A stretch of DNA of 64,000 nt, from NCBI GenBank assembly GCA_018303485.1, contig JAGVYC010000014.1, positions 425 to 64,424 on the forward strand. Reading direction: 5' to 3'. A program made the translations under genes and the position numbers. The notes under the pieces are model-generated. The model saw only the letters and a program-made list of their open reading frames with translations, was not told the origin of the DNA and searched no databases. Source of the DNA: Candidatus Woesearchaeota archaeon (lineage in GTDB: Archaea > Nanobdellota > Nanobdellia > SCGC-AAA011-G17 > JACPNG01). This document shows, piece after piece, positions 1-64,000 of this stretch. Positions within the stretch are counted from its first letter, which is position 1; each line of letters begins with the position of its first letter.

Positions 1-182
1 CAAAAACAAAATAACTGCAACTACAACAAATATGATCAAAGTAAGCAAAAACTCCATCGCCATGCCCCTTTTATTGTAATATCGCATTCAAAGCCCCTTT
101 AATAATGAAATAAACTATCACAAATAAAACTACAGCAAGAACAATATACAGTATAACTTTAAGGAAGGTCTCGCTTCCTCTT

Positions 183-389
183 TTACTTGACCTTGACATT
201 CTCTTTTCTCATCCCGTATAATAAAGCCAACAAGCCAGCAGCAACAATTATTCCCTGATATGCCATCCCTGTGCTTGGTATAAACTTCAAGCCCTCTGAG
301 ATTAAAGTGCTTTCTTTCAGCACAGGCCATGCTCCAATTAAAATCATTAACAACCCAATTAAGCTAATAATTATTTTCAAATTAACCAC
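183..389 (-). CDS. small hydrophobic membrane protein (68 aa), uncertain
   Basis: ORF with two predicted hydrophobic helices; overlaps alternative ORF 130..330 in another frame; no recognisable motif. Confidence 0.3.
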   Translation of the reverse strand: MVNLKIIISLIGLLMILIGAWPVLKESTLISEGLKFIPSTGMAYQGIIVAAGLLALLYGMRKENVKVK

Positions 390-390
390 C

Positions 391-1044
391 TCATTTCTTC
401 CATTTTATTATCAATCCAACAAAAAAACCTATCCATGCTAAAGCAAACAAAATGCTTGCAATTGGTATTAAATCAAAAGGAATATTATAATACAATGGTG
501 AGCTGTAATACCATGCCATAAAGCTAAAAGCATCAAGCCATATAAAAATAACATAAGCCAAGATATAGCCAATAGACAATAGCAGCAATCCTCCTCCGCT
601 TATATTCCCTTTCAAATATTTATACATCACAAAAAACACCAGCACAGCCAAAAACACAGGTATTAAAGGCCCGAACATTTCTATTAGCACAATTCCGGTT
701 CTTGCCTCCCATAAGACCAGAGCTAAAGCCAAAAATATCCCCAATCCAACATATATTGCCTTTCCACCCTCCTTAAAATGGCTTCCAAAAGCAAATTTCC
801 CAAGTCCTAAAAATATCAGCAAGAATATGAAAAAATCAAACCACTGCGCATATTCATAATAAAGTTCAAACAATCCTCCGAATCCAGGAAGAAATCCTCC
901 AAAAATCCCACCTTCAATATAGCCTTGCCTTGGATATGTAACAAAACCAGTATAAGAGCTTAAAAAATAAAGTACAATAAAACTAATTAAGAATAAAGCT
1001 ATGGCAAATAAATACTTGTCAACCCTTTTAACCTTAAAATCCAT
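391..1044 (-). CDS. multi-pass integral membrane protein, unknown function
   Basis: 217 aa ORF, 6-7 hydrophobic segments rich in F/L/G, compact spacing to neighbours. Confidence 0.55.
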   Translation of the reverse strand: MDFKVKRVDKYLFAIALFLISFIVLYFLSSYTGFVTYPRQGYIEGGIFGGFLPGFGGLFELYYEYAQWFDFFIFLLIFLGLGKFAFGSHFKEGGKAIYVGLGIFLALALVLWEARTGIVLIEMFGPLIPVFLAVLVFFVMYKYLKGNISGGGLLLLSIGYILAYVIFIWLDAFSFMAWYYSSPLYYNIPFDLIPIASILFALAWIGFFVGLIIKWKK

Positions 1045-1134
1045 TCATAACTAGATTAATCCTATTTATATAAAACTTTCTAGAAAAGAATTATTCTAAT
1101 TTATATATCTAGCATAAGACTTAACACTTTCTAA

Positions 1135-1437
1135 TCACTTCATAATCTTATCATATAACTTCTTGCCAGTATACGTTATTAAAACAGTTGTGCCAACCAT
1201 TAATGCCCAATCAACATTATTTGCTACACCAGAATAAACCAAGTCTACAAAATCACCCACATAGCCTTCAATTGTATGCTTGTCTCCTAACTCAGGTGTT
1301 ACTACCTGCCCATTATGCCTTTCACCAATAGCATTAGCTAATTTGCCACTGCCATAAACCAAAGGCCCAGCAATAAGATAATATAATCCATTTCCAAGTT
1401 TTTCTTTAAATTTACCCATTTTACCTACAATAAACAC
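1135..1437 (-). CDS. hypothetical protein (100 aa)
   Basis: ORF only; N-terminal basic stretch followed by a moderately hydrophobic segment. Confidence 0.35.
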   Translation of the reverse strand: MFIVGKMGKFKEKLGNGLYYLIAGPLVYGSGKLANAIGERHNGQVVTPELGDKHTIEGYVGDFVDLVYSGVANNVDWALMVGTTVLITYTGKKLYDKIMK

Positions 1438-1549
1438 TATAATTATTAAAATTAACTACTCTTTCAGAGTAATTTAGTATTTATAAACCTTTCTATATTT
1501 ACTATTTAAAAGTGGAAACATTTATAAATATGTTAAATCTTGCATTTTT

Positions 1550-2101
1550 ATGATAAAGATAAAGAAAATTTTTAATAGCTATGTGCCAGAAGGCAACATC
1601 GCAACATTAGAAGACAAAATGAAAATATATGCAGATAAATCTGAAAAAATAGATGTTAGCGACCTGGCAACATTATTTTCCGTGCATTTGATGAAAATAG
1701 GTCTTGTTCATAAGAGCGCACAAACTTATCTTAAAAAAAGAATAACACTTTTTCATTTTCCAAAAGAACAAGTTCAAGTTAGTATAAAAGATATTTATAG
1801 TGTTCAAAAAAGAGAAGAAGAGCCAAAAGACGCAGGAATTTTAACAGAGCTTCTTAAAAGAACAGGGCAAACCTATGGTGGGGTGGAAATACGAATAACA
1901 CATATTTATGGCATTTTTGACCGTATTTTTAATTGCAGTACAATAAGACAATTAGGAAAAGGAACAAAAAATATTTACAAAGTTAAACTGTACAGCTCTG
2001 GTACTAAAAAACACGAATTTGAATTAAGCACATTTCTCACATATTTGGAAGCAAAGACGCAGGCTACAGGCAATCTATCAATTGCAGAAAATGCAGAATA
2101 A
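1550..2101 (+). CDS. hypothetical protein (183 aa)
   Basis: Clean ORF divergent from the pilus-locus genes; no recognisable motif. Confidence 0.45.
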   Translation: MIKIKKIFNSYVPEGNIATLEDKMKIYADKSEKIDVSDLATLFSVHLMKIGLVHKSAQTYLKKRITLFHFPKEQVQVSIKDIYSVQKREEEPKDAGILTELLKRTGQTYGGVEIRITHIYGIFDRIFNCSTIRQLGKGTKNIYKVKLYSSGTKKHEFELSTFLTYLEAKTQATGNLSIAENAE

Positions 2102-2125
2102 TGAGTATTACCAATTCATTGGACC

Positions 2126-4252
2126 TTAGCCTCCAGAAACTAAATTAATCCCGCCAGCAAGCACATTAAATACCAAAATTCCAATCAATGATATTGCAAA
2201 ATACAAAATAGCGCCAAACAATAAATTCTTGCTTAAGCCATTTTTAAAAGCCAGGTCATCAACACCATTTTCAATAGTGCTCCCCAAATAGCTTAATATG
2301 ATAATGATTTGAATGACATAAAACCCAACAACGAGCTGGAAATGATACCCTGGTATTAAATACTCTGGCTTAAATAAATCCAGCAATCCTGCTACACCTC
2401 CTACATCACCTGTTCCAATGCTCCCTGTTTTCAGCTGCTCAGTAAGCTTGTTTATTATTGAAACAACCATTGATGCAACACCAACAACTATCCCTGCAAT
2501 CATCGGGGTCATAAATGTCACCTGGCTTTTCATACTAGACGTTACATCAGCAAGCAAATCTTTAAGCCTTTCATTAACAGCATGTATTCTATTGACATAT
2601 TCGCTTATGCTCATCATGCTCTTTGATATAACAATGGGCCCTCTCCTTGCTGATTCAAGCAAAACCTTCATTGATGTTTCAACCAAACCTGATGGAAAAA
2701 ATAATATTGCTCCTCTATCTTTGTTGAATATAGCCTCTTTCAACCCCATTCCAAACTTTGTTAAATTAACGCTTATTAATCTAAAAAATTCCCCTGTTGG
2801 CGAATCTCTCAAGTCATCAGCAACCTTGGAAAATGCAATCTCAACAGGAATCCCTCCGCCAACTCTATTCCCAAGCTGAAACAAGCTGCCAACGAATTCC
2901 TTTTCCAAATTCTTTGTTTTCTCTCTTATGATAATCAGTTCTTTTGTTTTTAACTTGTAGTAAACTCCTAATGCTATTGCAATCCCAACAGGAATGAACA
3001 AGCTCAATATCAATGCAAAGCTTCCATAAGGCCCTAAACATCTGTTATTATTGCATTTATAATCAAAATATTTCATAGATAATGCACCAGAGCCAAAACT
3101 TGCCTGGTCTAATTCAGGGTTTGTAAAATGCAACACCACTGGCAAAATTCCAATTACAAAAAAAACAAAAAAAACAACAGCAGCTAAGAACTTGGCCCCT
3201 TGCCCATATTTTTCATCAGTTTTTACAATTATATTCTCGCTGTATCCTGTTGGCCTTTTGATCAGCATATTATACCCAAAAATAAAAACAGCTATTGGCA
3301 ATATCAGGTTATACAATATGGCCAAATGCCACCACTTAACAATCCCTTGCAAAAAACTTCCCACTAGTGGAAATAAAACCAATCCTAATATTGGCAAAAC
3401 AATCCCGAGCATATACAATATAGTCATTGGTGATTTTAAATCATGTGCAAAATGCAGCATTCTTTCATGTGTGCCTTCAAGTATTATCTGCAGTGCCTTC
3501 TCGAGCAGATCAATTCTTTTCTCTTCAGAGCCTTCATACAGGCTGCCTTCAATCAAATGAAATGATTCAACAAACTCTAAGTTGTAATCCCTCCATCCTT
3601 CTAAATAATTGTCAATGCTTTCTTTTATAGTTGAAAATTTATCAGTCTCAACATCCCAGAATATCTTCCTTAAATCCAGGGCCAGGGGATTTCCAATGTG
3701 CTCGCCTGCAAATTTTATTGCATGCTCTAAATTGGATGTATGCCTCATGTAAATTATAATATATAATATACAGACAACCATCTGATTGCTTGCAGCCAGC
3801 CTTCTTTTATTCGCCAGATACACCGGAAACTTGCTCAGTGGTTTTATAATAACAGCTCCGAGTATCATTAAAAGCAAAGGAATCATAAGCATAGGGCTTC
3901 CAATAACATAGGATATCACCAAAAGTAATATTGCAAATGCTATTAGAAAAGCCCCAGAAAATAATGCAAAACCAACAGCATCACTGGGCTTAATATGCAA
4001 ATGTGAAATCTCAATGGCGTCATTGATCTTTTTTTCATCTTCTGGCTTTAGTTTTATTGTTAATATGTTTCCAAATAACCTTGCAGCATTTTCATAAAAT
4101 GAATCAGCCCTGTCTAATGCTTCATTCCTAAAGATATCATACTCCCTTGAAAAAACCCTGCTGTCTTTTACATCTGTTGCTTCAAAATCTATGTTCTCTC
4201 CAAGTTTCCTCTCGTATTTATGCAGTATGTCTCTTACGCTTTCATCCACCAT
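2126..4252 (-). CDS. type IV pilus/archaellum assembly platform membrane protein (FlaJ/TadC/PilC, T2SS-F family)
   Basis: 708 aa polytopic membrane protein with two repeated cytoplasmic-domain plus TM-bundle units; lies immediately downstream of and co-oriented with a secretion ATPase, the canonical FlaI-FlaJ pairing. Confidence 0.7.
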   Translation of the reverse strand: MVDESVRDILHKYERKLGENIDFEATDVKDSRVFSREYDIFRNEALDRADSFYENAARLFGNILTIKLKPEDEKKINDAIEISHLHIKPSDAVGFALFSGAFLIAFAILLLVISYVIGSPMLMIPLLLMILGAVIIKPLSKFPVYLANKRRLAASNQMVVCILYIIIYMRHTSNLEHAIKFAGEHIGNPLALDLRKIFWDVETDKFSTIKESIDNYLEGWRDYNLEFVESFHLIEGSLYEGSEEKRIDLLEKALQIILEGTHERMLHFAHDLKSPMTILYMLGIVLPILGLVLFPLVGSFLQGIVKWWHLAILYNLILPIAVFIFGYNMLIKRPTGYSENIIVKTDEKYGQGAKFLAAVVFFVFFVIGILPVVLHFTNPELDQASFGSGALSMKYFDYKCNNNRCLGPYGSFALILSLFIPVGIAIALGVYYKLKTKELIIIREKTKNLEKEFVGSLFQLGNRVGGGIPVEIAFSKVADDLRDSPTGEFFRLISVNLTKFGMGLKEAIFNKDRGAILFFPSGLVETSMKVLLESARRGPIVISKSMMSISEYVNRIHAVNERLKDLLADVTSSMKSQVTFMTPMIAGIVVGVASMVVSIINKLTEQLKTGSIGTGDVGGVAGLLDLFKPEYLIPGYHFQLVVGFYVIQIIIILSYLGSTIENGVDDLAFKNGLSKNLLFGAILYFAISLIGILVFNVLAGGINLVSGG

Positions 4253-4315
4253 CTTTTTGTTTAATCATCTATGGATTAGTATTTAATGTTTTCTAGGATT
4301 TATATTTACAAAAAT

Positions 4316-6598
4316 TTACTTCAGCTTCAATTCTTTAATCGCCCTTTTCAGCCAATCTTCCCACTCAAAAAGTATTCTTTTGACATCTAAATAGCCAACT
4401 TCTTCCCTTACATAATAGCTTATTCTATGAAACTGGTCATTTGCATAAGCAACAAATTCTGCTTCCAAAAGCTGGCTCATGTTTTCTTTGGTAGAATAAT
4501 TAACCAGCATTTCTTTCATTTTTGCCCGCAGCAATATGTTCTCCCACACAGCATCCCAATTGCCAGCCCATTCTTTAACATTTCCAGCAATAGCCTTTAT
4601 TATTTCGCTGTCTCCATTAATCAGATCATCAGTCGGTTCTAGCATGTCTGTTTCAGCATTATACTTCATCAGGTCAACAAACCCCTTTTCAACCAACGGA
4701 TCATTAGTCCAGTGTTTTCTTACCTCTGTTATCTGCACAACCCTTCTCCATTTATGCATGCCGTCTGGGCTTTTCATAGGATTTGCAATTATAATTATGT
4801 CAACAGCCTTGAAGCTTGTTCTGGGAACTTGCAAGTCATTTACTACCCTGTCATAAACACCATAGGGGCTTTCCCCATGTATTGTTCCTATGACAGAATT
4901 AGCCAAAGCGCCAACTCTCATTGCTTCGAATAATGCAAAAGCCTCATTACTTCTCACCTCACCCACTATCAAAGAAGAATCTCCCATTCTCAGGCTTGTC
5001 CTTATTCCTTCATCAGCAGGCACTTCTGTTCCACCTTTTGTCATCGCGCTTCTTACTTTCATTGGCTGAATATTATATCCTAATTTTCTCATCACTTCAG
5101 AATTTATTTCTAATGTGTCCTCAACAGTTATCATCCTGTATTTCCTCATGATTTCTATTAATGAAGCGCCAAGTAAGCTTGTTTTTCCAGAGCTCCTAGT
5201 TCCAGCAAAAAGCAATGTCCTAGATCCAGATATCAAGAAGCTCAGCAAGCCGGCACCCAAAGGGCTTATCATCTTATGCTTTAAGAATAATGGCAAAGTC
5301 CAAGGCTTGTCCCTGTGCCTTCTCAGAGAATATGCAATCCCATAAGGATTCAATGGTCTTTGTATTATTGCTACCCTTGCCCTTGCACCAGGTATTGAAA
5401 GTTCAGTATCTAATATAGGATTTGCCTCATCTAAGGGCCTGCCAGATATTATCCTGAATTTCGTTGCCCAGCCTTCAGCATCATCCCTTGATGGCATTAT
5501 GTTAGTCGTGCATTCTTCATAATCTTCATGCACTAAAAATATCGGCGTATCACCAACAGGAGAATTAATCACAATATCTTGTACCTTTGGGTCTTGCAAT
5601 AATAACTCAATAAGCCCAAAACCAACAGTATATCTCACTAATATTTTTGCTAATTCATCAAGTTCTTCTTGATTTAATTCAAGCCCTTTGTTATCTGCTA
5701 ATTCCTGCAATAAATCTCGACCAATGTTATAAAAAGTTGCCCTCATTTTTTCAGGCTCTAAAAATTCTTCTTCCCTTGGCTTGTGCTCAACTAAGATTGT
5801 CCTTGCCAAATCAAGCAGGGTATATTTGTCCTCGCTTATCTTAAATTCTGGAGGTGTTAAATGATAAAGATATTTTACATCTTTATTAGTCCTGAATATT
5901 GCAACATCAGAGTTTTCAACAGAATAAATATCAATCTCTTCGGCGTCAATTGGCTGCTGCACCATTAATCTTGTAAAAATAAAATCTGGTGAAATGCTTG
6001 GCTTGAATATTCTTTTGTACAAAGACCTGTCGCCAATACTATGCCCCTCAATGTCTGATTTGACAAGGTTTATCAGCCTTGTATTCTCCAATTGATTGCT
6101 GATATAATTCAACCTTTCAATATACTCTTGGTAAACCTCAACCAAATCAAGCGGCACTTTTCCAAGTTTTATCTTTTCTGATCTAATCACTCTTTTCAAT
6201 TCAACGTAAGCGCCAATAGGATCATTCCTTAACAAGTTCAAAACTACATTCTGCAATTCTGCCCTCCAGCTGGGAAGGTAAGTGCTAGAAGCTATTGTCA
6301 TTTCAAAATCCATCAATGTTATCATTTTCTTCTGCCTTATCAAAGACTTGTACAAATTAGCTATCTCAACTAGCATCTGTGTTTGCTCATAATCGTAGCT
6401 GTACTGTTTTCTTTGGGAAAAAATTATTCTGGAAACGCTTGGCGCTTCAATTAATTTTTCTATGGTTGTTGCCATGCATATAGCACTATCCTCTAAAGAA
6501 GGCGAGAAACCCCACATCTCAGCATTGATTTTCATAACATCTTCTTGCCCCTCTTTTATTACAGTATAATCCCTTTCAGCCATGTTACCACTTTTCAA
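4316..6598 (-). CDS. type II/IV secretion-system ATPase (FlaI/PilB/VirB11 family)
   Basis: Walker A 'AGTRSSGKTSLLGA'; 760 aa with long N-terminal extension; paired with FlaJ-like platform gene. Confidence 0.85.
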   Translation of the reverse strand: MKSGNMAERDYTVIKEGQEDVMKINAEMWGFSPSLEDSAICMATTIEKLIEAPSVSRIIFSQRKQYSYDYEQTQMLVEIANLYKSLIRQKKMITLMDFEMTIASSTYLPSWRAELQNVVLNLLRNDPIGAYVELKRVIRSEKIKLGKVPLDLVEVYQEYIERLNYISNQLENTRLINLVKSDIEGHSIGDRSLYKRIFKPSISPDFIFTRLMVQQPIDAEEIDIYSVENSDVAIFRTNKDVKYLYHLTPPEFKISEDKYTLLDLARTILVEHKPREEEFLEPEKMRATFYNIGRDLLQELADNKGLELNQEELDELAKILVRYTVGFGLIELLLQDPKVQDIVINSPVGDTPIFLVHEDYEECTTNIMPSRDDAEGWATKFRIISGRPLDEANPILDTELSIPGARARVAIIQRPLNPYGIAYSLRRHRDKPWTLPLFLKHKMISPLGAGLLSFLISGSRTLLFAGTRSSGKTSLLGASLIEIMRKYRMITVEDTLEINSEVMRKLGYNIQPMKVRSAMTKGGTEVPADEGIRTSLRMGDSSLIVGEVRSNEAFALFEAMRVGALANSVIGTIHGESPYGVYDRVVNDLQVPRTSFKAVDIIIIANPMKSPDGMHKWRRVVQITEVRKHWTNDPLVEKGFVDLMKYNAETDMLEPTDDLINGDSEIIKAIAGNVKEWAGNWDAVWENILLRAKMKEMLVNYSTKENMSQLLEAEFVAYANDQFHRISYYVREEVGYLDVKRILFEWEDWLKRAIKELKLK

Positions 6599-6668
6599 AG
6601 TTTACATAATATTTAATATCTATCAATAGAACATATCACATATATAAATAAATACTTTTCGATAAAAC

Positions 6669-7037
6669 ATGGCAATTGAAACAACCCAACAAGATGCTTC
6701 TTACATACTCAATGAAGTTGTTAATAGATTGCGTTCTCTCGAAAGCAAATACAATTTAATAACAGAAAAAACACTTTTGATAAACAAAAACATGATAGAT
6801 GAATATAAATCCTTGTCAAGGCATATAAAAATAATCGAATCTGACATTAAAGAAATTAAATTGGAAGTAAACAAGCTTAAAGAAATAATAAGGGAGTTTG
6901 CAAAAGAGTTCGATAGCTATGCAAGAAAAGAAAACGTCAAGGTTTTAGAAAAGTATATTAACCTAATAGACCCATTAAAATTTGTAACAGAAGATGATGT
7001 TAAGCGCATTGTTAAAGAGGTGATCAAATCTGAATAA
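6669..7037 (+). CDS. coiled-coil protein, unknown function
   Basis: 122 aa, heptad-rich K/E/I/L composition; divergently transcribed from the secretion ATPase. Confidence 0.45.
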   Translation: MAIETTQQDASYILNEVVNRLRSLESKYNLITEKTLLINKNMIDEYKSLSRHIKIIESDIKEIKLEVNKLKEIIREFAKEFDSYARKENVKVLEKYINLIDPLKFVTEDDVKRIVKEVIKSE

Positions 7038-7044
7038 TAACGAA

Positions 7045-7668
7045 TTGCCATTGGATGCAGCAATCAAGCTGAAACAGCAGGGCCTTAATAATCCGCAAAT
7101 AATTTCAAGGCTGGAAGGCCAGGGATACAACAGCCAGCAAGTTGCAGAAACTATAAATCAGCTGGGCATAAAATCAAATATAGAATCAGGTTCAATGGCT
7201 CAGAATGAAATGCAGCCTTCTTTGCTTGATGAAGATATTCCAGTGCCAACACCTCCTCAATCAGGCATGGCATTCGAAAGGCATTCATACTCGCCATCTG
7301 CAAGAATAGAAGAGCAAACTGCGCCTTATATCGCATCTGATAGCTCTGATGTTCAAGGATTAATAGAATCAGTAGTTGAAGAAAAATGGCAGCGCTTCTC
7401 AGATTCAATGACAGATTTTGAAGTCTGGAAAGCAGGCGTTAATGATGATTTAATATCAATAAAGCAGGAGGTAATAAGGCAAAGCAACAGGTTTGATATC
7501 CTGCAAAAAGCAGTTCTTGGCAAAGTGGATGAATACAATAAGAGCATGATTGATGTAAGCTCAGAGATAAAAGCCTTGGAAAAGGTATTCCAAAATATAA
7601 TATCGCCATTAACCTCAAATATTAAAGAGCTTGGAAGAATAACAAACGACCTTAAAGGTGTTAGGTAA
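7045..7668 (+). CDS. hypothetical protein with N-terminal small helical domain and C-terminal coiled coil
   Basis: 207 aa ORF 8 nt downstream of the preceding coiled-coil gene (operon-like); acidic linker then coiled coil. Confidence 0.45.
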   Translation: MPLDAAIKLKQQGLNNPQIISRLEGQGYNSQQVAETINQLGIKSNIESGSMAQNEMQPSLLDEDIPVPTPPQSGMAFERHSYSPSARIEEQTAPYIASDSSDVQGLIESVVEEKWQRFSDSMTDFEVWKAGVNDDLISIKQEVIRQSNRFDILQKAVLGKVDEYNKSMIDVSSEIKALEKVFQNIISPLTSNIKELGRITNDLKGVR

Positions 7669-8202
7669 TCAATAATTCTTCGCAATCAATCTAATGGATT
7701 GTGCAGCAATTACCAGTATTAAGGCTACTGTCAATATCTTGGAATTGAATATTATCTTGGCAATGTCATAAGTTACCCCTTGCTTTTCAATGGGCTGGCC
7801 ATCTGCAGTATATTGCTGTATTAATGGCCCATACACTTGGCTCAGGACAAAACCAAATATAATAATAACAACAATTATCAAAAACCATGCTACCCCTGAT
7901 TCTTCAAATACCTTTGATACAGTGCTTTCCTTAACTCCAACAAATAAAAACAAAGTTACTATGACAATTATCATTAAAAATAATATGACAAGCCATGGTG
8001 TTACAATTATTACAACATTGGAAACACCAGGTGTAAACATGAATATAACCCCTAAAACAAACGAAACAACTAAATTTATTTCTTTAGAAACCCCAAGTAT
8101 CTTTATTTTTGAGAGTACTGCATATATTCCAAAAAACACAACCAAAAAGACAAATATGGGTGCCAGCTTTGCCAATAAACTTACATCAACTGGTGTAGCC
8201 AT
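7669..8202 (-). CDS. 5-TM membrane protein, paralog 1 of tandem triplet
   Basis: 177 aa; shares architecture (short N-terminus, TM1, conserved IL-K-x-KILG motif, further TMs) with the next two ORFs. Confidence 0.55.
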   Translation of the reverse strand: MATPVDVSLLAKLAPIFVFLVVFFGIYAVLSKIKILGVSKEINLVVSFVLGVIFMFTPGVSNVVIIVTPWLVILFLMIIVIVTLFLFVGVKESTVSKVFEESGVAWFLIIVVIIIFGFVLSQVYGPLIQQYTADGQPIEKQGVTYDIAKIIFNSKILTVALILVIAAQSIRLIAKNY

Positions 8203-8203
8203 G

Positions 8204-8767
8204 TTAGGTTTTCTCGCCCTTTAGTTCTTTTCCAATCTTCTCAAAGAAGTTGCCGATGCCGCCCTCTCCTTGTTGCTTTTCTTTGGTTACAAGCCATATT
8301 ATTATTACAAATATGGCAATGAATATTATTATGCTTTTTGTTCTTGTATCCAAATTAGTCAGCCAGTCCGGCAGTATGTATCTCCCATTTAAATAATCAA
8401 CACTCAGGCTCCATATAATTGCTAGAATAGAAACAATTCCTGCAACAGCCATAAGATTGTTCCCCCACCCAGCATATTCTTCTTTTATGAATATGGCTAG
8501 CAGCAATAGCAACATTAAAAATACAACAATGAACAATGAAACATTAGGCAAAAATCTGTTTACCAGTACAACCAAATATTGATTCCTGATAAATATCAAG
8601 CCGACAACTAATGCCACAACGACATTAAAATTCTTGGCATCCTTTCCAAGTATCTTTGATTTTTGAAGTATGGCAAATGCCAGTGTAAATACTAGCAAAA
8701 ATGGCAATGCAATGTCATATACGCCAAAATCAGTAAGGTCTGATATTAAATCGCTTAAGTAACTCAT
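8204..8767 (-). CDS. 5-TM membrane protein, paralog 2 of tandem triplet
   Basis: 187 aa; 'AILQKSKILGKD' motif aligns with 'AILEKTKILGIEKDG' of paralog 3; 1-3 nt gaps between the three genes. Confidence 0.55.
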   Translation of the reverse strand: MSYLSDLISDLTDFGVYDIALPFLLVFTLAFAILQKSKILGKDAKNFNVVVALVVGLIFIRNQYLVVLVNRFLPNVSLFIVVFLMLLLLLAIFIKEEYAGWGNNLMAVAGIVSILAIIWSLSVDYLNGRYILPDWLTNLDTRTKSIIIFIAIFVIIIWLVTKEKQQGEGGIGNFFEKIGKELKGEKT

Positions 8768-8770
8768 GTT

Positions 8771-9313
8771 TTATCCCCCTTGTTTTGTGCCACCAGGAGT
8801 ATTATATACCCAGTATACTACACCAATTATAAATGCAACAAATATCAATGAAATAATAAATGTATCCTGCCATTTATCAACAATATAATCTAAAACAGGA
8901 TCTAGCCAGCCAAATGAATTCAGGAATATTGCTGCTACAGATACAAAAACTATTATCCCCATAAATGCCCCCCAAAACTTCCTTTCTCCAAAATGAAACT
9001 CTTTTTCTCCAGAAGCATACGATCCGACTAGCAGCATATAAATCACAATAACCACCAGTAATAATGCAGCATATGGCAGTGATGATTGTATAAACACTAC
9101 TGCTCTTGGAATAGCAACAAAAAATAAAGCTATGGTTAATGCCACCATTGAATTTATGTTTTTCTTCGGCCTGCCGTCTTTCTCAATTCCAAGTATCTTT
9201 GTCTTTTCAAGAATGGCAAAAACTATGGTAAATATGAATAGAAACGACAGTATTACATCAAAAAAACCCAGCCTCTTTAAAAAATCTATTGCATTGCTCA
9301 ATGGTGTAGCCAT
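8771..9313 (-). CDS. 5-TM membrane protein, paralog 3 of tandem triplet
   Basis: 180 aa; same topology and conserved motif as paralogs 1 and 2. Confidence 0.55.
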   Translation of the reverse strand: MATPLSNAIDFLKRLGFFDVILSFLFIFTIVFAILEKTKILGIEKDGRPKKNINSMVALTIALFFVAIPRAVVFIQSSLPYAALLLVVIVIYMLLVGSYASGEKEFHFGERKFWGAFMGIIVFVSVAAIFLNSFGWLDPVLDYIVDKWQDTFIISLIFVAFIIGVVYWVYNTPGGTKQGG

Positions 9314-9370
9314 GATATATTCATAAAATTTACTTGTTTAAATATTTTGTTGTTTTATTTTTAACCCTAT

Positions 9371-10090
9371 TTACTTGCCAAACTTTCTTTTTCTCAGGGA
9401 ATATTCATTTATGCATGCTAAAAAATCCTCTTTTTTAAACTCAGGCCATAGCAAATCAGGCAAAAAAATTATTTCAGCATAGCTGCTCTGCCATAACAAG
9501 AATCCGCTTAATCTTGATTCACTTGTTCTTATTATCAAATCTGGCTCGCTTTCCAAATAAAGGTTTTTCTTAAATACTTCTTCATTAAGATCTCCCACAT
9601 CCAAGTTTCCTTCCTTTATTTGTTTTGCAATCTTTTTTGTAGCATCTATTATTTCTGCTCTTCCCCCATAAGCCATTGCAAAATTAACAATGTGCTTGTT
9701 ATTCTCTTTGGTTAAATCCATTAGTTTATTCATTACTCCTTGTACATTGGCAGGAAACATCCATAGCCTTCCTATGAAATTAACCCTCAATCCCTTTTTA
9801 TTGATTTCATTTAAATTTTCTCTGCTCATGAGTTCATTAAATTCTTTTTCAAATAAAGCCATTAAATAATCAAATTCGTCTTTAGGCCTGTTAAAATTCT
9901 CAACAGAAAAAGCATAGAATGTTACTTCTTCAATGCATGTTTCATTACACCATTCAAGCAGCTCTTTTACCTTTTTAGCGCCCCATTCATGCCCCATCCA
10001 TGGCTTTATCATCAACCTCTTGGCAAACCGTCTATTGCCATCAAGGATTATGCCTAAATGCCTTGGGATATTTCCATTAACATTATTCAT
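9371..10090 (-). CDS. uppS: undecaprenyl-diphosphate synthase (cis-prenyltransferase)
   Basis: 'HLGIILDGNRRFAKR' and 'RTSESRLSGFLLWQSSYAE' signatures of the UPP synthase family. Confidence 0.85.
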   Translation of the reverse strand: MNNVNGNIPRHLGIILDGNRRFAKRLMIKPWMGHEWGAKKVKELLEWCNETCIEEVTFYAFSVENFNRPKDEFDYLMALFEKEFNELMSRENLNEINKKGLRVNFIGRLWMFPANVQGVMNKLMDLTKENNKHIVNFAMAYGGRAEIIDATKKIAKQIKEGNLDVGDLNEEVFKKNLYLESEPDLIIRTSESRLSGFLLWQSSYAEIIFLPDLLWPEFKKEDFLACINEYSLRKRKFGK

Positions 10091-10207
10091 AGTTGTTTTG
10101 TTTTTATAAAGAATTTAAAAACGTTTCTATGCTTATACTCTGGTGCATTAACAGTTGGTGATTTTATTATATATAAACAAAAATAGCCATTCTTGGGATA
10201 AATTGTT

Positions 10208-10480
10208 TTACTCTTCAGTCTTATTCTCTTCATAGCTAGGTATTGCAGCCTTGCTTATTATTATAACATCGCCTATTGCTTTTACCATGTGATGTGGCAC
10301 TATGACCCCCTTGGCACCGCCTAAAACCTTGCTTAAGAAAGAATTCCTGGTTGCCTTTACTCTCCATCCAAAAACCTTATTAGAACTTATTATGCCTTCT
10401 TCAACATCACCAAAATAATCACCAAGGTCTGTAAAAACCCTCATGTCATATAAATCAGTTACATTCTTTAGTTTTAGCAT
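10208..10480 (-). CDS. PRC-barrel domain protein
   Basis: 90 aa; beta-rich with 'GDVxD' pattern typical of archaeal PRC-barrel proteins. Confidence 0.5.
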   Translation of the reverse strand: MLKLKNVTDLYDMRVFTDLGDYFGDVEEGIISSNKVFGWRVKATRNSFLSKVLGGAKGVIVPHHMVKAIGDVIIISKAAIPSYEENKTEE

Positions 10481-10552
10481 TTTTGATCATCTCCCTTTTT
10501 CGCTAATATTCATAGCAAGTCTTTTATAGTTTATAAATATTTCTGTGGTAAA

Positions 10553-11212
10553 ATGCGACAATACAATAACCTCACAATAATAGGGACATCCCATATAGCC
10601 AAAGAAAGCATAACCAAAGTAAAAAAGGAAATTAGTGAAATAAAGCCTGATATAGTCGCCTTGGAGCTTGATCCAATAAGATTTAATGTATTAATGTATG
10701 GTAAAACAAGCAAAAATAAGCTAAGCGATATAAAAGCAATAGGTATAAAGGGTTTTATCTTTAATTTAATTGGCGCTTATGTTGAAAAAAAGCTTGGTGA
10801 AATAGTCAATGTCAAGCCAGGCTCTGAAATGAAGGCAGCCATAATCTCTGCTAAATTAATAAAATCAGACATAGCACTAATAGATCAAGATATTAGGATT
10901 ACATTAAAGAATCTTTCAAAATCATTTACATGGAAAGAAAGGTTTAGGTTTATGGCAGAAATTTTAAAGGGTGTTTTTACAAAGAAAAAAATAAACATAG
11001 ACTTGACAAAAGTTCCGGATAAAAAACTAATAAAAAAACTGACAGATAAGGTTAAAAGGGATTATCCTTCTTTATATAATGTCTTGATAGCTGACAGAAA
11101 TAAAGTAATGGCAGAAAATTTATATAAGCTAATGCAGACTAATAAAAGTATTATTGCTGTTGTTGGTGCAGGCCATGAAGATGAAATTGTAGAACTCATA
11201 AAAAAGATGTGA
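10553..11212 (+). CDS. TraB/GumN/Tiki-family protein
   Basis: 'LTIIGTSHIAKES' N-terminal motif, 'DIVALELD' and C-terminal 'VVGAGH' characteristic of the TraB family. Confidence 0.65.
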   Translation: MRQYNNLTIIGTSHIAKESITKVKKEISEIKPDIVALELDPIRFNVLMYGKTSKNKLSDIKAIGIKGFIFNLIGAYVEKKLGEIVNVKPGSEMKAAIISAKLIKSDIALIDQDIRITLKNLSKSFTWKERFRFMAEILKGVFTKKKINIDLTKVPDKKLIKKLTDKVKRDYPSLYNVLIADRNKVMAENLYKLMQTNKSIIAVVGAGHEDEIVELIKKM

Positions 11213-11213
11213 A

Positions 11214-11966
11214 ATGTTTACAAAAAAAGAAATAAATCATTTGGTGATTTCTGTGTTTATACTTGGTTTTGCATTTGGTTTCAATGATAACCAGCCATTT
11301 TTCAGCCTGAAGAACTGGACTATAAACTTCATCCGCGCATTAATCTCAGCTGCAATAATACTCTTAGTATATGAAATTTCGCACAAGGTATCTGCAAAAA
11401 GATATTGTGCTGAAACAGAATATGAAATATGGGCGATAAAGCGTTATGGTTTCTGGCGCTCGGCCAAATTTCCTGTAAAAATATTGAACTTTACAATAAG
11501 TTCCTTTCCGTTGGGCATTGTTCTTTCTGTAATCGCAACATTGCTTTCAAATGGTTTGTTTTACTTAACTCCAATATCCTCATTTAAAATCATTGAAAAA
11601 CCACACTTGAGAATTGGTGCCAAATTTAAAGGACTGACATATTTTGAAGAGGCTAAGATATCATCATTTTCTATAATTATCCTCATTATCCTAGCGTTAA
11701 TGCTAAATACTATCTCGCCAAACATAATTTTCAACCAGCTGACATTAATGATTTTTGTTTTCATAGGTTATAATTTGCTGCCCATTTCAACGCTTGATGG
11801 TTCAAAGATATTTTTTGGCTCTGTTCCATTATACATAAGCATGGTTGTATTCACCCTTCTGTCTTATGTATTGATGGGTATGTTCAATGTCATTGCAGCA
11901 TTAATTCTGGCAGCAGTTTTGTCATTATTCATGCTATTTTTATACTTTGGCTTCAAAAAGAGCTAA
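11214..11966 (+). CDS. polytopic membrane protein, unknown function (starts 2 nt after TraB gene stop)
   Basis: 250 aa, 6+ TM segments; operon-like spacing with TraB-family gene. Confidence 0.5.
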   Translation: MFTKKEINHLVISVFILGFAFGFNDNQPFFSLKNWTINFIRALISAAIILLVYEISHKVSAKRYCAETEYEIWAIKRYGFWRSAKFPVKILNFTISSFPLGIVLSVIATLLSNGLFYLTPISSFKIIEKPHLRIGAKFKGLTYFEEAKISSFSIIILIILALMLNTISPNIIFNQLTLMIFVFIGYNLLPISTLDGSKIFFGSVPLYISMVVFTLLSYVLMGMFNVIAALILAAVLSLFMLFLYFGFKKS

Positions 11967-12222
11967 GAAAGCTGAATATCGCTTTTTGTATAAGCCATAT
12001 ACTTGCAATATAGGTTATAATCCCGAAATAACCATACAATGCCAATATGAATACTATTCCTGAAATTAAGTCAAATACGCTGGCAAGTGACTTAATAAAT
12101 AAAACACTCTTAATTATAAGGTATAATGCAAAAAACAAAGCAAAAAAATCTACTTTAAACCTCAATAAAATCAATGATATAGCTGTCAACAAATCCAATA
12201 ACCCTAATAAATATATTATCAT
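11953..12222 (-). CDS. small membrane protein (89 aa), uncertain
   Basis: ORF with three hydrophobic helices. Confidence 0.3.
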   Translation of the reverse strand: MIIYLLGLLDLLTAISLILLRFKVDFFALFFALYLIIKSVLFIKSLASVFDLISGIVFILALYGYFGIITYIASIWLIQKAIFSFLSSF

Positions 12223-12276
12223 GGTTTTCTCTCATTTTCAATAGCATTATAAATCTTTTTAACTTAGTACCAAAAG

Positions 12277-13815
12277 ATGGTTTTATTAAAAAATTTTACC
12301 CCAAGATTGTACCAGTCTAACATTTTAAAGGGCTGCATTGATAAGAATTGCCTTGTAATACTCCCTACAGGGATAGGCAAAACAGCTATAGCACTTTTGC
12401 TAGTTATAGAAAGGCTGAACAAATTTAAAAACTCAAAGGCATTATTATGCTCGCCAACAAAGCCGTTATGCCAGCAGCACCAAGAAACTTTCAAGGCTCA
12501 TACAGACATTGATAAATGTTTAATTTCACTTTATACAGGCCTAACTCAAGCAAATAAACGGGCAAAAATATTTTCAGAAAATAAAATTATAATAGCAACG
12601 CCACAAACAATAGAATCAGATTTGTTAAACAATCGCATAAATCTCAATGATTTTTCAGTTTTGATAATAGACGAAGCCCATCGCTCAAGAATGAAATATG
12701 CAAACACAATGGTCGCAAAAAAATACATTGAAACAGCAGAAAATCCAAGAATACTTGCTTTAACAGCCTCACCAGGCAATACAAAGGAAAAAATCAATGA
12801 AATATGCAGTAATCTGTTCATAGAGGAAGTCGAAATAAGGACTGACGAAGATGATGATGTCAAGCCTTACATGCAAAAAAAATCTATTGAATTCATAAAT
12901 ATAGAGCTAGAAAATGAAATCAAGAAAATATGTGATCTATTAAAAATAGTTTACAATGATAAATTAAGTTATTTAAAAAAGATTGGTTTTACAAAACCAA
13001 CAAGTTTAATCAATAAAAAGGACTTATTGTTGCTGCAAAAACAATTTCAAAAAGAATTGTCTAAAAGAAACCCTTCTGCATTCTTTGGTATTTCATTAAC
13101 AGCACAATTATTAAAACTCTCTCATTTGATAGAGCTGACAGAAACCCAAGGCTTGAAGCCATTAAAGAATTTTTTAGATAAATTAAAAACAGAGCAGACT
13201 AAAGCAGCAAAAATAATTACAAATACAAAAGACATTTTAGAGGTATACAAAATAACGCAGACACTCATCGAAAACAAAGTTCTTCATCCAAAGTTAGATA
13301 AGTTAAAAGAAATCATAAAAGAACAGTTTTTATCAAACAATAGCTCAAAAATGATAATATTTGCAAATTATCGCGATACAATTGAAGAATTGCTTGAAAA
13401 CATAAAAGAAATAGAAAACTGCCATCCTGTTAAGCTAATCGGCCATAAAAAAGGCATAACCCAGAAACAGCAGCTAGAAACTATAAAAAATTTCGAATCA
13501 GGCTTGTACAATTGTATTATTACAACATCAATTGGCGAAGAAGGCTTGTCAATAGGTACTCTAGACATAGCAATCTTTTACGACAATGTTCCAAGTGCAA
13601 TACGCAAAATTCAAAGAGAGGGTAGAGTCGCAAGAACAAAGCCAGGAAAGATAATATATCTCGTAGCAAAAAATACAAGAGACTCTGCCTATTACTGGAA
13701 ATCAAAAAGGGATGAAAAAACCATGAAGAAAACCATAGCTAATATAAAAACAAACTTTGAAAAACAGCAGTCATTGGCAAATTTTACAAAAAATGAAAGT
13801 AATAATAGATTATAG
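12277..13815 (+). CDS. hef: Hef-like SF2 helicase (helicase module of Hef/XPF)
   Basis: Walker A 'LPTGIGKTAIA', DEAH box 'IIDEAHRS', helicase motif VI 'QREGRVAR'; 512 aa. Confidence 0.85.
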   Translation: MVLLKNFTPRLYQSNILKGCIDKNCLVILPTGIGKTAIALLLVIERLNKFKNSKALLCSPTKPLCQQHQETFKAHTDIDKCLISLYTGLTQANKRAKIFSENKIIIATPQTIESDLLNNRINLNDFSVLIIDEAHRSRMKYANTMVAKKYIETAENPRILALTASPGNTKEKINEICSNLFIEEVEIRTDEDDDVKPYMQKKSIEFINIELENEIKKICDLLKIVYNDKLSYLKKIGFTKPTSLINKKDLLLLQKQFQKELSKRNPSAFFGISLTAQLLKLSHLIELTETQGLKPLKNFLDKLKTEQTKAAKIITNTKDILEVYKITQTLIENKVLHPKLDKLKEIIKEQFLSNNSSKMIIFANYRDTIEELLENIKEIENCHPVKLIGHKKGITQKQQLETIKNFESGLYNCIITTSIGEEGLSIGTLDIAIFYDNVPSAIRKIQREGRVARTKPGKIIYLVAKNTRDSAYYWKSKRDEKTMKKTIANIKTNFEKQQSLANFTKNESNNRL

Positions 13816-14452
13816 GGAAAGGAAATCTGGGATAATTAGGGAACTTGCAAAGCATGATATTGAAGTGGACGAAAAACAGCTCTTAATTGGAGATTTCATA
13901 ATACAAACAAAAGATAAAGACAACAACACCATTAACCTCTGCATAGAAAAAAAGACCCAGGAAGATTTCCTAAATTCCATAATAGACAGGAGGCTATTAA
14001 AACAATTAATAGACATGAAAGAACATTTTCAAAACCAGCTTTTGATAATAGAAGGTTCAAAAAACCTATACTCTATGAGAAATTTTCACCCGAATGCAAT
14101 CCGTGGCATTCTTGCAACAATATCAGTCGACTTGAAAATACCAATAATAACAACAAGGGCTGTAGCAGATACAGCTGCATTTATAGCCACCATAACAAAA
14201 CGGCTTGAAAAACCTCGCTCAGAAATAAGTATATTAAAAAAAAGAAAGCCATTAACATTAAAAGAACAGCAGGAATTTATAATTGAATCCTTGCCAGGCA
14301 TTGGCCCAACATTATCCAAATCTTTGCTTCAAGAATTTAAATCCATAAAAAACATAATCAATGCCAAAGAAAAAGATTTGAAAAATATTGATAAGATTGG
14401 CAATAAAAAGGCAAAAGGTATCTTAAATTTAATACATCAAAAGTACGAGTAA
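13757..14452 (+). CDS. ERCC4/XPF-type nuclease with tandem HhH (nuclease module of Hef)
   Basis: ERCC4 signature 'CIEKKTQEDFLNSIIDRRL' (ERKxxxD), 'GDFII', C-terminal 'LPGIGPTLSKSLL' HhH2; overlaps the helicase ORF by 59 nt in a different frame. Confidence 0.8.
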   Translation: MKNSSHWQILQKMKVIIDYRERKSGIIRELAKHDIEVDEKQLLIGDFIIQTKDKDNNTINLCIEKKTQEDFLNSIIDRRLLKQLIDMKEHFQNQLLIIEGSKNLYSMRNFHPNAIRGILATISVDLKIPIITTRAVADTAAFIATITKRLEKPRSEISILKKRKPLTLKEQQEFIIESLPGIGPTLSKSLLQEFKSIKNIINAKEKDLKNIDKIGNKKAKGILNLIHQKYE

Positions 14453-16315
14453 TCACATCTTTGATTTTATTTGCTTCAAGAATTTCTCATCGCCCTTCCA
14501 AACAAGGCTGTTCTCAAGCACGTCATATATTGTAGACGCTGTTATTATTTTTATTTTATTTTTATTTTCTTTTGAAAGTAGAACATCCTGTTCATTTGCT
14601 TTTGGAATTATAACTCTCTTCAATTTTGCTTCCATTGCTGCTTCTATTTTAGCTGTTACTCCGCCAATTGCCAATACCTCTCCCCTTATAGATAACGAAC
14701 CAGTCATTGCCGTATCTTGCCTTATTGGTATTTGTTTTAATGCAGATATGATTGCTGTTGCAACTGCAATTGATGCAGAATCTCCTTCAACTCCTTCGTA
14801 TGTCTGCAAAAATTGTATGAATATGTCATATTTCTGTATTATATCCTCGCCAAACAATTTTAGTATTATGGCAGAAACATTCTTTACAGCTTCCTTAGCA
14901 ATTTCTCCTAATTTGCCTGTAGCAATAAACTCAACCTTCTTTCCTCCAGGTGTTATTTCTGATTCTATAGGCAAAACTATTCCAGAATAAGCCAAGCTAG
15001 ATCCTATTACAGCCAATCCATTAACTCGGCCAATCTTCTGCCCTGTTGTTATTATAACTTCATATTTCTTCTTGTTCTCTATGTACTTGTCAGCAATCTG
15101 CTGTTCCAAAGATCTTGCTATTTTTTTTGCATCTATAATATGCTGCTTTTCTACAATGTTGGAATTTCTCTCCATGGCCAAGTCACCAGCAGCCCTTACT
15201 AAGCCACCAAGTTCTCTTAATCTCAATGTCAACTTTCCTGAAGTGTCAGACATCTTTCTTGCTTCATTTATTATTTCATCAACAGCATCTTTTGCAAAAT
15301 GAGGTATTCTCTTGTCCTTGGCTATCTCTTGTGCAATGAATTGTGCTATCTTCTTTCTTGCATCTTCATTGTCATCCATTGTATTGCCCATAAATACCTC
15401 ATAGCCATTTCCCCTTATTCTCGATCTTAATGCTGGATGCATATGGTTTACTGTTTCCAAGTTTCCAGCAGCAACCAGAACAAAATCGCATGGTACTGGC
15501 CCGCTTCTAGTTTGTGCTCCCGAGGACCTTTCAGACTGCCCTGTTATTGGATATTTTTTTTCTTGTATTGCCGTCAATAATTCTTGCTGCGATTTCAGTG
15601 ATAATGTTGCAATTTCATCTATGAACAAAACGCCATTATTTGCTTTATGTATCAGCCCAGGTATTAATCTTTCATGTGGTGGTGTTCCTAAGCCCCCTGA
15701 CTGAAGAGGATCATGAAGGCAATCGCCAAGTAATGCCCCTGCGTGGCTTCCCGTTCCATCTAAGAATGGTGCTTCCTTCTTTTCAGAGTTGTCAATCAAT
15801 AACCTGGGAATGTTTTGAGTTTCCCCCATCTTCATTCTCTTTCCCAAATTAATGAAAAGAATAAAACCCACAATAAACACCATGCTCGATATCATCGATG
15901 CAGCATAGACCACGTCAGATATTTGTTTTGTTTTCCAAAAATAATATGGCATTAAGCTTACGACGATGATTAAAATGAATATTATTATATTCTGGTTCTT
16001 AAAAGAGGACAATGCTTGCAATTTTGCTTTTGTAACGATCTGCTTGCCCTGTCCTTTTGGCACTTCTTTTATTATAGGCGTATTTTCATCAGTTGGATTT
16101 TGAAACGCAAGTATGTCAACAAGCTTTTCAGACGGCATTAACTCTGCTAGGGCCTGGCCAACTAAACTCTTACCAGTTCCAGGCTCACCAATAAGCAAAA
16201 CATGCCTATGCTGCCTTGCCGCCTTCTTGATTATCTCTATGGCTGCATCTTGTCCAACTACTTGATCAGAAATCTTCTTAGGTACCTTTATTTCAGATGT
16301 ATCCTTCTTAATCAT
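14453..16315 (-). CDS. lon: archaeal membrane-bound Lon protease (LonB)
   Basis: Walker A 'GEPGTGKS', membrane insertion within the AAA domain, protease Ser-Lys region '[24 protein letters not shown]'. Confidence 0.9.
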
Positions 16316-16361
16316 AATTAGAATATAAACGATATTATTTAAAAAAGTATCCCCTCAAGGT

Positions 16362-16625
16362 TTAAATTATTTCTTCTTCAGAAACAACTATGAAATCACC
16401 AATTGCCATTACAGCAGAATATGGTAGTGTTAAGTTGTTTTGTGTGTCTTTCTCTAATTCCAATGATTGTGCATAAGCAGTAGGGTTTTTCAGAATTATT
16501 TGCATTAACTCTCCTGTCCTGGACTCAAATGATATATTGCCTACCTCGCCAAACCTCTTCCCTGATTTTGTGACAACAATCTTGCCCATTAATTGCCTTG
16601 CTGTTCTTTTATCTTCATCTGCCAT
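16362..16625 (-). CDS. PRC-barrel domain protein
   Basis: 87 aa; paralogous in fold or composition to 10208..10480. Confidence 0.5.
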   Translation of the reverse strand: MADEDKRTARQLMGKIVVTKSGKRFGEVGNISFESRTGELMQIILKNPTAYAQSLELEKDTQNNLTLPYSAVMAIGDFIVVSEEEII

Positions 16626-16723
16626 AATTCACCTTTTATTATTATTCTTTTTAACTAAAACTTATTTATAAAGTTTTCTAGTTTGGAATTGCATTAAATC
16701 AAAAGGTTACTTAGCAAAATACC

Positions 16724-16957
16724 TTATGGACTTACCACTTTTTCCTTGACAATATCTACTATGCTCAACCCTGTTTCCATTACCCTCCCAGTAATATTTT
16801 GATTGCTAAACACTTCCAATAGCACAAATACCAATATTAAAATTATTACAATCTTCAACGTAAAATGCCCAATCCTTTTAAAAAAATTATTTGTTTTAAA
16901 ATGAAGTAAAATAAACAATATTATTAGTAAAATGCCACCAATTAACAATATATTCAT
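16724..16957 (-). CDS. small 2-TM membrane protein, uncertain
   Basis: 77 aa hydrophobic ORF adjacent to the origin region. Confidence 0.3.
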   Translation of the reverse strand: MNILLIGGILLIILFILLHFKTNNFFKRIGHFTLKIVIILILVFVLLEVFSNQNITGRVMETGLSIVDIVKEKVVSP

Positions 16958-17029
16958 CTCTATAGTAATAATCAGGTATATTTAAACCTTTTAAAATCAC
17001 TTTATAATGATAAATAATTAATGTAACTC

Positions 17030-17385
17030 AATAGACCTAACCTTCCTATGGAAATATACATATATAATAAAAAATACACCCTCCCACCATTATTTCCTAT
17101 GGAACCTATAATCTATTGCATTTGTATATTCTTGCTTTTTATTTTATATTATAATCCAGAAAAAACAATAACATATCAAAAAACCCCTCCTCTAAGCCTA
17201 TATCTATCATAAAACATGATTCAATATTATATATATATTAAATATGAATTATAAATATATAAATAAAAATAGCCTTGTTATCATTTCATAGGAAACAAGA
17301 GGGTTAATTTCTAAAGGTAGTTAGTAAAGTTTATCAATAAACCACTATTTTAATCTCCATAGGAAACATAGGAGGGAGTATAATA
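17030..17385. other. chromosomal replication origin (oriC): AT-rich DUE flanked by four inverted ORB/mini-ORB elements
   Basis: TTCCTATGGAAA at 17043-17054 and G-string + TTCCTATGGAAC at 17077-17106 in one orientation; CATAGGAAAC+GAGGG at 17287-17303 and CCATAGGAAAC+GGAGGGAG at 17358-17378 inverted; >85% AT stretch 17107-17283 between; directly upstream of orc1/cdc6. Confidence 0.75.
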
Positions 17386-17433
17386 TTCCTAACTATAATA
17401 ATATTTAAATATAAAAATGGTTTTAAATAAAAA

Positions 17434-18645
17434 ATGGGGCAAAAGGGGTTAACTGGGTTTTTTGAAAATTTCTTAAAGCAAGAGCCTATATTTACTAATA
17501 AAAAAGTACTTCAGTCAACTTATACACCAAAAACAATACTTCATAGAGACGAGCAAATAGACCAATTAGCAAGCATTTTAGCGCCAATATTAAGGTTGGA
17601 AAGGCCATCAAATGTATTTGTATATGGTAGGCCAGGCTCAGGCAAGAGTTTGACAATACAGCATGTTTGCAGCAATATTCTCAGGGTTGCAGAAAAAAAC
17701 AAACTGGAAATAAAAATATTATACTTAAACTGTAAATTAAAGGGTGTTGCAGATACACAATACAGGTTAATAGCCAATCTAGCAAGGGAATTTGGCATAG
17801 AAGTTCCAGTAACAGGCCTACCAACAGATGAAATCTATAAATTATTCATCAAAGCCATTGAAAAAGAAAAAACATTATTAATCATTATCTTAGACGAAAT
17901 AGACCAGCTTGTCAAAAAAATAGGTGATGAGATATTATATAATTTAACAAGGATTAATACAGAATTAAAGAATACTGAAATCTCATTAATAGGCATTTCA
18001 AATGATTTAGTTTTTACAAATAGCATAGATCCAAGAGTAAAAAGCAGTCTTAGCGAAGAGGAGCTTATATTTCCACCATACAATGCATTGCAGCTCCAGG
18101 ATATATTAAGGCAAAGGGCAAAAATAGCATTTAGGAATGAAACCATAGAAGAAGGAGTCATTGAAAAATGTTCAGCATATGCAGCTAGAGAGCACGGTGA
18201 TGCGCGAAGGGCGCTTGAACTTTTAAGAGTCGCAGGAGAGATCTCAGAAAGAAAAGGAAAAACAAACATCAAAATAACAGACATAGACGAAGCAGAAGAA
18301 AAAATAGACAAAGATACAGTAATAGATATTATAAACACCCAGCCAAAACAATTCAAACTAGTTCTTTATTCAATAACAAAGATACATTTTTCCTCCACCA
18401 ATACCCCTATATTTACAGGCGAGATTTATGATATGTACAAAGAAGCATGCTTCAAAGTTGGCTTAAGACCTTTAACACAAAGAAGAGTCAGTGATATCAT
18501 AGCAGAGATGGACATGCTTGGCATTATAACGACCAGAGTAATTAGCAAGGGCCGCTACGGCAGGACAAGAGAAATTTGCCTTGCCATTTCAGATTCAATA
18601 ATTAACAATGTAAGCAATATATTAAAAGAGGGATTGTCATTATGA
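17434..18645 (+). CDS. cdc6: Orc1/Cdc6 replication initiator
   Basis: Walker A 'GRPGSGKS', AAA+ lid, C-terminal winged helix; 403 aa; adjacent to ORB cluster. Confidence 0.9.
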   Translation: MGQKGLTGFFENFLKQEPIFTNKKVLQSTYTPKTILHRDEQIDQLASILAPILRLERPSNVFVYGRPGSGKSLTIQHVCSNILRVAEKNKLEIKILYLNCKLKGVADTQYRLIANLAREFGIEVPVTGLPTDEIYKLFIKAIEKEKTLLIIILDEIDQLVKKIGDEILYNLTRINTELKNTEISLIGISNDLVFTNSIDPRVKSSLSEEELIFPPYNALQLQDILRQRAKIAFRNETIEEGVIEKCSAYAAREHGDARRALELLRVAGEISERKGKTNIKITDIDEAEEKIDKDTVIDIINTQPKQFKLVLYSITKIHFSSTNTPIFTGEIYDMYKEACFKVGLRPLTQRRVSDIIAEMDMLGIITTRVISKGRYGRTREICLAISDSIINNVSNILKEGLSL

Positions 18646-20294
18646 AAGGTGCAGTAAACATATTTCTAGAAAATGATTTTTTGCCCTCCCCTGACATAAT
18701 AAAGGATATTAAAAATATCCCATCAAAAGAGATAATTGAAGCGATACAAAAAAACATAGAATTCCCAGAAAAATTATTAGTAATAAACAAAGACATAATA
18801 GCAATAATTCCAAAATTATCAGAAAAGGCAGACATCAATTGGGCAGAGTTTGAAAAAGCAAAAGTCATGATAGAAAAAGGCAAAATAGATAAAACCTATA
18901 ACATATTCTTAGACCTTTTAACTTATAAAGTTGAAGATAAAAAAAAGAAAGAGCTTGATAAATTGCTGGAGGAAGTAAAAAAGGAAGAAAAACTCGACAT
19001 TAATGAAGAGCCGCCGACAGAAGCGCCATTAAATGTAATTATATTAAAAACATACAAAGATGATCCAAAGAAATTAGAAGTGGCAGATTTTGTAGAATAT
19101 TTTAAGATCCGTTATAATTTAATAAAAGAAGTTCTTCAAAACAGGCAAGAGATACAAGACCCAATATCAATCAACAGAATATTAACAAAAAAAGAAAAAG
19201 AAACAGTCGCTTTTATAGGCATTGTTTACAACAAAAAAACAACAAAAAACAACAACATACTTTTAACAATAGAAGACCCTACAGGATTAATAGACGTTCT
19301 TGTCAATAAAGAAGGAAAAGCAATAGAAAATGCGAGAAACATAGTTAATGATGAAGTAATTGGCATTGCTGGTGTTTATGGTGGCAGAGTAGTCTTTGCA
19401 ACAAACATTATTTTTCCAGACATACCATTAAGCAAGGAATTAAAAAAATGCGATGAAGAAGTATATGCCGCGTTTATTAGCGATTTGCATTTTGGCAGCA
19501 AGCTCTTTTTAAAAGATGATTTCATAAAATTCATAGAATGGATCAATGGAAAAACTGGAAGTTTCCTGCAAAAAAGAGTTTCTTCAAAAGTTAAATATTT
19601 ATTTATAATCGGTGATTCTGTAGATGGCGTTGGCGTTTACCCAAACCAAGACAAAGAGCTTGTTTTAAAAGACATCTCCCAGCAATATGAATTATGTGCA
19701 GAATATTTGGGCATGATAAGAAAAGATATAAAAATAATCCTTGCTCCAGGCCAGCACGATTCAATAAGAGTAGCAGAACCACAACCCCAGTTAGATAAAG
19801 AGTTTGCCAAATCATTATACGCATTGCCTAATGTAATTTTTGTAAGCAACCCCTCTCTTGTTAACATACATTCAAAAAAAGATTTTGAAGGCTTTAACGT
19901 CCTAATCTACCACGGTGCAAGCTATCATCACTATATAGATGAAATTGATTCATTGAGGCAGACAAACACAAGAGATAACCCAACAAATATACTAAAATTT
20001 TTACTGCAAAAAAGGCATTTGGCTCCATCTCATACATCAACAGTTTACATTCCTTCAAGGGATCACGACCCATTTTTTATAGATAAGATACCAGACCTAA
20101 TGTTATCAGGGGAAATGCATCGTTCAGATGTTGCAACATATAATAATATAACAATGATTAACTGCAGTTGTTTCCAAGGAAAAACGCCTTTCCAGGAAAA
20201 AACAGGCAATAACCCGCTACCTTCAAGGGTTCCAATTATGAACCTAAAAACAAGAGAAGTAAAAATACTGAACTTCTCGAGCGAAGAAGAATAA
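18642..20294 (+). CDS. DNA polymerase II (PolD) small subunit DP1
   Basis: Calcineurin/Mre11-like phosphoesterase motifs 'DLHFGS', 'IIGDSVDG', 'APGQHD', 'SGEMHRS'; N-terminal OB region; overlaps cdc6 stop by 4 nt. Confidence 0.85.
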   Translation: MKGAVNIFLENDFLPSPDIIKDIKNIPSKEIIEAIQKNIEFPEKLLVINKDIIAIIPKLSEKADINWAEFEKAKVMIEKGKIDKTYNIFLDLLTYKVEDKKKKELDKLLEEVKKEEKLDINEEPPTEAPLNVIILKTYKDDPKKLEVADFVEYFKIRYNLIKEVLQNRQEIQDPISINRILTKKEKETVAFIGIVYNKKTTKNNNILLTIEDPTGLIDVLVNKEGKAIENARNIVNDEVIGIAGVYGGRVVFATNIIFPDIPLSKELKKCDEEVYAAFISDLHFGSKLFLKDDFIKFIEWINGKTGSFLQKRVSSKVKYLFIIGDSVDGVGVYPNQDKELVLKDISQQYELCAEYLGMIRKDIKIILAPGQHDSIRVAEPQPQLDKEFAKSLYALPNVIFVSNPSLVNIHSKKDFEGFNVLIYHGASYHHYIDEIDSLRQTNTRDNPTNILKFLLQKRHLAPSHTSTVYIPSRDHDPFFIDKIPDLMLSGEMHRSDVATYNNITMINCSCFQGKTPFQEKTGNNPLPSRVPIMNLKTREVKILNFSSEEE

Positions 20295-20306
20295 ATTTTT
20301 GGCAAA

Positions 20307-23300
20307 ATGAAAGAGTATTTTGATAATATAAACAGCAATCTGGCAAGCATATATTCTATAGCAAGGGCCGCAAAGAAAATGGGCTATGATCCAATTGATG
20401 ATGTTGAAACACCTCTTGCAAAAAACATGGCTGAGCGCATAGTAGGCATAATTTCTATTGTCGCCCCGCAAATAAAAGATAGCAATATAGTAGAAAGGCT
20501 ATTTGAACTGGAAAAGGAATATGGCGCTCAAGATTGGAGGGTTGCATTAAAAATTTCTGAAGAGGTAGCAAATGAAAAATTCTGCAAGTTTTCCAGCAAG
20601 AAAGAAGCCATGGAAGTAGGCATAAGAGTAGGCATAGCATACATAACAGTGGGTGTTGTCGCTAGCCCAATAGAGGGTTTTGTAGAGCTGAAATTCAGAA
20701 AAAGAAAAGACAACAAGGATTACATGGCTTTGTTTTACTCTGGTCCCATAAGAAGCGCAGGCGGTACAGCCGGTGCAGTTTCAGTCTTGATTGCTGACTA
20801 TATTAGGTGCAAAATGGGTTTAAGCACTTATGATATTACAGACCTAGAAGTAAAAAGAACAGTAACAGAACTTTATGATTACCATGAAAAAGTTACCAAC
20901 TTGCAGTATCTCCCAACAGAAGAAGAAATTAAGTTTTTATTGGAAAGATTGCCTGTTCAAATAGATGGCGATCCAAGCGAGGATTATGAAGTTAGTAATT
21001 ACAAGGATTTGGAAAGAATAGAAACAAACAGGATAAGAAACGGCGTTTGCCTGGTCATTGGAGAATGCCTTGCTTCAAAAGCCCAAAAATTATTAAAGCA
21101 AATAAATTCATGGGGAGAAGATTTTGGCTTGGAACATTGGTTTTTCCTTGATGATTTTGTCAAGTTGCAAAAAAAATTAAAATCAGCCGGCGCAGTTAAA
21201 GACGAAAATATAAAATTAGCGCCAGATTATACATTTATTAAGGATATTGTTGCTGGCCGCCCGATCTTGACATACCCTCTTGCAACAGGTGGTTTTAGAT
21301 TAAGATATGGCAGAACAAGAACATCAGGATTTTCTTCTGATGCAATTCATCCGAGTACAATGGTAATATTGGACAATTACATTGCCATAGGAACTCAATT
21401 AAAAACAGAGCGCCCGGGAAAATCAACAGTAATCAGCATATGCGATAAATTAGAAGGTCCGATTGTCAAGTTAAAAAATGGAGATGTTTTGTTTATAGAA
21501 GACGTAGATTCAGCAATAAAAATAAAAAATGAAATAGACGAAGTTTTATTCCTCGGTGATATTTTAATCAACTATGGTGATTTTTTCAACAGAGCCCATA
21601 AACTAGTACCCTGTGGTTATAATGAAGAATGGTACGCATTGGAACTTGAAAAAATAAATGCAGAGGATGCAAGGTTAAAAGAAATTATAAACAACCCTTA
21701 TGCAAAATATGATATAGACGATATAACAAGGATTGCTATACAATATGACGTGCCATTACATCCAAGATATACGTATCATTGGAAGGATATAAGCTACAGG
21801 CAATTTACAAGTTTCCTTAATTGGTATAAAACATCAGCAGGTTCAAATGACAAAATAATCCTTCCATTAAACCAAAGCATAGTTGTTGAAATAGACTTAG
21901 ATCCAAAAAGAGTTTTAGAATTGCTGGGCATACCCCACAAAGTTATAGCAAAAGAGCACATTATAATAGAAGGCGATGATGCAAAAGCAGTATTGTTTTA
22001 TTTCCGTAATCTTGACGTCTTTGAATTTGATGATGACAAAGATGTTTTATCAATAATAAACAAGCTTGCAGGCGTTAAAATAAGGGACAAATCAGGAACT
22101 TTCATAGGAGCAAGAATGGGCAGGCCGGAAAAAGCAAAAATAAGAAAATTAACAGGCAGCCCGCAAGTTCTTTTTTCAGTAGGCAAAGAAGGAGGCAAGA
22201 TGCGCAACCTTCAGGAAACATTGAAAATAGGCAAAATAGTAGCTGATTTTCCATTAAGATACTGTGAAACTTGCAGCAGGGAAACAATCTATCCAATATG
22301 CGAAAGCTGCAGCCAAAAAACAAAGCAAAATTATTACTGCTTTCACTGCAAAAAAACATACAATATACCTTGTTCTATGCATGAATCAGTCAATCATAAA
22401 TCAACTGAAATTGATATTAACTACTATTTCAAAAAAGCACTTGAAAAACTTAATTTAAGCGAATATCAGGAAATGATAAAGGGGGTTAGAGGCATTTCCA
22501 ATCAAGATAGCATACCAGAGCATTTGGTCAAGGGCATTCTAAGAAGCAAATACAACCTTTATGTAAACAAAGATGGCACAATAAGGTATGATATGACTGA
22601 GATGGCAATAACACATTTCAAGCCAAAAGAAATTGGAACTGGCATAGACACATTAAAAAAATTAGGATATACAAAAGATATTCATGGCAATGATTTAACA
22701 AATAACTCTCAAATCTTGGAGCTAAAACCACAAGATGTAATATTGCCAGCATGCAAAGAAAGTCTTGAAGAAGGTGCTGATGAAGTCCTTTTCAGGGTTT
22801 CAAAATTCATAGATGAGCTTTTAGTCAAGCTTTACAAGCAGAAAGAATTTTACAATTTAAAATCAAAAGAAGACTTAGTTAGCCATTACATAGTCGCAAT
22901 ATCCCCGCATACATCAGCAGGAATGGTCGGAAGAATAATAGGATTTTCAAAAACACAAGGATTTTTTGCGCACCCACTTCTACATAGTATTCTTAGGCGC
23001 GACGCAGATGGCGATGAGGCCTGCGTGATTCTTTTGATGGACTCACTCCTAAATTTTTCAAGAAAATTCCTGCCCCATAGCCGAGGATCTACACAAGACG
23101 CCCCATTAGTTCTTACATCAACATTAATCCCAAAAGAAGTTGATAACATGATTTTTGACATGGACATTGCCTGGAAATATCCCCTCGAGCTCTATGAAGC
23201 GGCATTAGAATATAAAAATCCATGGGAGGTTAAGATAGAAAAATTCGGCGATAATCTGGATACAGAAAAGCAATATTCTGGCCTTGGATTTACAATGGAC

Positions 23301-23750
23301 ACAGATGATTTAAACAATGGCATAAGGCATAGTGCTTATAAGTCAATTCCTTCAATGAGGGATAAAGTTCGGGGGCAGATGGTTATCGCAGAAAAACTTC
23401 GTGCTGTTAATGAAGATGATGTTGCTCGTTTGCTAATAGAAAGGCATTTTATACGTGATATCAGGGGAAACTTAAGAAAATTCTCCCAGCAGGAATTTAG
23501 GTGTGTTGCATGCAATGAAAAATATAGAAGGCCGCCTTTAATGGGCAGATGCTTGAAATGCAACGGCCGTTTAATATTCACGATTGCAGAAGGCAGCATA
23601 GTGAAATATTTAGAGCCAAGCTTTGATCTTGCAGAAAAATATACATTACCACCATACCTAAACCAGGTTTTGCACATAACAAGGAAAAGAATAGAAAGCA
23701 TCTTCGGCAAAGATCCTGAAAAACAAGAAGGCCTTACAAAATGGTTCTAA
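20307..23750 (+). CDS. DNA polymerase II (PolD) large subunit DP2
   Basis: 1147 aa; Cys4 clusters 'CETCSRETIYPICESC' and 'CVACNEK...CLKCNG'; follows DP1 as in Thermococcales oriC-cdc6-polD arrangement. Confidence 0.85.
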   Translation: MKEYFDNINSNLASIYSIARAAKKMGYDPIDDVETPLAKNMAERIVGIISIVAPQIKDSNIVERLFELEKEYGAQDWRVALKISEEVANEKFCKFSSKKEAMEVGIRVGIAYITVGVVASPIEGFVELKFRKRKDNKDYMALFYSGPIRSAGGTAGAVSVLIADYIRCKMGLSTYDITDLEVKRTVTELYDYHEKVTNLQYLPTEEEIKFLLERLPVQIDGDPSEDYEVSNYKDLERIETNRIRNGVCLVIGECLASKAQKLLKQINSWGEDFGLEHWFFLDDFVKLQKKLKSAGAVKDENIKLAPDYTFIKDIVAGRPILTYPLATGGFRLRYGRTRTSGFSSDAIHPSTMVILDNYIAIGTQLKTERPGKSTVISICDKLEGPIVKLKNGDVLFIEDVDSAIKIKNEIDEVLFLGDILINYGDFFNRAHKLVPCGYNEEWYALELEKINAEDARLKEIINNPYAKYDIDDITRIAIQYDVPLHPRYTYHWKDISYRQFTSFLNWYKTSAGSNDKIILPLNQSIVVEIDLDPKRVLELLGIPHKVIAKEHIIIEGDDAKAVLFYFRNLDVFEFDDDKDVLSIINKLAGVKIRDKSGTFIGARMGRPEKAKIRKLTGSPQVLFSVGKEGGKMRNLQETLKIGKIVADFPLRYCETCSRETIYPICESCSQKTKQNYYCFHCKKTYNIPCSMHESVNHKSTEIDINYYFKKALEKLNLSEYQEMIKGVRGISNQDSIPEHLVKGILRSKYNLYVNKDGTIRYDMTEMAITHFKPKEIGTGIDTLKKLGYTKDIHGNDLTNNSQILELKPQDVILPACKESLEEGADEVLFRVSKFIDELLVKLYKQKEFYNLKSKEDLVSHYIVAISPHTSAGMVGRIIGFSKTQGFFAHPLLHSILRRDADGDEACVILLMDSLLNFSRKFLPHSRGSTQDAPLVLTSTLIPKEVDNMIFDMDIAWKYPLELYEAALEYKNPWEVKIEKFGDNLDTEKQYSGLGFTMDTDDLNNGIRHSAYKSIPSMRDKVRGQMVIAEKLRAVNEDDVARLLIERHFIRDIRGNLRKFSQQEFRCVACNEKYRRPPLMGRCLKCNGRLIFTIAEGSIVKYLEPSFDLAEKYTLPPYLNQVLHITRKRIESIFGKDPEKQEGLTKWF

Positions 23751-24970
23751 AGCAAGTAATAAAATATAATTGGTATTATCAAGCAAGCCATTAAATGATT
23801 TCTGCTCACTTTTTTAACAATTGGCATAATTCCTATTGCAGCGCCGATCAACAATATAAAAACACCGCTTAACTTGGATATAAATAATACCAATAAAAAA
23901 ATAAATAAAATAAGGCCATATGAAACTATTTTGTAATTAATTTTCTCTATAAATTTAACAAAAACCCTCGCCAACAAAATGCTTATTATTGCAGCAATGC
24001 CTGCAGCAAATAAAACCTCGCCAATAAACAAAACCAAATATTCTGTTAAACTAGAATAAAACACATTTGCCATGATTGCAACAGCACCATTTCTTGCCTT
24101 GTTAATTGTAAATAAAGCTATAATTGCTATTATCATTACTATGGAATTTATAGCGCTTACTAAAACAATATAGCTTCTTTTTCCATACCTCCTTGAAAAT
24201 GAAGTTGCTAATACAGATGCTTGCGCACTCCCCATTCCTGGCAGAAAACCAACGAGCAATGAAGCAAAAACACTGTTTGACAAGATTTTAAAAATTCTTA
24301 TAGTTTTTAATTTCACTTTTGTTATGAACTGCTTTGGTATGATTGCATAATTGCTTATGCTGATTATTAATGAGCTTATCCCAAACAAGCCAGAAAACAT
24401 AGGAAACAAAACCTCATTTACATTTAAATTAAATGCAGCTATCCCAAACAAGCCAGAGATAAAAACTATAATTAACGCCCAAATTTTGTTCTTTTCTTTC
24501 ACAACAAGAATTATCAATGAAATTATCAGGATATATGGTATTAAATTCTTTATATTTCTATAAACAGCACCAGCACCAGCAAAAATAATAGGGGATAATG
24601 GTACTATGATTAAGATTCCAAACAAGCATCCAGCTACAGCAAGGAATATTGCTTCATAAGCCTTGCCATCTAGTAGCATTCTTTGTGCAGGCAATAGCAT
24701 AATTGCATCATCAGCATTTGCAACACCCAAAAATGTTGCTGGTATAAAGTCAACAAATATATGAGTTACAGCAATAGCCAATATTGACACAGCAGCAAAT
24801 AATGGGTTAACATTAATTAATGGCAATAAAGCAGCAATGCTTATGGCTACAAGGTTAATATGCATGCCTGGCAGTATGCCTGTTAAAATACCTATTGCAA
24901 CACCCAAAACAATAAAAATTATAAATTCAAATATCATACTATAGGCCGTATTTTTCCTTTTAATAAGCAT
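23747..24970 (-). CDS. polytopic membrane transporter-like protein (TctA/DUF112-like)
   Basis: 407 aa, ~10 TM, repeated 'GxLPGxG' patterns typical of TctA-family proteins; assignment by motif resemblance only. Confidence 0.45.
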   Translation of the reverse strand: MLIKRKNTAYSMIFEFIIFIVLGVAIGILTGILPGMHINLVAISIAALLPLINVNPLFAAVSILAIAVTHIFVDFIPATFLGVANADDAIMLLPAQRMLLDGKAYEAIFLAVAGCLFGILIIVPLSPIIFAGAGAVYRNIKNLIPYILIISLIILVVKEKNKIWALIIVFISGLFGIAAFNLNVNEVLFPMFSGLFGISSLIISISNYAIIPKQFITKVKLKTIRIFKILSNSVFASLLVGFLPGMGSAQASVLATSFSRRYGKRSYIVLVSAINSIVMIIAIIALFTINKARNGAVAIMANVFYSSLTEYLVLFIGEVLFAAGIAAIISILLARVFVKFIEKINYKIVSYGLILFIFLLVLFISKLSGVFILLIGAAIGIMPIVKKVSRNHLMACLIIPIIFYYLL

Positions 24971-25084
24971 TAATCAAGAAAAACCGCAGAATATTCAGGC
25001 TAACCGAAAGCTTTTTAAGATTTTGTACCACTCCAAAGTGGATCTGAAAGTACATAGTTGGAAAATAAGAACAAGAGTTAAAAA

Positions 25085-27118
25085 ATGAAAGAAGGCGAAC
25101 AAAATAAAGTAAAAGTAGATTTTGCTAAGTTGATGGACTATGCTAAAAAGCTAGGTATATATCATACAGCACAAAAGGGTTTTGATGAAAGTGTAACAGA
25201 TCATAGCAGCAAGATAGATTCAACATTAGTTGAATTTGCTGGTAGCTACCCTATTTTTTATGAAATTCTTGAGATATTATCAACAGATCCTCTCGGTAAA
25301 GAAAAATTATCTGGTATAAAGGAAAAATTTAATGGGTTAAGAAAAGACATCGAAGATAATTATCAAAAAAATGTATTGAGATTTAGCAATGAAAGAAAGA
25401 CGCTTGAAGATCGCCTGCAAAATATAGTCAGCCACATTGCCAATAAATCAGAAGACATGTTGCATTTGAGAAGCGTATTTCCTGAGCTATTTGAAGAAAG
25501 TGAGGACCAAAAAGAAACACCAAAACACGAGGTTAGTCTATTAGAAAAGACAGTAGAAAAACTTAAAACTGCAGAATACAGCACAAATAAAAAGTTAAAT
25601 GTCGTAAAAGAGCAAGAAGGTTCATATATAAAAACATATAATAAAACAAAATTAATTCTTACAAGAACAGAAGCAGCATTAACTGCAAAAGTGGATATTG
25701 GCGGTTTTAATCATACATTTAAATTAGATAAATTATTTGAACAAGCTCCTGAACAAGCTCCTGAACAAGCTTATGAAGAAAAAATTTCAAAGTTAAAAGA
25801 AATTATTTCCGTTTCAGGATCCAGAGATTATGCAACAGCTAAAATATCAACATTAGCAAAATTAGGATTATTATCATTAGCTACATTTGTAACAGCCTTA
25901 GGCTTTTATTATGGTTCTAAAAATCTAAAGCGTTCAATCATACAACCTGTTAAAAAAGAAGCAATAGTTTATGAAATGCCAAAACCAACACCATTACCAA
26001 TACCTACCATTATAGGTTTACAAATGCAAGAAACAGCCCAAGATACAATAACTCCTGCTCCAACACCAGTAATTACAGAAAAGCAAAAACAATCTCAAAT
26101 AGAAACAGTACCACAAATACAAATTGTTGAGAAACAAGAAGAAGAAAAGCAGCAAGAGGCAGCCAAAACCAGAAAAGACAAAACAATCAAGATTCAAGCT
26201 CAAAAAGGATGGGGGTTTAGCAACTATGCTGCTATTAATCTAGGCTTCACAAGTTTCGAAGAATTAAGCAAAATGAAGCATAAAGAAAAAATGAAATTAT
26301 ATAATAATCTTCCAGCAGATCAAAGAAAAAGTTTAGAATATGAAGTTGACAGAATATGGAAAGACAATAAAAATGAAAAAGGTTTCAGCAAAACAAACAA
26401 GCATTATATAGCTTCAAATGCAGGGCTCATAGTTACCTCCCTTGATGAAGGAGTATACAATCAATATGCATTTATTAAATTTGATATTGGCAAACTAGTT
26501 GAAATTGCACAAGTTGCTGAACAACCTCAAAAACTAGAAGAAAAAATAACAATGCAAGAAGAAAAGAGATCTGAAACAACAAAAAAATCAAATCTTGTTG
26601 CAGAATATAAAATAGAAAGAGCCAATAAAAACTGCCTGGGCGACTGGAATAAAGATAATGTTGAATTATCATCAGAAGAATTAAAGAAAAAGTATGAAGC
26701 ATTGCTAGACATGACAAGAAAACCACTATGCGCATATTTCAATATATACAACAACACTTATATCAAGATGTATGGAAAAACAAACCAAGCTATGATCTCA
26801 GCATGGAATAATTACAGATTAACAAAAAACATAGACCAATTTAGAAATTCCATTAAAGAATCATTGAAGAGCTTGCATTTAAGCAGGGATAAAAGCAACA
26901 GATTGAGGGTAAAAACACCTAAAGAAAGTATAGATTCAAATAAAGTAGCAGGTGTTTATATCAACGCATCTCAAGTTCAGGGTATTATGATCGCATTGGA
27001 ATCTGACCTTAATATTTACATCAATGGGGCAAGCAACAAAGATGATAATAGATTTAAAGATGATATGAATTCAATCTATTGGATAATTTCAGATTACAAG
27101 AGCTCTTTAAAACTATAA
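25085..27118 (+). CDS. large single-pass membrane-anchored coiled-coil protein with Pro/Thr-rich linker, unknown function
   Basis: 677 aa; one central TM 'LAKLGLLSLATFVTALGFYYG'; tandem EQAP-EQAP-EQA repeat; K/E-rich extracytoplasmic half with 2 Cys. Confidence 0.55.
   Translation: MKEGEQNKVKVDFAKLMDYAKKLGIYHTAQKGFDESVTDHSSKIDSTLVEFAGSYPIFYEILEILSTDPLGKEKLSGIKEKFNGLRKDIEDNYQKNVLRFSNERKTLEDRLQNIVSHIANKSEDMLHLRSVFPELFEESEDQKETPKHEVSLLEKTVEKLKTAEYSTNKKLNVVKEQEGSYIKTYNKTKLILTRTEAALTAKVDIGGFNHTFKLDKLFEQAPEQAPEQAYEEKISKLKEIISVSGSRDYATAKISTLAKLGLLSLATFVTALGFYYGSKNLKRSIIQPVKKEAIVYEMPKPTPLPIPTIIGLQMQETAQDTITPAPTPVITEKQKQSQIETVPQIQIVEKQEEEKQQEAAKTRKDKTIKIQAQKGWGFSNYAAINLGFTSFEELSKMKHKEKMKLYNNLPADQRKSLEYEVDRIWKDNKNEKGFSKTNKHYIASNAGLIVTSLDEGVYNQYAFIKFDIGKLVEIAQVAEQPQKLEEKITMQEEKRSETTKKSNLVAEYKIERANKNCLGDWNKDNVELSSEELKKKYEALLDMTRKPLCAYFNIYNNTYIKMYGKTNQAMISAWNNYRLTKNIDQFRNSIKESLKSLHLSRDKSNRLRVKTPKESIDSNKVAGVYINASQVQGIMIALESDLNIYINGASNKDDNRFKDDMNSIYWIISDYKSSLKL
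25739..25772 (+). repeat. 12-nt in-frame tandem repeat GAACAAGCTCCT x2.8 (encodes EQAPEQAPEQA)
   Basis: gaacaagctcct gaacaagctcct gaacaagctt read directly within 25085..27118. Confidence 0.9.
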
Positions 27119-27463
27119 CTTTTTAATTAAATCAGCTTCAATTTCTAATTCATTATCATATTTTTTAACAAAGCCAGTAATTTCTACAATGTCATTCTTG
27201 AATATTTGAATTTTATCCTCATCTTTGTAAGCTATAACTTTAATAGAACCACTATCATCTTTTATTCCAAGTATTGCAATATTCGTTAGTTCCCTTTTAT
27301 ATTCAACAATGCCTTTAATCTTAACATTCTTTTCCAATAAAGATTCATTGACTGAAACTATACTTGATTCAGAAAAATCAATCTTTTCAACCATAATAAT
27401 CATTATAAACATCCCAATTAACGAAGTGCTTATTGCAATCTTGAACAATGTCTTTTCTTCCAT
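27113..27463 (-). CDS. small N-terminally anchored protein (116 aa)
   Basis: N-terminal TM then beta-rich domain; overlaps preceding gene end by 6 nt. Confidence 0.4.
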   Translation of the reverse strand: MEEKTLFKIAISTSLIGMFIMIIMVEKIDFSESSIVSVNESLLEKNVKIKGIVEYKRELTNIAILGIKDDSGSIKVIAYKDEDKIQIFKNDIVEITGFVKKYDNELEIEADLIKKL

Positions 27464-27612
27464 GCCATAATTTTAAAACAAGTCCATTCATAAAGACATC
27501 TTAAAAATTTGCGTAAAAACACATTATCAACTCGAAAGTCTTCCATAAAACCTAATAGCAAATAACAAACTCTCCAGATAATTTTATAAAGTTATAACAT
27601 AAGCTTAATCAT

Positions 27613-28746
27613 ATGGACATAGAAGCAAAATTAAAATTGATAAAGAGAAACGCAGAAGAAATAATGACAGAAGAAGATATGAAGCATCTTTTAGAAACAG
27701 GCGAAAAATTAAAACACTATATAGGTTTTGAAATTTCTGGAAAGATTCATATTGGCACAGGGATAATGTGCATGTCTAAGGTAAAGGATTTTCAGGATGC
27801 AGGCGTGAACTGCTCTATATTCTTGGCAGATTGGCACTCGTGGATAAATGATAAATTAGGTGGTGATTTAGAGACAATCAAAAAAGTTGCAGTAAACTAT
27901 TTTAAAGAAGGATTAACAGCAAGCTTAAAATGTGTTGGTGGTGATCCAGAAAAAATTAAATTTATATTGGGCAGCGAACTATATCATAATAATGATAAAT
28001 ATTGGCAAACTATGATTGAAATTAGCAAAAATATTTCTTTAAGTAGGATAAGTAGAAGCATAACTATAGCTGGCAGAAAAGAAGGTGAAGCAGTAGACTT
28101 TGCAAAAATGATTTATCCTCCAATGCAAGTCGCAGATATCTTTATACAAGGTTTAAACATGCCTCATGCAGGTTTAGATCAAAGAAAGGCCCAGGTAATA
28201 GCAAGAGATGTTGCATTAAAGCTTAAAATAAGTCCGATAAAGAACAAAAAAGGCGAGGTTATAAAACCAGTTGCAGTCCACCATCATCTTATATTAGGCT
28301 TAAAAAAGCCGCCCGTTTGGCCAGTTCCAGAAGAAAACCTTCAAGAGCTGTGGTCATCACTAAAAATGTCGAAATCCATTCCAGATTCAGCTATATTCAT
28401 AACAGATGAGGCATCAGAAATTGAAAGAAAGATAAACTCAGCCTTTTGTATGGAAGGAGAAATAAAATTTAATCCTATTTTAGATTGGACCAAACACCTT
28501 TTATTCAGGGATGACAAATTTGTTTTAGAAATTGACAGACCAGAAAAATTCGGTGGTAATATTTCCCTTGAATCATATGCCGAACTAGAAAAAGCATTTG
28601 TAGATAGAAAATTACATCCAATGGATTTAAAGAAGGCTGTTGCGCGAGAGATAACAAAGCTTCTTGAACCAGCAAGAAAGCATTTTGAACAGCCTAAATT
28701 CAAAAAGATGAAAGATGAAATGGAAAAGCTTCTGATAACAAGATAA
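27613..28746 (+). CDS. class Ic aminoacyl-tRNA synthetase, tryptophanyl-tRNA synthetase-like (TyrRS not excluded)
   Basis: HIGH-type motif 'GKIHIGTG', 'KMSKS' present verbatim; 377 aa is closer to archaeal TrpRS than TyrRS. Confidence 0.7.
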   Translation: MDIEAKLKLIKRNAEEIMTEEDMKHLLETGEKLKHYIGFEISGKIHIGTGIMCMSKVKDFQDAGVNCSIFLADWHSWINDKLGGDLETIKKVAVNYFKEGLTASLKCVGGDPEKIKFILGSELYHNNDKYWQTMIEISKNISLSRISRSITIAGRKEGEAVDFAKMIYPPMQVADIFIQGLNMPHAGLDQRKAQVIARDVALKLKISPIKNKKGEVIKPVAVHHHLILGLKKPPVWPVPEENLQELWSSLKMSKSIPDSAIFITDEASEIERKINSAFCMEGEIKFNPILDWTKHLLFRDDKFVLEIDRPEKFGGNISLESYAELEKAFVDRKLHPMDLKKAVAREITKLLEPARKHFEQPKFKKMKDEMEKLLITR

Positions 28747-28849
28747 AAATTATTATACTGTTATGCAGAAAACTTTAAAAAGAACATCAACATAAGATAT
28801 GTAAACATGAGGTACCATATTAGTTCTATGATAAAATTAATATTAGCTA

Positions 28850-29983
28850 GTGGTGTTTATGGAAGGTAGCATTAATATAGAAAAAGAGGATAGTGTAGTA
28901 AATAGTGGTTTGGAAAAAGAAAACAGAGTATTAAAAGAAACATTGCTGAATCTGAGAAAAGAGCTGAATAAATTCAATGAAAGGCCATTAGTGGTATGTG
29001 AAGTAAAAAATGTCTTTGGGGATAGAGCCATGATAAAGCTTCCTAATGGCAATAACTTCGTTGTTAATGTTTCAAAAAATTTAATCAATAAAATATCAGC
29101 TTCAGACCTGGTTTTAAGCGAACAAAGATCTTTAACCATAGTTGACAGGCTTGAAAAGATAAAAACCCACAGTGTTGAAAACTTCATCATTATAGAAAAG
29201 CCAAGCATAAAATGGGGAGACCTTGGCGGCTTGGAAGATCAAATAATGGAGATAAAAGAAGTAATAGAGCTCCCATTAAAGAAACCAGAATTATTCAAAG
29301 AAGTCGGCATTGACCCGCCAAAAGGCATCCTGCTGTATGGTCCAAGCGGAACAGGTAAAACATTGCTTGCAAAAGCAGTTGCTTCATCAACAAATGCTAC
29401 ATTCATTGAAATCGTGGGCAGCGAGCTAAACCAAAAATTCATCGGCGAAGGTGCTAAATTAGTAAAAGATATATTCCAATTGGCAAAGGAAAAAGGTCCA
29501 AGCATAATATTCATTGATGAAATAGACGCATTAGCTGCAGAAAGATTGGATATTGGCACTTCAGGAGAGCGCGAAGTCCAGAGAACCTTTATGCAATTCC
29601 TTTCTGAAATAGATGGTTTTAAATCACTTGATAATGTAAAAATCATTGCATCAACAAATAGAATTGATATTTTAGATCCAGCTTTGCTAAGGCCTGGAAG
29701 GTTTGATCGATTAATAGAAGTGCCTCTACCAAAAGCAGAAGCAAGAGAAGATATATTCAAAATACATATGCGCGATATGAGCATGGATGAAGATGTAAAG
29801 CTCCATAGGCTTGTTAAAGATACAGAAGGTTTTTCAGGAGCAGATATAAAAGCAGTATGCACAGAAGCGGGTTATTTAGCAATAAGAGAAAACAGAGTAA
29901 AAGTGTATTTGTCTGACTTCTTAAAATCTATAGAAAAGATTAATGGCAATGACTTTGAAGAAAATAGTATAATGTTTGGTTAA
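28850..29983 (+). CDS. pan: proteasome-activating nucleotidase (PAN, AAA+ ATPase)
   Basis: N-terminal coiled coil plus OB, Walker A 'GPSGTGKTLLAKA', Walker B 'IIFIDEID', second region of homology 'PALLRPGRFDR'. Confidence 0.85.
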   Translation: MVFMEGSINIEKEDSVVNSGLEKENRVLKETLLNLRKELNKFNERPLVVCEVKNVFGDRAMIKLPNGNNFVVNVSKNLINKISASDLVLSEQRSLTIVDRLEKIKTHSVENFIIIEKPSIKWGDLGGLEDQIMEIKEVIELPLKKPELFKEVGIDPPKGILLYGPSGTGKTLLAKAVASSTNATFIEIVGSELNQKFIGEGAKLVKDIFQLAKEKGPSIIFIDEIDALAAERLDIGTSGEREVQRTFMQFLSEIDGFKSLDNVKIIASTNRIDILDPALLRPGRFDRLIEVPLPKAEAREDIFKIHMRDMSMDEDVKLHRLVKDTEGFSGADIKAVCTEAGYLAIRENRVKVYLSDFLKSIEKINGNDFEENSIMFG

Positions 29984-29995
29984 TTATTCTTTCAT

Positions 29996-30739
29996 ATGAA
30001 AAATATATTAAAAATATCCACATCTCAAGGTTCATTAAATAAAAACATAGGTTCTGAATTAGCCCCCTCTGAAATTATAAAGCACATAAAAAAAAAATTC
30101 AAACTATATTCAGTGTTAATTGATAGTCTAAATATGGAAATAACGAACTTAAATATATTCAATTCAGCAACAGGTTTTACTGGCATAATAATTGGAGGTG
30201 ATCATTCAATAACATATTCTGCATTTAAAGCCATGGCAGAAAAATGCAAAAACCCTGGATTAATCATGCTTGACGCTCATGTGGATTGCACCAGTTATAT
30301 TAAGCCACCAAGTCATGAAGATTTTTTAAGAGTTCTTCTGGAAGATAGTATTCTAAAACAAAAAAATACCCTTCTTATAGGTGTTAGAAATGTGTACAAT
30401 GCAGAAAAATCATACATTAAAACGAAAAAAATAAATATAATAACAATGCAAAACATCATAAACTACAAAAAATTCCTGCCATATTTTTCAAAATTAGATG
30501 CAGTATACTTGAGCATAGATATAGATGTTTTAGACCCAAAAATAGCATCAGGCACACATTACAAAGTAAAGGGGGGCATGGGTAAAAAAACAATATTCTC
30601 CATACTGAAAGATATAAAAAAACTAAAAAACCTAAAGATAGTTGATATAGTGGAAGTAAATCCTAAACTGGATAAAGCAAATAAAACAGTCAAAATAGCA
30701 GCAGAATTAATAGATTTTTTTCACCATACTAAAAAATGA
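29996..30739 (+). CDS. arginase/agmatinase-family ureohydrolase (probable agmatinase)
   Basis: Mn-binding motifs 'GGDHSIT', 'DAHVD', 'SIDIDVLDP'. Confidence 0.65.
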   Translation: MKNILKISTSQGSLNKNIGSELAPSEIIKHIKKKFKLYSVLIDSLNMEITNLNIFNSATGFTGIIIGGDHSITYSAFKAMAEKCKNPGLIMLDAHVDCTSYIKPPSHEDFLRVLLEDSILKQKNTLLIGVRNVYNAEKSYIKTKKINIITMQNIINYKKFLPYFSKLDAVYLSIDIDVLDPKIASGTHYKVKGGMGKKTIFSILKDIKKLKNLKIVDIVEVNPKLDKANKTVKIAAELIDFFHHTKK

Positions 30740-31260
30740 GATTATTCATATCAGTTTTAGTAAGCAAAGAAGTAGAAAACTATCTTAAGGAAATACAAAA
30801 GCTATTTTCCAATTCAGGGGATTTTAAATTTACTAAAAGCTTCCATATAACATTAAAATTTCTTGGCTGGGTTGATGATAATAAACTAAAACATATAGAC
30901 AGCCTTCTAAAAGAAATAACTTACAACAGCTTTGAATTGCAGCTAAATAATCTAGGTGTTTTTCCAAGTCCATCAAGCGCAAGAGTGTTATGGGTAGATG
31001 CTATTGGCAGCATAAATGGCTTGCAAAAACAAATAGAGCTAAAATTAAAAAAAGAATTTGGCGAAGAAACAAGATTTAAATCCCATATAACACTTGCCAT
31101 GATAAAAAAAATTAATGATAAAGGCAAATTTAAGGAGCTGCTTTCAAAGGTAAATATTAAAAGCTTAAAATTTCAAGTTTCAGATTTTAGGCTGGTTAAA
31201 AGCGAGCTAAGGATTACAGGCCCAATATATACTGATTTAGCATCTTACAAGCTTAAATAA
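30736..31260 (+). CDS. 2'-5' RNA ligase / 2H phosphoesterase (LigT/ThpR-like)
   Basis: Two H-x-T-x motifs 'HITLKFLG' and 'HITLAMI'; 174 aa; 4-nt overlap with upstream gene. Confidence 0.75.
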   Translation: MRLFISVLVSKEVENYLKEIQKLFSNSGDFKFTKSFHITLKFLGWVDDNKLKHIDSLLKEITYNSFELQLNNLGVFPSPSSARVLWVDAIGSINGLQKQIELKLKKEFGEETRFKSHITLAMIKKINDKGKFKELLSKVNIKSLKFQVSDFRLVKSELRITGPIYTDLASYKLK

Positions 31261-31268
31261 TCATATAA

Positions 31269-31547
31269 TCATGCTTTCATGCCTTTTAGAATGTTATGGT
31301 TTATAACCCATTTCTTCCTTATTAAATATTCTTTTTTTCGTTTATTCATCTTGATATTTGTTATAATTCCGATTTCCCTTAGCTCAAGTAAAAGGCTCTT
31401 TGTAAATTCATTATCCCTTCTTAAAGCAACAGCAATCTCATTTGTAAACATGGGTTTCAATGGATTTTCATACAGCACATTAACAATGTCATCTTTCAAT
31501 AAATTAATAGTCTTTTTAGACAACTTAACCATAAAATCAAAAAACAC
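31269..31547 (-). CDS. small winged-helix DNA-binding protein
   Basis: 92 aa; 'TNEIAVALRRDNEFTKSLLLELREIGII' helix-turn-helix-like segment. Confidence 0.4.
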   Translation of the reverse strand: MFFDFMVKLSKKTINLLKDDIVNVLYENPLKPMFTNEIAVALRRDNEFTKSLLLELREIGIITNIKMNKRKKEYLIRKKWVINHNILKGMKA

Positions 31548-31633
31548 TATGTTTATTTAAATCTTTCCACTTATGCGGTATAACGCATAAAACAAAAAGA
31601 AGGCTTAAATACAAAAACCAATACTAAATCTGC

Positions 31634-33295
31634 ATGTTCGAAAAAGAAATAATACGACTTTTAAAAAAAGAGACAAAACAAAAAAATATAACATTGGAAA
31701 TACCACCAAATCCAGATCTTGGAGATTTTGCATTCCCATGCTTTATTCTGGCAAAACAGCATCAAAAAAACCCTAATGAAATAGCCTTAGAGCTTTCTAT
31801 GAAAATAAAGCCAACAGAGCTATTAGAAGCAATTGTGCCAAAAGGCCCATACTTAAATTTCTTCTTAAATAGATCAAAACTCTCAGAATTAACATTAAAA
31901 TCAATATTAAAAGAAAAAGACAAGTACGGCTCTTATTTAGTGGGAAAAGGAAAAACAGCGTTAATAGAACATACAAGCATTAACCCAAATGCTGCCCCAC
32001 ATGTGGGCAGAGCCAGAAACGCAATAATAGGTGATTCTATAACGAGGTTGCTTAAATTTCAAGGTTATAAAACAGAAGTGCATTATTTTGTTAATGATGT
32101 AGGCAAGCAAATAGCAATTCTTGTCCTAGGTATCGGCAGCAAAAAACCAGAGTTTAAAAAACTCCTTAATATTTATTCAAAAACGTACAATAAAATAAGA
32201 AAAAGCAAAAAATTAGAGCAACAGGCATTCATTTTATTAAAAAAGTTTGAAGAAGGCGATAAAGAAACTATTAAAAGATTCAATCATGTAGTTGATATCT
32301 GCATTAAAGGCCAGATAGAGACATTATCGAAATTAAATGTAAAATATGATGTATTCGATTATGAATCAAAATACTTATTTGATAAGAAAATAAAAGAGAT
32401 TTTAGCTAAATTAGAAAAAACAAACCAGCTTATAACGGATAAAGATAATAGAAAAGTACTCAATTTATCTAGCTTTAATTTGCCAACAAAAGAGCCATAT
32501 TTTGTATTAACAAGGAGCGACAATACTTCTTTATACAGTTTAAGAGATATAGCTTATACATTAGATAAGATAAAGAAATCTAAAACAAAAAACATCATTG
32601 TTCTTGGAGAGGATCAAAAGCTGTATTTTCAGCAGATAAAAGCCGCATTATCATTATTAAAACAGCAAGCTCCCCAAGTAATTCATTATTCGCATATACT
32701 GCTTGCCGGAGGCAATAAAATGTCAACAAGGACAGGAGATGTAGTTTTGCTAGAAGATTTTATTAAAGAAGCAGTAAAGAAGGCAGAAAACGAGCTTAAA
32801 AAAAGGAAATCAAGGAATATTAAAAAAATAGCCTCAGTAATAGGTATAGGTGCTGTTAAATATTCCATACTGAAGGTTTCCCCTGATAAAAACATAGTCT
32901 TTGATTGGGATTCAGCATTATCCTTTGAAGGTGATACATCTCAGTATATACAATATGTCTATGCAAGAGCCTCTTCAATATTAAAAAAAGCAAAAATAAA
33001 TCATAGTAATCCAAATTACCTTATGATTTCATTACCAGAGGAAATAAATCTAATAAACAAGCTTTACAAGTTTCCAGAAACAGTATACAAGGCCACAATA
33101 GAACTAAAGCCTTATATAATAGCAAATTACTTGTATCAATTAGCCCAGATATTTAATGATTTTTACCATAAATGTCAATGTATTTCTGAAGATAGAGAAT
33201 TAACAAAAACACGTTTAGCAATTGTTGCAGCAACAAGGCATGTTATCAAAAATGGTTTGAATATTTTAGGTATAGATGTTACAGAAAAAATGTAA
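31634..33295 (+). CDS. argS: arginyl-tRNA synthetase
   Basis: 'HVGRARNAIIGDS' HIGH-region, 'KMSTRTGD' KMSKS-variant, C-terminal anticodon-binding DALR-like region; 553 aa. Confidence 0.9.
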   Translation: MFEKEIIRLLKKETKQKNITLEIPPNPDLGDFAFPCFILAKQHQKNPNEIALELSMKIKPTELLEAIVPKGPYLNFFLNRSKLSELTLKSILKEKDKYGSYLVGKGKTALIEHTSINPNAAPHVGRARNAIIGDSITRLLKFQGYKTEVHYFVNDVGKQIAILVLGIGSKKPEFKKLLNIYSKTYNKIRKSKKLEQQAFILLKKFEEGDKETIKRFNHVVDICIKGQIETLSKLNVKYDVFDYESKYLFDKKIKEILAKLEKTNQLITDKDNRKVLNLSSFNLPTKEPYFVLTRSDNTSLYSLRDIAYTLDKIKKSKTKNIIVLGEDQKLYFQQIKAALSLLKQQAPQVIHYSHILLAGGNKMSTRTGDVVLLEDFIKEAVKKAENELKKRKSRNIKKIASVIGIGAVKYSILKVSPDKNIVFDWDSALSFEGDTSQYIQYVYARASSILKKAKINHSNPNYLMISLPEEINLINKLYKFPETVYKATIELKPYIIANYLYQLAQIFNDFYHKCQCISEDRELTKTRLAIVAATRHVIKNGLNILGIDVTEKM

Positions 33296-33341
33296 ATTCC
33301 AACACAATAACCTTTAAATAACCCTCCAATATAGCAATTAA

Positions 33342-33776
33342 ATGCCAATAATAAGTTTTAATTATGGTAAAATGTTAATAGAAAAGAAAAAAGACCAAAT
33401 AAAAGGGGATGTAAAAGTAAAAAACGATCTGGTTTTACAATCTTTGACATTAACAGACATAGATATTGGAAAGAAAAAACAAGAGGTAATAAAGTTAAAT
33501 TTTGAATTCCTTACAGAATACCAACCAGGTCTCGGTAATATAAGCATTGGTGGTACAATATTATTTTTAGAATCTGCAGATAATATAAAATTGATAACTG
33601 ATATGTGGAAAAAAGAGAAAAAAATACCTCAGCAGTTCGCTGCCAATATTATAAATGTTATTCTTACAAAATCAAATATTAAGGCATTAGAATTGTCTCA
33701 ATCGGTCAATCTCCCGCCTCATATCCGTTTGCCAATGATACTTCCTAAACAGGATTTTAAGAATTATATAGGCTAA
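33342..33776 (+). CDS. hypothetical protein (144 aa)
   Basis: ORF only; first gene of the AT-rich accessory segment. Confidence 0.4.
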   Translation: MPIISFNYGKMLIEKKKDQIKGDVKVKNDLVLQSLTLTDIDIGKKKQEVIKLNFEFLTEYQPGLGNISIGGTILFLESADNIKLITDMWKKEKKIPQQFAANIINVILTKSNIKALELSQSVNLPPHIRLPMILPKQDFKNYIG

Positions 33777-33797
33777 TTGTTCATTCATTCACATCTT

Positions 33798-33824
33798 ATG
33801 CACACTCTGTGCACACTCTGTGCA
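33798..33824 (+). repeat. 11-nt direct repeat TGCACACTCTG x2.5
   Basis: tgcacactctg tgcacactctg tgcac read directly, upstream of the probable start of paralog A. Confidence 0.9.
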
Positions 33825-33854
33825 CGTAATGCAGTTATAACCTTATTACTTAAA

Positions 33855-34415
33855 ATGGGCAATGACTTAAAAAACCTAAAGAATGACTTAAAAGTCTCTT
33901 TTTCTAAGGCAAAAGAACATATAATCTCTCTAGAAAGCCAGATTATCGAGCTAAAGTATCAGATTTTAGAGATAAAATCCCTTCTTAATGACTTGAAACC
34001 AACAAAAACACCACATTCACTATTTCCATCAGAAGTAAGTTCCAAAGGAAATGAAGGGGTTCATTCATTCATTCATTCAGTTATTCATTCAAACATTCAC
34101 ACATCAAACACACAAGATTTGTTAAAAACTATGACAAAACAAGAGGTATTAGTTCTATTAACAATAGCTCAATTAGAAGAAGAATTGCATAATATAACTT
34201 ACCCAGATATAGCTAATAAATTAAAACTCTCACAAGGATGTATCAGGAGCTATATTACTTCGTTAATCCGCAAAAATGCACCCATATACAAAGAAAAATA
34301 CAATAATAAAATAACAATCATCAAAACAAACCCTCATTTTAAGTCAATAAACAAGCAAGTTTTAATTGATGCATTCTATAAAGTAGATACTCATCAGAAG
34401 AGGCTATTCGAATGA
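33855..34415 (+). CDS. coiled-coil + C-terminal winged-helix protein (paralog A); start taken at internal Met
   Basis: ORF opens at 33777 but first 26 codons overlap an 11-nt direct repeat and (TTCA)3; C-terminal 'LSQGCIRSYITSLIRK' HTH; contains in-frame (TTCA)5. Confidence 0.5.
   Translation: MGNDLKNLKNDLKVSFSKAKEHIISLESQIIELKYQILEIKSLLNDLKPTKTPHSLFPSEVSSKGNEGVHSFIHSVIHSNIHTSNTQDLLKTMTKQEVLVLLTIAQLEEELHNITYPDIANKLKLSQGCIRSYITSLIRKNAPIYKEKYNNKITIIKTNPHFKSINKQVLIDAFYKVDTHQKRLFE
34060..34079 (+). repeat. perfect (TTCA)5 tetranucleotide microsatellite inside a coding frame, continuing as degenerate TCAT-like units to ~34112
   Basis: ttcattcattcattcattca read directly; a shorter (TTCA)3 occurs at 33780-33791 just upstream of the same gene. 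Confidence 0.9.
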
Positions 34416-35033
34416 ACTCTCATTTTTAGCACGTTTAACCAGTATAGCACGTTCTTTTAATATCTCATTTTTCCTTTGTTCATCAATAAAGAATCTTTTT
34501 TTGCCAGTTCTTTCAATATATTCACATACTAAACTCTCATTTTTTTGTTTTATATTATTCATTTGTCCTCTAATTGTAGAACTATCTCTTCCAATCATAA
34601 CACTTAGATCTTCATAGCTAAGTTTTATATTAGTATTAAGTAATATATTCATTATAACCCTTTCCATGGGCGTTAAATTTTTAGTCCATTTATCCCCTAA
34701 TCTATCTGTTTGGACAATCATCACGTTCTGTTTCAAACGGACATCTGTCTGTTTATGTCCAAACGGCTGTTCAAACATATGCCCAATTGCAGTATTTTGT
34801 TTAAAATTAACCAACATATCACTAAATACACCTTCTAAATCATCAATACGTTTTTCTATTATAGCTATTTTTTTATCTTTTACGTCATGGTTCTCATTTA
34901 ATTTATTAAACATATTAATTAAATTTGTAATATCTGTTTTTACATTCGAAAAAGATTTATGCAGAGAAGAATTAATATTTCCTATTTTTTCACCATAATC
35001 ACTATAATCTCTTTTTTTTAACCACCAAAACAT
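34404..35033 (-). CDS. coiled-coil + C-terminal winged-helix protein (paralog B)
   Basis: 209 aa; 'LSYEDLSVMIGRDSSTIRGQMNNI' HTH aligns with paralog A; convergent with A, overlapping by 12 nt. Confidence 0.5.
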   Translation of the reverse strand: MFWWLKKRDYSDYGEKIGNINSSLHKSFSNVKTDITNLINMFNKLNENHDVKDKKIAIIEKRIDDLEGVFSDMLVNFKQNTAIGHMFEQPFGHKQTDVRLKQNVMIVQTDRLGDKWTKNLTPMERVIMNILLNTNIKLSYEDLSVMIGRDSSTIRGQMNNIKQKNESLVCEYIERTGKKRFFIDEQRKNEILKERAILVKRAKNESSFE

Positions 35034-35185
35034 AAATATTTACAACATAAACTCTTTAATAAACTTTATGCTTTTCTCACTAAAACTATATTAATTCAAA
35101 CAAACAACTATATTTACATCTAAATAGAAAAGTAAATAAATAACATTTCACTTAAAAAATTAAATATAATTAAAAAAAGATTAGT

Positions 35186-35950
35186 ATGAATGAATTCAAA
35201 TATAAAGAAAAAACATATTTAATTGATTCTTCAAAGAAGGTGCCAACATATGGCGATTTTGATGAAACAACAAATACGATTTATGTAGATAAAAACTCAC
35301 CGGGAATACTGCATGAAGGCATAGCAGTTCATGAAATAGAAGAGCTAAACATACTTAAAAAAGGCCATAGCTATGTTTTCTCACATAATTACGCTCAAAG
35401 GAAGGAGTTAGTATTCTATCAATCTAAATATGGAAAAGAAGAAGGTTTTAACTTGTTACTTAGGGAAGAAGAGTTAGTTCTAAATTATAATGTTCCAAAT
35501 CTAAGGATAAGAAGAGTAAAACTGCAAAAAAACACAAATATGCCTCTAGTTGAGATAAAATTAGTTAAAGAAGCATATTATAATGGCAAGAAATATAAGC
35601 TAGACACATCACAAAAACTAATTCATGCATTATCAGACATTTATGAAACAAAAAACACCATATACATAGACAAAGATGTCCCAGAAAAATTCTATGAGGG
35701 CCTAATAGTCTATGAAATAGAGCTAAGAAATGTGCTAAAACAAGGCTTAGGATACCTTAAAGCAAGGATCGAGGCCCATATAAATGAGCTGTTGTTTTAC
35801 CAGTCTAAATATGGATATGATGCTGGTATGAAAATAATGGAAGAAGAAAGAGAATTACAAACACAAATGTTCGCAAAAGAAAAAGAAGCACTATCTCAAG
35901 AAAATGTTCATAAAATAATCTATGAAAAAAATGAGGTTTTACCTGCTTAA
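35186..35950 (+). CDS. hypothetical protein with internal tandem duplication (~120 aa x2)
   Basis: 'NTIYVDKNSPGILHEGIAVHEIEELNILKKG...ELVFYQSKYGKEEG' repeats as 'NTIYIDKDVPEKFYEGLIVYEIELRNVLKQG...ELLFYQSKYGYDAG'. Confidence 0.5.
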   Translation: MNEFKYKEKTYLIDSSKKVPTYGDFDETTNTIYVDKNSPGILHEGIAVHEIEELNILKKGHSYVFSHNYAQRKELVFYQSKYGKEEGFNLLLREEELVLNYNVPNLRIRRVKLQKNTNMPLVEIKLVKEAYYNGKKYKLDTSQKLIHALSDIYETKNTIYIDKDVPEKFYEGLIVYEIELRNVLKQGLGYLKARIEAHINELLFYQSKYGYDAGMKIMEEERELQTQMFAKEKEALSQENVHKIIYEKNEVLPA

Positions 35951-36527
35951 AACATTCAATTAATTCTAAGATTATTTATTTAAAGATATTCTAATCATTG
36001 ATAAAAATATTTAATCTAGAATTTATAACACAAATTTTATTAATAACCAACATACCTTAATTACAAATGGTTGCTGTAAAAAAACACACTTTAGAAGAAA
36101 AAACAGAACATATGGTATATACTTTTTCAGGTACATTTAAAGATTTCAAATTAGGCGAACTTCCATTTGGAGGCTATTTTTTATATGAATCAAGAGGCCC
36201 ACAGATAGTTATATAGAAGGAGTATTAGTTGATCGCAGAGGTCGTTCTAAAATAATCAGGCAATTTTAAAGTTCTGTAGTAAATTATATTTTCTTAAAGA
36301 AGATACTTCATCTTATTGGGCGCCTATAAGCCACAATAAACAGGAATTTTAAGTATAATATAGTTCTTAAAATATATAATCATTGATTGTATAATCTATT
36401 TTAACATATAATTTTATCAATTATTAAAGTATTTAAGCTAAAATACCTATAAAGTTCGCACAAGATATATTGTTGCTACTTTAAGATTTGGAGTATAATT
36501 TATAAATATGTTCGCACAATCTGGCAT

Positions 36528-37391
36528 ATGGAAAAAATGGAATTTTTGAAAAGGCTTGAAACAGAATTGAAAATTTCTAAGAACTCACCCTATACAATCA
36601 GAAACTATCTTAGTGCAAATTCTAAGCTTTTAGACTTTATCAAAAAGAACCCGGAAGATATTGGTCAAGAAGATGTAAAGCTCTTTATGGCAGAGAATCT
36701 TACAAATAAATCTGCCATATCAAACATTTTATTTTTATCTGCAGTAAAATATTCCTATATCAATATCCTACATAAAGATCCCACTGCAGGGATTAAACGT
36801 CCAAAAAAAGAGAAGAGAATCCCTATTGTTTTAAACAAAGAGGAGATACAAAAGCTTTTAAACACCATACCAAATCCCAAAACAAAACTCATGTTGAGTT
36901 TAATGTATGCATGCGGTCTTAGGGTTTCTGAACTAGTAAACTTAAAAATACTAGATCTAGATTTTATGGAAAAAATAGGCCAAGTTCGCCAAGCCAAAGG
37001 GAAGAAAGATAGGATTTTTAATATTCCATACGTTTTATATGACAAATTAAATGAGCAGGCAAAAAAACAAAAAGAAAACAATCAAGAGTATTTGTTCTCC
37101 GGCCCAAAAGGTAAGTTAAGCATAAGGAACATAGAAAAGATAACTAGGCTGGCAGCTAAATCATCAGGGATACAGCAAAAAGTTCACTGCCATACTTTTC
37201 GCCATAGTTTTGCAACACATTTACTTGAAAATGGCATAGACATAAGAATCATCCAGGAACTGCTAGGCCATTCGAATCTTGCTACAACAGAAATATATAC
37301 TCATGTATCAAATGAAAAAATAAAAAAAGTCATATCACCATTAGATGCGATTATGCAAAATAAAGAAAACATACAAAATGAAAAGGAATAA
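36528..37391 (+). CDS. tyrosine site-specific recombinase (XerA/XerCD-like integrase)
   Basis: N-terminal SAM-like core-binding domain; catalytic 'HTFRHSFATHLL', 'LLGHSNLATTEIYTHV' (R..HxxR..Y). Confidence 0.85.
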   Translation: MEKMEFLKRLETELKISKNSPYTIRNYLSANSKLLDFIKKNPEDIGQEDVKLFMAENLTNKSAISNILFLSAVKYSYINILHKDPTAGIKRPKKEKRIPIVLNKEEIQKLLNTIPNPKTKLMLSLMYACGLRVSELVNLKILDLDFMEKIGQVRQAKGKKDRIFNIPYVLYDKLNEQAKKQKENNQEYLFSGPKGKLSIRNIEKITRLAAKSSGIQQKVHCHTFRHSFATHLLENGIDIRIIQELLGHSNLATTEIYTHVSNEKIKKVISPLDAIMQNKENIQNEKE

Positions 37392-37898
37392 CAAGTTTAG
37401 AATTAAAATTTAGAAGGCATTATAGTAACATCATTTGTTGGTTGGATTAAGAAATAAAATATATTCTGCTCCAGATATAAGTTTATAAATTTAATTCTAC
37501 CAAGATTTTTGTGAAAAAAGAGAAGTTAAGTCTAATAGGAAAAATGTTATTGGCCTTGATGAATTCAACAACAGCTATCATATTAATGCTGCACATGGTA
37601 TCGATTTCCCAATGATATTTTGCAGTTACTTAGTCAAAGATTATGCTCGTTCTTGCTATTCAAATCAAATATACGGAAGAAAAGGCAAGGTTTTCACAAG
37701 TAATGGCAGGTCTCTTGAAGAAGTTGTAAAAAGAACAAGATTTTACACTGGCATAAGCAACTGCGTTATTTTTATACAACACTATCAAAAAAAGAACACC
37801 ATACAAATCCATTAATAAAAAAAGCAGAGGCATTTGCAGTTATAACACTTGATTTATTCATAAGGTATGGCTTATCCGAGCAAAACACAGTAATAGTA

Positions 37899-38216
37899 AT
37901 GGATAAAATGACAAAAAACAATTATTCAGAAGAAGTATATGCCATGTATCATGAATATCTCAGAATAGCTGGTTTGAATGTGCCAGTTAAAAATCAACTA
38001 AGGGCAGATCACCTTAATCCTGCTGTTAAAAAGGCAGACAGAATAGCCTTTTACATAGGTGCGCTTAAATTTAAAGGCAATGTGGCCAAATGGCCATTTC
38101 TAGAAAAAAGAATATATATAGCAAGGCTGCCAGAGCTTATTCTTCGCTTAAATCATCCAGAATTTTTTGAAGAAGATCACAATCATAGTCTAACCTCTAG
38201 TTTCGACATATCATGA
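37899..38216 (+). CDS. hypothetical protein (105 aa)
   Basis: ORF only, within putative element cargo. Confidence 0.35.
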   Translation: MDKMTKNNYSEEVYAMYHEYLRIAGLNVPVKNQLRADHLNPAVKKADRIAFYIGALKFKGNVAKWPFLEKRIYIARLPELILRLNHPEFFEEDHNHSLTSSFDIS

Positions 38217-38599
38217 AACCTGTTCATATAGTTATCAGCACTATTTATGCTCTTGAATCCCTTTAGCCTTTCTCTCAGCCTTTTCAATCCACCAATAATT
38301 CTTTCTTCAGTTTCGCCATCATCATTTTCATCAATAACAACATTCACAAAACCATCCAAAATATCATTAGAATTAACAACATATTTATTCTTGGCAGAAG
38401 TTTTAATATCTTTTAACATATTAGAGACAAATTTATCGACATCATCACCTGCCAAAAGAACTTTATCTATGCTTTTTAATAAACCGTTTTCTTCATACTG
38501 TATTAATAGCCTTAAATCATTCTTATGTACATCCGGCTTAGCCTCTATATTTTTAAACCGTAATAACACCCTTTGCATGTGTTTTATGTATAAGAGCAA
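38183..38599 (-). CDS. hypothetical acidic protein (138 aa)
   Basis: ORF only; D/E-rich; ends 48 nt before tRNA-Lys. Confidence 0.4.
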   Translation of the reverse strand: MLLYIKHMQRVLLRFKNIEAKPDVHKNDLRLLIQYEENGLLKSIDKVLLAGDDVDKFVSNMLKDIKTSAKNKYVVNSNDILDGFVNVVIDENDDGETEERIIGGLKRLRERLKGFKSINSADNYMNRFHDMSKLEVRL

Positions 38600-38647
38600 A
38601 TTTATAAATATTTTTAAATGGCAATATGTGAATTAATATCCTACAAT

Positions 38648-38722
38648 GGGCCCGTAGCTCAGGTCGGTTAGAGCAGCTCGCTCTTAACGAGAAGGTCGTG
38701 GGTTCAAATCCCATCAGGCCCA
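38648..38722 (+). tRNA. tRNA-Lys (anticodon CUU)
   Basis: 75-nt cloverleaf: acceptor GGGCCCG, D-arm GCTC/GAGC, anticodon loop CTCTTAA, T-arm GTGGG-TTCAAAT-CCCAT, discriminator A; one C-A mismatch in acceptor (6:67) and G-A at 27:43. Confidence 0.8.
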
Positions 38723-38776
38723 AAAACAATAGAAAATCTTTTATACAGCAAATATAGGGTATATAGGGTAATTAGC

Positions 38777-39415
38777 ATGAAAAAATTAATAGTTTTATTT
38801 TTGCTCGTATTCTTAATATCATGTAGTGTAGAAAAACAAAGCTTGACAGAGCAACCAAATACTGAAAAAGTTGAACAACAATTACCATTACAAAAATCTG
38901 AACTAAAGACTAAATCTCCTTCAATGCCGTCTGAAAATTACTATAAATTCTATCTTGATAATGAATTGGATTTTAATGGCAACAAAATTAAACTGTTAGA
39001 TATCAACAATGAGGGCGAAACAACATTAGATATCAATAGCAATAAATGGATTATGTATGAAACAGATACAGAAGATATAGTATATGGCATGAAGGTAGTT
39101 GTTCAGGAGCTTAATTATGACTACATCAACAAAACAAAAATATACGCTGTAGTAACAGTTGAAAGATTTGAGCTAAAGCCAAATGAATATTTAATTAAAG
39201 ACAAGCAAACAATGACAACTATTAATGGCGCTAAAACAACATTAAAAAGGGTAAACTTTGACAAATCAATTATATTGGATTACAACAAGGAATTGTCATT
39301 AAGAATTTTAGAAGGATCAACATTGGAAACACAAGGCGTTAGCATAACAAATGTCAAAGCCTTTCCAAGGCCAATAACATCAGAATCTTATGCTTTGATA
39401 AAGGTAACACCTTAA
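38777..39415 (+). CDS. secreted lipoprotein, unknown function
   Basis: Signal peptide 'MKKLIVLFLLVFLISC' with lipobox-like LISC; 212 aa. Confidence 0.55.
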   Translation: MKKLIVLFLLVFLISCSVEKQSLTEQPNTEKVEQQLPLQKSELKTKSPSMPSENYYKFYLDNELDFNGNKIKLLDINNEGETTLDINSNKWIMYETDTEDIVYGMKVVVQELNYDYINKTKIYAVVTVERFELKPNEYLIKDKQTMTTINGAKTTLKRVNFDKSIILDYNKELSLRILEGSTLETQGVSITNVKAFPRPITSESYALIKVTP

Positions 39416-39449
39416 CTTTTCTTTTAAAAACACCATTAAATTTGTTCTT

Positions 39450-39710
39450 TCACAATTCTTCTTTATAGGCTATCTGGTGTTTTGCAGTCTTTTCAAACAA
39501 GGCAATAGCCAATGCTACAATATCGCTTTGGTAATCCTTTAACCCCATATTTTCCACAATGTTTTTAGCACAGATTATGCATTCTGCCATAGCTCTTGCA
39601 TTCTCATCAAAAGCATATTCTTCAGCAGCAAGTTCTTCGTCTTCTGTTAAAGAAACCTCTTTCCATATTTTTGCGCCATTATTTTTTGGAAAACTTTTTG
39701 TAAATACCAT
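39450..39710 (-). CDS. hypothetical protein (86 aa)
   Basis: ORF only. Confidence 0.35.
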   Translation of the reverse strand: MVFTKSFPKNNGAKIWKEVSLTEDEELAAEEYAFDENARAMAECIICAKNIVENMGLKDYQSDIVALAIALFEKTAKHQIAYKEEL

Positions 39711-39794
39711 CAGTAGGATAAATGAATTTGGATTTATATTGCCTTGGTATAGAATAATAAAAAAATTAAGAAAAAAGATGGAAATCTTCCACCA

Positions 39795-40085
39795 TTATAA
39801 TAAATTTTTTATCCTTTCAATATATTCAGCAACTTTATTGCCGTTTTCTGTCAATTTTATCACCTTAATTCTGCCTTGCTTTTCAAAATCAACTAATTTT
39901 GCTTTTTCCATTTCTTGCAGAATCTTTACGGCATGCGAATATGTGCAATCAACTTCTTTGGCTAAAATACTGCCATATCTAAATCTTGTATTCTTTCTTA
40001 GAGCTATTAATATCATAGCTGGTTTTCTTCTAAAAAATACCTCAAATATATCTTTTTTTCTAGACATTCTGCCCCCTATCACCAC
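39795..40085 (-). CDS. small winged-helix transcriptional regulator
   Basis: 96 aa; 'RYGSILAKEVDCTYSHAVKILQEMEKAKLV' HTH-like. Confidence 0.45.
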   Translation of the reverse strand: MVIGGRMSRKKDIFEVFFRRKPAMILIALRKNTRFRYGSILAKEVDCTYSHAVKILQEMEKAKLVDFEKQGRIKVIKLTENGNKVAEYIERIKNLL

Positions 40086-40248
40086 TATAATTCATATTAT
40101 TATATCACCAATATTTAAATGTTTGGATTAGATTATATATTTTCAATACTATATCATAAAAACACATAAAAAGCTTTCTTTTGTTACTAATCTATAACAA
40201 AACACTTTAGAAAAGGTTATAAAAAACGCAAAAATCTAATTTATTGAA

Positions 40249-41517
40249 ATGATCGACATAAAACTCATAAGGGAAAATCCAAAACTGGTAAAAGAATCAC
40301 AAAGAAAAAGAAATTTGCCAGAGAGAATAATTGATGACCTGCTTAATTTAGATAAAGAATGGAGAAAGACAAAAGAAGAAGCTGATGATTTAAGGTCGGA
40401 AAGAAATAAAATTAGTTTACAGATAAATGAATTCAAAAAGGAAAAAAAAGATATTTCTCAGTTAATTAAAAGGGCAAAAGAGATTCCAGAAAGGCTAAAG
40501 CAGTTGGAAGAAACAGAAAATGAATTAGGATCAAAATCAAAAGGCTTATTGTTAAATCTGCCAAACATAATAGATAAATCTGTTCCTATTGGGGATGCAT
40601 CTAAAAATAAAGTTTTAAAAGAGTATGGCAAAAAGCAAAAATATAAATTCAAGATTAAAGGCCATGAAGAGCTATTAAAGGACTTAGATCTGCTGGATTT
40701 GGAAAAAGCCTCTCAAGTAAGCGGGGCAAGATTTTATTATCTCAAGGGAGACATGGCAAGATTAAATTATGCAATAATAAACTTCGCGAAGGATTTTCTT
40801 TCAAAAAAAAGGTTTACATTTATACAGCCGCCTTACATGCTGAACAGGCAAGCATTGTCTTGTGCAATTACGCTTGCAACATTTGAAGATACAATATACA
40901 AGATTGAGAATGAAGACCTATATCTTATAGGAACAGCAGAGCATGCATTGAACGCATATTACATGAATGAAACAATAGATGCAAAAAAGTTGCCAATAAG
41001 ATTTTTTGGCATATCACCTTGCTTTAGAAAAGAAGCAGGTGCACATGGAAAAGATACAAAGGGCATATTTCGAGTGCACCAGTTTGACAAGATAGAGCAA
41101 TTTGTTTTTTGCAGGCCAGAAAATTCATGGAAAGAATTTGAGCTTATACTAAATAACACCACATCAATGTTTAAGATGCTTGGCATTCCATTCAGGTCTG
41201 TTACATTATCATCAGGTGATACAGGCATTGTTGCATCAAAAACCATTGATTTAGAAGGCTGGTTCCCTGTCCAGAATGCATACCGCGAATTAGCCTCCTG
41301 CAGCAATGTTTTAGACTACCAAGCAAGAAGGGGCAATATAAAGTATGTTGAAAATGATGAAAAGAAGCTAGTTCATACATTAAATAATACAGCAATAGCT
41401 ACACAAAGAATGCTTGCTTGCATGGTTGAAAACTTCCAGCAAAAAGACGGCTCAATAAAAATACCAAAAGTTCTGCATAAATATGCTGGTTTTAAAATCA
41501 TTAAAGCAAAACAATGA
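40249..41517 (+). CDS. serS: seryl-tRNA synthetase
   Basis: N-terminal coiled-coil arm; class II motif 2 'FRKEAGAHGKDTKGIFRVHQFDKIE', motif 3 region; 422 aa. Confidence 0.9.
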   Translation: MIDIKLIRENPKLVKESQRKRNLPERIIDDLLNLDKEWRKTKEEADDLRSERNKISLQINEFKKEKKDISQLIKRAKEIPERLKQLEETENELGSKSKGLLLNLPNIIDKSVPIGDASKNKVLKEYGKKQKYKFKIKGHEELLKDLDLLDLEKASQVSGARFYYLKGDMARLNYAIINFAKDFLSKKRFTFIQPPYMLNRQALSCAITLATFEDTIYKIENEDLYLIGTAEHALNAYYMNETIDAKKLPIRFFGISPCFRKEAGAHGKDTKGIFRVHQFDKIEQFVFCRPENSWKEFELILNNTTSMFKMLGIPFRSVTLSSGDTGIVASKTIDLEGWFPVQNAYRELASCSNVLDYQARRGNIKYVENDEKKLVHTLNNTAIATQRMLACMVENFQQKDGSIKIPKVLHKYAGFKIIKAKQ

Positions 41518-41580
41518 TGCTCTTTTTTGCAGGTTAAGCGCAAAAGAAAGCTTTTTAAAAATACCTAATAATTCTCTAAT

Positions 41581-43764
41581 ATGGCAGACCTAATAATTTG
41601 CGAGAAACCATCTTCATCCGAGAAGGTAGCTAAAGCCCTGGCAGATAGCAAGGTAAGCAAGAAAACCGAAAAAGGAATATCTTATTATGAGATAAGCCAC
41701 AATAGCAAACAGATATTAGTTGCCTGTGCAGTTGGTCACTTGTATACCTTGGCAGAAACAAACAAGAAAAAATGGACTTATCCTATCTTTGATATAGAAT
41801 GGACTGAATCTAGTGAGGTCAGCAAGTCAGCTGCTTATACAAAGAAATATCTTGATGTAATAAAAAAATTAGCAAAAAAATCAGAAGAAATAATCATATC
41901 AACAGATTATGATGTTGAAGGCGAAGTAATAGGTCTAAATATAGTAAGGTTTGCTTGCAACAAGAAAGATGCATCTCGTATGAAGTTCTCAACATTGACA
42001 AAAGATGAACTAATAGACTCTTACGAACACGCCTCTAAACATTTAGACTGGCCTCAGGCAGAAGCAGGCGAAACTCGCCACTTTCTTGACTATTATTTTG
42101 GAATAAACCTTTCAAGGGCATTAACACTGTCAATAAAGAATTCAACAGGCTCTTTTAAATTGATGTCATCTGGCAGAGTTCAGGGCCCTACATTAAAGAT
42201 TCTTGCAGATCGAGAGCGCGAAATTTTAGCATTTAAATCAGAACCATACTGGCAAATAGGAATTAAAACAGAAAATGATATAACTGCATTTCATGAAGAA
42301 GGAAAATTCTTTGACAAGAAAAAAGCAGAAGCAATATTCAATAAAATAAAGGATAATTCTGCAACTGTCTCAAAGTTAGAAAGAAAAGAATATGCCCAAG
42401 ATCCACCACATCCATTTGATCTGACAACAATGCAACTGGAAGCATATAAAACTCTAAGGATAACACCAAAAGAAACACTGGCTTTAGCGCAAAACTTATA
42501 CATTAATGGTTACATCTCATATCCAAGAACAAGCTCCCACCAACTGCCTGAATCTTTGGGATATAAAAAAATATTGCAAAGCATTGCGTCACAGGATAAA
42601 TACAAGCACCTTGCTAATGAATTATTAAAAAATAAGATTCTAAAGCCAAATAATGGCAAGAGAACTGATCCAGCACATCCTGCAATTTACATCACCTCGG
42701 AAATACCAAAAAGCCTGGGCGATAGAGAGCAAAAACTTTATGACCTAATAGTCCACCGCCTTTTAGCAACATTTGCAGACAAAGCAATTATGGAGACAAT
42801 GAATCTAAACCTTGATGTAAGGGGCGAGAATTTCATAGCTAAGGGGACAAGGACAAAGATTCCTGGATGGCACAAGTTTTACGAGCCATATTTGATGATA
42901 AAAGAAGTTGAATTGCCAGAAGTCAAGGAGAAACAAATATTAAAAGTAACTGAATCAGCAATGCTTGAAAAAGAAACCCAGCCTCCAAAAAGATATACAC
43001 CTGCTTCAATAATAAAAGAGCTTGACAAAAAAAATCTTGGAACAAAATCAACGCGCGCAGAAATCCTGGACAGCTTATACCAAAGAACTTACATAAAAAA
43101 TGAGTCAATAGAAGTAACTAATTTGGGACTGAAAACCATTGAAACTCTTGAAAAATACTGCCCAGAAATCATAGATGAAAATTTGACGAGGAATTTCGAG
43201 GTTGAAATGGATCAGATAAGGGAAAAAACAAAAAAGCCAAAAGAAGTTCTTGATGAAGCAAAAAAATTCTTGACAAAAACTTTAGATCATTTCAAGCAAA
43301 ATGAAGAAAAAATAGGTAATGCCCTTGCAGAAGCAAACAGGGAAACAAGAAACAAGGAAATCTTCATTGGAAAGTGCCCTATTTGCAAGGAAGGCGATTT
43401 GCAGATTAGAAGGGGAAAATATGGCATATTTGCAGCTTGCAACAGGTATGAGCAAGGCTGCAGCACTACATTCACTTTGCCAAAAAATGCATTAGTAAAG
43501 GGATCTGAAAAAAACTGCGAAATCTGCAATTACCCAAAGGTTCTAATCATTAAGGCTAGAAGAAAGCCCCAAGAAATATGCATTAACCCAAACTGCGAGA
43601 GCAAAAAGCAAGAGGAAGAAAAGCTAAAAGAGCTTGTCAAGGGAAAAAAATGCCCAAAATGCAGCAGTGATTTAATAGTTAAGAGCGGAGTTTACGGCTC
43701 TTTTCTGGCATGCCCAGGTTACCCGAAATGCAAGCATATAGAGAACATTAAAAAACTGGTTTAA
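41581..43764 (+). CDS. topA: DNA topoisomerase IA with C-terminal zinc ribbons
   Basis: Toprim 'IICEKPSS','DYDVEGE'; active-site 'GYISYPRTSS'; C-terminal Cys4 fingers 'CPICKEG...CNRYEQGC', 'CPKCSS...CPGYPKC'. Confidence 0.9.
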   Translation: MADLIICEKPSSSEKVAKALADSKVSKKTEKGISYYEISHNSKQILVACAVGHLYTLAETNKKKWTYPIFDIEWTESSEVSKSAAYTKKYLDVIKKLAKKSEEIIISTDYDVEGEVIGLNIVRFACNKKDASRMKFSTLTKDELIDSYEHASKHLDWPQAEAGETRHFLDYYFGINLSRALTLSIKNSTGSFKLMSSGRVQGPTLKILADREREILAFKSEPYWQIGIKTENDITAFHEEGKFFDKKKAEAIFNKIKDNSATVSKLERKEYAQDPPHPFDLTTMQLEAYKTLRITPKETLALAQNLYINGYISYPRTSSHQLPESLGYKKILQSIASQDKYKHLANELLKNKILKPNNGKRTDPAHPAIYITSEIPKSLGDREQKLYDLIVHRLLATFADKAIMETMNLNLDVRGENFIAKGTRTKIPGWHKFYEPYLMIKEVELPEVKEKQILKVTESAMLEKETQPPKRYTPASIIKELDKKNLGTKSTRAEILDSLYQRTYIKNESIEVTNLGLKTIETLEKYCPEIIDENLTRNFEVEMDQIREKTKKPKEVLDEAKKFLTKTLDHFKQNEEKIGNALAEANRETRNKEIFIGKCPICKEGDLQIRRGKYGIFAACNRYEQGCSTTFTLPKNALVKGSEKNCEICNYPKVLIIKARRKPQEICINPNCESKKQEEEKLKELVKGKKCPKCSSDLIVKSGVYGSFLACPGYPKCKHIENIKKLV

Positions 43765-44140
43765 TAACAGGTTACTATTGTAATTATTCTTTTAAAAACC
43801 CATTTATAAATATATGAAAACTATACATTTCATAAAATAGATTTAATGATAAGTGAATATGGCAGAGATTATAACATATATGGGGAATTTAACCTATGGT
43901 GGGAAGGGAAGTTTAAATTGGAATATAAAGAAAGAGAGATATGTTCAAAGATTAAAAAATTTTTAGAGATGCCCAAAATAATAGCATTAACCGGACTAAG
44001 AAGGGTGAAAAACTACAATAATGCTAAAGATCATAGAGGAATGGCTTTCTTCAGGGTTTGACCCGCAAAATATATTCTTCTTTTAATTTGATGATTTTAA
44101 AGGTAGTCAAATTATCAACAAAATATAGTCATTTGATAGA

Positions 44141-44794
44141 TTAAATCTTAACAATGCCCTCTTTTTTAATTTCGAACAGCATGTCTTTGGAAAACGGCTT
44201 CTCAACAATTAATCTTCTGGGTTTTTTCTCAAGCCTTATTATTACATCGCTATTATTAACAACTATTTTCCCACCAGTAGGATTCAACAATCCGCTTTTT
44301 AAATCAGAATAAACCTGATTTATGATTAAGATAGGTATATTCTTTGCCAAGTCCTTTAATATCATAATCTGCTTCCCAAGTATTGCATTTGCCTTTACAT
44401 AATCTTTTTTAACATTCATCCTGTAAAAATTTCCAATGGTGTCTACAATAATTAATGAAACACCCTTAACAGAGCTAATTTCCTTTATTGCCTTGTGCTG
44501 GTAAAAAAAATTTCTAACCTTTATTAGGATTATCTTTTTTATAACATTATCAAAATCATTGGTTAATTGCTTTAGCCTCTCGATGTTAAATCCATTTTCA
44601 GTGTCTAAAAATATAACCTTTCCTTGCTTGCTGTATTCTATTGCTGCCATCTTTGCTAGTGTTGTTTTTCCAGAAGAAGCTTCGCCATAAATCAAAGTCA
44701 GCCCTTTATAAGATCCTATAATTTCATCAAGCACATTGCAGCCAGTTTTTGCCATAAGCATTATAACAATTAAATCATTTAAAAACTTACTCAA
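44141..44794 (-). CDS. RecA-superfamily ATPase, RadB/KaiC-like
   Basis: Walker A 'GEASSGKTTLA', Walker B 'LIIVDTIG'; 217 aa. Confidence 0.6.
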   Translation of the reverse strand: MSKFLNDLIVIMLMAKTGCNVLDEIIGSYKGLTLIYGEASSGKTTLAKMAAIEYSKQGKVIFLDTENGFNIERLKQLTNDFDNVIKKIILIKVRNFFYQHKAIKEISSVKGVSLIIVDTIGNFYRMNVKKDYVKANAILGKQIMILKDLAKNIPILIINQVYSDLKSGLLNPTGGKIVVNNSDVIIRLEKKPRRLIVEKPFSKDMLFEIKKEGIVKI

Positions 44795-44829
44795 TGTATC
44801 TTAAATATACAACAGTCTCACCGAATATC

Positions 44830-45765
44830 TTACGGAAGATTATTATATTTTGTAAATGAAAGCATCCATTGTAATATAAGCAAGAATAATATAATTGATA
44901 TCAATAATGGGGACAGTCTTAAACCAACATTTTGATTTCTTACATTAGAAATTTCAGAATAAGAATTCTTAATTTCATTTTCATCATCAGCCGCGTAATA
45001 CTTGCCGTTTGAGTTAAAAGCAAGTTTCATCAGCAGCTCTTCATCTATAGTTGATATCGCCTCGCTTCCTGAAAACTTTCCGCCTTTTGTTGTTCCAATC
45101 CCAATTGTATAAACAGTTATGTGTGCATTATTGACGTAATCAATTCCTTTTTCAACAGGCACTCCAACAGTAGATCTTCCATCAGTGAGCAATATTATTG
45201 TTTTTGGCCTTGTTTCCATTAAAACTAAATTAGTTGATGTTACTAATGCATTTCCAATGTCTGTTCCCCCAACCTCTTTGATGTCTATCTTATCTATGCT
45301 CTCTTTAGCTTTGTTAAAATCAGCAGTCAGCTCTTGTTCAACAAATGTTGTCCCAGAAAAAGCAACAACAGCAATTCTTGCATCCCTTGGCATGTTATCT
45401 ACGAATTCCTTTGCTGCATTTTTTGCAACCTCCAACCTGTTTGGTGAGAAATCATCAGCAGTCATGCTTGCACTTGCATCAATTGCTAATACAAAATCTA
45501 CATTATTGCTCTTGCCAAAATACCATAGTGTTGTGCCAGAAGCAGCAAGTACAAGGAAAATAAGGATAAGCAAGCTAACTGAAAATGCCAGCATGTTGTG
45601 CGTTAATAATTTTGTAGGTCTGAACACCCTTGATATAGCTTCAAAATTCGAAAATTTCAATGCAGCCTTTTTCTTATATTTTAAATTATAAACATAAGCA
45701 GCTATAAGCAGAGGTATACCAAATAAGAAATACAGATTATTTGGGTCTGTAAATATTACCTCCAT
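44830..45765 (-). CDS. von Willebrand factor A domain membrane protein (BatA-like)
   Basis: N-terminal TMs, MIDAS 'VLAIDASASM' ... 'TDGRS'; C-terminal TM. Confidence 0.75.
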   Translation of the reverse strand: MEVIFTDPNNLYFLFGIPLLIAAYVYNLKYKKKAALKFSNFEAISRVFRPTKLLTHNMLAFSVSLLILIFLVLAASGTTLWYFGKSNNVDFVLAIDASASMTADDFSPNRLEVAKNAAKEFVDNMPRDARIAVVAFSGTTFVEQELTADFNKAKESIDKIDIKEVGGTDIGNALVTSTNLVLMETRPKTIILLTDGRSTVGVPVEKGIDYVNNAHITVYTIGIGTTKGGKFSGSEAISTIDEELLMKLAFNSNGKYYAADDENEIKNSYSEISNVRNQNVGLRLSPLLISIILFLLILQWMLSFTKYNNLP

Positions 45766-46643
45766 TGTTTGTTCCTCATATTAAAAAACTCTGTTATTGG
45801 TTCAACAAAAGATGCATTTGTATACAGCTTGATAAAGCCCTGTCTTGATTTCAAAAATGCCCTTTCAACATTTTTTTCCTGTTTTTTAGTAAATTCCTCA
45901 TATCTTCTTTTAACACCAGAGCTGTTAACAGTCATTTGTTCATTTGTTACAGGATCTTCTATAGTAACAAGCTCTCCTTTAGCAGGCAGTTTGCTGTCCC
46001 TTATATCTCTAATCATTACTGCTATTACTTCATATTTTTGTGATAACAGCTTAATGTTTTCTTCCCACCTGCCTTTCATATTTATGAAATCAGATAATAT
46101 AAATATTATATCCCCTTTTTTTACAAAATTTAACAAAAATTCAGAAGCTTTATTGAAATTAAACCCACCACCATAATATTTCGGATCAGTTATGCTGTTC
46201 GAGAATATATAAAACTGCTTAGGACCATTTACAAAAGGATACTTGCATTTGTCATTATCTGCAAACAAAGAAAAACCAACAGCATCTCCGCTCTGCAGTA
46301 TTGTATGAGCTAATGATAAAGCAACTTCTGCTGCATATTCCCCCTTTAATTTTGATATTGATCCAAACTCCATATTTGAGCTTACATCAATCAGAAAAAA
46401 AACATTAAGGTTTCTTTCTTCAACAAACTCCCTCACAAGCAGTTCATTAGCTCGAACAGAAGCTCTCCAGTCTATAATTTTGGAATCATCGTCATTCTCA
46501 GAGTATGCCCTGTAACCATCAAATTCTACCCCCTTGCCCTTGAAAATGCTCCTATATTTTCCAATCATTCCTGCTTTTATCGGCGATTTTATGGAAATAT
46601 CTAAATTCAATATGTTATGTATATCCACATATAGTTTACTCAT
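45756..46643 (-). CDS. DUF58-family protein (vWA-like, MoxR partner)
   Basis: 'VFFLIDVSSNMEFGS' degenerate MIDAS; sits between MoxR and vWA genes with 4-10 nt overlaps. Confidence 0.7.
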   Translation of the reverse strand: MSKLYVDIHNILNLDISIKSPIKAGMIGKYRSIFKGKGVEFDGYRAYSENDDDSKIIDWRASVRANELLVREFVEERNLNVFFLIDVSSNMEFGSISKLKGEYAAEVALSLAHTILQSGDAVGFSLFADNDKCKYPFVNGPKQFYIFSNSITDPKYYGGGFNFNKASEFLLNFVKKGDIIFILSDFINMKGRWEENIKLLSQKYEVIAVMIRDIRDSKLPAKGELVTIEDPVTNEQMTVNSSGVKRRYEEFTKKQEKNVERAFLKSRQGFIKLYTNASFVEPITEFFNMRNKQWR

Positions 46644-47620
46644 GTTATCTTTACTTTTTTCAGAATCTCATCTATAATATTATCAGTGGTTATCTTCTTA
46701 GCAAGACCTTCATAAGTTAATATTATCCTGTGCCTTAATACATCATGTGCAACATCTTTTATGTATTGTGGCACAACAAAATTTTTTCCATTTAGCAATG
46801 CTTCTGCCCTTGCTGCAATAGCCAGGTTTATAGCTGCTCTTGGCGATGCGCCATATTCAATATAATAACCGCTTTTTATTCCATAATTTTTTGAATTCCT
46901 TGTTGCATCAACTATTCTTGTTATGTAATTTTTTACTTTGTCATTTACCATTATATTCCTAGCTGATTTTTGCATTTCGCTTATTCTAGAAGGTTTTATA
47001 ACTGGTTTTATGCCAAAATCTTCAAATTTATGTATGTTTATGTTCTGGTCTATTACTATTTTCTCTTCATTCATTGAAGGATAGCCAATAAACAATTTAA
47101 ACAAAAACCTGTCCATTTGGGCTTCAGGCAGAGGGTAAACACCAGAGCTTTCAATTGGGTTTTGTGTTGCCATGACAAAAAAAGGATTTAGCATAGAAAA
47201 TGTCTCTTTGCCTATTGTTGTCTGTCTTTCCTGCATGGATTCTAGCAAAGCTGACTGTACTTTTGGCGGAGCCCTATTTATTTCATCAGCAAGAACAAAA
47301 TTTGCAAATATGGGCCCTTTAACAAAATAAAATCCCCTGTCTTTGTTATATGCTGTTATGCCTGTTATGTCTGTTGGCAATAAATCTACTGTGAATTGTA
47401 TTCTTGATGTGTTGCATCCAGTTGCTCTTGCCAGAACCCTCATAATAATAGTTTTCGCTGTTCCAGGTAAACCTTCAATAAGAACATGGCCGTCAGCAAC
47501 TATTGCTCTTAAAATAGCATGGACAACCCTGTCTTGCCCAACAATTAATTTTTTGACCTCTTTTTTAATGTCATTTAAATCCTTTTGATATTGCTGGATA
47601 TCCATAATTATTATTAGCAA
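46640..47620 (-). CDS. MoxR-family AAA+ ATPase
   Basis: Walker A 'GLPGTAKT', 'LADEINRAPPKVQSALLE' Walker B/sensor; 326 aa. Confidence 0.85.
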   Translation of the reverse strand: MLIIIMDIQQYQKDLNDIKKEVKKLIVGQDRVVHAILRAIVADGHVLIEGLPGTAKTIIMRVLARATGCNTSRIQFTVDLLPTDITGITAYNKDRGFYFVKGPIFANFVLADEINRAPPKVQSALLESMQERQTTIGKETFSMLNPFFVMATQNPIESSGVYPLPEAQMDRFLFKLFIGYPSMNEEKIVIDQNINIHKFEDFGIKPVIKPSRISEMQKSARNIMVNDKVKNYITRIVDATRNSKNYGIKSGYYIEYGASPRAAINLAIAARAEALLNGKNFVVPQYIKDVAHDVLRHRIILTYEGLAKKITTDNIIDEILKKVKIT

Positions 47621-47699
47621 TTTGTATCATATAAATAGGTTTTCTGTAACTGCTATGTAACTACAAAGATATTTATATCACAATATATAGTTAAAAAAC

Positions 47700-48062
47700 A
47701 TGCAATTGCTAAAAAATCTTTTCAATAGCAAAAAAAAGCCTGCAAAAGCAAAAAGAGACCATGAAAAACTAAAAAAGCAGGTATCATACAAATTAGATTA
47801 TGCATTGCATAAAAAAGATGAAAGCCTGTTTATAAGCACATTAAAGGATTTTTTTTCAGAATTCTTTCACATAAAGCATGAATTTACCTTTGAAGAGCTG
47901 CTTAAAATAGTTAATGCTAAAAAAATCAGCAAAAATACAAGGGCAAAGTTAACAGGCATTATTGGGGAAATTAATGAAACTTATTATTCAACAGAAAAAT
48001 TGCCAAAGGAGAAATTAAAGGAGTTTAATTCAGGAATTAAAGAAGTTATAAGAGAGCTCTAA
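47700..48062 (+). CDS. hypothetical basic protein (120 aa)
   Basis: ORF only. Confidence 0.35.
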   Translation: MQLLKNLFNSKKKPAKAKRDHEKLKKQVSYKLDYALHKKDESLFISTLKDFFSEFFHIKHEFTFEELLKIVNAKKISKNTRAKLTGIIGEINETYYSTEKLPKEKLKEFNSGIKEVIREL

Positions 48063-48139
48063 TTATACCCCTTTCTTAACCATTGCTAGAATTATCATTG
48101 AAAAAGCACATAGAATTTATCATACTTGCATAATTGATT

Positions 48140-49432
48140 TCACTGGAAATTTCTCTTCTTATACTGCACAGGATTTTTTATATTTCTGCACAAAACATGA
48201 TTGCAGTTTACATTCAAATCCCTGTAATATGCCTCATTATTGCAGTTGGGCGGCATTATATCTTCTTTTTGCCTTCTATGCCAGCTTATCTGGCTTTTGA
48301 TATACCCTTCTTTCAGGGGTTCATAATTTTTCCCATTCCATTCCATAATCATCTTATCAATATCATCGAATTCATAGCCAACTTTTTTCAGATAAGTTAT
48401 TAAAACAAACAGCGCCCTTTTCCTTCCATCTGTTTTGACACCCTCTAATATCCTTGATATGCAAGGGGCAAATAAATCCGGCTTTAATGCCATTGTTGGC
48501 TTTTCATAAACTCTCTTTATTTTTCTAACTTCATTTTTGTCTAAATTCTTTTCATACCAGTCAAATGCCTGCACCATTAAGTTAGTGGCTTCTCCATCAG
48601 CAAGATTCTTGTTTAAGAACCTTATTTCTGTATTTACTTTGTCCATTTTTGCTTTGCTTATGTCAAATTTTAGAACATTTTTTTTGTCTATTGGTATGCT
48701 CACTAAACCACTTTTTTCATTCAATGAATAAGAGCACCTGAATAAATGCCTATGTGCTATCAAAACCGGATCTATGTCAACAACACAAAAAGGATTTAAT
48801 ACATTATTTGTCACTATTTCATTGAACTTTTTTCCAGTAATCTTCATTATCTCATCAATATTGCTTATTTTCATTATTTCTTTTCTTAGCTCATCCTTTA
48901 TCATGTTTTTCAAGTATAATGCTACGACCTTTGTTCCTTCTGGAAATAAAAACCTCATTTCTTTTTTATTTACGTACTTAGGAAATAACTCAAATGGAAC
49001 AATTATGTGGAATCCAGATCTTCCTGAGAATTTGATTCCCATGCCTGTTATATCATAAAACTCCAGGGCATCAATTATCAATTTTGCGCATATCTTTGAA
49101 TAATCAAGAAAATTACTGTCTACATCAAGCAATAAATCCCACCCAATTTTAAAGTCATTCAATGATTTTTTGTCATCTCTGCCAAGAACAAAGGGATCAC
49201 TCCATCTTTCTTCAGATATATGAAAAGATGTGGCTCCTTGCCTGGCAAGCTCTAAAACATCACCTTCAAACTGAAGTACATCCGGCCTTTTTCCATATCC
49301 TTTATCCCCGAATTTTACAGCAACTTCCCTATTCTTGGCTATGCTAACCATCTCTTTTTGAATGTCTTTTTTCGAGTAATACCTTAGTATTTTCTCATTC
49401 ATCATCATAAAATATATGTAATATATTGCCAA
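48140..49432 (-). CDS. DNA primase: PriS catalytic domain fused to a PriL-CTD-like 4-Cys module
   Basis: Catalytic 'LLLDVDSN' (DxD) and 'SGRSGFHIIV'; C-terminal ~110 aa carries C(73)C(12)C(4)C spacing resembling the PriL Fe-S domain; no separate priL seen in window. Confidence 0.7.
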   Translation of the reverse strand: MAIYYIYFMMMNEKILRYYSKKDIQKEMVSIAKNREVAVKFGDKGYGKRPDVLQFEGDVLELARQGATSFHISEERWSDPFVLGRDDKKSLNDFKIGWDLLLDVDSNFLDYSKICAKLIIDALEFYDITGMGIKFSGRSGFHIIVPFELFPKYVNKKEMRFLFPEGTKVVALYLKNMIKDELRKEIMKISNIDEIMKITGKKFNEIVTNNVLNPFCVVDIDPVLIAHRHLFRCSYSLNEKSGLVSIPIDKKNVLKFDISKAKMDKVNTEIRFLNKNLADGEATNLMVQAFDWYEKNLDKNEVRKIKRVYEKPTMALKPDLFAPCISRILEGVKTDGRKRALFVLITYLKKVGYEFDDIDKMIMEWNGKNYEPLKEGYIKSQISWHRRQKEDIMPPNCNNEAYYRDLNVNCNHVLCRNIKNPVQYKKRNFQ

Positions 49433-49455
49433 ACTTAGTCTAAAAATCTTTCGAA

Positions 49456-49842
49456 TTATTCCTTGCTTGCTGGTGCTCCCATTTCAAGCACCATATTAGA
49501 AAGCTCCCTGTCAATTTCTTCTGCAGCAGTTTTTAACTCGCTAGCTTGTTTTTCAATTATATCTTTTGCATCACTGATGTTTTTTTTCACAATAACATTC
49601 CCGCCAACATTCATCAGTATTTTTTCCGGATCATTAATTTTTGTTTCTATGAATATTCCGCCGCCAATAGGAGCCAGTATTTCATCACTCTTTTTTAACC
49701 CCTTTAAATTATTTATGCTCTCAAGAACCATTGCAATTTCATTATATTCTTGTTTTATAAGCACTAGATGCTGTTGCAATTGCTGAATCTCTTGCCTTTT
49801 TAAATTCAAATTTTCATTATCCTCACTTTGTTCTTTTTGCAT
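49456..49842 (-). CDS. pfdA: prefoldin alpha subunit
   Basis: Coiled coil - two beta-hairpins ('GGGIFIETKI','VGGNVIVKK') - coiled coil; conserved position next to L14e/L34e. Confidence 0.65.
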   Translation of the reverse strand: MQKEQSEDNENLNLKRQEIQQLQQHLVLIKQEYNEIAMVLESINNLKGLKKSDEILAPIGGGIFIETKINDPEKILMNVGGNVIVKKNISDAKDIIEKQASELKTAAEEIDRELSNMVLEMGAPASKE

Positions 49843-50116
49843 TTTTCTTTACAGCCCTTTTTCCAACAGCAACCCTCTTTTTTGCTATTAAACCCTCTTC
49901 ATTCATAGCACTCAGTATCTCTGCTTTGTCAGAGGTTTTGCTCACTTTTAAGACCATATCCAATGGCTCTAAATGTGAGATGTTGCACCTTTTTCTGGTA
50001 ACTTCCCCTTCTATTAAAACAAAATTATTATCAAGCTTGTCTATTACAACACAATACTTGCCTGCTTCTTTTCCAGTCAGTTTTACACAAACCCTTCCAG
50101 TATCATAAATCATCAT
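49823..50116 (-). CDS. rpl14e: ribosomal protein L14e
   Basis: KOW-like 'GRVCVKLTGKEAGKYCVVID'; conserved context. Confidence 0.75.
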   Translation of the reverse strand: MMIYDTGRVCVKLTGKEAGKYCVVIDKLDNNFVLIEGEVTRKRCNISHLEPLDMVLKVSKTSDKAEILSAMNEEGLIAKKRVAVGKRAVKKNAKRTK

Positions 50117-50117
50117 T

Positions 50118-50360
50118 TTAGCTCCGTACCTTTCTTATTATTTCATTTCTCATGCATTTGCTGCACAAGCTGCCGCCATAAGGTCTATTTGGTCTCTTTT
50201 TGCTCTTTGCCAAGCCTCTAAACTTGCTATTGCTTAATTTTGGAATCCCCTGCAATCTCTTGCCGCATATGCCACAGCCAGCGATTTTTGGTATAGCTCT
50301 TTTCTCAATTACCTTTAACTTGTTTCCCGGCAGCTTGGAATATAATTTTCTTATTTTCAT
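50118..50360 (-). CDS. rpl34e: ribosomal protein L34e
   Basis: 'CGICGKRLQGIP' zinc-ribbon typical of L34e; 80 aa. Confidence 0.8.
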   Translation of the reverse strand: MKIRKLYSKLPGNKLKVIEKRAIPKIAGCGICGKRLQGIPKLSNSKFRGLAKSKKRPNRPYGGSLCSKCMRNEIIRKVRS

Positions 50361-50813
50361 TTAATGCACCTTTAATATTTTTCTTAAAATCTGGCTGAAA
50401 ACCACTGAAAAAATAATATATGCCCATATCCAACCCAAACCCAAAAATATCTTTGGATTGCCAATAGCATTATAATATTCTCTTAGATAAACAAATAAAA
50501 GAGCCATTGGTATGAATGTTATTATCATGGGCTTAAAATTATGCTTGAACGAATCAATGAATGTGCCCTTAAACTGCTCAAGTTGTTTTTTTTGCAGCTC
50601 AGCCAGCTTATCTGGATTATTTTTATGGTCTTTTAATTCTTTCTGCAGTTGTATGCTTTCTTCCTTTATTCTTTTTAGCTCTGCCTGATTGCTTGCATAC
50701 TTGTATATTATTGTTATTAAAAGAGTTAAAATGAAAGTTAATGCTGCCATGCCATATAATTGATGCCAATTCAGTAGAACTCCCACACTCTTGTCTAAAT
50801 ATTCATAAGCCAT
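50361..50813 (-). CDS. DUF106-family membrane protein (archaeal Oxa1/EMC3-like insertase)
   Basis: TM1 - long K/E coiled coil - TM2 - TM3 topology, 150 aa; occupies the conserved DUF106 slot between secY and L34e. Confidence 0.55.
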   Translation of the reverse strand: MAYEYLDKSVGVLLNWHQLYGMAALTFILTLLITIIYKYASNQAELKRIKEESIQLQKELKDHKNNPDKLAELQKKQLEQFKGTFIDSFKHNFKPMIITFIPMALLFVYLREYYNAIGNPKIFLGLGWIWAYIIFSVVFSQILRKILKVH

Positions 50814-50817
50814 AATT

Positions 50818-52227
50818 TTAGCTTCCTCCCATCATCTTTCTTAAGGCAGGATGCATATCCATCATATGTTGCTTGGCAATGTCTTCATATAATCTATAGA
50901 CAATCATAACAGCTAATAAAATGCCAGTACCCCTGCTTAAAGCACCAAGCAAATCAGCAGATGCAGCCAAGAAACCAATTACAGCACCACCCATAATGGT
51001 TAATGGCATTATATATCTTGATAGTAATTGTTCTATTACTCTTGGATCTCTTCTAAAACCAGGTACTTGTAATCCAGATGCCATGATTTGTCTTGCTTGG
51101 CTTGCAGCATCCATGCCAGATGTCTGCACCCAGAATATTGAGAATATTACAGCCCCAACCATCATAAACAATGCATAAACACCAGCCTGTGCTAATAACA
51201 ACCAGTTTAATCCGCCAGATTTTATTATGCCACTTACCAAATCAGGTCCAAAAATCCATGCAACAAAACCACTATTTGGTACATTGCCAACAAATGTTCC
51301 TAGTATTGGCCTGCCCCAGCTTTCCAATAGCCTAGCCCATAGTTGTATGTTCGCCATTAAAGCAGCTATTAGTATGACTGGTATATTTGATGTATATAAA
51401 AAATTCAATGGCCATCTCATGCCATAACCCCTTATTTTTCCAAATGATAATGGTATCTCTACTTTCATAGACTGAACATAAACAGAAATAACAAAAACAA
51501 CTATTGTTGCAATTATAGCTGCAATAGCTAAACTCGCTCCCTGTATGTTCCCTTCAATTATGGATTTAAAAAATACCCATACCTGGCCAACAGGATCTCC
51601 ACCACTTCCTAAAGCCCATGTTCCAACAGTTGTTAAAGGTGAAAATGCTCTTATCACGATTTGGCTTGCAACACCAGCAACAATAAATAAGCTTATTCCA
51701 GATCCAAATCCCCATTTGCTTACCACTTCATCCATAAACAAGATTAATAAACCTCCTAAAATCAATTGTGCTATTAAAACAAACTCCATCAATCTAAATG
51801 TGCCTGGTGCCAATGCAGGATTAGGAGATAAACCACCCATTAATACATAAATAGAACCTTCAAATATTATGAAAAATACAGCCAAAATTTTTTGCAAGCC
51901 CTGAAAAAATACTCTTCCTTCATGTGTCGTGGTGTCAAATTTTACAATTTTAGAACCTTGTAATAATTGCAAAACAATAGATGCTGTTACCAATGGACCA
52001 ATACCCAAGGATATTATGCTCCCAAAACTTGCGCCAAGTATTATAGATAATTGTTCAAATTGTTGCAGTGCATTTTGACCAAGCCCAAATAGTGGTATTA
52101 TTGATAAAACATAAAAGGCAACAAGCATTATCAATGTCCATTTCAATTTTTCTTTAAAACCAAGCCTTTTTTGTTCTGGTTTTTTTACTTCTGGTAAATT
52201 GCTTAATATTGCCTTGAAATTAACCAT
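50818..52227 (-). CDS. secY: preprotein translocase subunit SecY
   Basis: 469 aa, 10 TM, follows L15 as in all archaea. Confidence 0.9.
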   Translation of the reverse strand: MVNFKAILSNLPEVKKPEQKRLGFKEKLKWTLIMLVAFYVLSIIPLFGLGQNALQQFEQLSIILGASFGSIISLGIGPLVTASIVLQLLQGSKIVKFDTTTHEGRVFFQGLQKILAVFFIIFEGSIYVLMGGLSPNPALAPGTFRLMEFVLIAQLILGGLLILFMDEVVSKWGFGSGISLFIVAGVASQIVIRAFSPLTTVGTWALGSGGDPVGQVWVFFKSIIEGNIQGASLAIAAIIATIVVFVISVYVQSMKVEIPLSFGKIRGYGMRWPLNFLYTSNIPVILIAALMANIQLWARLLESWGRPILGTFVGNVPNSGFVAWIFGPDLVSGIIKSGGLNWLLLAQAGVYALFMMVGAVIFSIFWVQTSGMDAASQARQIMASGLQVPGFRRDPRVIEQLLSRYIMPLTIMGGAVIGFLAASADLLGALSRGTGILLAVMIVYRLYEDIAKQHMMDMHPALRKMMGGS

Positions 52228-52228
52228 G

Positions 52229-52645
52229 TTATTGTTTTATTATTACTTCTCCTCCGGCATTCTTTATTTTTTCAATTGCATTATTTGATGCACTTTTAAC
52301 AATAACCTTGATTTTCTTATTAACATTGCCTTTGCCTAATAGCTTGCCATAGCCATGTTTGCCCAAATCGATTTCATTACCTTCAAATCTGTCTAGTTCG
52401 CCTGTATTAATTACATTTAAGTCTTCTTTTATTTTCAATCCGCTATGTCTGACAAAACCATTCTTGCCAAAATAGCCAGGGCCATAAACCTTAAGCACAA
52501 ATGATTTTCTTTGGTCAGCCCTTTTTCCACTTCCAGCCATTCCAAAACCACCTCTATTGCCAGAATTTCTGTGCTTTTTCTTTGAGCCCCATCCATGGGT
52601 TTTGTACCCTCTAAATCTAATGTTTTTCTTTCTTTTTCTAATCAT
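52229..52645 (-). CDS. rpl15: ribosomal protein L15 (uL15)
   Basis: G/R/K-rich N-terminus 'GWGSKKKHRNSGNRGG'; conserved position. Confidence 0.85.
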   Translation of the reverse strand: MIRKRKKNIRFRGYKTHGWGSKKKHRNSGNRGGFGMAGSGKRADQRKSFVLKVYGPGYFGKNGFVRHSGLKIKEDLNVINTGELDRFEGNEIDLGKHGYGKLLGKGNVNKKIKVIVKSASNNAIEKIKNAGGEVIIKQ

Positions 52646-52646
52646 A

Positions 52647-53123
52647 TCAAATCATCCTTTGTATAAGCTCGTTTATCTTTGTACTTCTATATCCCAACGC
52701 CCCGCCAACTGAAAATGGCTTTTTGATTCCATATCTTTCAAATCCCCCCTTTGGTGGCTTCAATTTAAAGTACTGTTTTAATCCAGGTACATCTCTGAGA
52801 TTCTTCTTGAGTTCAAAAAATTCTTTTGTAAATTGCCCATAATCCATTTTGCATTTATTTTTCAAGTATTCTTCATTTAATGGTTTATTGCCGACAATTT
52901 TCCCTCTTTTTTCTAATAATAGTCTGAATGTTTCTTGGTCTATCTCACCCCATGTAATATAATCTTTAACCTTGTTAATCATTCCAATAATAGAGCTGGT
53001 ATTTGCAGCAATAATGCACCCATTTTTCTTGTAGAGCCTTAGCATTTTCATAGTATCTTCTATATCTCCCTTTATTTTATTAGATCCTCTTACTCTTACT
53101 ATGGCTATCTTTTTATTTTCCAT
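52647..53123 (-). CDS. rpl30: ribosomal protein L30 (uL30)
   Basis: 'IAIVRVRGSNKIKGDIEDTMKMLRL'; start set at internal Met so as not to overlap S5. Confidence 0.8.
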   Translation of the reverse strand: MENKKIAIVRVRGSNKIKGDIEDTMKMLRLYKKNGCIIAANTSSIIGMINKVKDYITWGEIDQETFRLLLEKRGKIVGNKPLNEEYLKNKCKMDYGQFTKEFFELKKNLRDVPGLKQYFKLKPPKGGFERYGIKKPFSVGGALGYRSTKINELIQRMI

Positions 53124-53125
53124 AT

Positions 53126-53869
53126 TTATACAATGCCCAGTCGTTTTATCTGGTCTTCTTTTATCTTGGTTTTTGATAATTCTTTTAATGCAGCAAAGCA
53201 TGCTTTAGCTAAATTCATCTTTGTGCCTGTCTGCCCAAATGTTTTTGAGTAAACATCTTTAATACCTGCTAACCCGAGTATCTTCTTGCATTCTTTTTCT
53301 GTAACTAACCCGCTGCCTTTTGGGGCAGGTTTTAACTCAATAATAACACTACCTGATTTTCCTCTAACCTTAAATGGTATTGAATGAGGTTCTCTGCATC
53401 CACATTCCCAGCTTCCACAGCCTCTTTTAATAACAATAATATTTAGTTTGGCATCCCTTAATGCTTTTGTTCTTGCAGGTACAGTTTCTTTTGCCTTGCC
53501 CTTGCCTAATCCAACATAACCATTTTTATTGCCAACAACAATAAATGTTGAAAATTTCGGCTTGTTTCCCTCTTTTGTTTTTTTCTGTGTTTGTTTCCAG
53601 ATGCTTCTCTTTCCGCCGCCAAATTTTCCTTTCGACTGGCCAACCTCTATGAATTCTGAGTTTAAATCAGTAATAAAAAAATCAACTATATCAGCTTCTA
53701 AAATTCTATAGCTGTTTTCTAAGATATATTTCAAATCAGCAATATCCCCTCTTTTTACCCTCTTTCCTAAATCTGTTTTTGGCTCCCACGATCCTTTGTT
53801 TAATGACCTTACTGTTCTATCAGCAATTTCTTCTTCTTTTTTTGCAATAATAATTTCTTCTTCAACCAT
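53126..53869 (-). CDS. rps5: ribosomal protein S5 (uS5)
   Basis: dsRBD plus S5 C-terminal domain 'GKFGGGKR...VVGNKNGYVGLGKGKAKE'. Confidence 0.85.
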   Translation of the reverse strand: MVEEEIIIAKKEEEIADRTVRSLNKGSWEPKTDLGKRVKRGDIADLKYILENSYRILEADIVDFFITDLNSEFIEVGQSKGKFGGGKRSIWKQTQKKTKEGNKPKFSTFIVVGNKNGYVGLGKGKAKETVPARTKALRDAKLNIIVIKRGCGSWECGCREPHSIPFKVRGKSGSVIIELKPAPKGSGLVTEKECKKILGLAGIKDVYSKTFGQTGTKMNLAKACFAALKELSKTKIKEDQIKRLGIV

Positions 53870-53870
53870 T

Positions 53871-54425
53871 TTAACTCCTTAAAATATTATTTTTTGCCTC
53901 ATCAAATTTTTTTTTCATGTCTTCTGGCTTTAGATTCAATTTGGCATAATTTCCAAATCTTTTTGTATATTCTTCGTTGTTTAGCATTTTTGCATATTTA
54001 GCTACATGCTCTCCGTTTATTCTTGCTTCAGTTGGAAAAATATCGGGATTATGTGGTATTTTTAACCCGCCGTTCACCGCACCATTTAGCACAGCAAATA
54101 AAACACCACTATGAATTGCCTTTTTTAAACCGCTATCAAAAATAGCTTCTTTAAAGTTTTTTTTCTTTGCTTTTATAGCAACCAGTAGGCCTAAAAGGTA
54201 GGCAGCGCTAATATTTGTTTTGCTGTATAACCATCCGTATCTTTTTAGTTCATTTGAATGTGCTGCAATTAATACAACATCGCCGTCTTTTTTGTATTCT
54301 ATTATCTGCAATATTATATTTTTTAATGACATTCTTGCAACTAATCTTAGCTTGCCGGACTTTATCAGGTTTAACCTGGCGTTGTAGTCTGTTCTACTTT
54401 TTCTTCTTCGTTTGTATTGCGTCAT
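53871..54425 (-). CDS. rpl18: ribosomal protein L18 (uL18)
   Basis: 'RRRKSRTDYNARLNLIKSGKLRLVAR' N-terminus. Confidence 0.85.
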   Translation of the reverse strand: MTQYKRRRKSRTDYNARLNLIKSGKLRLVARMSLKNIILQIIEYKKDGDVVLIAAHSNELKRYGWLYSKTNISAAYLLGLLVAIKAKKKNFKEAIFDSGLKKAIHSGVLFAVLNGAVNGGLKIPHNPDIFPTEARINGEHVAKYAKMLNNEEYTKRFGNYAKLNLKPEDMKKKFDEAKNNILRS

Positions 54426-54876
54426 TTTTCTTTGTTACTAGTTTATTTTCTTCTAAGTACAGCTTAAGGTGGCCTTTGCTTCTAAAAAACCCTCCTCCTG
54501 CTTTTCTGTAAACACCTCTAAAATCTTTTTTGGACAAGTAATTCCTAATCTTTAAAAGCCTTAAATGTCTGCGTTGGGATCTAATCTTATGGATCCATCT
54601 ATCTTTATCTTTTAACCTTGATGTCCTCTTGCCCTTCCTTGAGCCTTTGCCCTGTCTCCTTCCCTTTCTTTTTTGCAAAAGCCTTTTTTTGAATCTTAGG
54701 CTGCTGATGCCAATTTTATTCCTTGCAATTATTGCACCATGGCTGATTAATCCGCGAATATCATCGCTTGTTATTGCTTCTTTAATCTCTTCCAATCTAT
54801 CTTGGTCAAATACAATCTTGCCCTTCCCGACATTCAAAATCCTTGCAGCCAGCAATTTTTTGTTTCTTAAGTTCAT
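54394..54876 (-). CDS. rpl19e: ribosomal protein L19e
   Basis: 'NLRNKKLLAARIL' N-terminus, K/R-rich middle. Confidence 0.8.
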   Translation of the reverse strand: MNLRNKKLLAARILNVGKGKIVFDQDRLEEIKEAITSDDIRGLISHGAIIARNKIGISSLRFKKRLLQKRKGRRQGKGSRKGKRTSRLKDKDRWIHKIRSQRRHLRLLKIRNYLSKKDFRGVYRKAGGGFFRSKGHLKLYLEENKLVTKKNDAIQTKKKK

Positions 54877-55415
54877 TTTGCCTTCATCTCTAAAACCTTC
54901 TTTTTCAATTCCTTTTCCTCTTCTTTTGTCTGCTTTTTTTCTTCAGTCTTTTTTTCAGCAATTTTTTTGTCAGGCTTTCCCTTTTTGGTATTTTCTTTTT
55001 TCTTTTTTATTGAGTCTTCAGCATTCTTTACGAATTCATTAGGATTTTCTACATTTGAAATATTTATCTTCAGCTCAACAGCCTTTTTTGCTATATCCAG
55101 CCTTTTCTTCATGCCCACTGTTTTTCCAATCACAGCACAGCACCCTTCTTTGACATTTAATAAATCATTAACATTGTGAACTAAGACTTCCCTCAAACCA
55201 TTATGATTTAATCCCCTGACAATTTTCGGTGAGCCAAAACCAGGATTAGGCATGCTAATATGACCAGCCATGCTTTGTCTAATCTTTGAATGAATCCCTT
55301 TGGCTCTAATCCATTTCTTTTTTAATTTCTTTATTTGAAAGTCCTGTCTAAGAAAAACTGGTTTTTTCTTTTTGATTATGCTTCTTAATTCCAACATTTT
55401 TTTAAAGTCTTTCAT
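54873..55415 (-). CDS. rpl32e: ribosomal protein L32e (with Lys/Glu-rich C-terminal tail)
   Basis: 'FLRQDFQIKKLKKKWIRAKGIHSKIR' core; position between L6 and L19e. Confidence 0.8.
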   Translation of the reverse strand: MKDFKKMLELRSIIKKKKPVFLRQDFQIKKLKKKWIRAKGIHSKIRQSMAGHISMPNPGFGSPKIVRGLNHNGLREVLVHNVNDLLNVKEGCCAVIGKTVGMKKRLDIAKKAVELKINISNVENPNEFVKNAEDSIKKKKENTKKGKPDKKIAEKKTEEKKQTKEEEKELKKKVLEMKAK

Positions 55416-55957
55416 TTTACCAATTTTCCATTTTTGTCAGTTATGTAACATCCATCTTGGAATACTCTTTTATCCCTTCCTCTTACTTTTGTAAGCAGTT
55501 CTATTTTTCCGGCCATTTGGCCAACTTTCTCTTTGTCTATTCCTTTAATTATAATCATATTACCTTCAATATTAACACTTACACCTTCTATAAGCTTGGT
55601 TTTCCTTGGTATCTTCTCGCCAAGAAAATTTTTTATTACAATCTCGTTTTTGTCAATAATTATGCTCATTGGGAAATGGCTTGAACATGCAATTACCTTG
55701 TATACATAGTTTGATTTGATGCCCTTAAGCATATTTTTTATGTGTGCGCTAAATGATCCTATGAGTCTTTTCTCTCTTTTTGTACCCATTGCAGATTTTA
55801 TAATGATATAATCTCCTTCTTTGACAATGCTGATTTTTGGATAAAATAATACTCTTTCAATCTTATTGTTTCCACAGCTAGCGCGAACCACTCTATTGTC
55901 TATATCAACATTAACGTCTTCAGGTATGCCTATTTTTTCTATGATGTCCGATTTCAT
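55412..55957 (-). CDS. rpl6: ribosomal protein L6 (uL6)
   Basis: Two-repeat L6 fold, 'GYSHPV'-like region; conserved position. Confidence 0.85.
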   Translation of the reverse strand: MKSDIIEKIGIPEDVNVDIDNRVVRASCGNNKIERVLFYPKISIVKEGDYIIIKSAMGTKREKRLIGSFSAHIKNMLKGIKSNYVYKVIACSSHFPMSIIIDKNEIVIKNFLGEKIPRKTKLIEGVSVNIEGNMIIIKGIDKEKVGQMAGKIELLTKVRGRDKRVFQDGCYITDKNGKLVK

Positions 55958-55958
55958 T

Positions 55959-56342
55959 TTAATAACAATAACTGATTAGCCTTCCTCCAATGCCGAGTTC
56001 TTGTGCTTCAATATGAGTCATAAGACCCTTGGAAGTTGAAACTATTAAAAGTCCAAAACTCTTTGCAGGCAGGTATCTTTTTTCAAATTTCTTAAACCCT
56101 GTTTTTTCAACAGAGAACCTCGGTTTTATTACGCCGCAGTTATTTATCTTGCCTGCAAGCATAACTTTGACAATGCCACCTTTAGTGCTTTCAACAATTT
56201 CATATTTGTCAATATAATTATTTTTTTTCATAATGTCCAAAACATCTTTAATAATTTTTGAACATGGTTTTGAATAACATATTCTCTTTCCAACCATTTC
56301 TCCATTCATTATGTTTGATAACAAATTTGCTAAGTTGTCCAT
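55959..56342 (-). CDS. rps8: ribosomal protein S8 (uS8)
   Basis: 'DNLANLLSNIMNGEMVGKR' N-terminus typical of S8. Confidence 0.85.
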   Translation of the reverse strand: MDNLANLLSNIMNGEMVGKRICYSKPCSKIIKDVLDIMKKNNYIDKYEIVESTKGGIVKVMLAGKINNCGVIKPRFSVEKTGFKKFEKRYLPAKSFGLLIVSTSKGLMTHIEAQELGIGGRLISYCY

Positions 56343-56347
56343 TTTTA

Positions 56348-56578
56348 TCAGCTGTATTTTTTAAATCCAATAGATTTTGCGAAATCCCTAAAACATCTCC
56401 TGCATGTATTAACTCCATACTTGCCAATATACCCGCGTGTGCTTCCGCAAAATCTGCAGTGTTTGGTTGATTTCCCAAATTTTCTTTCTTTAGGAGCATT
56501 ATGTTTTATAAATTTCTTTAGTTTAGCCGGTTTGCTATTAAGCTGCTTAAACTCTTTCCGGTAATCGCTCGTAGTCAT
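56348..56578 (-). CDS. rps14: ribosomal protein S14 (uS14, zinc type)
   Basis: 'CRFCGSTRGYIGKYGVNTCRRCFRDFA' C4 zinc motif. Confidence 0.85.
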   Translation of the reverse strand: MTTSDYRKEFKQLNSKPAKLKKFIKHNAPKERKFGKSTKHCRFCGSTRGYIGKYGVNTCRRCFRDFAKSIGFKKYS

Positions 56579-56580
56579 AT

Positions 56581-57081
56581 TTAATCAACAACCTCCACAC
56601 CATAACCTTCGGCTATAAATTTTATTGCATCATCTTTTGTTATTATGTGTTTAATGCCGATGTCTGTTTTTCTTACAGACCTGTTTTTAATCCTGTATCC
56701 AGGCCTTTTTAATGTAACAGCAACTTCCAGGCCTATTATTCCTATAGTTGGATCATATTTTATTTCAGGTATTTCTATATACTCCTTTATGCCAAAAGAA
56801 AGGTTGCCGAATTTGTCAAATTTTTTTCTGCTAATTTTATTGTTCATTGCCTTTAACAATCTTTTAAGCAATAAGTTCGCCCTTTCTTTTCTTAATGTAA
56901 CCTTGCACCCTATTGGCAGACCAGGCCTAATACCCCAAGTAGGTATTCTTGTCTTTGATTTTGTTTGTACAGGTTTTGCATTGCTTATTGAACTTAGTAA
57001 TTTCATAGCCTTTTCTAATTTATCCCCTGGTTCTCCAGCGCCTATATTCAATGTTACCTTATCTATCTCAATTTTTTTCAT
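56581..57081 (-). CDS. rpl5: ribosomal protein L5 (uL5)
   Basis: 166 aa; conserved position between S14 and S4e. Confidence 0.85.
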   Translation of the reverse strand: MKKIEIDKVTLNIGAGEPGDKLEKAMKLLSSISNAKPVQTKSKTRIPTWGIRPGLPIGCKVTLRKERANLLLKRLLKAMNNKISRKKFDKFGNLSFGIKEYIEIPEIKYDPTIGIIGLEVAVTLKRPGYRIKNRSVRKTDIGIKHIITKDDAIKFIAEGYGVEVVD

Positions 57082-57775
57082 TTTCTCCTCTTACACCTTT
57101 ATCAATAATATAGCAATAATCCTTTAATGTTTCATAAATACCTTCTTTATCCTTAAATATAACAGTAGATTCGCGCATGCCTTTGTATTGATTAATCTTT
57201 TCTATTGTGCCTATCTTTCCAATGTGTTTGCCGGATATTAATAATACCCTTGCACCTTGTTCAAGTCTTAGGTGTTTTTTTATCTTTTTTGAAACAAAAT
57301 CAAAAATTATAGTATCTCCAACCTTGTAAACATCTTTATCAACTATTATGTTCCTTCCGTCAATAAAGTTTAATTGCGGCTTATTTCCCTTTAAAGTGTT
57401 TTTCCCAATTATTTTGCAGAATTTATAATTAGAGTCATCTTTGTCTATTTTTATTAGTTTTAAATGCCCATTTTCATCCAACATTATCCTATAATGTTCA
57501 TTTGAATCTACAACATCAATAACATCCATTAATCCTACAGAAAATTTGTAATCACTTACAGCTTTTTTATCTATAAGCAGCTTTTTGTTGTTTAATATAT
57601 ACTTTACCTCTTTTCTTATTTTTGCTGATTTTAAAAATTCTTTCAGTAGGAAATCAACAGTTATGCAACCATCTGTCTTATGTGGTCCTGGGCTTGGTCT
57701 TGTTATAAATTTCTGACCCTTACGTTCAACATGCCAGAACTTCGGCATGTACAATCTCTTAAGATGATTTTTCAT
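57068..57775 (-). CDS. rps4e: ribosomal protein S4e
   Basis: 'HLKRLYMPKFWHVERKGQKFITRPSPGPH' N-terminus. Confidence 0.85.
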   Translation of the reverse strand: MKNHLKRLYMPKFWHVERKGQKFITRPSPGPHKTDGCITVDFLLKEFLKSAKIRKEVKYILNNKKLLIDKKAVSDYKFSVGLMDVIDVVDSNEHYRIMLDENGHLKLIKIDKDDSNYKFCKIIGKNTLKGNKPQLNFIDGRNIIVDKDVYKVGDTIIFDFVSKKIKKHLRLEQGARVLLISGKHIGKIGTIEKINQYKGMRESTVIFKDKEGIYETLKDYCYIIDKGVRGENEKN

Positions 57776-58158
57776 TTTTTAACATTCCTCTCCAGCATAG
57801 CTCTCCTTTTTTTATCATCAGTTTTTAATTCAATTATCTGCAAGTTTGAAGGATGTATTGGATAAAACCTCTTTGTTCCATCTTTTCTCACAATTTCAGC
57901 GCCTTCAACATAAACCCTTATATTATGCATATCAACCTTATTTACAACGCCTGCAATTTTTTTAAATTGTCCTCTCATGATCTTTACCTTATCACCTTTT
58001 ATCACAGGCACATTTTTTTTCTTGTATAGTTTTCTTATTTCTTCGCTAAGATTGCAGGAGATAAACTTCTTTCTTAAATGCAATGGTGCATTTTTTACAT
58101 ATTTCCGTTGTTTCCTTGGATTTCTGCTCGATTTCCAATGAAGTGATATTTTTTTCAT
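57772..58158 (-). CDS. rpl24: ribosomal protein L24 (uL24)
   Basis: KOW 'GDKVKIMRGQFKKIAGVV'. Confidence 0.85.
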   Translation of the reverse strand: MKKISLHWKSSRNPRKQRKYVKNAPLHLRKKFISCNLSEEIRKLYKKKNVPVIKGDKVKIMRGQFKKIAGVVNKVDMHNIRVYVEGAEIVRKDGTKRFYPIHPSNLQIIELKTDDKKRRAMLERNVKK

Positions 58159-58165
58159 TTTAATT

Positions 58166-58567
58166 TTAAGCTATAATCTTTGCTAGTTTTGCTACATTCG
58201 GCCATCTGCCACACGCCTCTTTTGCTATTGGCCCTTTAAACAATGTCCCCTTTGGAGTACCTTTATCATCTTTTAATACAACAACAGCATTATCTTCAAA
58301 GCATACTCTTGTTCCATCAGGTCTTCTGTAAGGCCTTCTTTGTCTTACCACTATTGCAAACACAACCTGCTTCATCATGTCAGGTCTGCCCTTTGTTACA
58401 GTACCTATGACTAAATCTCCAATGCCTGCGCTAATCCTTCTTCTCTTTACAGATTTGCCACCTTTTTTTGAGAATATTTTTATTTCTTTAGCCCCAGAGT
58501 TATCACAAACATTTACTCTAGATTCAGGTTGCAATGCCCTTGTTATATTTGCTGCCATAGCCTTCAT
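58166..58567 (-). CDS. rpl14: ribosomal protein L14 (uL14)
   Basis: 'CDNSGAKEIKI' signature. Confidence 0.9.
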   Translation of the reverse strand: MKAMAANITRALQPESRVNVCDNSGAKEIKIFSKKGGKSVKRRRISAGIGDLVIGTVTKGRPDMMKQVVFAIVVRQRRPYRRPDGTRVCFEDNAVVVLKDDKGTPKGTLFKGPIAKEACGRWPNVAKLAKIIA

Positions 58568-58890
58568 TTTTTGTTTACCTCAATTATAACAAAATTTTTT
58601 GTTTTTGATATGGGTCTAGACTCTATTATCTTGACTTTATCCCCGACAGCTGCTTCAATGCAGTCTGGCTTGTGAACCTTTAACCTCGATCTTCTTTTTT
58701 CATATCTCTCATATTTTCTTAAATACAACAGCCTTGGCCATTCCACAGTTGCTGTCTTTTGCATGCCCATTTTTATTATTACACCCTCAAACATTCTTCC
58801 TCTTACAACCAGCATGCCATGGAAAGGGCAATGTTCATCGTTGCATGCCTTTTCTGGTTGCTTTACTTCCAAGCCGATATTTTTTTTCAT
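58564..58890 (-). CDS. rps17: ribosomal protein S17 (uS17)
   Basis: OB fold 'GVIIKMGMQKTATVEWPRLLYLRKYERYEKRRSRLKVH'. Confidence 0.85.
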   Translation of the reverse strand: MKKNIGLEVKQPEKACNDEHCPFHGMLVVRGRMFEGVIIKMGMQKTATVEWPRLLYLRKYERYEKRRSRLKVHKPDCIEAAVGDKVKIIESRPISKTKNFVIIEVNKK

Positions 58891-58912
58891 TTTATTTTAA
58901 TCAAGCTCTTTA

Positions 58913-59185
58913 TTATGATAGTCTCCTGATTCTTTTTATTCTATCTTCAGGCCTGTTAACGAGCAGCTTCCCATTTATTTCATACAAATGCCCTTTGTGT
59001 TTTATGCTGATTACAACCTGATCCTTTATCAATTTCTTTACAATATCTTTATTTTCAATTGTTATCATATTTTTTGTTTCATCAATGATTTTGCCATATA
59101 ATCCTATGAGGCTCTTGTTCTTGGCATCAACGATTCTTATATGTGAGCCTATTAATTCATGCCTTAGTATTTCTTTTCCCATCAT
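58913..59185 (-). CDS. rnp1: RNase P protein component 1 (Rpp29/Pop4)
   Basis: Sm-like 'LIGSHIRIVDAKNKSLIGLYGKIIDETKNMITI'; conserved slot between SUI1/L29 and S17. Confidence 0.75.
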   Translation of the reverse strand: MMGKEILRHELIGSHIRIVDAKNKSLIGLYGKIIDETKNMITIENKDIVKKLIKDQVVISIKHKGHLYEINGKLLVNRPEDRIKRIRRLS

Positions 59186-59186
59186 T

Positions 59187-59495
59187 TTACTCTATTGAAA
59201 TTGACTCCTTGTTAAACCCTAATTTTATCAATTCTGCCTTTACCCTTTCTGCATGGCTTCCTTGCAGTTCAACAACATTATCCTTTAATGTCCCGCCACA
59301 AGCGAGCTTTGATTTTAAGCCCTTAGTTATTTCTTTAAGGTCTATATCCTTTGCATTTATTCCTTGGACAATTGTCATCATTTTTCCAAATTTTATTTTT
59401 TCAACTTTAATCCTTATTTTTTGTTCTTCTTTTGCTATTTCTTCGCAAACACACAAATCTTTTTTTAAACCACATATTTTGCATATGTCTATCAT
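59187..59495 (-). CDS. translation initiation factor SUI1/eIF1
   Basis: 'GKMMTIVQGINAKDIDLKEITKGLKSKLACGGT' SUI1 fold. Confidence 0.8.
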   Translation of the reverse strand: MIDICKICGLKKDLCVCEEIAKEEQKIRIKVEKIKFGKMMTIVQGINAKDIDLKEITKGLKSKLACGGTLKDNVVELQGSHAERVKAELIKLGFNKESISIE

Positions 59496-59695
59496 TGCTT
59501 TTTATCCACCTCGGTTAGTTTTGTATTTATTCTTGCAACAGTTTTTTTCAGCTCCCTTATTCTTCCAGGATTCTCAGGCACAGTTTTTATTGCAATTTGG
59601 GCATTAACCTTCATAAGTTCCCTTCTTAATTCAACTAGCTTGTTTTCCAGATCTCCCTTTTTCATGACCTTTAATTCATTCTTTTTTATTATCGC
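59492..59695 (-). CDS. rpl29: ribosomal protein L29 (uL29)
   Basis: 'LKVMKKGDLENKLVELRRELMKVNAQIA'; start placed at internal Met, upstream K-rich extension overlaps S3 tail. Confidence 0.75.
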   Translation of the reverse strand, partial: AIIKKNELKVMKKGDLENKLVELRRELMKVNAQIAIKTVPENPGRIRELKKTVARINTKLTEVDKKQ

Positions 59696-60449
59696 CATCT
59701 TTAGGCTCCTTTTTATTTCTCTCTGCCTTTTTCTCAGCTCCATCTTCAGGCCCTTCTTTTTTTTCTTCAGATGCTGTTTTATTTTCCCTTTTATTTTCCG
59801 TCTTTTTTTTCTCATGTACTTTTTCAGCAGTTTTTTCTTGAATTTCTGTTTTTTCTTTAACCTTAATATTATCAGGCAATATAACATCAGGTGGTATGAT
59901 TGAAATTTTAATTCCTATAGTCCCTCTCTTGAGGTTTGCTACTGTATTAGACCTTAAAACATACGATGCTGAAACATCACCTGATTTTTTTAAATGGCCT
60001 GCTGAAAATCTCCAGCTTTTTGCCCTTGCGCCAGGAACACCAACACCACCTATTACAATTTCAGCACCTATTGCACCAGCATTCATTATTTCTTTTAATG
60101 TATTATACCCTAAAAATTTAAATTTATCAGAACCAAATTTTTCTAATGAATATACAATCTTATCTGCAACAGCATTTGGATCAAGCATAGGATTTTCTAT
60201 GTCTCCCATTTCAATTTGCGGATTATCAAGATTAAACTTAGTTTTTAATATTGAAGTTAGTGCTTTGATATTTTCTCCCTTTTTGCCGACAATTAAACCA
60301 GGCCTTACATTATAAATTATAATCTTATCTCCCAAGGGCGTTCTTTTTATGTCAATCCTACTGTACCCTGCTCTTTTGAGAAATAAAGAAACAAACCTTT
60401 GCACTTCTAATTCCTTTAGCCTTTGGCTTATGAATTTCCTTTCAATCAT
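59676..60449 (-). CDS. rps3: ribosomal protein S3 (uS3) with K/E-rich C-terminal tail
   Basis: KH domain 'GLIVGKKGENIKAL', S3-C domain; 257 aa. Confidence 0.9.
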   Translation of the reverse strand: MIERKFISQRLKELEVQRFVSLFLKRAGYSRIDIKRTPLGDKIIIYNVRPGLIVGKKGENIKALTSILKTKFNLDNPQIEMGDIENPMLDPNAVADKIVYSLEKFGSDKFKFLGYNTLKEIMNAGAIGAEIVIGGVGVPGARAKSWRFSAGHLKKSGDVSASYVLRSNTVANLKRGTIGIKISIIPPDVILPDNIKVKEKTEIQEKTAEKVHEKKKTENKRENKTASEEKKEGPEDGAEKKAERNKKEPKDGDNKKE

Positions 60450-60858
60450 TTTTTACCTCTGAAACAACAACCTCAATATGAGTTCTTTTCATCTTTATCC
60501 TTCTCTTCCTGCCCTGCCTCCAAGGTCTAGATGCCTTATTGGCAATTATCCTGCTTATAATTAGGTTGTCTGTATTCAGTCCAATATTTTTCGCATTAGC
60601 TTCAGCAGATTCTATAATATCAAGTATGTATTTGCATGTCTTTATAGGATACCTACCTGACATTATGTTCTTTTTATGCCCCAAATCTTTATTGAATCTT
60701 TTGTATGGAACAGCCATCCTTTGTTTTATTACATCATTCAGTTTGATTTTCACTTTCTTAATATGCAGGCCCCTAATGAAATTGCAAACTTCAATGCTTT
60801 TTTTTGTTGATATCGGTAAATCCCTGCCAGTAGCCTTTGCAATATTTTCATTGTCCAT
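60442..60858 (-). CDS. rpl22: ribosomal protein L22 (uL22)
   Basis: 138 aa, conserved position. Confidence 0.85.
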   Translation of the reverse strand: MDNENIAKATGRDLPISTKKSIEVCNFIRGLHIKKVKIKLNDVIKQRMAVPYKRFNKDLGHKKNIMSGRYPIKTCKYILDIIESAEANAKNIGLNTDNLIISRIIANKASRPWRQGRKRRIKMKRTHIEVVVSEVKND

Positions 60859-60859
60859 T

Positions 60860-61255
60860 TTATTTTACCGATTGTGCTGCGCTTGATTTTGTTGCTCCAA
60901 CCCCTGGAGCAGAGTGCGCAACCTTTTTCCTTGTTAATCCAAACTCGCCAATATAATGGCCGAGCATATTTTCATTTATTATAATAGGAACATATTCTTT
61001 TCCATTATGAACATGGATTGTAACACCAACCATTTCAGGCAGTATTAGCATATCCCTTACATGGCTCTTGACTGGTTTTTTCCTTTTGCCCGACTTCAAA
61101 TCATTTATTTTCTTTAGCAGTTTTTTTTGCTGATCTGTCAGACCTCTCTTTAAGCTTCTTCTTTGCCTTGAAGTAATAAGACTTGCAAATTCCTTCAAAT
61201 CAAGATTTTGTAGCTCTTCCAATGTTCTTCCTTTGAATAAAAATTTCTTTGCCAT
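60860..61255 (-). CDS. rps19: ribosomal protein S19 (uS19)
   Basis: '[27 protein letters not shown]' C-terminus. Confidence 0.9.
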
Positions 61256-61256
61256 T

Positions 61257-61976
61257 TTATCTGTTCCTTCCAGTTCTTCTTGCCCTTATTAACCCTATAT
61301 TCCTTCCTGGTGGCGCATACCTTGATGGTATTTTTGTTTTGCCTACATGCCTTCCTCTTCCAGATCCGAATGGATGGTCTACAGCATTCATAGCAACACC
61401 AGATGTTTTTGGATATAATTTCCCTTTTGCCCTCATTAAATGATGTCTGTTTCCTGCTTTGACAAATGGTTTTTCCTTTTTTCCGCCTCCGGAAACCATA
61501 CCTATAACAGCCCTGCAGTTCTGGTCAACCATCATCTCTTTTTTTGATGGCAATTTTATTAGGACTTTGTTGTTTACTTTTCCAATAATCTTTGCAAATG
61601 TTCCAGCTGACCTGCAAAATGCAGGCTTTCCAATAGAAATTTCTATATTGCATACATCAGTTCCTTCTGGGATGTCTTTTAATGGAAGGACATTACCATC
61701 TCTTAATTCTGCTTTGCTTCCGCTGCTGATTACATCATTTACTTTTATTCCAGATACAGCAGGCATTATGACTTCTTTATCAGCATACTTCACAACTGCT
61801 AAAGGAGCGCTATGCTGGCTGCAATGAATCAAATCAATAACCTTGCCATTGATGAAACCATTTTTTTCAGCATCATCATGTTGCCTGTTGCTTATCTTGC
61901 CCTTGCTTCTGTGGCTATGTGATTTATATGTAAAAGTTCCACGACCTCGCCTTTGTGTTATTATTCTTTTTCCCAT
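61257..61976 (-). CDS. rpl2: ribosomal protein L2 (uL2)
   Basis: '[16 protein letters not shown]', '[13 protein letters not shown]' signatures. Confidence 0.9.
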
Positions 61977-61977
61977 A

Positions 61978-62244
61978 TTACATTAAGCCCATTTGAGTTA
62001 TTATATCTCTTGCAGGATTTTCATTTGCCAGCCTTACAAAAGCCTTTTTCCTTCCATTTTGAAGTATTGTTGTATTTATTTTAACAACCCTTACATTGAA
62101 AATTCTTTCAACAGCATTTTTAATGTCATTTTTATTGGATTTTTTATCTACAATGAATATTATCTTATTTTCTCTTTCATTCAATCTTATTGATTTCTCT
62201 GTTATAAGCGGAAATTTTACAATTCCATAATCTTCATTTGAGTT
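61978..62244 (-). CDS. rpl23: ribosomal protein L23 (uL23)
   Basis: 'KFPLITEKSIRLNERENKIIFIVDKKSNKNDIKNAVERIFNVRVVKINT'; start at internal Met abutting L4 stop. Confidence 0.8.
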   Translation of the reverse strand, partial: NSNEDYGIVKFPLITEKSIRLNERENKIIFIVDKKSNKNDIKNAVERIFNVRVVKINTTILQNGRKKAFVRLANENPARDIITQMGLM

Positions 62245-63053
62245 CATAAAAATAAGCACTCCTTCTTTATTTTTTCTAAGGCAGCTTCGCTCCATATGCA
62301 CAGTCTTATGCCAACAGTATTTGGTGATAGAAGCTTTGCATTTAAATTATTAACAATTACTGCATCGCAGCCGGGAATATTCTTTGAACTTTTAAGCAGA
62401 TTACAGTCCTTTTTTGATACAATAAATAAAGGCCCTATTTTATTCTTATATTTTCTCCCCCTGTTCTTTCCTACTCCTGATCTTACCCTTCTTATAGATA
62501 TCCTATCCATCTCTTCATTTAATCCGACTTTATCCAGCAAATTTATTATATCTTTGGTTTTTTTGACATCTTCAATCTTTGCATCAAATATGATTGGAAA
62601 AATATTTTTTATTTTATGCCCTCTTGTAATAACAAGCTCTTTGTTCATGCTTGCTGCCAGAGCAGACCTTATTGCCTTTCTTCTCTCTTTAATGTTTATG
62701 TATTCTTTCCATATCTTTTCTGCTTTTGGAGGATGCGCCCTTCTGCCACCAACAGTATGAGGGGCTGTTGCACCAACCCAGAAAAATTGTGTCCCTCTTC
62801 TTGTCATTGTTTTTCTTGGGACCCTTGAAATGCCTTTTCCATAGGCGCCTTTAAACTTGCGTCTTCTTCTTGATAATTTTGATGAGCTCCTCATGCCAGC
62901 TTCTTTTTTAGATCCATAGGGTTGCCTCTCGCCGCTGATTATAGAAATAACAGCCCTTTTAATTAGATCCGGTCTATATTCTTCTTCAAACTGCTTTGGT
63001 AGTTCTACTTCTTTTATTTTATTCCCATTCAAATCAAGCATGCTAAATTTCAT
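62244..63053 (-). CDS. rpl4: ribosomal protein L4 (uL4)
   Basis: 269 aa, conserved position between L3 and L23. Confidence 0.85.
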   Translation of the reverse strand: MKFSMLDLNGNKIKEVELPKQFEEEYRPDLIKRAVISIISGERQPYGSKKEAGMRSSSKLSRRRRKFKGAYGKGISRVPRKTMTRRGTQFFWVGATAPHTVGGRRAHPPKAEKIWKEYINIKERRKAIRSALAASMNKELVITRGHKIKNIFPIIFDAKIEDVKKTKDIINLLDKVGLNEEMDRISIRRVRSGVGKNRGRKYKNKIGPLFIVSKKDCNLLKSSKNIPGCDAVIVNNLNAKLLSPNTVGIRLCIWSEAALEKIKKECLFL

Positions 63054-63055
63054 TT

Positions 63056-64000
63056 TTATTGCTTTGACTCCTGGCTTATATATTTGACTTCCGGATTGCT
63101 TGCCTGCTTCTTAGCCCTTATTGGTTCTGTTATTATCACAAGCCTTTTATTAGGCCCGGGTAAAGACCCTTTTAGTACAATATATTCATTTTTGACAATG
63201 CCATAATGCATAAACCCTCCCTTTGGATTAATTTTGCTAGCATCATTTCCTATTATGATATTCCATTTGTTATATTCTGTTCTTAAATGATAACCCATCT
63301 TGCCGCTTTGAGGTACCCGAAAACTAACCCTTCTTGGATGCCAAGGCCCTAATGAACCAATGCCCCTCTTTGTCTTTTCAGATTTGTGTTGCCTTATTGT
63401 AACCCCAAACCTCTTGACAGTTCCTTGGAATCCCTTTCCCTTGGTTACAGAATGAACATCAACAAATTGGCCTGCCTTGAATATGTCTGAAATTTTAATC
63501 TCTTTTTCCAGCAGGATCCTTAAATTCTCAGTATCATTCTTATCGTAACTTAATCCTATTTCAAATATATCTGGCTTCTTTTTTCCAAAACCAGTTAATC
63601 TTGGCTGCGTATAAACAACCAATCTTACTAAATAGCAGTCTTTAGGCAATTCTGCTACTTTTTTTGAGATATTTGTTTGCCTTAAAACTTCTTTGTCAAT
63701 ATTCTTTGCATAAACATCAGAAATAATATTTAATCCAGTATTATCTTTTTTGTAAAATCTTAAGCATAAGGGTTTTAATGGTGGGCATTCTATCACTGTT
63801 ACAGCATTATTTATTATCTCACCTTTAGTAGTTGAATTTGTATTGTCTTTTAATAGCAAGTGTGTCATTCCAGCTTTATAGCCGGCAAAACCAAGTATCT
63901 TTTGCTCTTTTACATCTGCCCAGCACCTTATCCTGGGTGTTTCACTTTTAGCCCTGTTTCTAGGCCAAAACTGCAATGATCCTCTCCTAGGTCTGTGCTT
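63056..64000 (-). CDS. rpl3: ribosomal protein L3 (uL3), N-terminus beyond window edge
   Basis: 'HRPRRGSLQFWPRNRA' N-terminal region runs into window end; 'FKAGQFVDVHSVTKGKGFQGTVKRFG'. Confidence 0.85.
   Translation of the reverse strand, partial: KHRPRRGSLQFWPRNRAKSETPRIRCWADVKEQKILGFAGYKAGMTHLLLKDNTNSTTKGEIINNAVTVIECPPLKPLCLRFYKKDNTGLNIISDVYAKNIDKEVLRQTNISKKVAELPKDCYLVRLVVYTQPRLTGFGKKKPDIFEIGLSYDKNDTENLRILLEKEIKISDIFKAGQFVDVHSVTKGKGFQGTVKRFGVTIRQHKSEKTKRGIGSLGPWHPRRVSFRVPQSGKMGYHLRTEYNKWNIIIGNDASKINPKGGFMHYGIVKNEYIVLKGSLPGPNKRLVIITEPIRAKKQASNPEVKYISQESKQ

Follow-up and report, generated by a model that had tools for sequence, protein, structure and literature searches.

Three adjacent genes of a Woesearchaeota genome encode related five-helix membrane proteins, here named A, B and C, and across divergent genomes this trio was co-localised with an ATPase of the type IV filament (TFF) superfamily and its platform. 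By sequence, A, B and C are three anciently diverged orthologous groups, fixed in Woesearchaeota-type DPANN archaea. The function that we infer for them, with confidence falling a little short of even, is that of a heteromeric membrane subcomplex which, together with two coiled-coil proteins (ccL and ccS), may scaffold a lineage-specific type IV filament machine. We likewise infer each of its parts: that A, B and C form a single complex, that this complex binds ccL and ccS, and that it acts in the pilus machine. The window, meaning the whole stretch of DNA analysed, comprises 64,000 nucleotides (positions 425 to 64,424) of contig JAGVYC010000014.1 in the Candidatus Woesearchaeota assembly GCA_018303485.1.

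Sequence, topology and distribution of the trio

Paralogs A (8771..9313; 180 aa), B (8204..8767; 187 aa) and C (7669..8202; 177 aa) were taken from the ORF list and lie on the minus strand, with 3 nt between A and B (8768-8770) and 1 nt between B and C (8203), exactly as a preliminary description of this DNA had reported (three minus-strand ORFs, 1-3 nt apart). An SD-like GGGGGA is located inside the 3′-end of A, 7-8 nt ahead of the start codon of B, and translational coupling of the three genes is probable. The AT-rich intergenic region of 57 nt upstream of A (9314..9370, minus strand, from reading the sequence) holds a TTTAAA (TATA-like) element approximately 26 nt ahead of the ATG of A, which suggests a promoter belonging to the trio itself and a transcript that is almost leaderless. 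No fourth copy of the trio family was detected in the 64-kb window with the family HMM.

A is 100% identical to the NCBI hypothetical protein J4409_01625 from a Candidatus Woesearchaeota MAG. It is the best conserved of the three paralogs. An amphipathic helix at its N-terminus precedes TM1, whose near-invariant residues are G16, D19 and L22-P23-F24-L25; the cytoplasmic motif LEKTKI(F/L)G and four more TM helices complete the protein. B has the same architecture and a Lys-rich cytoplasmic C-terminal tail. The most divergent paralog, C, has a TM1 without the G..D element; TPW(F/L) is conserved in it, and its extracellular loop 4 is longer. The motif AIL(E/Q)K(T/S)KILG, previously assigned to all three proteins, was recovered after TM1 of A (AILEKTKILG) and B (AILQKSKILG) and not of C, which reads AVLSKIKILG. 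The signature shared across the trio family consists of TM1 and, after it, L(E/Q)K(T/S)K(I)(F/L)G.

Sequence alignment confirmed that A, B and C are true paralogs with a similarity far beyond chance. BLASTP was significant for all three pairs (A-B, E=1e-15; A-C, 9e-7; B-C, 8.5e-7), as was profile-profile comparison (A-B, E=5e-43 with a probability of 100%; A-C, 3e-20; B-C, 6e-20), in which unrelated membrane families of the same loci, serving as the control, stayed below 5% probability. In the bit-score matrix across genomes A best matched A, and likewise B matched B and C matched C. Exactly one of each, in the order A-B-C, was found in each of 88 loci as far as the extent of the contig permitted. 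The family is present in at least 577 species genomes (2460 clusters at 50% identity), which are labelled Woese-, Pace- or Nanoarchaeota or unclassified archaeon, besides a few bins labelled 'uncultured Methanosarcinales'. The three genes had been described as a tandem triplication, an expansion that could be read as lineage-specific or as variable between related genomes; instead, the orthologous groups are ancient and the number was constant at one A, one B and one C. A 365-aa A-B fusion (P0128) was considered and rejected as a read-through or assembly artefact, since the start Met of B is kept after the linker and the topology would be awkward for two 5-TM N-out units.

The preliminary description did not recognise the family, and our searches agree with it. 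Neither A, B and C singly nor 56 family members gave a match above curated or significant thresholds in Pfam-A 2025, NCBIfam 20, PHROGs 4 or PADLOC 2. The PDB sequence profile search returned nothing (best E 0.79), Foldseek found no fold match in PDB or BFVD, and no description of the trio was found in TFF censuses, dark-matter surveys or PRC-barrel/division papers. Sub-threshold Pfam matches among the 56 members were to Acyl_transf_3 (17/56), Gpr1_Fun34_YaaH (6/56) and T4SS_pilin (3/56, best E=0.0028), with TMEM127 also appearing, and are typical of noise from hydrophobic composition. Two enzyme or core-component identities were rejected. One was that of a platform (T2SSF/GspF/TadC/FlaJ, PF00482), in which TM helices come after a cytoplasmic helical-bundle domain, given the lack of a Pfam match and loops of at most 30 aa in all three proteins; descent from the nearby platform candidate Plat was not detected either (hhalign against the Plat profile, probability at most 3%). 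The other, prompted by the conserved Asp of TM1, was a prepilin/preflagellin peptidase (Peptidase A24, FlaK/PibD), rejected because such enzymes have two catalytic Asp on a polytopic scaffold, the second in a GxGD-type motif, whereas the trio proteins have no GxGD and at most one conserved Asp, the D19 of A and B that C lacks; A24 was matched neither in Pfam nor, by Foldseek, in PDB.

Hydropathy and an AF2 model of A (pLDDT 87; helices 4-15, 17-38, 51-67, 69-99, 112-133 and 137-170) gave five TM segments preceded by the amphipathic helix, and the shared topology noted earlier, about five TM segments in each protein, is thereby upheld. The inside versus outside K+R counts were 10.8 versus 2.5 for A, 10.4 versus 2.6 for B and 4.9 versus 2.7 for C, from which an N-out/C-in topology is predicted. 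The general plan of a pilin, a single N-in TM helix with an extracellular globular domain, is not found in these five-TM, N-out proteins, and the earlier statement that they are not simple pilins was correct.

We regard it as extremely improbable that the three proteins carry a class III signal and are pilins or pseudopilins of an atypical kind, or that they are the surface-variation cassette once suggested for them. The pilin idea draws on the weak T4SS_pilin matches and on the KRLG plus hydrophobic stretch at the N-terminus of A, which had been thought to resemble a class III signal but was found only in paralog A of this genome and not in its orthologues. A class III leader, short and positively charged, with K/R at position −2 and G/A at −1 ahead of the hydrophobic helix, is absent from the orthologues of all three: A and B do keep G16, but F, I or L stands at position −2, and the N-termini are neutral or acidic (mean K+R 0.3-0.9 and D+E 1.4-2.5 over approximately 16 residues). 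The charge pattern moreover predicts an extracellular N-terminus, the opposite of prepilins, and four additional TM helices follow. A role in surface variation is contradicted by the three fixed copies with 1:1:1 orthology, the conservation of the proteins and their short extracellular loops.

It seems to us rather improbable as well that the trio is a heteromeric channel or transporter, mechanistically unrelated to the filament machine, through which a host-dependent DPANN cell would take up what it must import, for instance ions, lipids or small solutes. Such a function would suit polytopic proteins that are almost wholly membrane-embedded; some heteromeric transporters are likewise sets of three paralogs, and the Acyl_transf_3 and Gpr1_Fun34_YaaH similarities could be read in its favour. 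These matches are, however, below the gathering thresholds, few polar or charged core residues are conserved (D19 alone, towards the outer end of TM1 and missing from C), Foldseek matched no transporter fold in PDB, and the conserved neighbourhood contains no gene for an energising ABC ATPase or a substrate-binding protein.

The gene neighbourhood

The closest neighbours of the trio, absent from the preliminary description, are the coiled-coil genes at 6669-7037 and 7045-7668. The product of the latter, ccL (7045..7668, plus strand; 207 aa), is a cytoplasmic protein that begins with a small, conserved helical domain and ends in a coiled coil, the two being joined by a low-complexity linker; the gene is convergent with C and abuts it. 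It adjoins C in 65 of 67 loci (62/64 and 3/3) and is the tightest partner of the trio. Homologues of ccL were found in Woese-/Nanoarchaeia only, and its database matches were limited to generic coiled coils and a weak UBA_3. The gene for ccS (6669..7037, plus strand; 122 aa), a cytoplasmic coiled-coil protein, lies ahead of ccL and divergent from the ATPase gene. It was found in 52-61 loci and in most loci was divergently paired with the ATPase. Neither ccL nor ccS has a TM segment, and if they act at the membrane they would therefore need a membrane partner.

The secretion ATPase (4316..6598, minus strand; 760 aa, of which about 300 form an N-terminal extension) belongs to the FlaI/TadA/CpaF (T2SSE) family (Pfam T2SSE, E=5.5e-14). 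It scored 121 bits against the TadA-family and 117 bits against the FlaI models of NCBIfam, below the equivalog cut-offs (550 for FlaI), and 60 bits against the BasE model; its best PDB sequence matches were 2oap, CpaF and FlaI. Plat (2126..4252, minus strand; 708 aa) is a polytopic membrane protein and a putative, divergent FlaJ/TadC/GspF-type platform. It had no match in Pfam, NCBIfam or PDB sequences, one of 11 orthologues gave a weak T2SSF match (E=0.055), and no internal repeat was detected at the sequence level by hhalign. More than 3352 homologues exist, with an identity of at least 50% among the matches listed (n=120), and two have been named TadB by JGI. The AF2 model of Plat (pLDDT 79.6, pTM 0.75) matched the cytoplasmic domains of EpsF/OutF in Foldseek (prob 0.95-0.99, TM-score (target) 0.66-0.72, rmsd ~3.2 Å). 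As modelled, Plat has a GspF-type cytoplasmic-domain fold and is a platform by fold only, in line with the role first proposed for this gene.

Pilin-like genes downstream of Plat support the pilus module of the preliminary description. The start of one such gene (1..87, minus strand; 277 aa, cut by the window edge) encodes MRYYNKRG followed by MAMEFLLTLIIFVVVAVILF, an N-terminus that by sequence is of class III signal type, and class III-like genes follow Plat in at least nine other loci (L008, L027, L035, L037, L039, L052, L055, L060 and L071). A crude regex for class III signals returned no pilin gene lying whole within the window. The archaellum genes FlaH, FlaF/FlaG and archaellins were absent (Pfam) from the called genes of the window contig and L001-L005.

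The earlier proposal of a link to the secretion ATPase and platform was borne out in other genomes: the ATPase was located within 10 kb of the trio in 54 of 62 loci with room, and Plat near it in 36 of 52. Where the upstream housekeeping synteny (TraB/TM253/PRC) was lost, which was the case in 15 loci, ccL was kept in 13 and the ATPase in 10; in L013 and L020 the module genes were rearranged yet still together. Part of the linkage is inherited gene order, since much of the sampled diversity shares a synteny that includes housekeeping genes (TraB, Hef). A mirror-tree/partial Mantel analysis of 22 loci gave partial r values of 0.34-0.40 between module members and of 0.22-0.35 for held-out controls, and these groups were not separated.

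The same neighbourhood could be explained by an autonomous membrane-anchored coiled-coil module of A, B, C, ccL and ccS, serving for instance to organise the cell envelope, to shape division sites or cell contacts or to remodel membranes, beside which the pilus genes would lie by inherited order or loose co-regulation. We judge this unlikely, albeit deserving of serious weight. The adjacency of the trio to ccL is tighter than that to the ATPase, six loci (L056, L064, L067, L074, L087 and L088) contained the trio and ccL with no TFF ATPase within 10 kb, and the genes fall into separate transcription units, one each for the trio, the cc pair and the ATPase-Plat pair; in L002/L003 the trio was found alone. 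In 53 related loci a PRC-barrel gene directly precedes A and is read from the same strand, and its CdpB-type family has been linked to archaeal division (10.1101/2023.03.28.534520). In the window this gene (10208..10480, minus strand; 90 aa; Pfam PRC, E=7.6e-5) is separated from A by UppS (9371-10090). In another clade SepF is encoded two genes upstream, namely in L002, L004 and L089 (by Pfam) and in L074 (clustering with the SepF of L002). However, PRC, TraB and TM253 are lost as one block when synteny breaks, which makes the membership of the PRC-barrel protein in the module doubtful, whereas the ATPase persists in most loci without this block and is divergently paired with ccS. A PRC-barrel survey furthermore found these genes mostly stand-alone or beside housekeeping genes, and family and profile searches detected no division-protein homology in A, B, C, ccL or ccS.

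A proposed place in the filament machine

The scaffold of a type IV filament machine, which is the reading we prefer, may be depicted as follows. A, B and C would be paralogous subunits of one heteromeric integral-membrane complex, as proposed from their single genes, fixed order and probable coupling. Each subunit would be N-out/C-in and span the membrane five times, with very little of the chain outside it; conservation is highest in TM1 and in the cytoplasmic L(E/Q)K(T/S)KIFG that follows. The complex would be a membrane-embedded accessory of a pilus machine specific to Woesearchaeota/Nanoarchaeota, placed around or beside the FlaJ/TadC-like platform. Its cytoplasmic motifs would anchor the TM-less ccL and ccS, and these would scaffold or regulate the hexameric FlaI/TadA-type ATPase. 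The role would be like that of PilM/N/O or GspL/M in bacteria and of ArlX or ArlCDE in the archaellum, played by unrelated proteins.

A bolder version, to which we give little credence, is that the trio and ccL/ccS form a stator- or cage-like heteromeric ring of polytopic paralogs, a new motor accessory giving the Woesearchaeota TFF ATPase and platform a function unseen in other type IV filament machines, for instance contact-dependent exchange with the host cell. If true, this ring would also account for the reports of DPANN genomes without type IV pilus components.

Comparison with known systems

Few DPANN archaea are as diverse and abundant as Woesearchaeales-type Nanoarchaeota, of which we know no well-characterised member. 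In a groundwater study, type IV pilus components were stated to be 'missing in DPANN genomes' (10.1101/2020.05.14.094862). Against that statement, the present locus displays a widely conserved TFF-type ATPase, a fold-recognised platform, nearby pilin-like genes and five undescribed accessory proteins; a divergent pilus motor and platform would have been missed by standard annotation.

By analogy only, the trio may be likened to PilM/PilN/PilO and GspL/GspM, which are also accessory membrane components encoded beside an ATPase and a platform. Each system includes a paralogous pair (PilN/PilO, GspL/GspM), and in both the membrane partner carries a short conserved peptide on its cytoplasmic side to which a cytoplasmic, ATPase-contacting protein docks. 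These proteins are bitopic with large periplasmic ferredoxin-like domains, whereas the three paralogs A, B and C each have five TM helices and next to no mass outside the membrane, and Pfam, PDB profile and Foldseek searches detected no resemblance between the two sets in sequence or in fold. ArlX (FlaX) and ArlC/D/E, thought to build a ring or scaffold around the motor, resemble ccL and ccS in that they too are coiled-coil proteins, cytoplasmic or close to the membrane, with a FlaI-type ATPase and a FlaJ platform encoded alongside, and one ccL homologue has been named 'archaellum component FlaC' by JGI. The coiled-coil proteins had no significant Pfam match to FlaC_arch or Arch_fla_DE, and while ArlX has its own TM anchor, ccL and ccS lack a TM segment and are accompanied by a separate polytopic trio instead.

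The Sulfolobus bindosome assembly system (BasABC and BasEF) likewise combines three small membrane-associated proteins with a FlaI-like ATPase and a FlaJ-like protein. BasA/B/C are pilin-like proteins that each bear a class III signal and just one helix, at the N-terminus, whereas the trio has five TM helices and no such signal. Closer in the character of the small protein are the two-gene systems of Thermoproteales, in which a secretion ATPase is paired with a 4-5-TM protein (arCOG05557/arCOG13890; Makarova et al. 2016, PMC4858521). Like A, B and C, that protein is polytopic, of unknown function, dissimilar to other families and encoded beside a TFF ATPase, and it was proposed to replace TadC (PMC4858521). 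Compared by description only, the Woesearchaeota locus differs in having a large platform as well, a fixed trio and coiled-coil partners.

The FliP/FliQ/FliR export gate of type III secretion offers a looser analogy, as related polytopic proteins encoded in one operon. FliP/Q/R form one heteromeric membrane complex of an ATPase-driven surface-appendage machine; they belong to a different machine family, and the trio showed no sequence or Foldseek match to them although PDB holds FliPQR structures. To our knowledge, no TFF system has comparable polytopic accessory subunits, nor does any described pilus, archaellum or secretion system contain a counterpart of the fixed polytopic trio. If it belongs to the machine, it would represent a new architecture within the type IV filament superfamily and provide targets for multimer modelling, cryo-ET and annotation models (MacSyFinder, arCOG); if independent, it would still be a near-core, lineage-defining membrane complex in reduced genomes.

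The three paralogous membrane proteins

Three minus-strand reading frames, A (8771-9313, 180 aa), B (8204-8767, 187 aa) and C (7669-8202, 177 aa), follow one another with gaps of 3 nt between A and B and 1 nt between B and C, exactly as the preliminary description had placed them. A Shine-Dalgarno-like GGGGGA lies within the 3′-end of A, 7-8 nt ahead of the start codon of B. The 57-nt AT-rich spacer 5′ of A, with a TTTAAA box ~26 nt ahead of the ATG, we read as a putative promoter of the trio's own. The alignment that had been proposed as a check gave pairwise identities of 25-29%, with BLASTP E-values of 1e-15 (A-B), 9e-7 (A-C) and 8.5e-7 (B-C). When the profiles of the three sets of orthologues were compared with one another, the same pairs gave 5e-43, 3e-20 and 6e-20, and as controls two other membrane families encoded at these loci, unrelated to the trio, stayed below 5% probability; the relatedness of A, B and C is therefore real and far above chance. 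A family HMM detected no further copy in the 64-kb window.

The AF2 model of A, from a 56-sequence alignment (mean pLDDT 87, pTM 0.63), contains helices at residues 4-15 (N-terminal, amphipathic), 17-38, 51-67, 69-99, 112-133 and 137-170 and, taken with hydropathy, indicates five TM segments. Across orthologues, Lys+Arg cluster in loops 1 and 3 and at the C-terminus (A 10.8, B 10.4, C 4.9, compared to 2.5, 2.6 and 2.7 for loops 2 and 4 plus the N-terminus), from which an N-out/C-in topology is predicted for all three. The conserved positions lay mainly in TM1 (G16, D19, L22-P23-F24-L25, F28 and F32 in A and B), in a cytoplasmic L(E/Q)K(T/S)KIFG after this helix and at the membrane interfaces. 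The motif AIL(E/Q)K(T/S)KILG previously assigned to all three was found in A and B; C has AVLSKIKILG. Conserved polar residues in the membrane core were few, and a transporter or channel formed by these polytopic proteins is an improbable reading. The KRLG N-terminus of A, earlier likened to a class III signal, is peculiar to this sequence; orthologues have acidic or neutral N-termini with a hydrophobic residue at −2, so the resemblance is due to chance.

Distribution and age of the family

A is 100% identical to hypothetical protein J4409_01625 of a Candidatus Woesearchaeota MAG. Its word-index homologues were all annotated 'hypothetical' (136/136), mostly 172-196 aa long, and all given sources were Woese- or Nano-archaeota MAGs. 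Searched exhaustively with a profile, 1.84 billion representatives yielded 2460 clusters at E<=1e-3, with the same length in most of the best 150 of these 2460, and at least 577 relatives were found when each GTDB species was represented by one genome. Of 80 loci among the relatives listed, nearly all come from records named Woese-, Pace- or Nano-archaeota or simply unclassified 'archaeon'; the title 'uncultured Methanosarcinales', carried by a small number of binned assemblies among them, is a taxonomy given by the record label only. One 365-aa homologue from the profile search, P0128, appeared to be an A-B fusion in which the initiator Met of B follows a Ser/Thr/Gln/Asn-rich linker. Since joining two N-out/C-in five-TM units is topologically awkward, stop-codon read-through or an assembly error is the probable source.

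A matrix of scores across genomes showed every paralog to be closer to its positional counterpart elsewhere than to its own neighbours (for example, 96-147 bits for A-A between genomes versus 58-66 bits for A-B inside the window), and the order A-B-C, one of each, was found in 88/88 loci examined, with incomplete sets only at contig ends. The triplication is thus older than the split of the sampled lineages, and the copies are 1:1:1 orthologues of constant number, contrary to any reading of the described triplication as recent, lineage-specific or variable. That A, B and C are pilins or a variation cassette is very hard to credit, and a surface-variation cassette is ruled out by the invariant copy number. 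With mean corrected distances of 0.89 for A and 1.26 for both B and C, A is the most conserved of the trio; the neighbouring ATPase gave 0.54 and a membrane protein of another family 1.41.

A pilus-type neighbourhood

The ATPase (4316-6598, minus strand) belongs to the T2SSE family (Pfam E=5.5e-14) and is nearest to archaeal GspE 2oap, CpaF and FlaI, scoring under every NCBIfam equivalog cut-off; its N-terminal extension comprises ~300 residues. At 760 aa it has no intein. An orthologue in a related locus (L001:12833-16657, 1274 aa) contains one (Intein_splicing and LAGLIDADG), and ATPase reading frames of comparable excess length were seen in L016, L018, L026, L029, L036, L051, L071, L072 and L082. 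The membrane protein Plat (2126-4252, minus strand) had no Pfam, NCBIfam or PDB-sequence match, and one of 11 orthologues matched T2SSF weakly (E=0.055). In its AF2 model (pLDDT 79.6, pTM 0.75) one domain aligned by Foldseek with the T2SS cytoplasmic domains of EpsF (2vmb, 3c1q, 2vma) and OutF (5nbg), at a probability of 0.95-0.99 and an rmsd of ~3.2 Å over ~120 columns, the TM-score being 0.66-0.72 when normalised to the target. Together with the name TadB given to two homologues by JGI, these matches identify Plat as a divergent FlaJ/TadC-type platform; a platform is also what the preliminary description had called it. Homologues of Plat number more than 3352, and all 120 of the matches listed are at least 50% identical.

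A 277-aa gene starting at position 87 (minus strand) runs off the window edge and continues at L086:19227-20060; its N-terminus is of class III type, MRYYNKRG/MAMEFLLTLIIF. A 44-aa reading frame after it on the contig has a similar N-terminus. At least nine other related loci likewise carry fast-diverging pilin-like genes after Plat. No FlaH, FlaF/G or archaellin genes were among the called genes of the window contig and of loci L001-L005, so the locus is a type IV filament (TFF) system of pilus type, not an archaellum.

Between trio and ATPase lie the coiled-coil proteins ccL (7045-7668, plus strand, 207 aa) and ccS (6669-7037, plus strand, 122 aa), neither with TM segments. ccL begins with a small helical domain that is conserved and matches UBA_3 weakly and ends in a coiled coil that is likewise conserved, with a low-complexity linker in between; family searches with both returned generic coiled-coil similarities only. 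All reading frames of 85 loci were clustered, with counts restricted to loci with room. In the orientation of these loci (the reverse of the window) A, B and C are forward, ccL (~210 aa) and ccS (~135 aa) on the opposite strand, and the ATPase (~760 aa) and Plat (~730 aa) forward. ccL directly followed C in 62/64 loci, and the linkage to secretion genes seen in the window recurred elsewhere, with the ATPase near the trio in 53/59 and Plat in 36/52. Three additional, more distant loci carried ABC with ccL, ABC with ccL and ccS, and the full set, respectively. Upstream synteny with a PRC-barrel gene, TraB, a 253-aa membrane protein and Hef in many loci implies that the linkage is partly inherited gene order; where this block was lost (15 loci), ccL was kept in 13 and the ATPase in 10. 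The module genes were reshuffled and still grouped in L013 and L020, and L002/L003 had ABC without the other module genes.

Six loci (L056, L064, L067, L074, L087, L088) contained ABC and ccL with no TFF ATPase within 10 kb. The invariant core is therefore ABC and ccL, which ccS, ATPase and Plat usually adjoin. The main rival explanation, that ABC-ccL-ccS is an autonomous membrane/coiled-coil module merely neighbouring pilus genes, is unlikely; a cell-envelope or division role is conceivable, since genes for PRC-barrel proteins and for SepF lie close by, each in a different clade.

Two small PRC-barrel proteins, of the family to which CdpB1/2 of archaeal division belong (10.1101/2023.03.28.534520), are encoded on the minus strand at 10208-10480 (Pfam E=7.6e-5) and 16362-16625 (E=1.3e-5). 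In 53 related loci the first gene immediately precedes A and shares its strand, and in the window UppS (9371-10090) separates it from A; in L002, L004, L074 and L089 a SepF gene is found two genes ahead of A. Hef is split in the window into an overlapping helicase (12277-13815, 512 aa) and ERCC4-nuclease (13757-14452, 231 aa; 219 aa by another call) and is one fused 730-aa protein in L001. Other polytopic membrane proteins (391-1044, 217 aa; 11214-11966, 250 aa; 11953-12222, 89 aa) had no match in the family libraries scanned. The 250- and 89-aa proteins belong to the syntenic block on the TraB side, where they recur in 50 and 33 loci, respectively; hhalign found no relationship of these two to A, B or C. 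Further along, four intergenic inverted-repeat copies at 17030-17380 (core TTCCTATGGAAA / TCCATAGGAAAC, two extended by GGAGGGAG) directly upstream of cdc6/orc1 (17434-18645) look like the origin recognition boxes seen at archaeal replication origins; cdc6/orc1 is followed by a 550-aa DNA_pol_E_B gene (18642-20294), likely the PolD small subunit.

A candidate accessory subcomplex of a type IV filament machine

In their census of archaeal T4P, Makarova et al. 2016 (PMC4858521) reported nanoarchaeal ATPases without identifiable pilins and Thermoproteales ATPases paired with unclassifiable 4-5-TM proteins; a trio of the A/B/C kind is not described there. The passages searched in a 2026 TFF census preprint (10.64898/2026.04.22.720090), whose models are described there as arCOG-derived, make no mention of such components, and those of the dark-matter surveys PMC6393860, PMC9258230 and PMC5898192 do not describe the trio. 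The trio is a protein family without prior description. The observation itself is confirmed and the earlier interpretation holds in part: the unrecognised family and the pilus-locus linkage stand, and a lineage-specific or variable expansion, surface variation and the class III signal do not. A groundwater study (10.1101/2020.05.14.094862) stated that T4P components are absent from DPANN genomes, which the window locus contradicts for Woesearchaeota. Plat is recognisable by predicted fold alone, and this may explain reports of DPANN members without type IV pilus components.

Most likely the trio adds a new accessory subcomplex to a type IV filament machine that is itself divergent. Single copies, fixed order, near-overlapping genes, conservation centred on TM1 and the motif, and almost no extramembrane mass are together what one would expect of membrane proteins that form an obligate heteromeric complex. 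With these features, the anchor-less ccL as tightest partner and ccS divergently paired with the pilus ATPase, a mechanism may be sketched from anatomy and synteny: A, B and C would assemble next to the platform as a ring or cluster embedded in the membrane, their cytoplasmic motifs would dock ccL/ccS, and this pair would scaffold or regulate the ATPase hexamer. We put it forward tentatively, at slightly under even chances; mirror-tree rate covariation did not separate module members from controls. The role proposed for A, B and C with ccL/ccS is that of PilM/N/O, GspL/M, ArlX and ArlCDE, to which they are unrelated as proteins.

Follow-up and report, generated by a model that had tools for sequence, protein, structure and literature searches.

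In Sulfolobus, the inverted elements ORB2 and ORB3 flank an AT-rich duplex-unwinding element (DUE); each is bound by a single Orc1-1 monomer in a polar manner and both are needed for firing (PMC12141716). The ORB oligonucleotides of Pyrococcus carry the core motifs 'TTCC' and 'GAA', the order of the Pyrococcus origin region is oriC-cdc6-dp1, and the ORB of A. pernix oriC1 has been described as 22 bp long (PMC1904270). For the Nanobdellota, a 2026 preprint takes ORC1 as the origin and sets 208 genomes to start from it, with ORBs and skew untested there (10.64898/2026.05.13.725050). A search of the literature found no work on ORBs, origins or skew for Woesearchaeota and none relevant for the DPANN, and the ORB strings described below, when looked for in the literature, returned unrelated primer sequences only. 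Within the 64-kb stretch of Woesearchaeota DNA analysed here (the window), a cluster of four ORBs stands directly 5' of an orc1 gene and encloses the least stable DNA of the whole stretch. Judged by its anatomy, this module is an oriC1-type replicator paired with its own Orc1 gene. Its strand composition keeps one sign across the module, where a bidirectional origin would be expected to show a switch, and both lines of evidence are considered together.

The ORB module and the genes around it

All four of the ORB-like elements that the initial annotation had placed upstream of cdc6 are present, two on the minus strand (E1 and E2) and two on the plus strand (E3 and E4), within 17025-17383 (Table 1). 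Given these orientations, and with the G-string read 3' of the core, the cores of all four boxes point towards the spacer and the G-strings outward, the G-string of E2 being directed away from the DUE. E2 was correctly recognised as an element, although the coordinates first assigned to it (17095-17106) were one base off the actual core. The same 11-mer forms the cores of E1 and E2; E1 has a weak G-rich tail, AGGTCT, and is kept as TCCAAAGGAA in two of the three relatives with 77% Orc1 identity. E3 has a variant core, ATTTCATAGGAAA, that is unchanged in all four close sequences of the alignment. D10 and D11 were picked up as direct pairs by a repeat search, which also returned I1, an inverted pair of 32 nt formed by E2 and E4 with 75% complementarity; the 8-mer CATAGGAA occurs in eight copies on both strands of the window, four of them within 330 nt here. 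The sequence TTCCATAGGAAAC-N3-GGAGGG is a predicted target of Orc1.

Table 1. Positions of the ORBs, the spacer, the promoter block and the adjoining genes in the window. Bits are scores of the ORB position matrix.
Feature	Position	Strand	Details
E1, outer left ORB	17025-17058	minus	16.3 bits; core TTCCTATGGAA as printed, 17043-17053; minus-strand reading TTCCATAGGAA
E2, full ORB GTTCCATAGGAAATAATGGTGGGAGGG	17076-17109	minus	36.0 bits, top matrix score of the window; core TTCCTATGGAA, 17094-17104; G-string complement CCCTCCCACC before the core, 17079-17088
AT-rich spacer, candidate duplex-unwinding element	17107-17283		GC 19.2%, within the lowest 0.34% of 177-nt windows
C-rich block CCCCTCCTCTAAGCCT in the spacer	17184-17199		AAGCCT retained in 3 of 4 aligned sequences
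E3, inner right ORB with variant core	17279-17312	plus	12.1 bits; core TTTCATAGGAAAC, 17284-17296, then GAGGGTT, 17299-17305
E4, full promoter-proximal ORB CTCCATAGGAAACATAGGAGGGAG	17350-17383	plus	27.5 bits; core CTCCATAGGAAAC, 17355-17367, then G-string GGAGGGAG, 17371-17378
orc1 promoter block (putative)	17395-17417	plus	conserved; TATA box TTTAAATA, 17404-17411
orc1, Orc1/Cdc6 initiator of Orc1-1 type	17434-18645	plus	Pfam Cdc6_C, Cdc6_lid, AAA
PolD small subunit DP1	18642-20294	plus	Pfam DNA_pol_E_B; 4-nt overlap with the orc1 stop codon
PolD large subunit DP2	20307-23750	plus	Pfam PolC_DP2 N-terminal, central and catalytic domains
Fifth, isolated ORB match	34035-34068	plus	24.0 bits; highest score among 200 shuffles, 23.6

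The spacer between the two pairs had been described as almost pure A/T, which overstates the case given its GC content and the C-rich block inside it. Nevertheless, a nearest-neighbour scan placed both the least stable 40-nt duplex (17225-17264) and the least stable 60-nt duplex (17211-17270) of the 64-kb window within this spacer, the former having a dG of -33.2 kcal/mol where the average over the window is -49.1 (sd 3.7). The melting core, at approximately 17205-17275, abuts E3 on its left. The proposed ORB / DUE / inverted-ORB geometry is thus borne out by the TTCC-N3-GGAA dyad with its G-string and by the inversion of the boxes around the least stable DNA. The C-rich block has no match to the Sulfolobus ucm sequence ATTATACAAAC, and a ucm look-alike at about 17120-17130 (9/11 bases, by eye) is not kept in close relatives and is treated as chance. 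Among 80 related loci, with 55-69% Orc1 identity, the contig ends inside the inter-ORB spacer in 15, against 1.45 expected.

On its right side, the module adjoins the promoter of orc1, whose start lies 56 nt past E4. E4 ends 17-26 nt 5' of the conserved promoter/TATA block, within which ATAATAAT.TTTAAATATAAAA shows no change between the window and the aligned 77%-identity relatives. The centre of the TATA box is approximately 26 nt upstream of the ATG, a spacing from which a leaderless orc1 mRNA would be expected. Given the closeness of E4 to this promoter, binding of Orc1 probably also regulates the orc1-DP1-DP2 operon. Among solved structures, the encoded initiator matches S. solfataricus Orc1-1 best (2QBY_A, E 1.8e-105), followed by A. 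pernix ORC1 (2V1U_A, E 8.2e-94), both of which were crystallised on ORB DNA; the wing RYGRTRE and the helix TQRRVSDII of the winged-helix domain are conserved. An Orc1 protein with 100% identity occurs on contigs from the Rifle aquifer.

The order Orc1/Cdc6, DP1, DP2, taken at first sight to be of Thermococcales type, is confirmed by Pfam, and downstream of orc1 the DP1 gene follows in 74 of 74 relatives and the DP2 gene in 73 of 74. To the left, Pfam assigns a PRC-barrel protein, LonB and the Hef helicase and nuclease beyond a 77-aa ORF. This left flank is variable whereas the right side is syntenic, so that synteny breaks exactly at the module. An Rfam search for non-coding RNA in the window returned a tRNA-Lys at 38648 as its sole match and none in the module. 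Further to the right, a PriS-PriL fusion primase is encoded at 48140-49432. A mobile element at 33-37 kb had been suspected, the DNA there being very AT-rich and encoding a recombinase along with unknown genes. This reading was rejected because the block ArgRS-142aa-205aa-206aa-recombinase is conserved beside the origin module in relatives; the ArgRS-to-recombinase block, once to the left of the module, has moved to its right.

Specificity and conservation of the boxes

A position matrix was built from TCC-N3-GGAA sites with a G-rich tail in the upstream regions of the relatives, the sequences of the window being excluded. Its consensus, tTTCCAtAGGAAATnaAGGgGTGgG, describes a compact ORB of approximately 25 bp. 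At a threshold of at least 12 bits the window contains five matches, against 0.42 expected from whole-window shuffles, and four of the five are E1-E4. Shuffling the 476-nt intergenic region 2000 times gave 0.0015 matches on average and never more than one, where four are observed. Outside the training set, seven orc1-upstream regions gave an ORB density of 3.67 per kb at the same threshold, compared with 0.0068 per kb, none of them clustered, over 1.03 Mb of secY-flanking DNA from Woesearchaeota. The box is therefore some 500 times rarer in unrelated Woesearchaeota DNA than upstream of orc1, and the frequent genome-wide occurrence that would have spoken against a replication origin is not what is found. 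The matrix scan of these 1.03 Mb and of the remainder of the window detected no other ORB cluster.

Given that the intergenic DNA is AT-rich, it might be argued that the four boxes are a chance cluster of short repeats, and a looser search of the whole window with a 10-mer, allowing one mismatch, found only a weak enrichment (11 matches against 5.9 expected) that would agree with this. The probability of such a coincidence is negligible, however: the shuffles of the intergenic region practically never yield even one box, and the conservation of position and orientation in approximately 80 relatives already refutes it.

This conservation was counted in the 63 relatives with at least 600 nt upstream of orc1. 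A plus-strand ORB lies at -20 to -260 in 59 of them and a minus-strand ORB at -150 to -700 in 50, both being present in 46, and in several further relatives the inverted ORB is slightly more distant. The plus-strand ORBs group at about -78 and about -150 from orc1, positions whose equivalents in the window are E4 (-78) and E3 (-149). Over the full set, 42 of the 80 loci have a plus-strand ORB 65-101 nt 5' of the orc1 start, grouped at -75 to -83, and in some relatives an extra ORB overlaps the TATA region (-15 to -47). When the window is aligned with the three relatives of 77% Orc1 identity, the E2 core with its G-string, E3, E4 and the TATA block form islands of conservation within DNA that has diverged.

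The module occupies the region between two divergent genes, with the minus-strand 77-aa ORF to one side and plus-strand orc1 to the other, and it holds the orc1 promoter. This raises the possibility that some transcription factor different from Orc1 uses the boxes as operators at divergent promoters. Such a role is very unlikely, since the motif fits the ORB consensus, is tied to orc1 across the order and is nearly absent elsewhere.

The fifth match of the window, at 34035, stands by itself inside the gene of an approximately 205-aa winged-HTH protein, with a 4-nt repeat after it. Three relatives (loci L092, L093 and L094) share the match at the level of DNA, and it may represent an additional Orc1 site.

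Strand asymmetry across the module

A bidirectional origin at this position had been expected to show as a switch of skew near 17.2 kb. The raw cumulative GC skew does have a local minimum at 17-18 kb; this is because mostly minus-strand genes give way to plus-strand genes there, and after correction for gene orientation no switch is left. The use of a cdc6-adjacent minimum of cumulative GC skew as a shortcut to the origin is thus misleading here, the minimum being an effect of gene orientation. Read on the coding strand, the GC3 skew of minus-strand genes is +0.32 to the left of 17.2 kb and +0.22 to the right, and that of plus-strand genes -0.01 and -0.06, respectively. The excess of G on the plus strand at four-fold degenerate sites (X, given with 95% bootstrap intervals) is -0.26 (-0.38 to -0.12) left of 17.2 kb, -0.21 (-0.36 to -0.14) over 17.2-44 kb and -0.16 (-0.22 to -0.09) over 17.2-64 kb, and the skew of intergenic DNA amounts to -0.27 left of the site and -0.21 right of it. 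By four-fold sites and intergenic DNA alike, the plus strand is C-rich on both sides of the module. Three models were compared by weighted least squares over 66 genes: the residual sum of squares was 226 with no strand term, 102 with one strand term and 215 with a term mirrored at 17.2 kb, so that the mirrored model is counted no better than one without a strand term and the single strand term is far better. With a free breakpoint, placed at 17.0-17.5 kb, the two sides took values of equal sign (left -0.19, right -0.14), and no switch was found beyond the window on the contig extended to approximately 73 kb.

The relatives behave in the same manner. Across 9-kb loci, the GC3 skew of orc1, DP1 and DP2 correlates with that of same-strand genes in the left flank (rho 0.82, p 8e-9) and not with that of opposite-strand genes there (rho -0.12), which is the opposite of the prediction for a bidirectional origin. 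When orthologues alone are compared, the skew of LonB, on the minus strand to the left, is anticorrelated with that of DP2, on the plus strand to the right (Pearson r -0.59, p 0.008, n = 19). Two 21-kb loci, L091 (from the 737-kb record CP066683.1, in which orc1 lies at about 271 kb) and L093, have genes of both strands on both sides of the module: X takes left and right values of -0.16 and -0.32 in L091 and of +0.40 and +0.34 in L093. Each locus therefore keeps one sign across the module, but the two have opposite signs relative to orc1, and among the relatives as a whole this sign is divided approximately 50:50. No clean sign switch emerged when 32 long loci were scanned for change points. 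The strand that is rich in G is rich in T as well (rho -0.76). Enrichment of one strand in both G and T is the usual signature of replication.

Two controls bear on how this asymmetry is to be read. First, of 23 strongly skewed loci, 15 have the ribosomal-protein/secY operon on their G-rich strand and 8 do not, and co-orientation in this proportion does not establish the asymmetry as replicative. Second, X reaches +0.10 to +0.12 right of the experimentally mapped oriC1 of S. acidocaldarius and is approximately 0 left of it, the predicted sign appearing on the right only, and in S. tokodaii the values of X are 0.07 or less. Given that the asymmetry at oriC1 of the Sulfolobales is weak (at most 0.12), the method is low-powered in a weakly skewed lineage; the asymmetry of the Woesearchaeota is several times stronger than in this control. 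In archaea with mapped origins the polarity of the skew normally changes at the origins that are used (PMC3269012), and for a DPANN genome of the Diapherotrites a skew origin adjacent to cdc6 has been reported (PMC5905446). A change of sign is a compositional proxy and not a defining feature of an origin, and no such change occurs at the module. The composition argues against the module as the dominant bidirectional start over evolutionary time.

The enrichment in G and T has the same sign right beside the module, on both sides, in the window, in L091 and in L093. It is conceivable that the module is an origin from which replication is not bidirectional but unidirectional or strand-asymmetric, one strand being 'leading' on both sides, and asymmetry of uniform sign is known from the strand-displacement replication of vertebrate mtDNA (PMC3269012). 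However, this is highly improbable for three reasons: first, the sign is divided about equally with respect to the orientation of the ORBs and orc1, where a polarity built into the origin would behave otherwise, and fixed-polarity unidirectional replication is disfavoured for this reason. Second, no structural difference was seen between origins of opposite sign. Third, to our knowledge there is no precedent for such replication in cellular chromosomes.

A further scenario, less remote but still unlikely, is that the ORBs bind Orc1 and the forks start elsewhere, the module being kept as an autoregulatory operator, as a rare backup origin or as both. The continuity of the asymmetry through the module, in the window and in the relatives, and its variable sign with respect to orc1 are what such a dormant origin would be expected to show, and both the short distance from E4 to the orc1 TATA block and the ORB over the TATA region of some relatives would suit an operator. 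There are also precedents: Thermococcus kodakarensis keeps oriC and cdc6 and replicates without them (PMC5663688), and Haloferax mediterranei has a dormant origin (PMC4595724). Nevertheless, an operator would need neither the distal inverted ORB, 250-450 nt 5', nor the least stable duplex between the ORBs, yet both are conserved. Furthermore, the matrix scan of the 1.03 Mb and of the rest of the window offers no alternative ORB cluster from which the forks might start, ORC1 is reported as a single-copy core gene in the Nanobdellota (preprint 10.64898/2026.05.13.725050), and the merely partial co-orientation of the ribosomal-protein operon with the G-rich strand does not establish the asymmetry as replicative.

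In summary, that the orc1-adjacent module of the Woesearchaeales is not where forks diverge, whether as a dormant origin or operator with the start elsewhere or through copying that is not bidirectional, is a possibility of some weight, albeit one that we would sooner bet against. If the asymmetry is replicative, an archaeal origin of textbook appearance has been conserved without being the main start site; and if it is true that forks do not diverge at the module, this would undercut the practice of taking ORC1 as the origin in DPANN genomes.

Proposed function and comparison with described origins

The reading preferred here is that the module is the orc1-linked ORB-DUE-ORB of the Woesearchaeales chromosome and the counterpart of Sulfolobus oriC1 and Pyrococcus oriC, which we consider probable. 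It is favoured as an origin because of the strong prior from other archaea. Firing at the module, at whatever frequency, is given a somewhat better than even chance, while its being the dominant bidirectional origin is rather less likely than not. Should it fire, each of the four ORBs would be bound by one Orc1 monomer with fixed polarity, the winged-helix domain being placed on the TTCC-N3-GGAA dyad and the initiator-specific motif of the AAA+ domain on the G-string. Since the left and right pairs of ORBs are inverted, the bound Orc1 proteins would face each other across the spacer. ATP-bound Orc1 would then recruit MCM onto the DNA between the ORBs, and melting would be predicted to begin in the least stable stretch, 17205-17275, beside E3. 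What is new with respect to earlier work is the ORB consensus of this lineage, with its length of about 25 bp, the set positions of the boxes at -78 and -150 from orc1, and a matrix that distinguishes these regions with approximately 500-fold specificity.

In common with the oriC of Pyrococcus and other Thermococcales, the module has the TTCC-N3-GGAA core, the G-string and inverted ORBs around AT-rich DNA 5' of cdc6, and with the Thermococcales it also shares the PolD genes for DP1 and DP2 after cdc6. There are several differences. The central triplet of the core is ATA here and AGT in Pyrococcus, and the G-string begins approximately 3-4 nt after GGAAAT here compared with approximately 8 nt in Pyrococcus; as a consequence of this closer G-string the ORB spans about 25 bp rather than 34 bp. 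The second cluster of ORBs or mini-ORBs that the Thermococcales have in dp1 is absent, with no match of at least 8 bits and no core match in 18642-20294, and the isolated intragenic ORB lies here in another gene (34035) and not in dp1. The skew at the module does not switch, unlike that at Pyrococcus oriC, where Myllykallio et al. in 2000 reportedly saw it do so.

The promoter of E. coli dnaA has DnaA boxes upstream of the initiator's own gene and is autoregulatory, the origin lying elsewhere. It therefore offers an analogy for a module kept as an operator; the protein and the boxes are unrelated, however, and there is no DUE between inverted boxes. The compact ORB is comparable in described length to that of A. 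pernix, and the A. pernix initiator is closely related to the one encoded here. With Sulfolobus oriC1 the module shares the adjacent gene for an Orc1-1-type initiator and the inverted ORBs around a DUE; it differs in having four ORBs (2+2) instead of three, in being without a conserved ucm, and in standing in another gene neighbourhood.

A match to the origin recognition box inside a winged-HTH gene

The strong, isolated match to the origin recognition box (ORB), the candidate Orc1-binding site, scored 24 bits with the matrix built on relatives, compared with a maximum of 23.6 bits in 200 shuffles, and it lies in the sense orientation within the coding sequence of a protein of approximately 205 aa that combines a coiled-coil segment with a winged HTH. 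Directly 3' of the match is a tandem repeat with a 4-nt unit, namely (TCAT)n, (GCAC)n or (TCAC)n, and counterparts were identified in three loci from relatives (L092-L094). All four genomes have the same ORB and the same CA phasing at the DNA level, while the linker around them is not conserved. The ORB uses TCC and GGG codons in genomes with a GC content of approximately 33%. The intragenic ORB has the appearance of a DNA element that acts in cis from within a coding sequence, and it may constitute an additional Orc1 site.

Upstream of the probable ATG of this gene (33856), the interval 33779-33826 contains a TTCATTCATTCA run, together with 2.5 direct copies of TGCACACTCTG, which may be binding sites for the product of the gene itself. 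The TCAT repeat is also found again within the gene, 3' of the ORB.

Coordinates of features in the window and of counterparts in loci from relatives
Feature	Location	Strand	Remark
Hef helicase part (DEAD/Helicase_C)	12277-13815	+	
ERCC4 nuclease-HhH part of Hef	13757-14452	+	
C-rich block CCCCTCCTCTAAGCCT	17184-17199		mid AT-rich spacer
Intragenic ORB match GTTCCAAAGGAAATGAAGGGGT and repeat	34035-34100	+	matrix score 24 bits
Intragenic ORB counterpart	L092 2952	-	
Intragenic ORB counterpart	L093 1681	-	
Intragenic ORB counterpart	L094 4075	-	
Very AT-rich intergenic stretches (two)	35034-35185 and 35951-36527		
PriS and PriL domains in a single ORF	48140-49432	-	430 aa

Rearrangement and strand asymmetry

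The gene that holds the ORB belongs to a block consisting of ArgRS, a 142-aa ORF, the 205-aa ORF itself, a 206-aa ORF and a tyrosine recombinase of 269-287 aa (31634-37391, compared with L087-L094 from relatives). In the relatives this block is on the minus strand and precedes, on the left side, the ORB module (the inverted ORBs upstream of orc1), whereas in the window it is on the plus strand, 14-20 kb to the right, and it has therefore been rearranged across the module. In one further locus, L064, the gene for the PolD subunit DP2 is inverted and sits on the left side. Upstream of the recombinase gene, a 254-aa gene is flanked by two intergenic stretches whose GC content falls to approximately 12% in 100-nt windows and whose duplex stability ranks next lowest after the candidate duplex-unwinding element between the ORBs; neither ORBs nor a change in skew were found at these stretches.

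Across the whole window and in L007-L094 and L098-L177, Woesearchaeota DNA has a strong strand asymmetry that is independent of gene orientation, with G+T enriched on one strand and a third-codon-position excess (GC3) of up to approximately 0.6. At the contig of the window the asymmetry is unbroken over at least 64-73 kb, and no sign switch was found in approximately 1.5 Mb of sampled loci. The sign differs among genomes, relative to orc1 and to the ribosomal-protein operon alike.

Two independent assemblies, ENA scaffold_955 and JGI C687J35174_10000730, both stop approximately 425 nt beyond the left end of the window, and this shared end suggests a repeat or variable site at that point.

Other replication and repair genes

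The primase small-subunit and large-subunit domains share one ORF, indicating a fused primase, and the two parts of Hef are encoded by overlapping separate ORFs, not as a single polypeptide. The DP2 gene of a relative at 77% identity (L089, 5912-7215 onward) contains an intein with Intein_splicing and LAGLIDADG domains (product 1625 aa), unlike the DP2 of the window (1147 aa), which has none.

The inter-ORB spacer

Assemblies break in the origin spacer: the contigs of 15 of the 80 relatives, compared with 1.45 expected, end within its AT-rich sequence, 88-263 nt upstream of orc1 (L018, L020, L022-L024, L027, L031, L037, L045, L052, L056, L057, L062, L069 and L081). These breaks could result from loss of coverage in AT-rich DNA or from population heterogeneity. 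The AAGCCT of the C-rich block within the spacer is retained in three of four aligned sequences and the block could be an accessory-factor site: its position is comparable to that of the ucm element of Sulfolobus oriC1, but the two sequences are unrelated.
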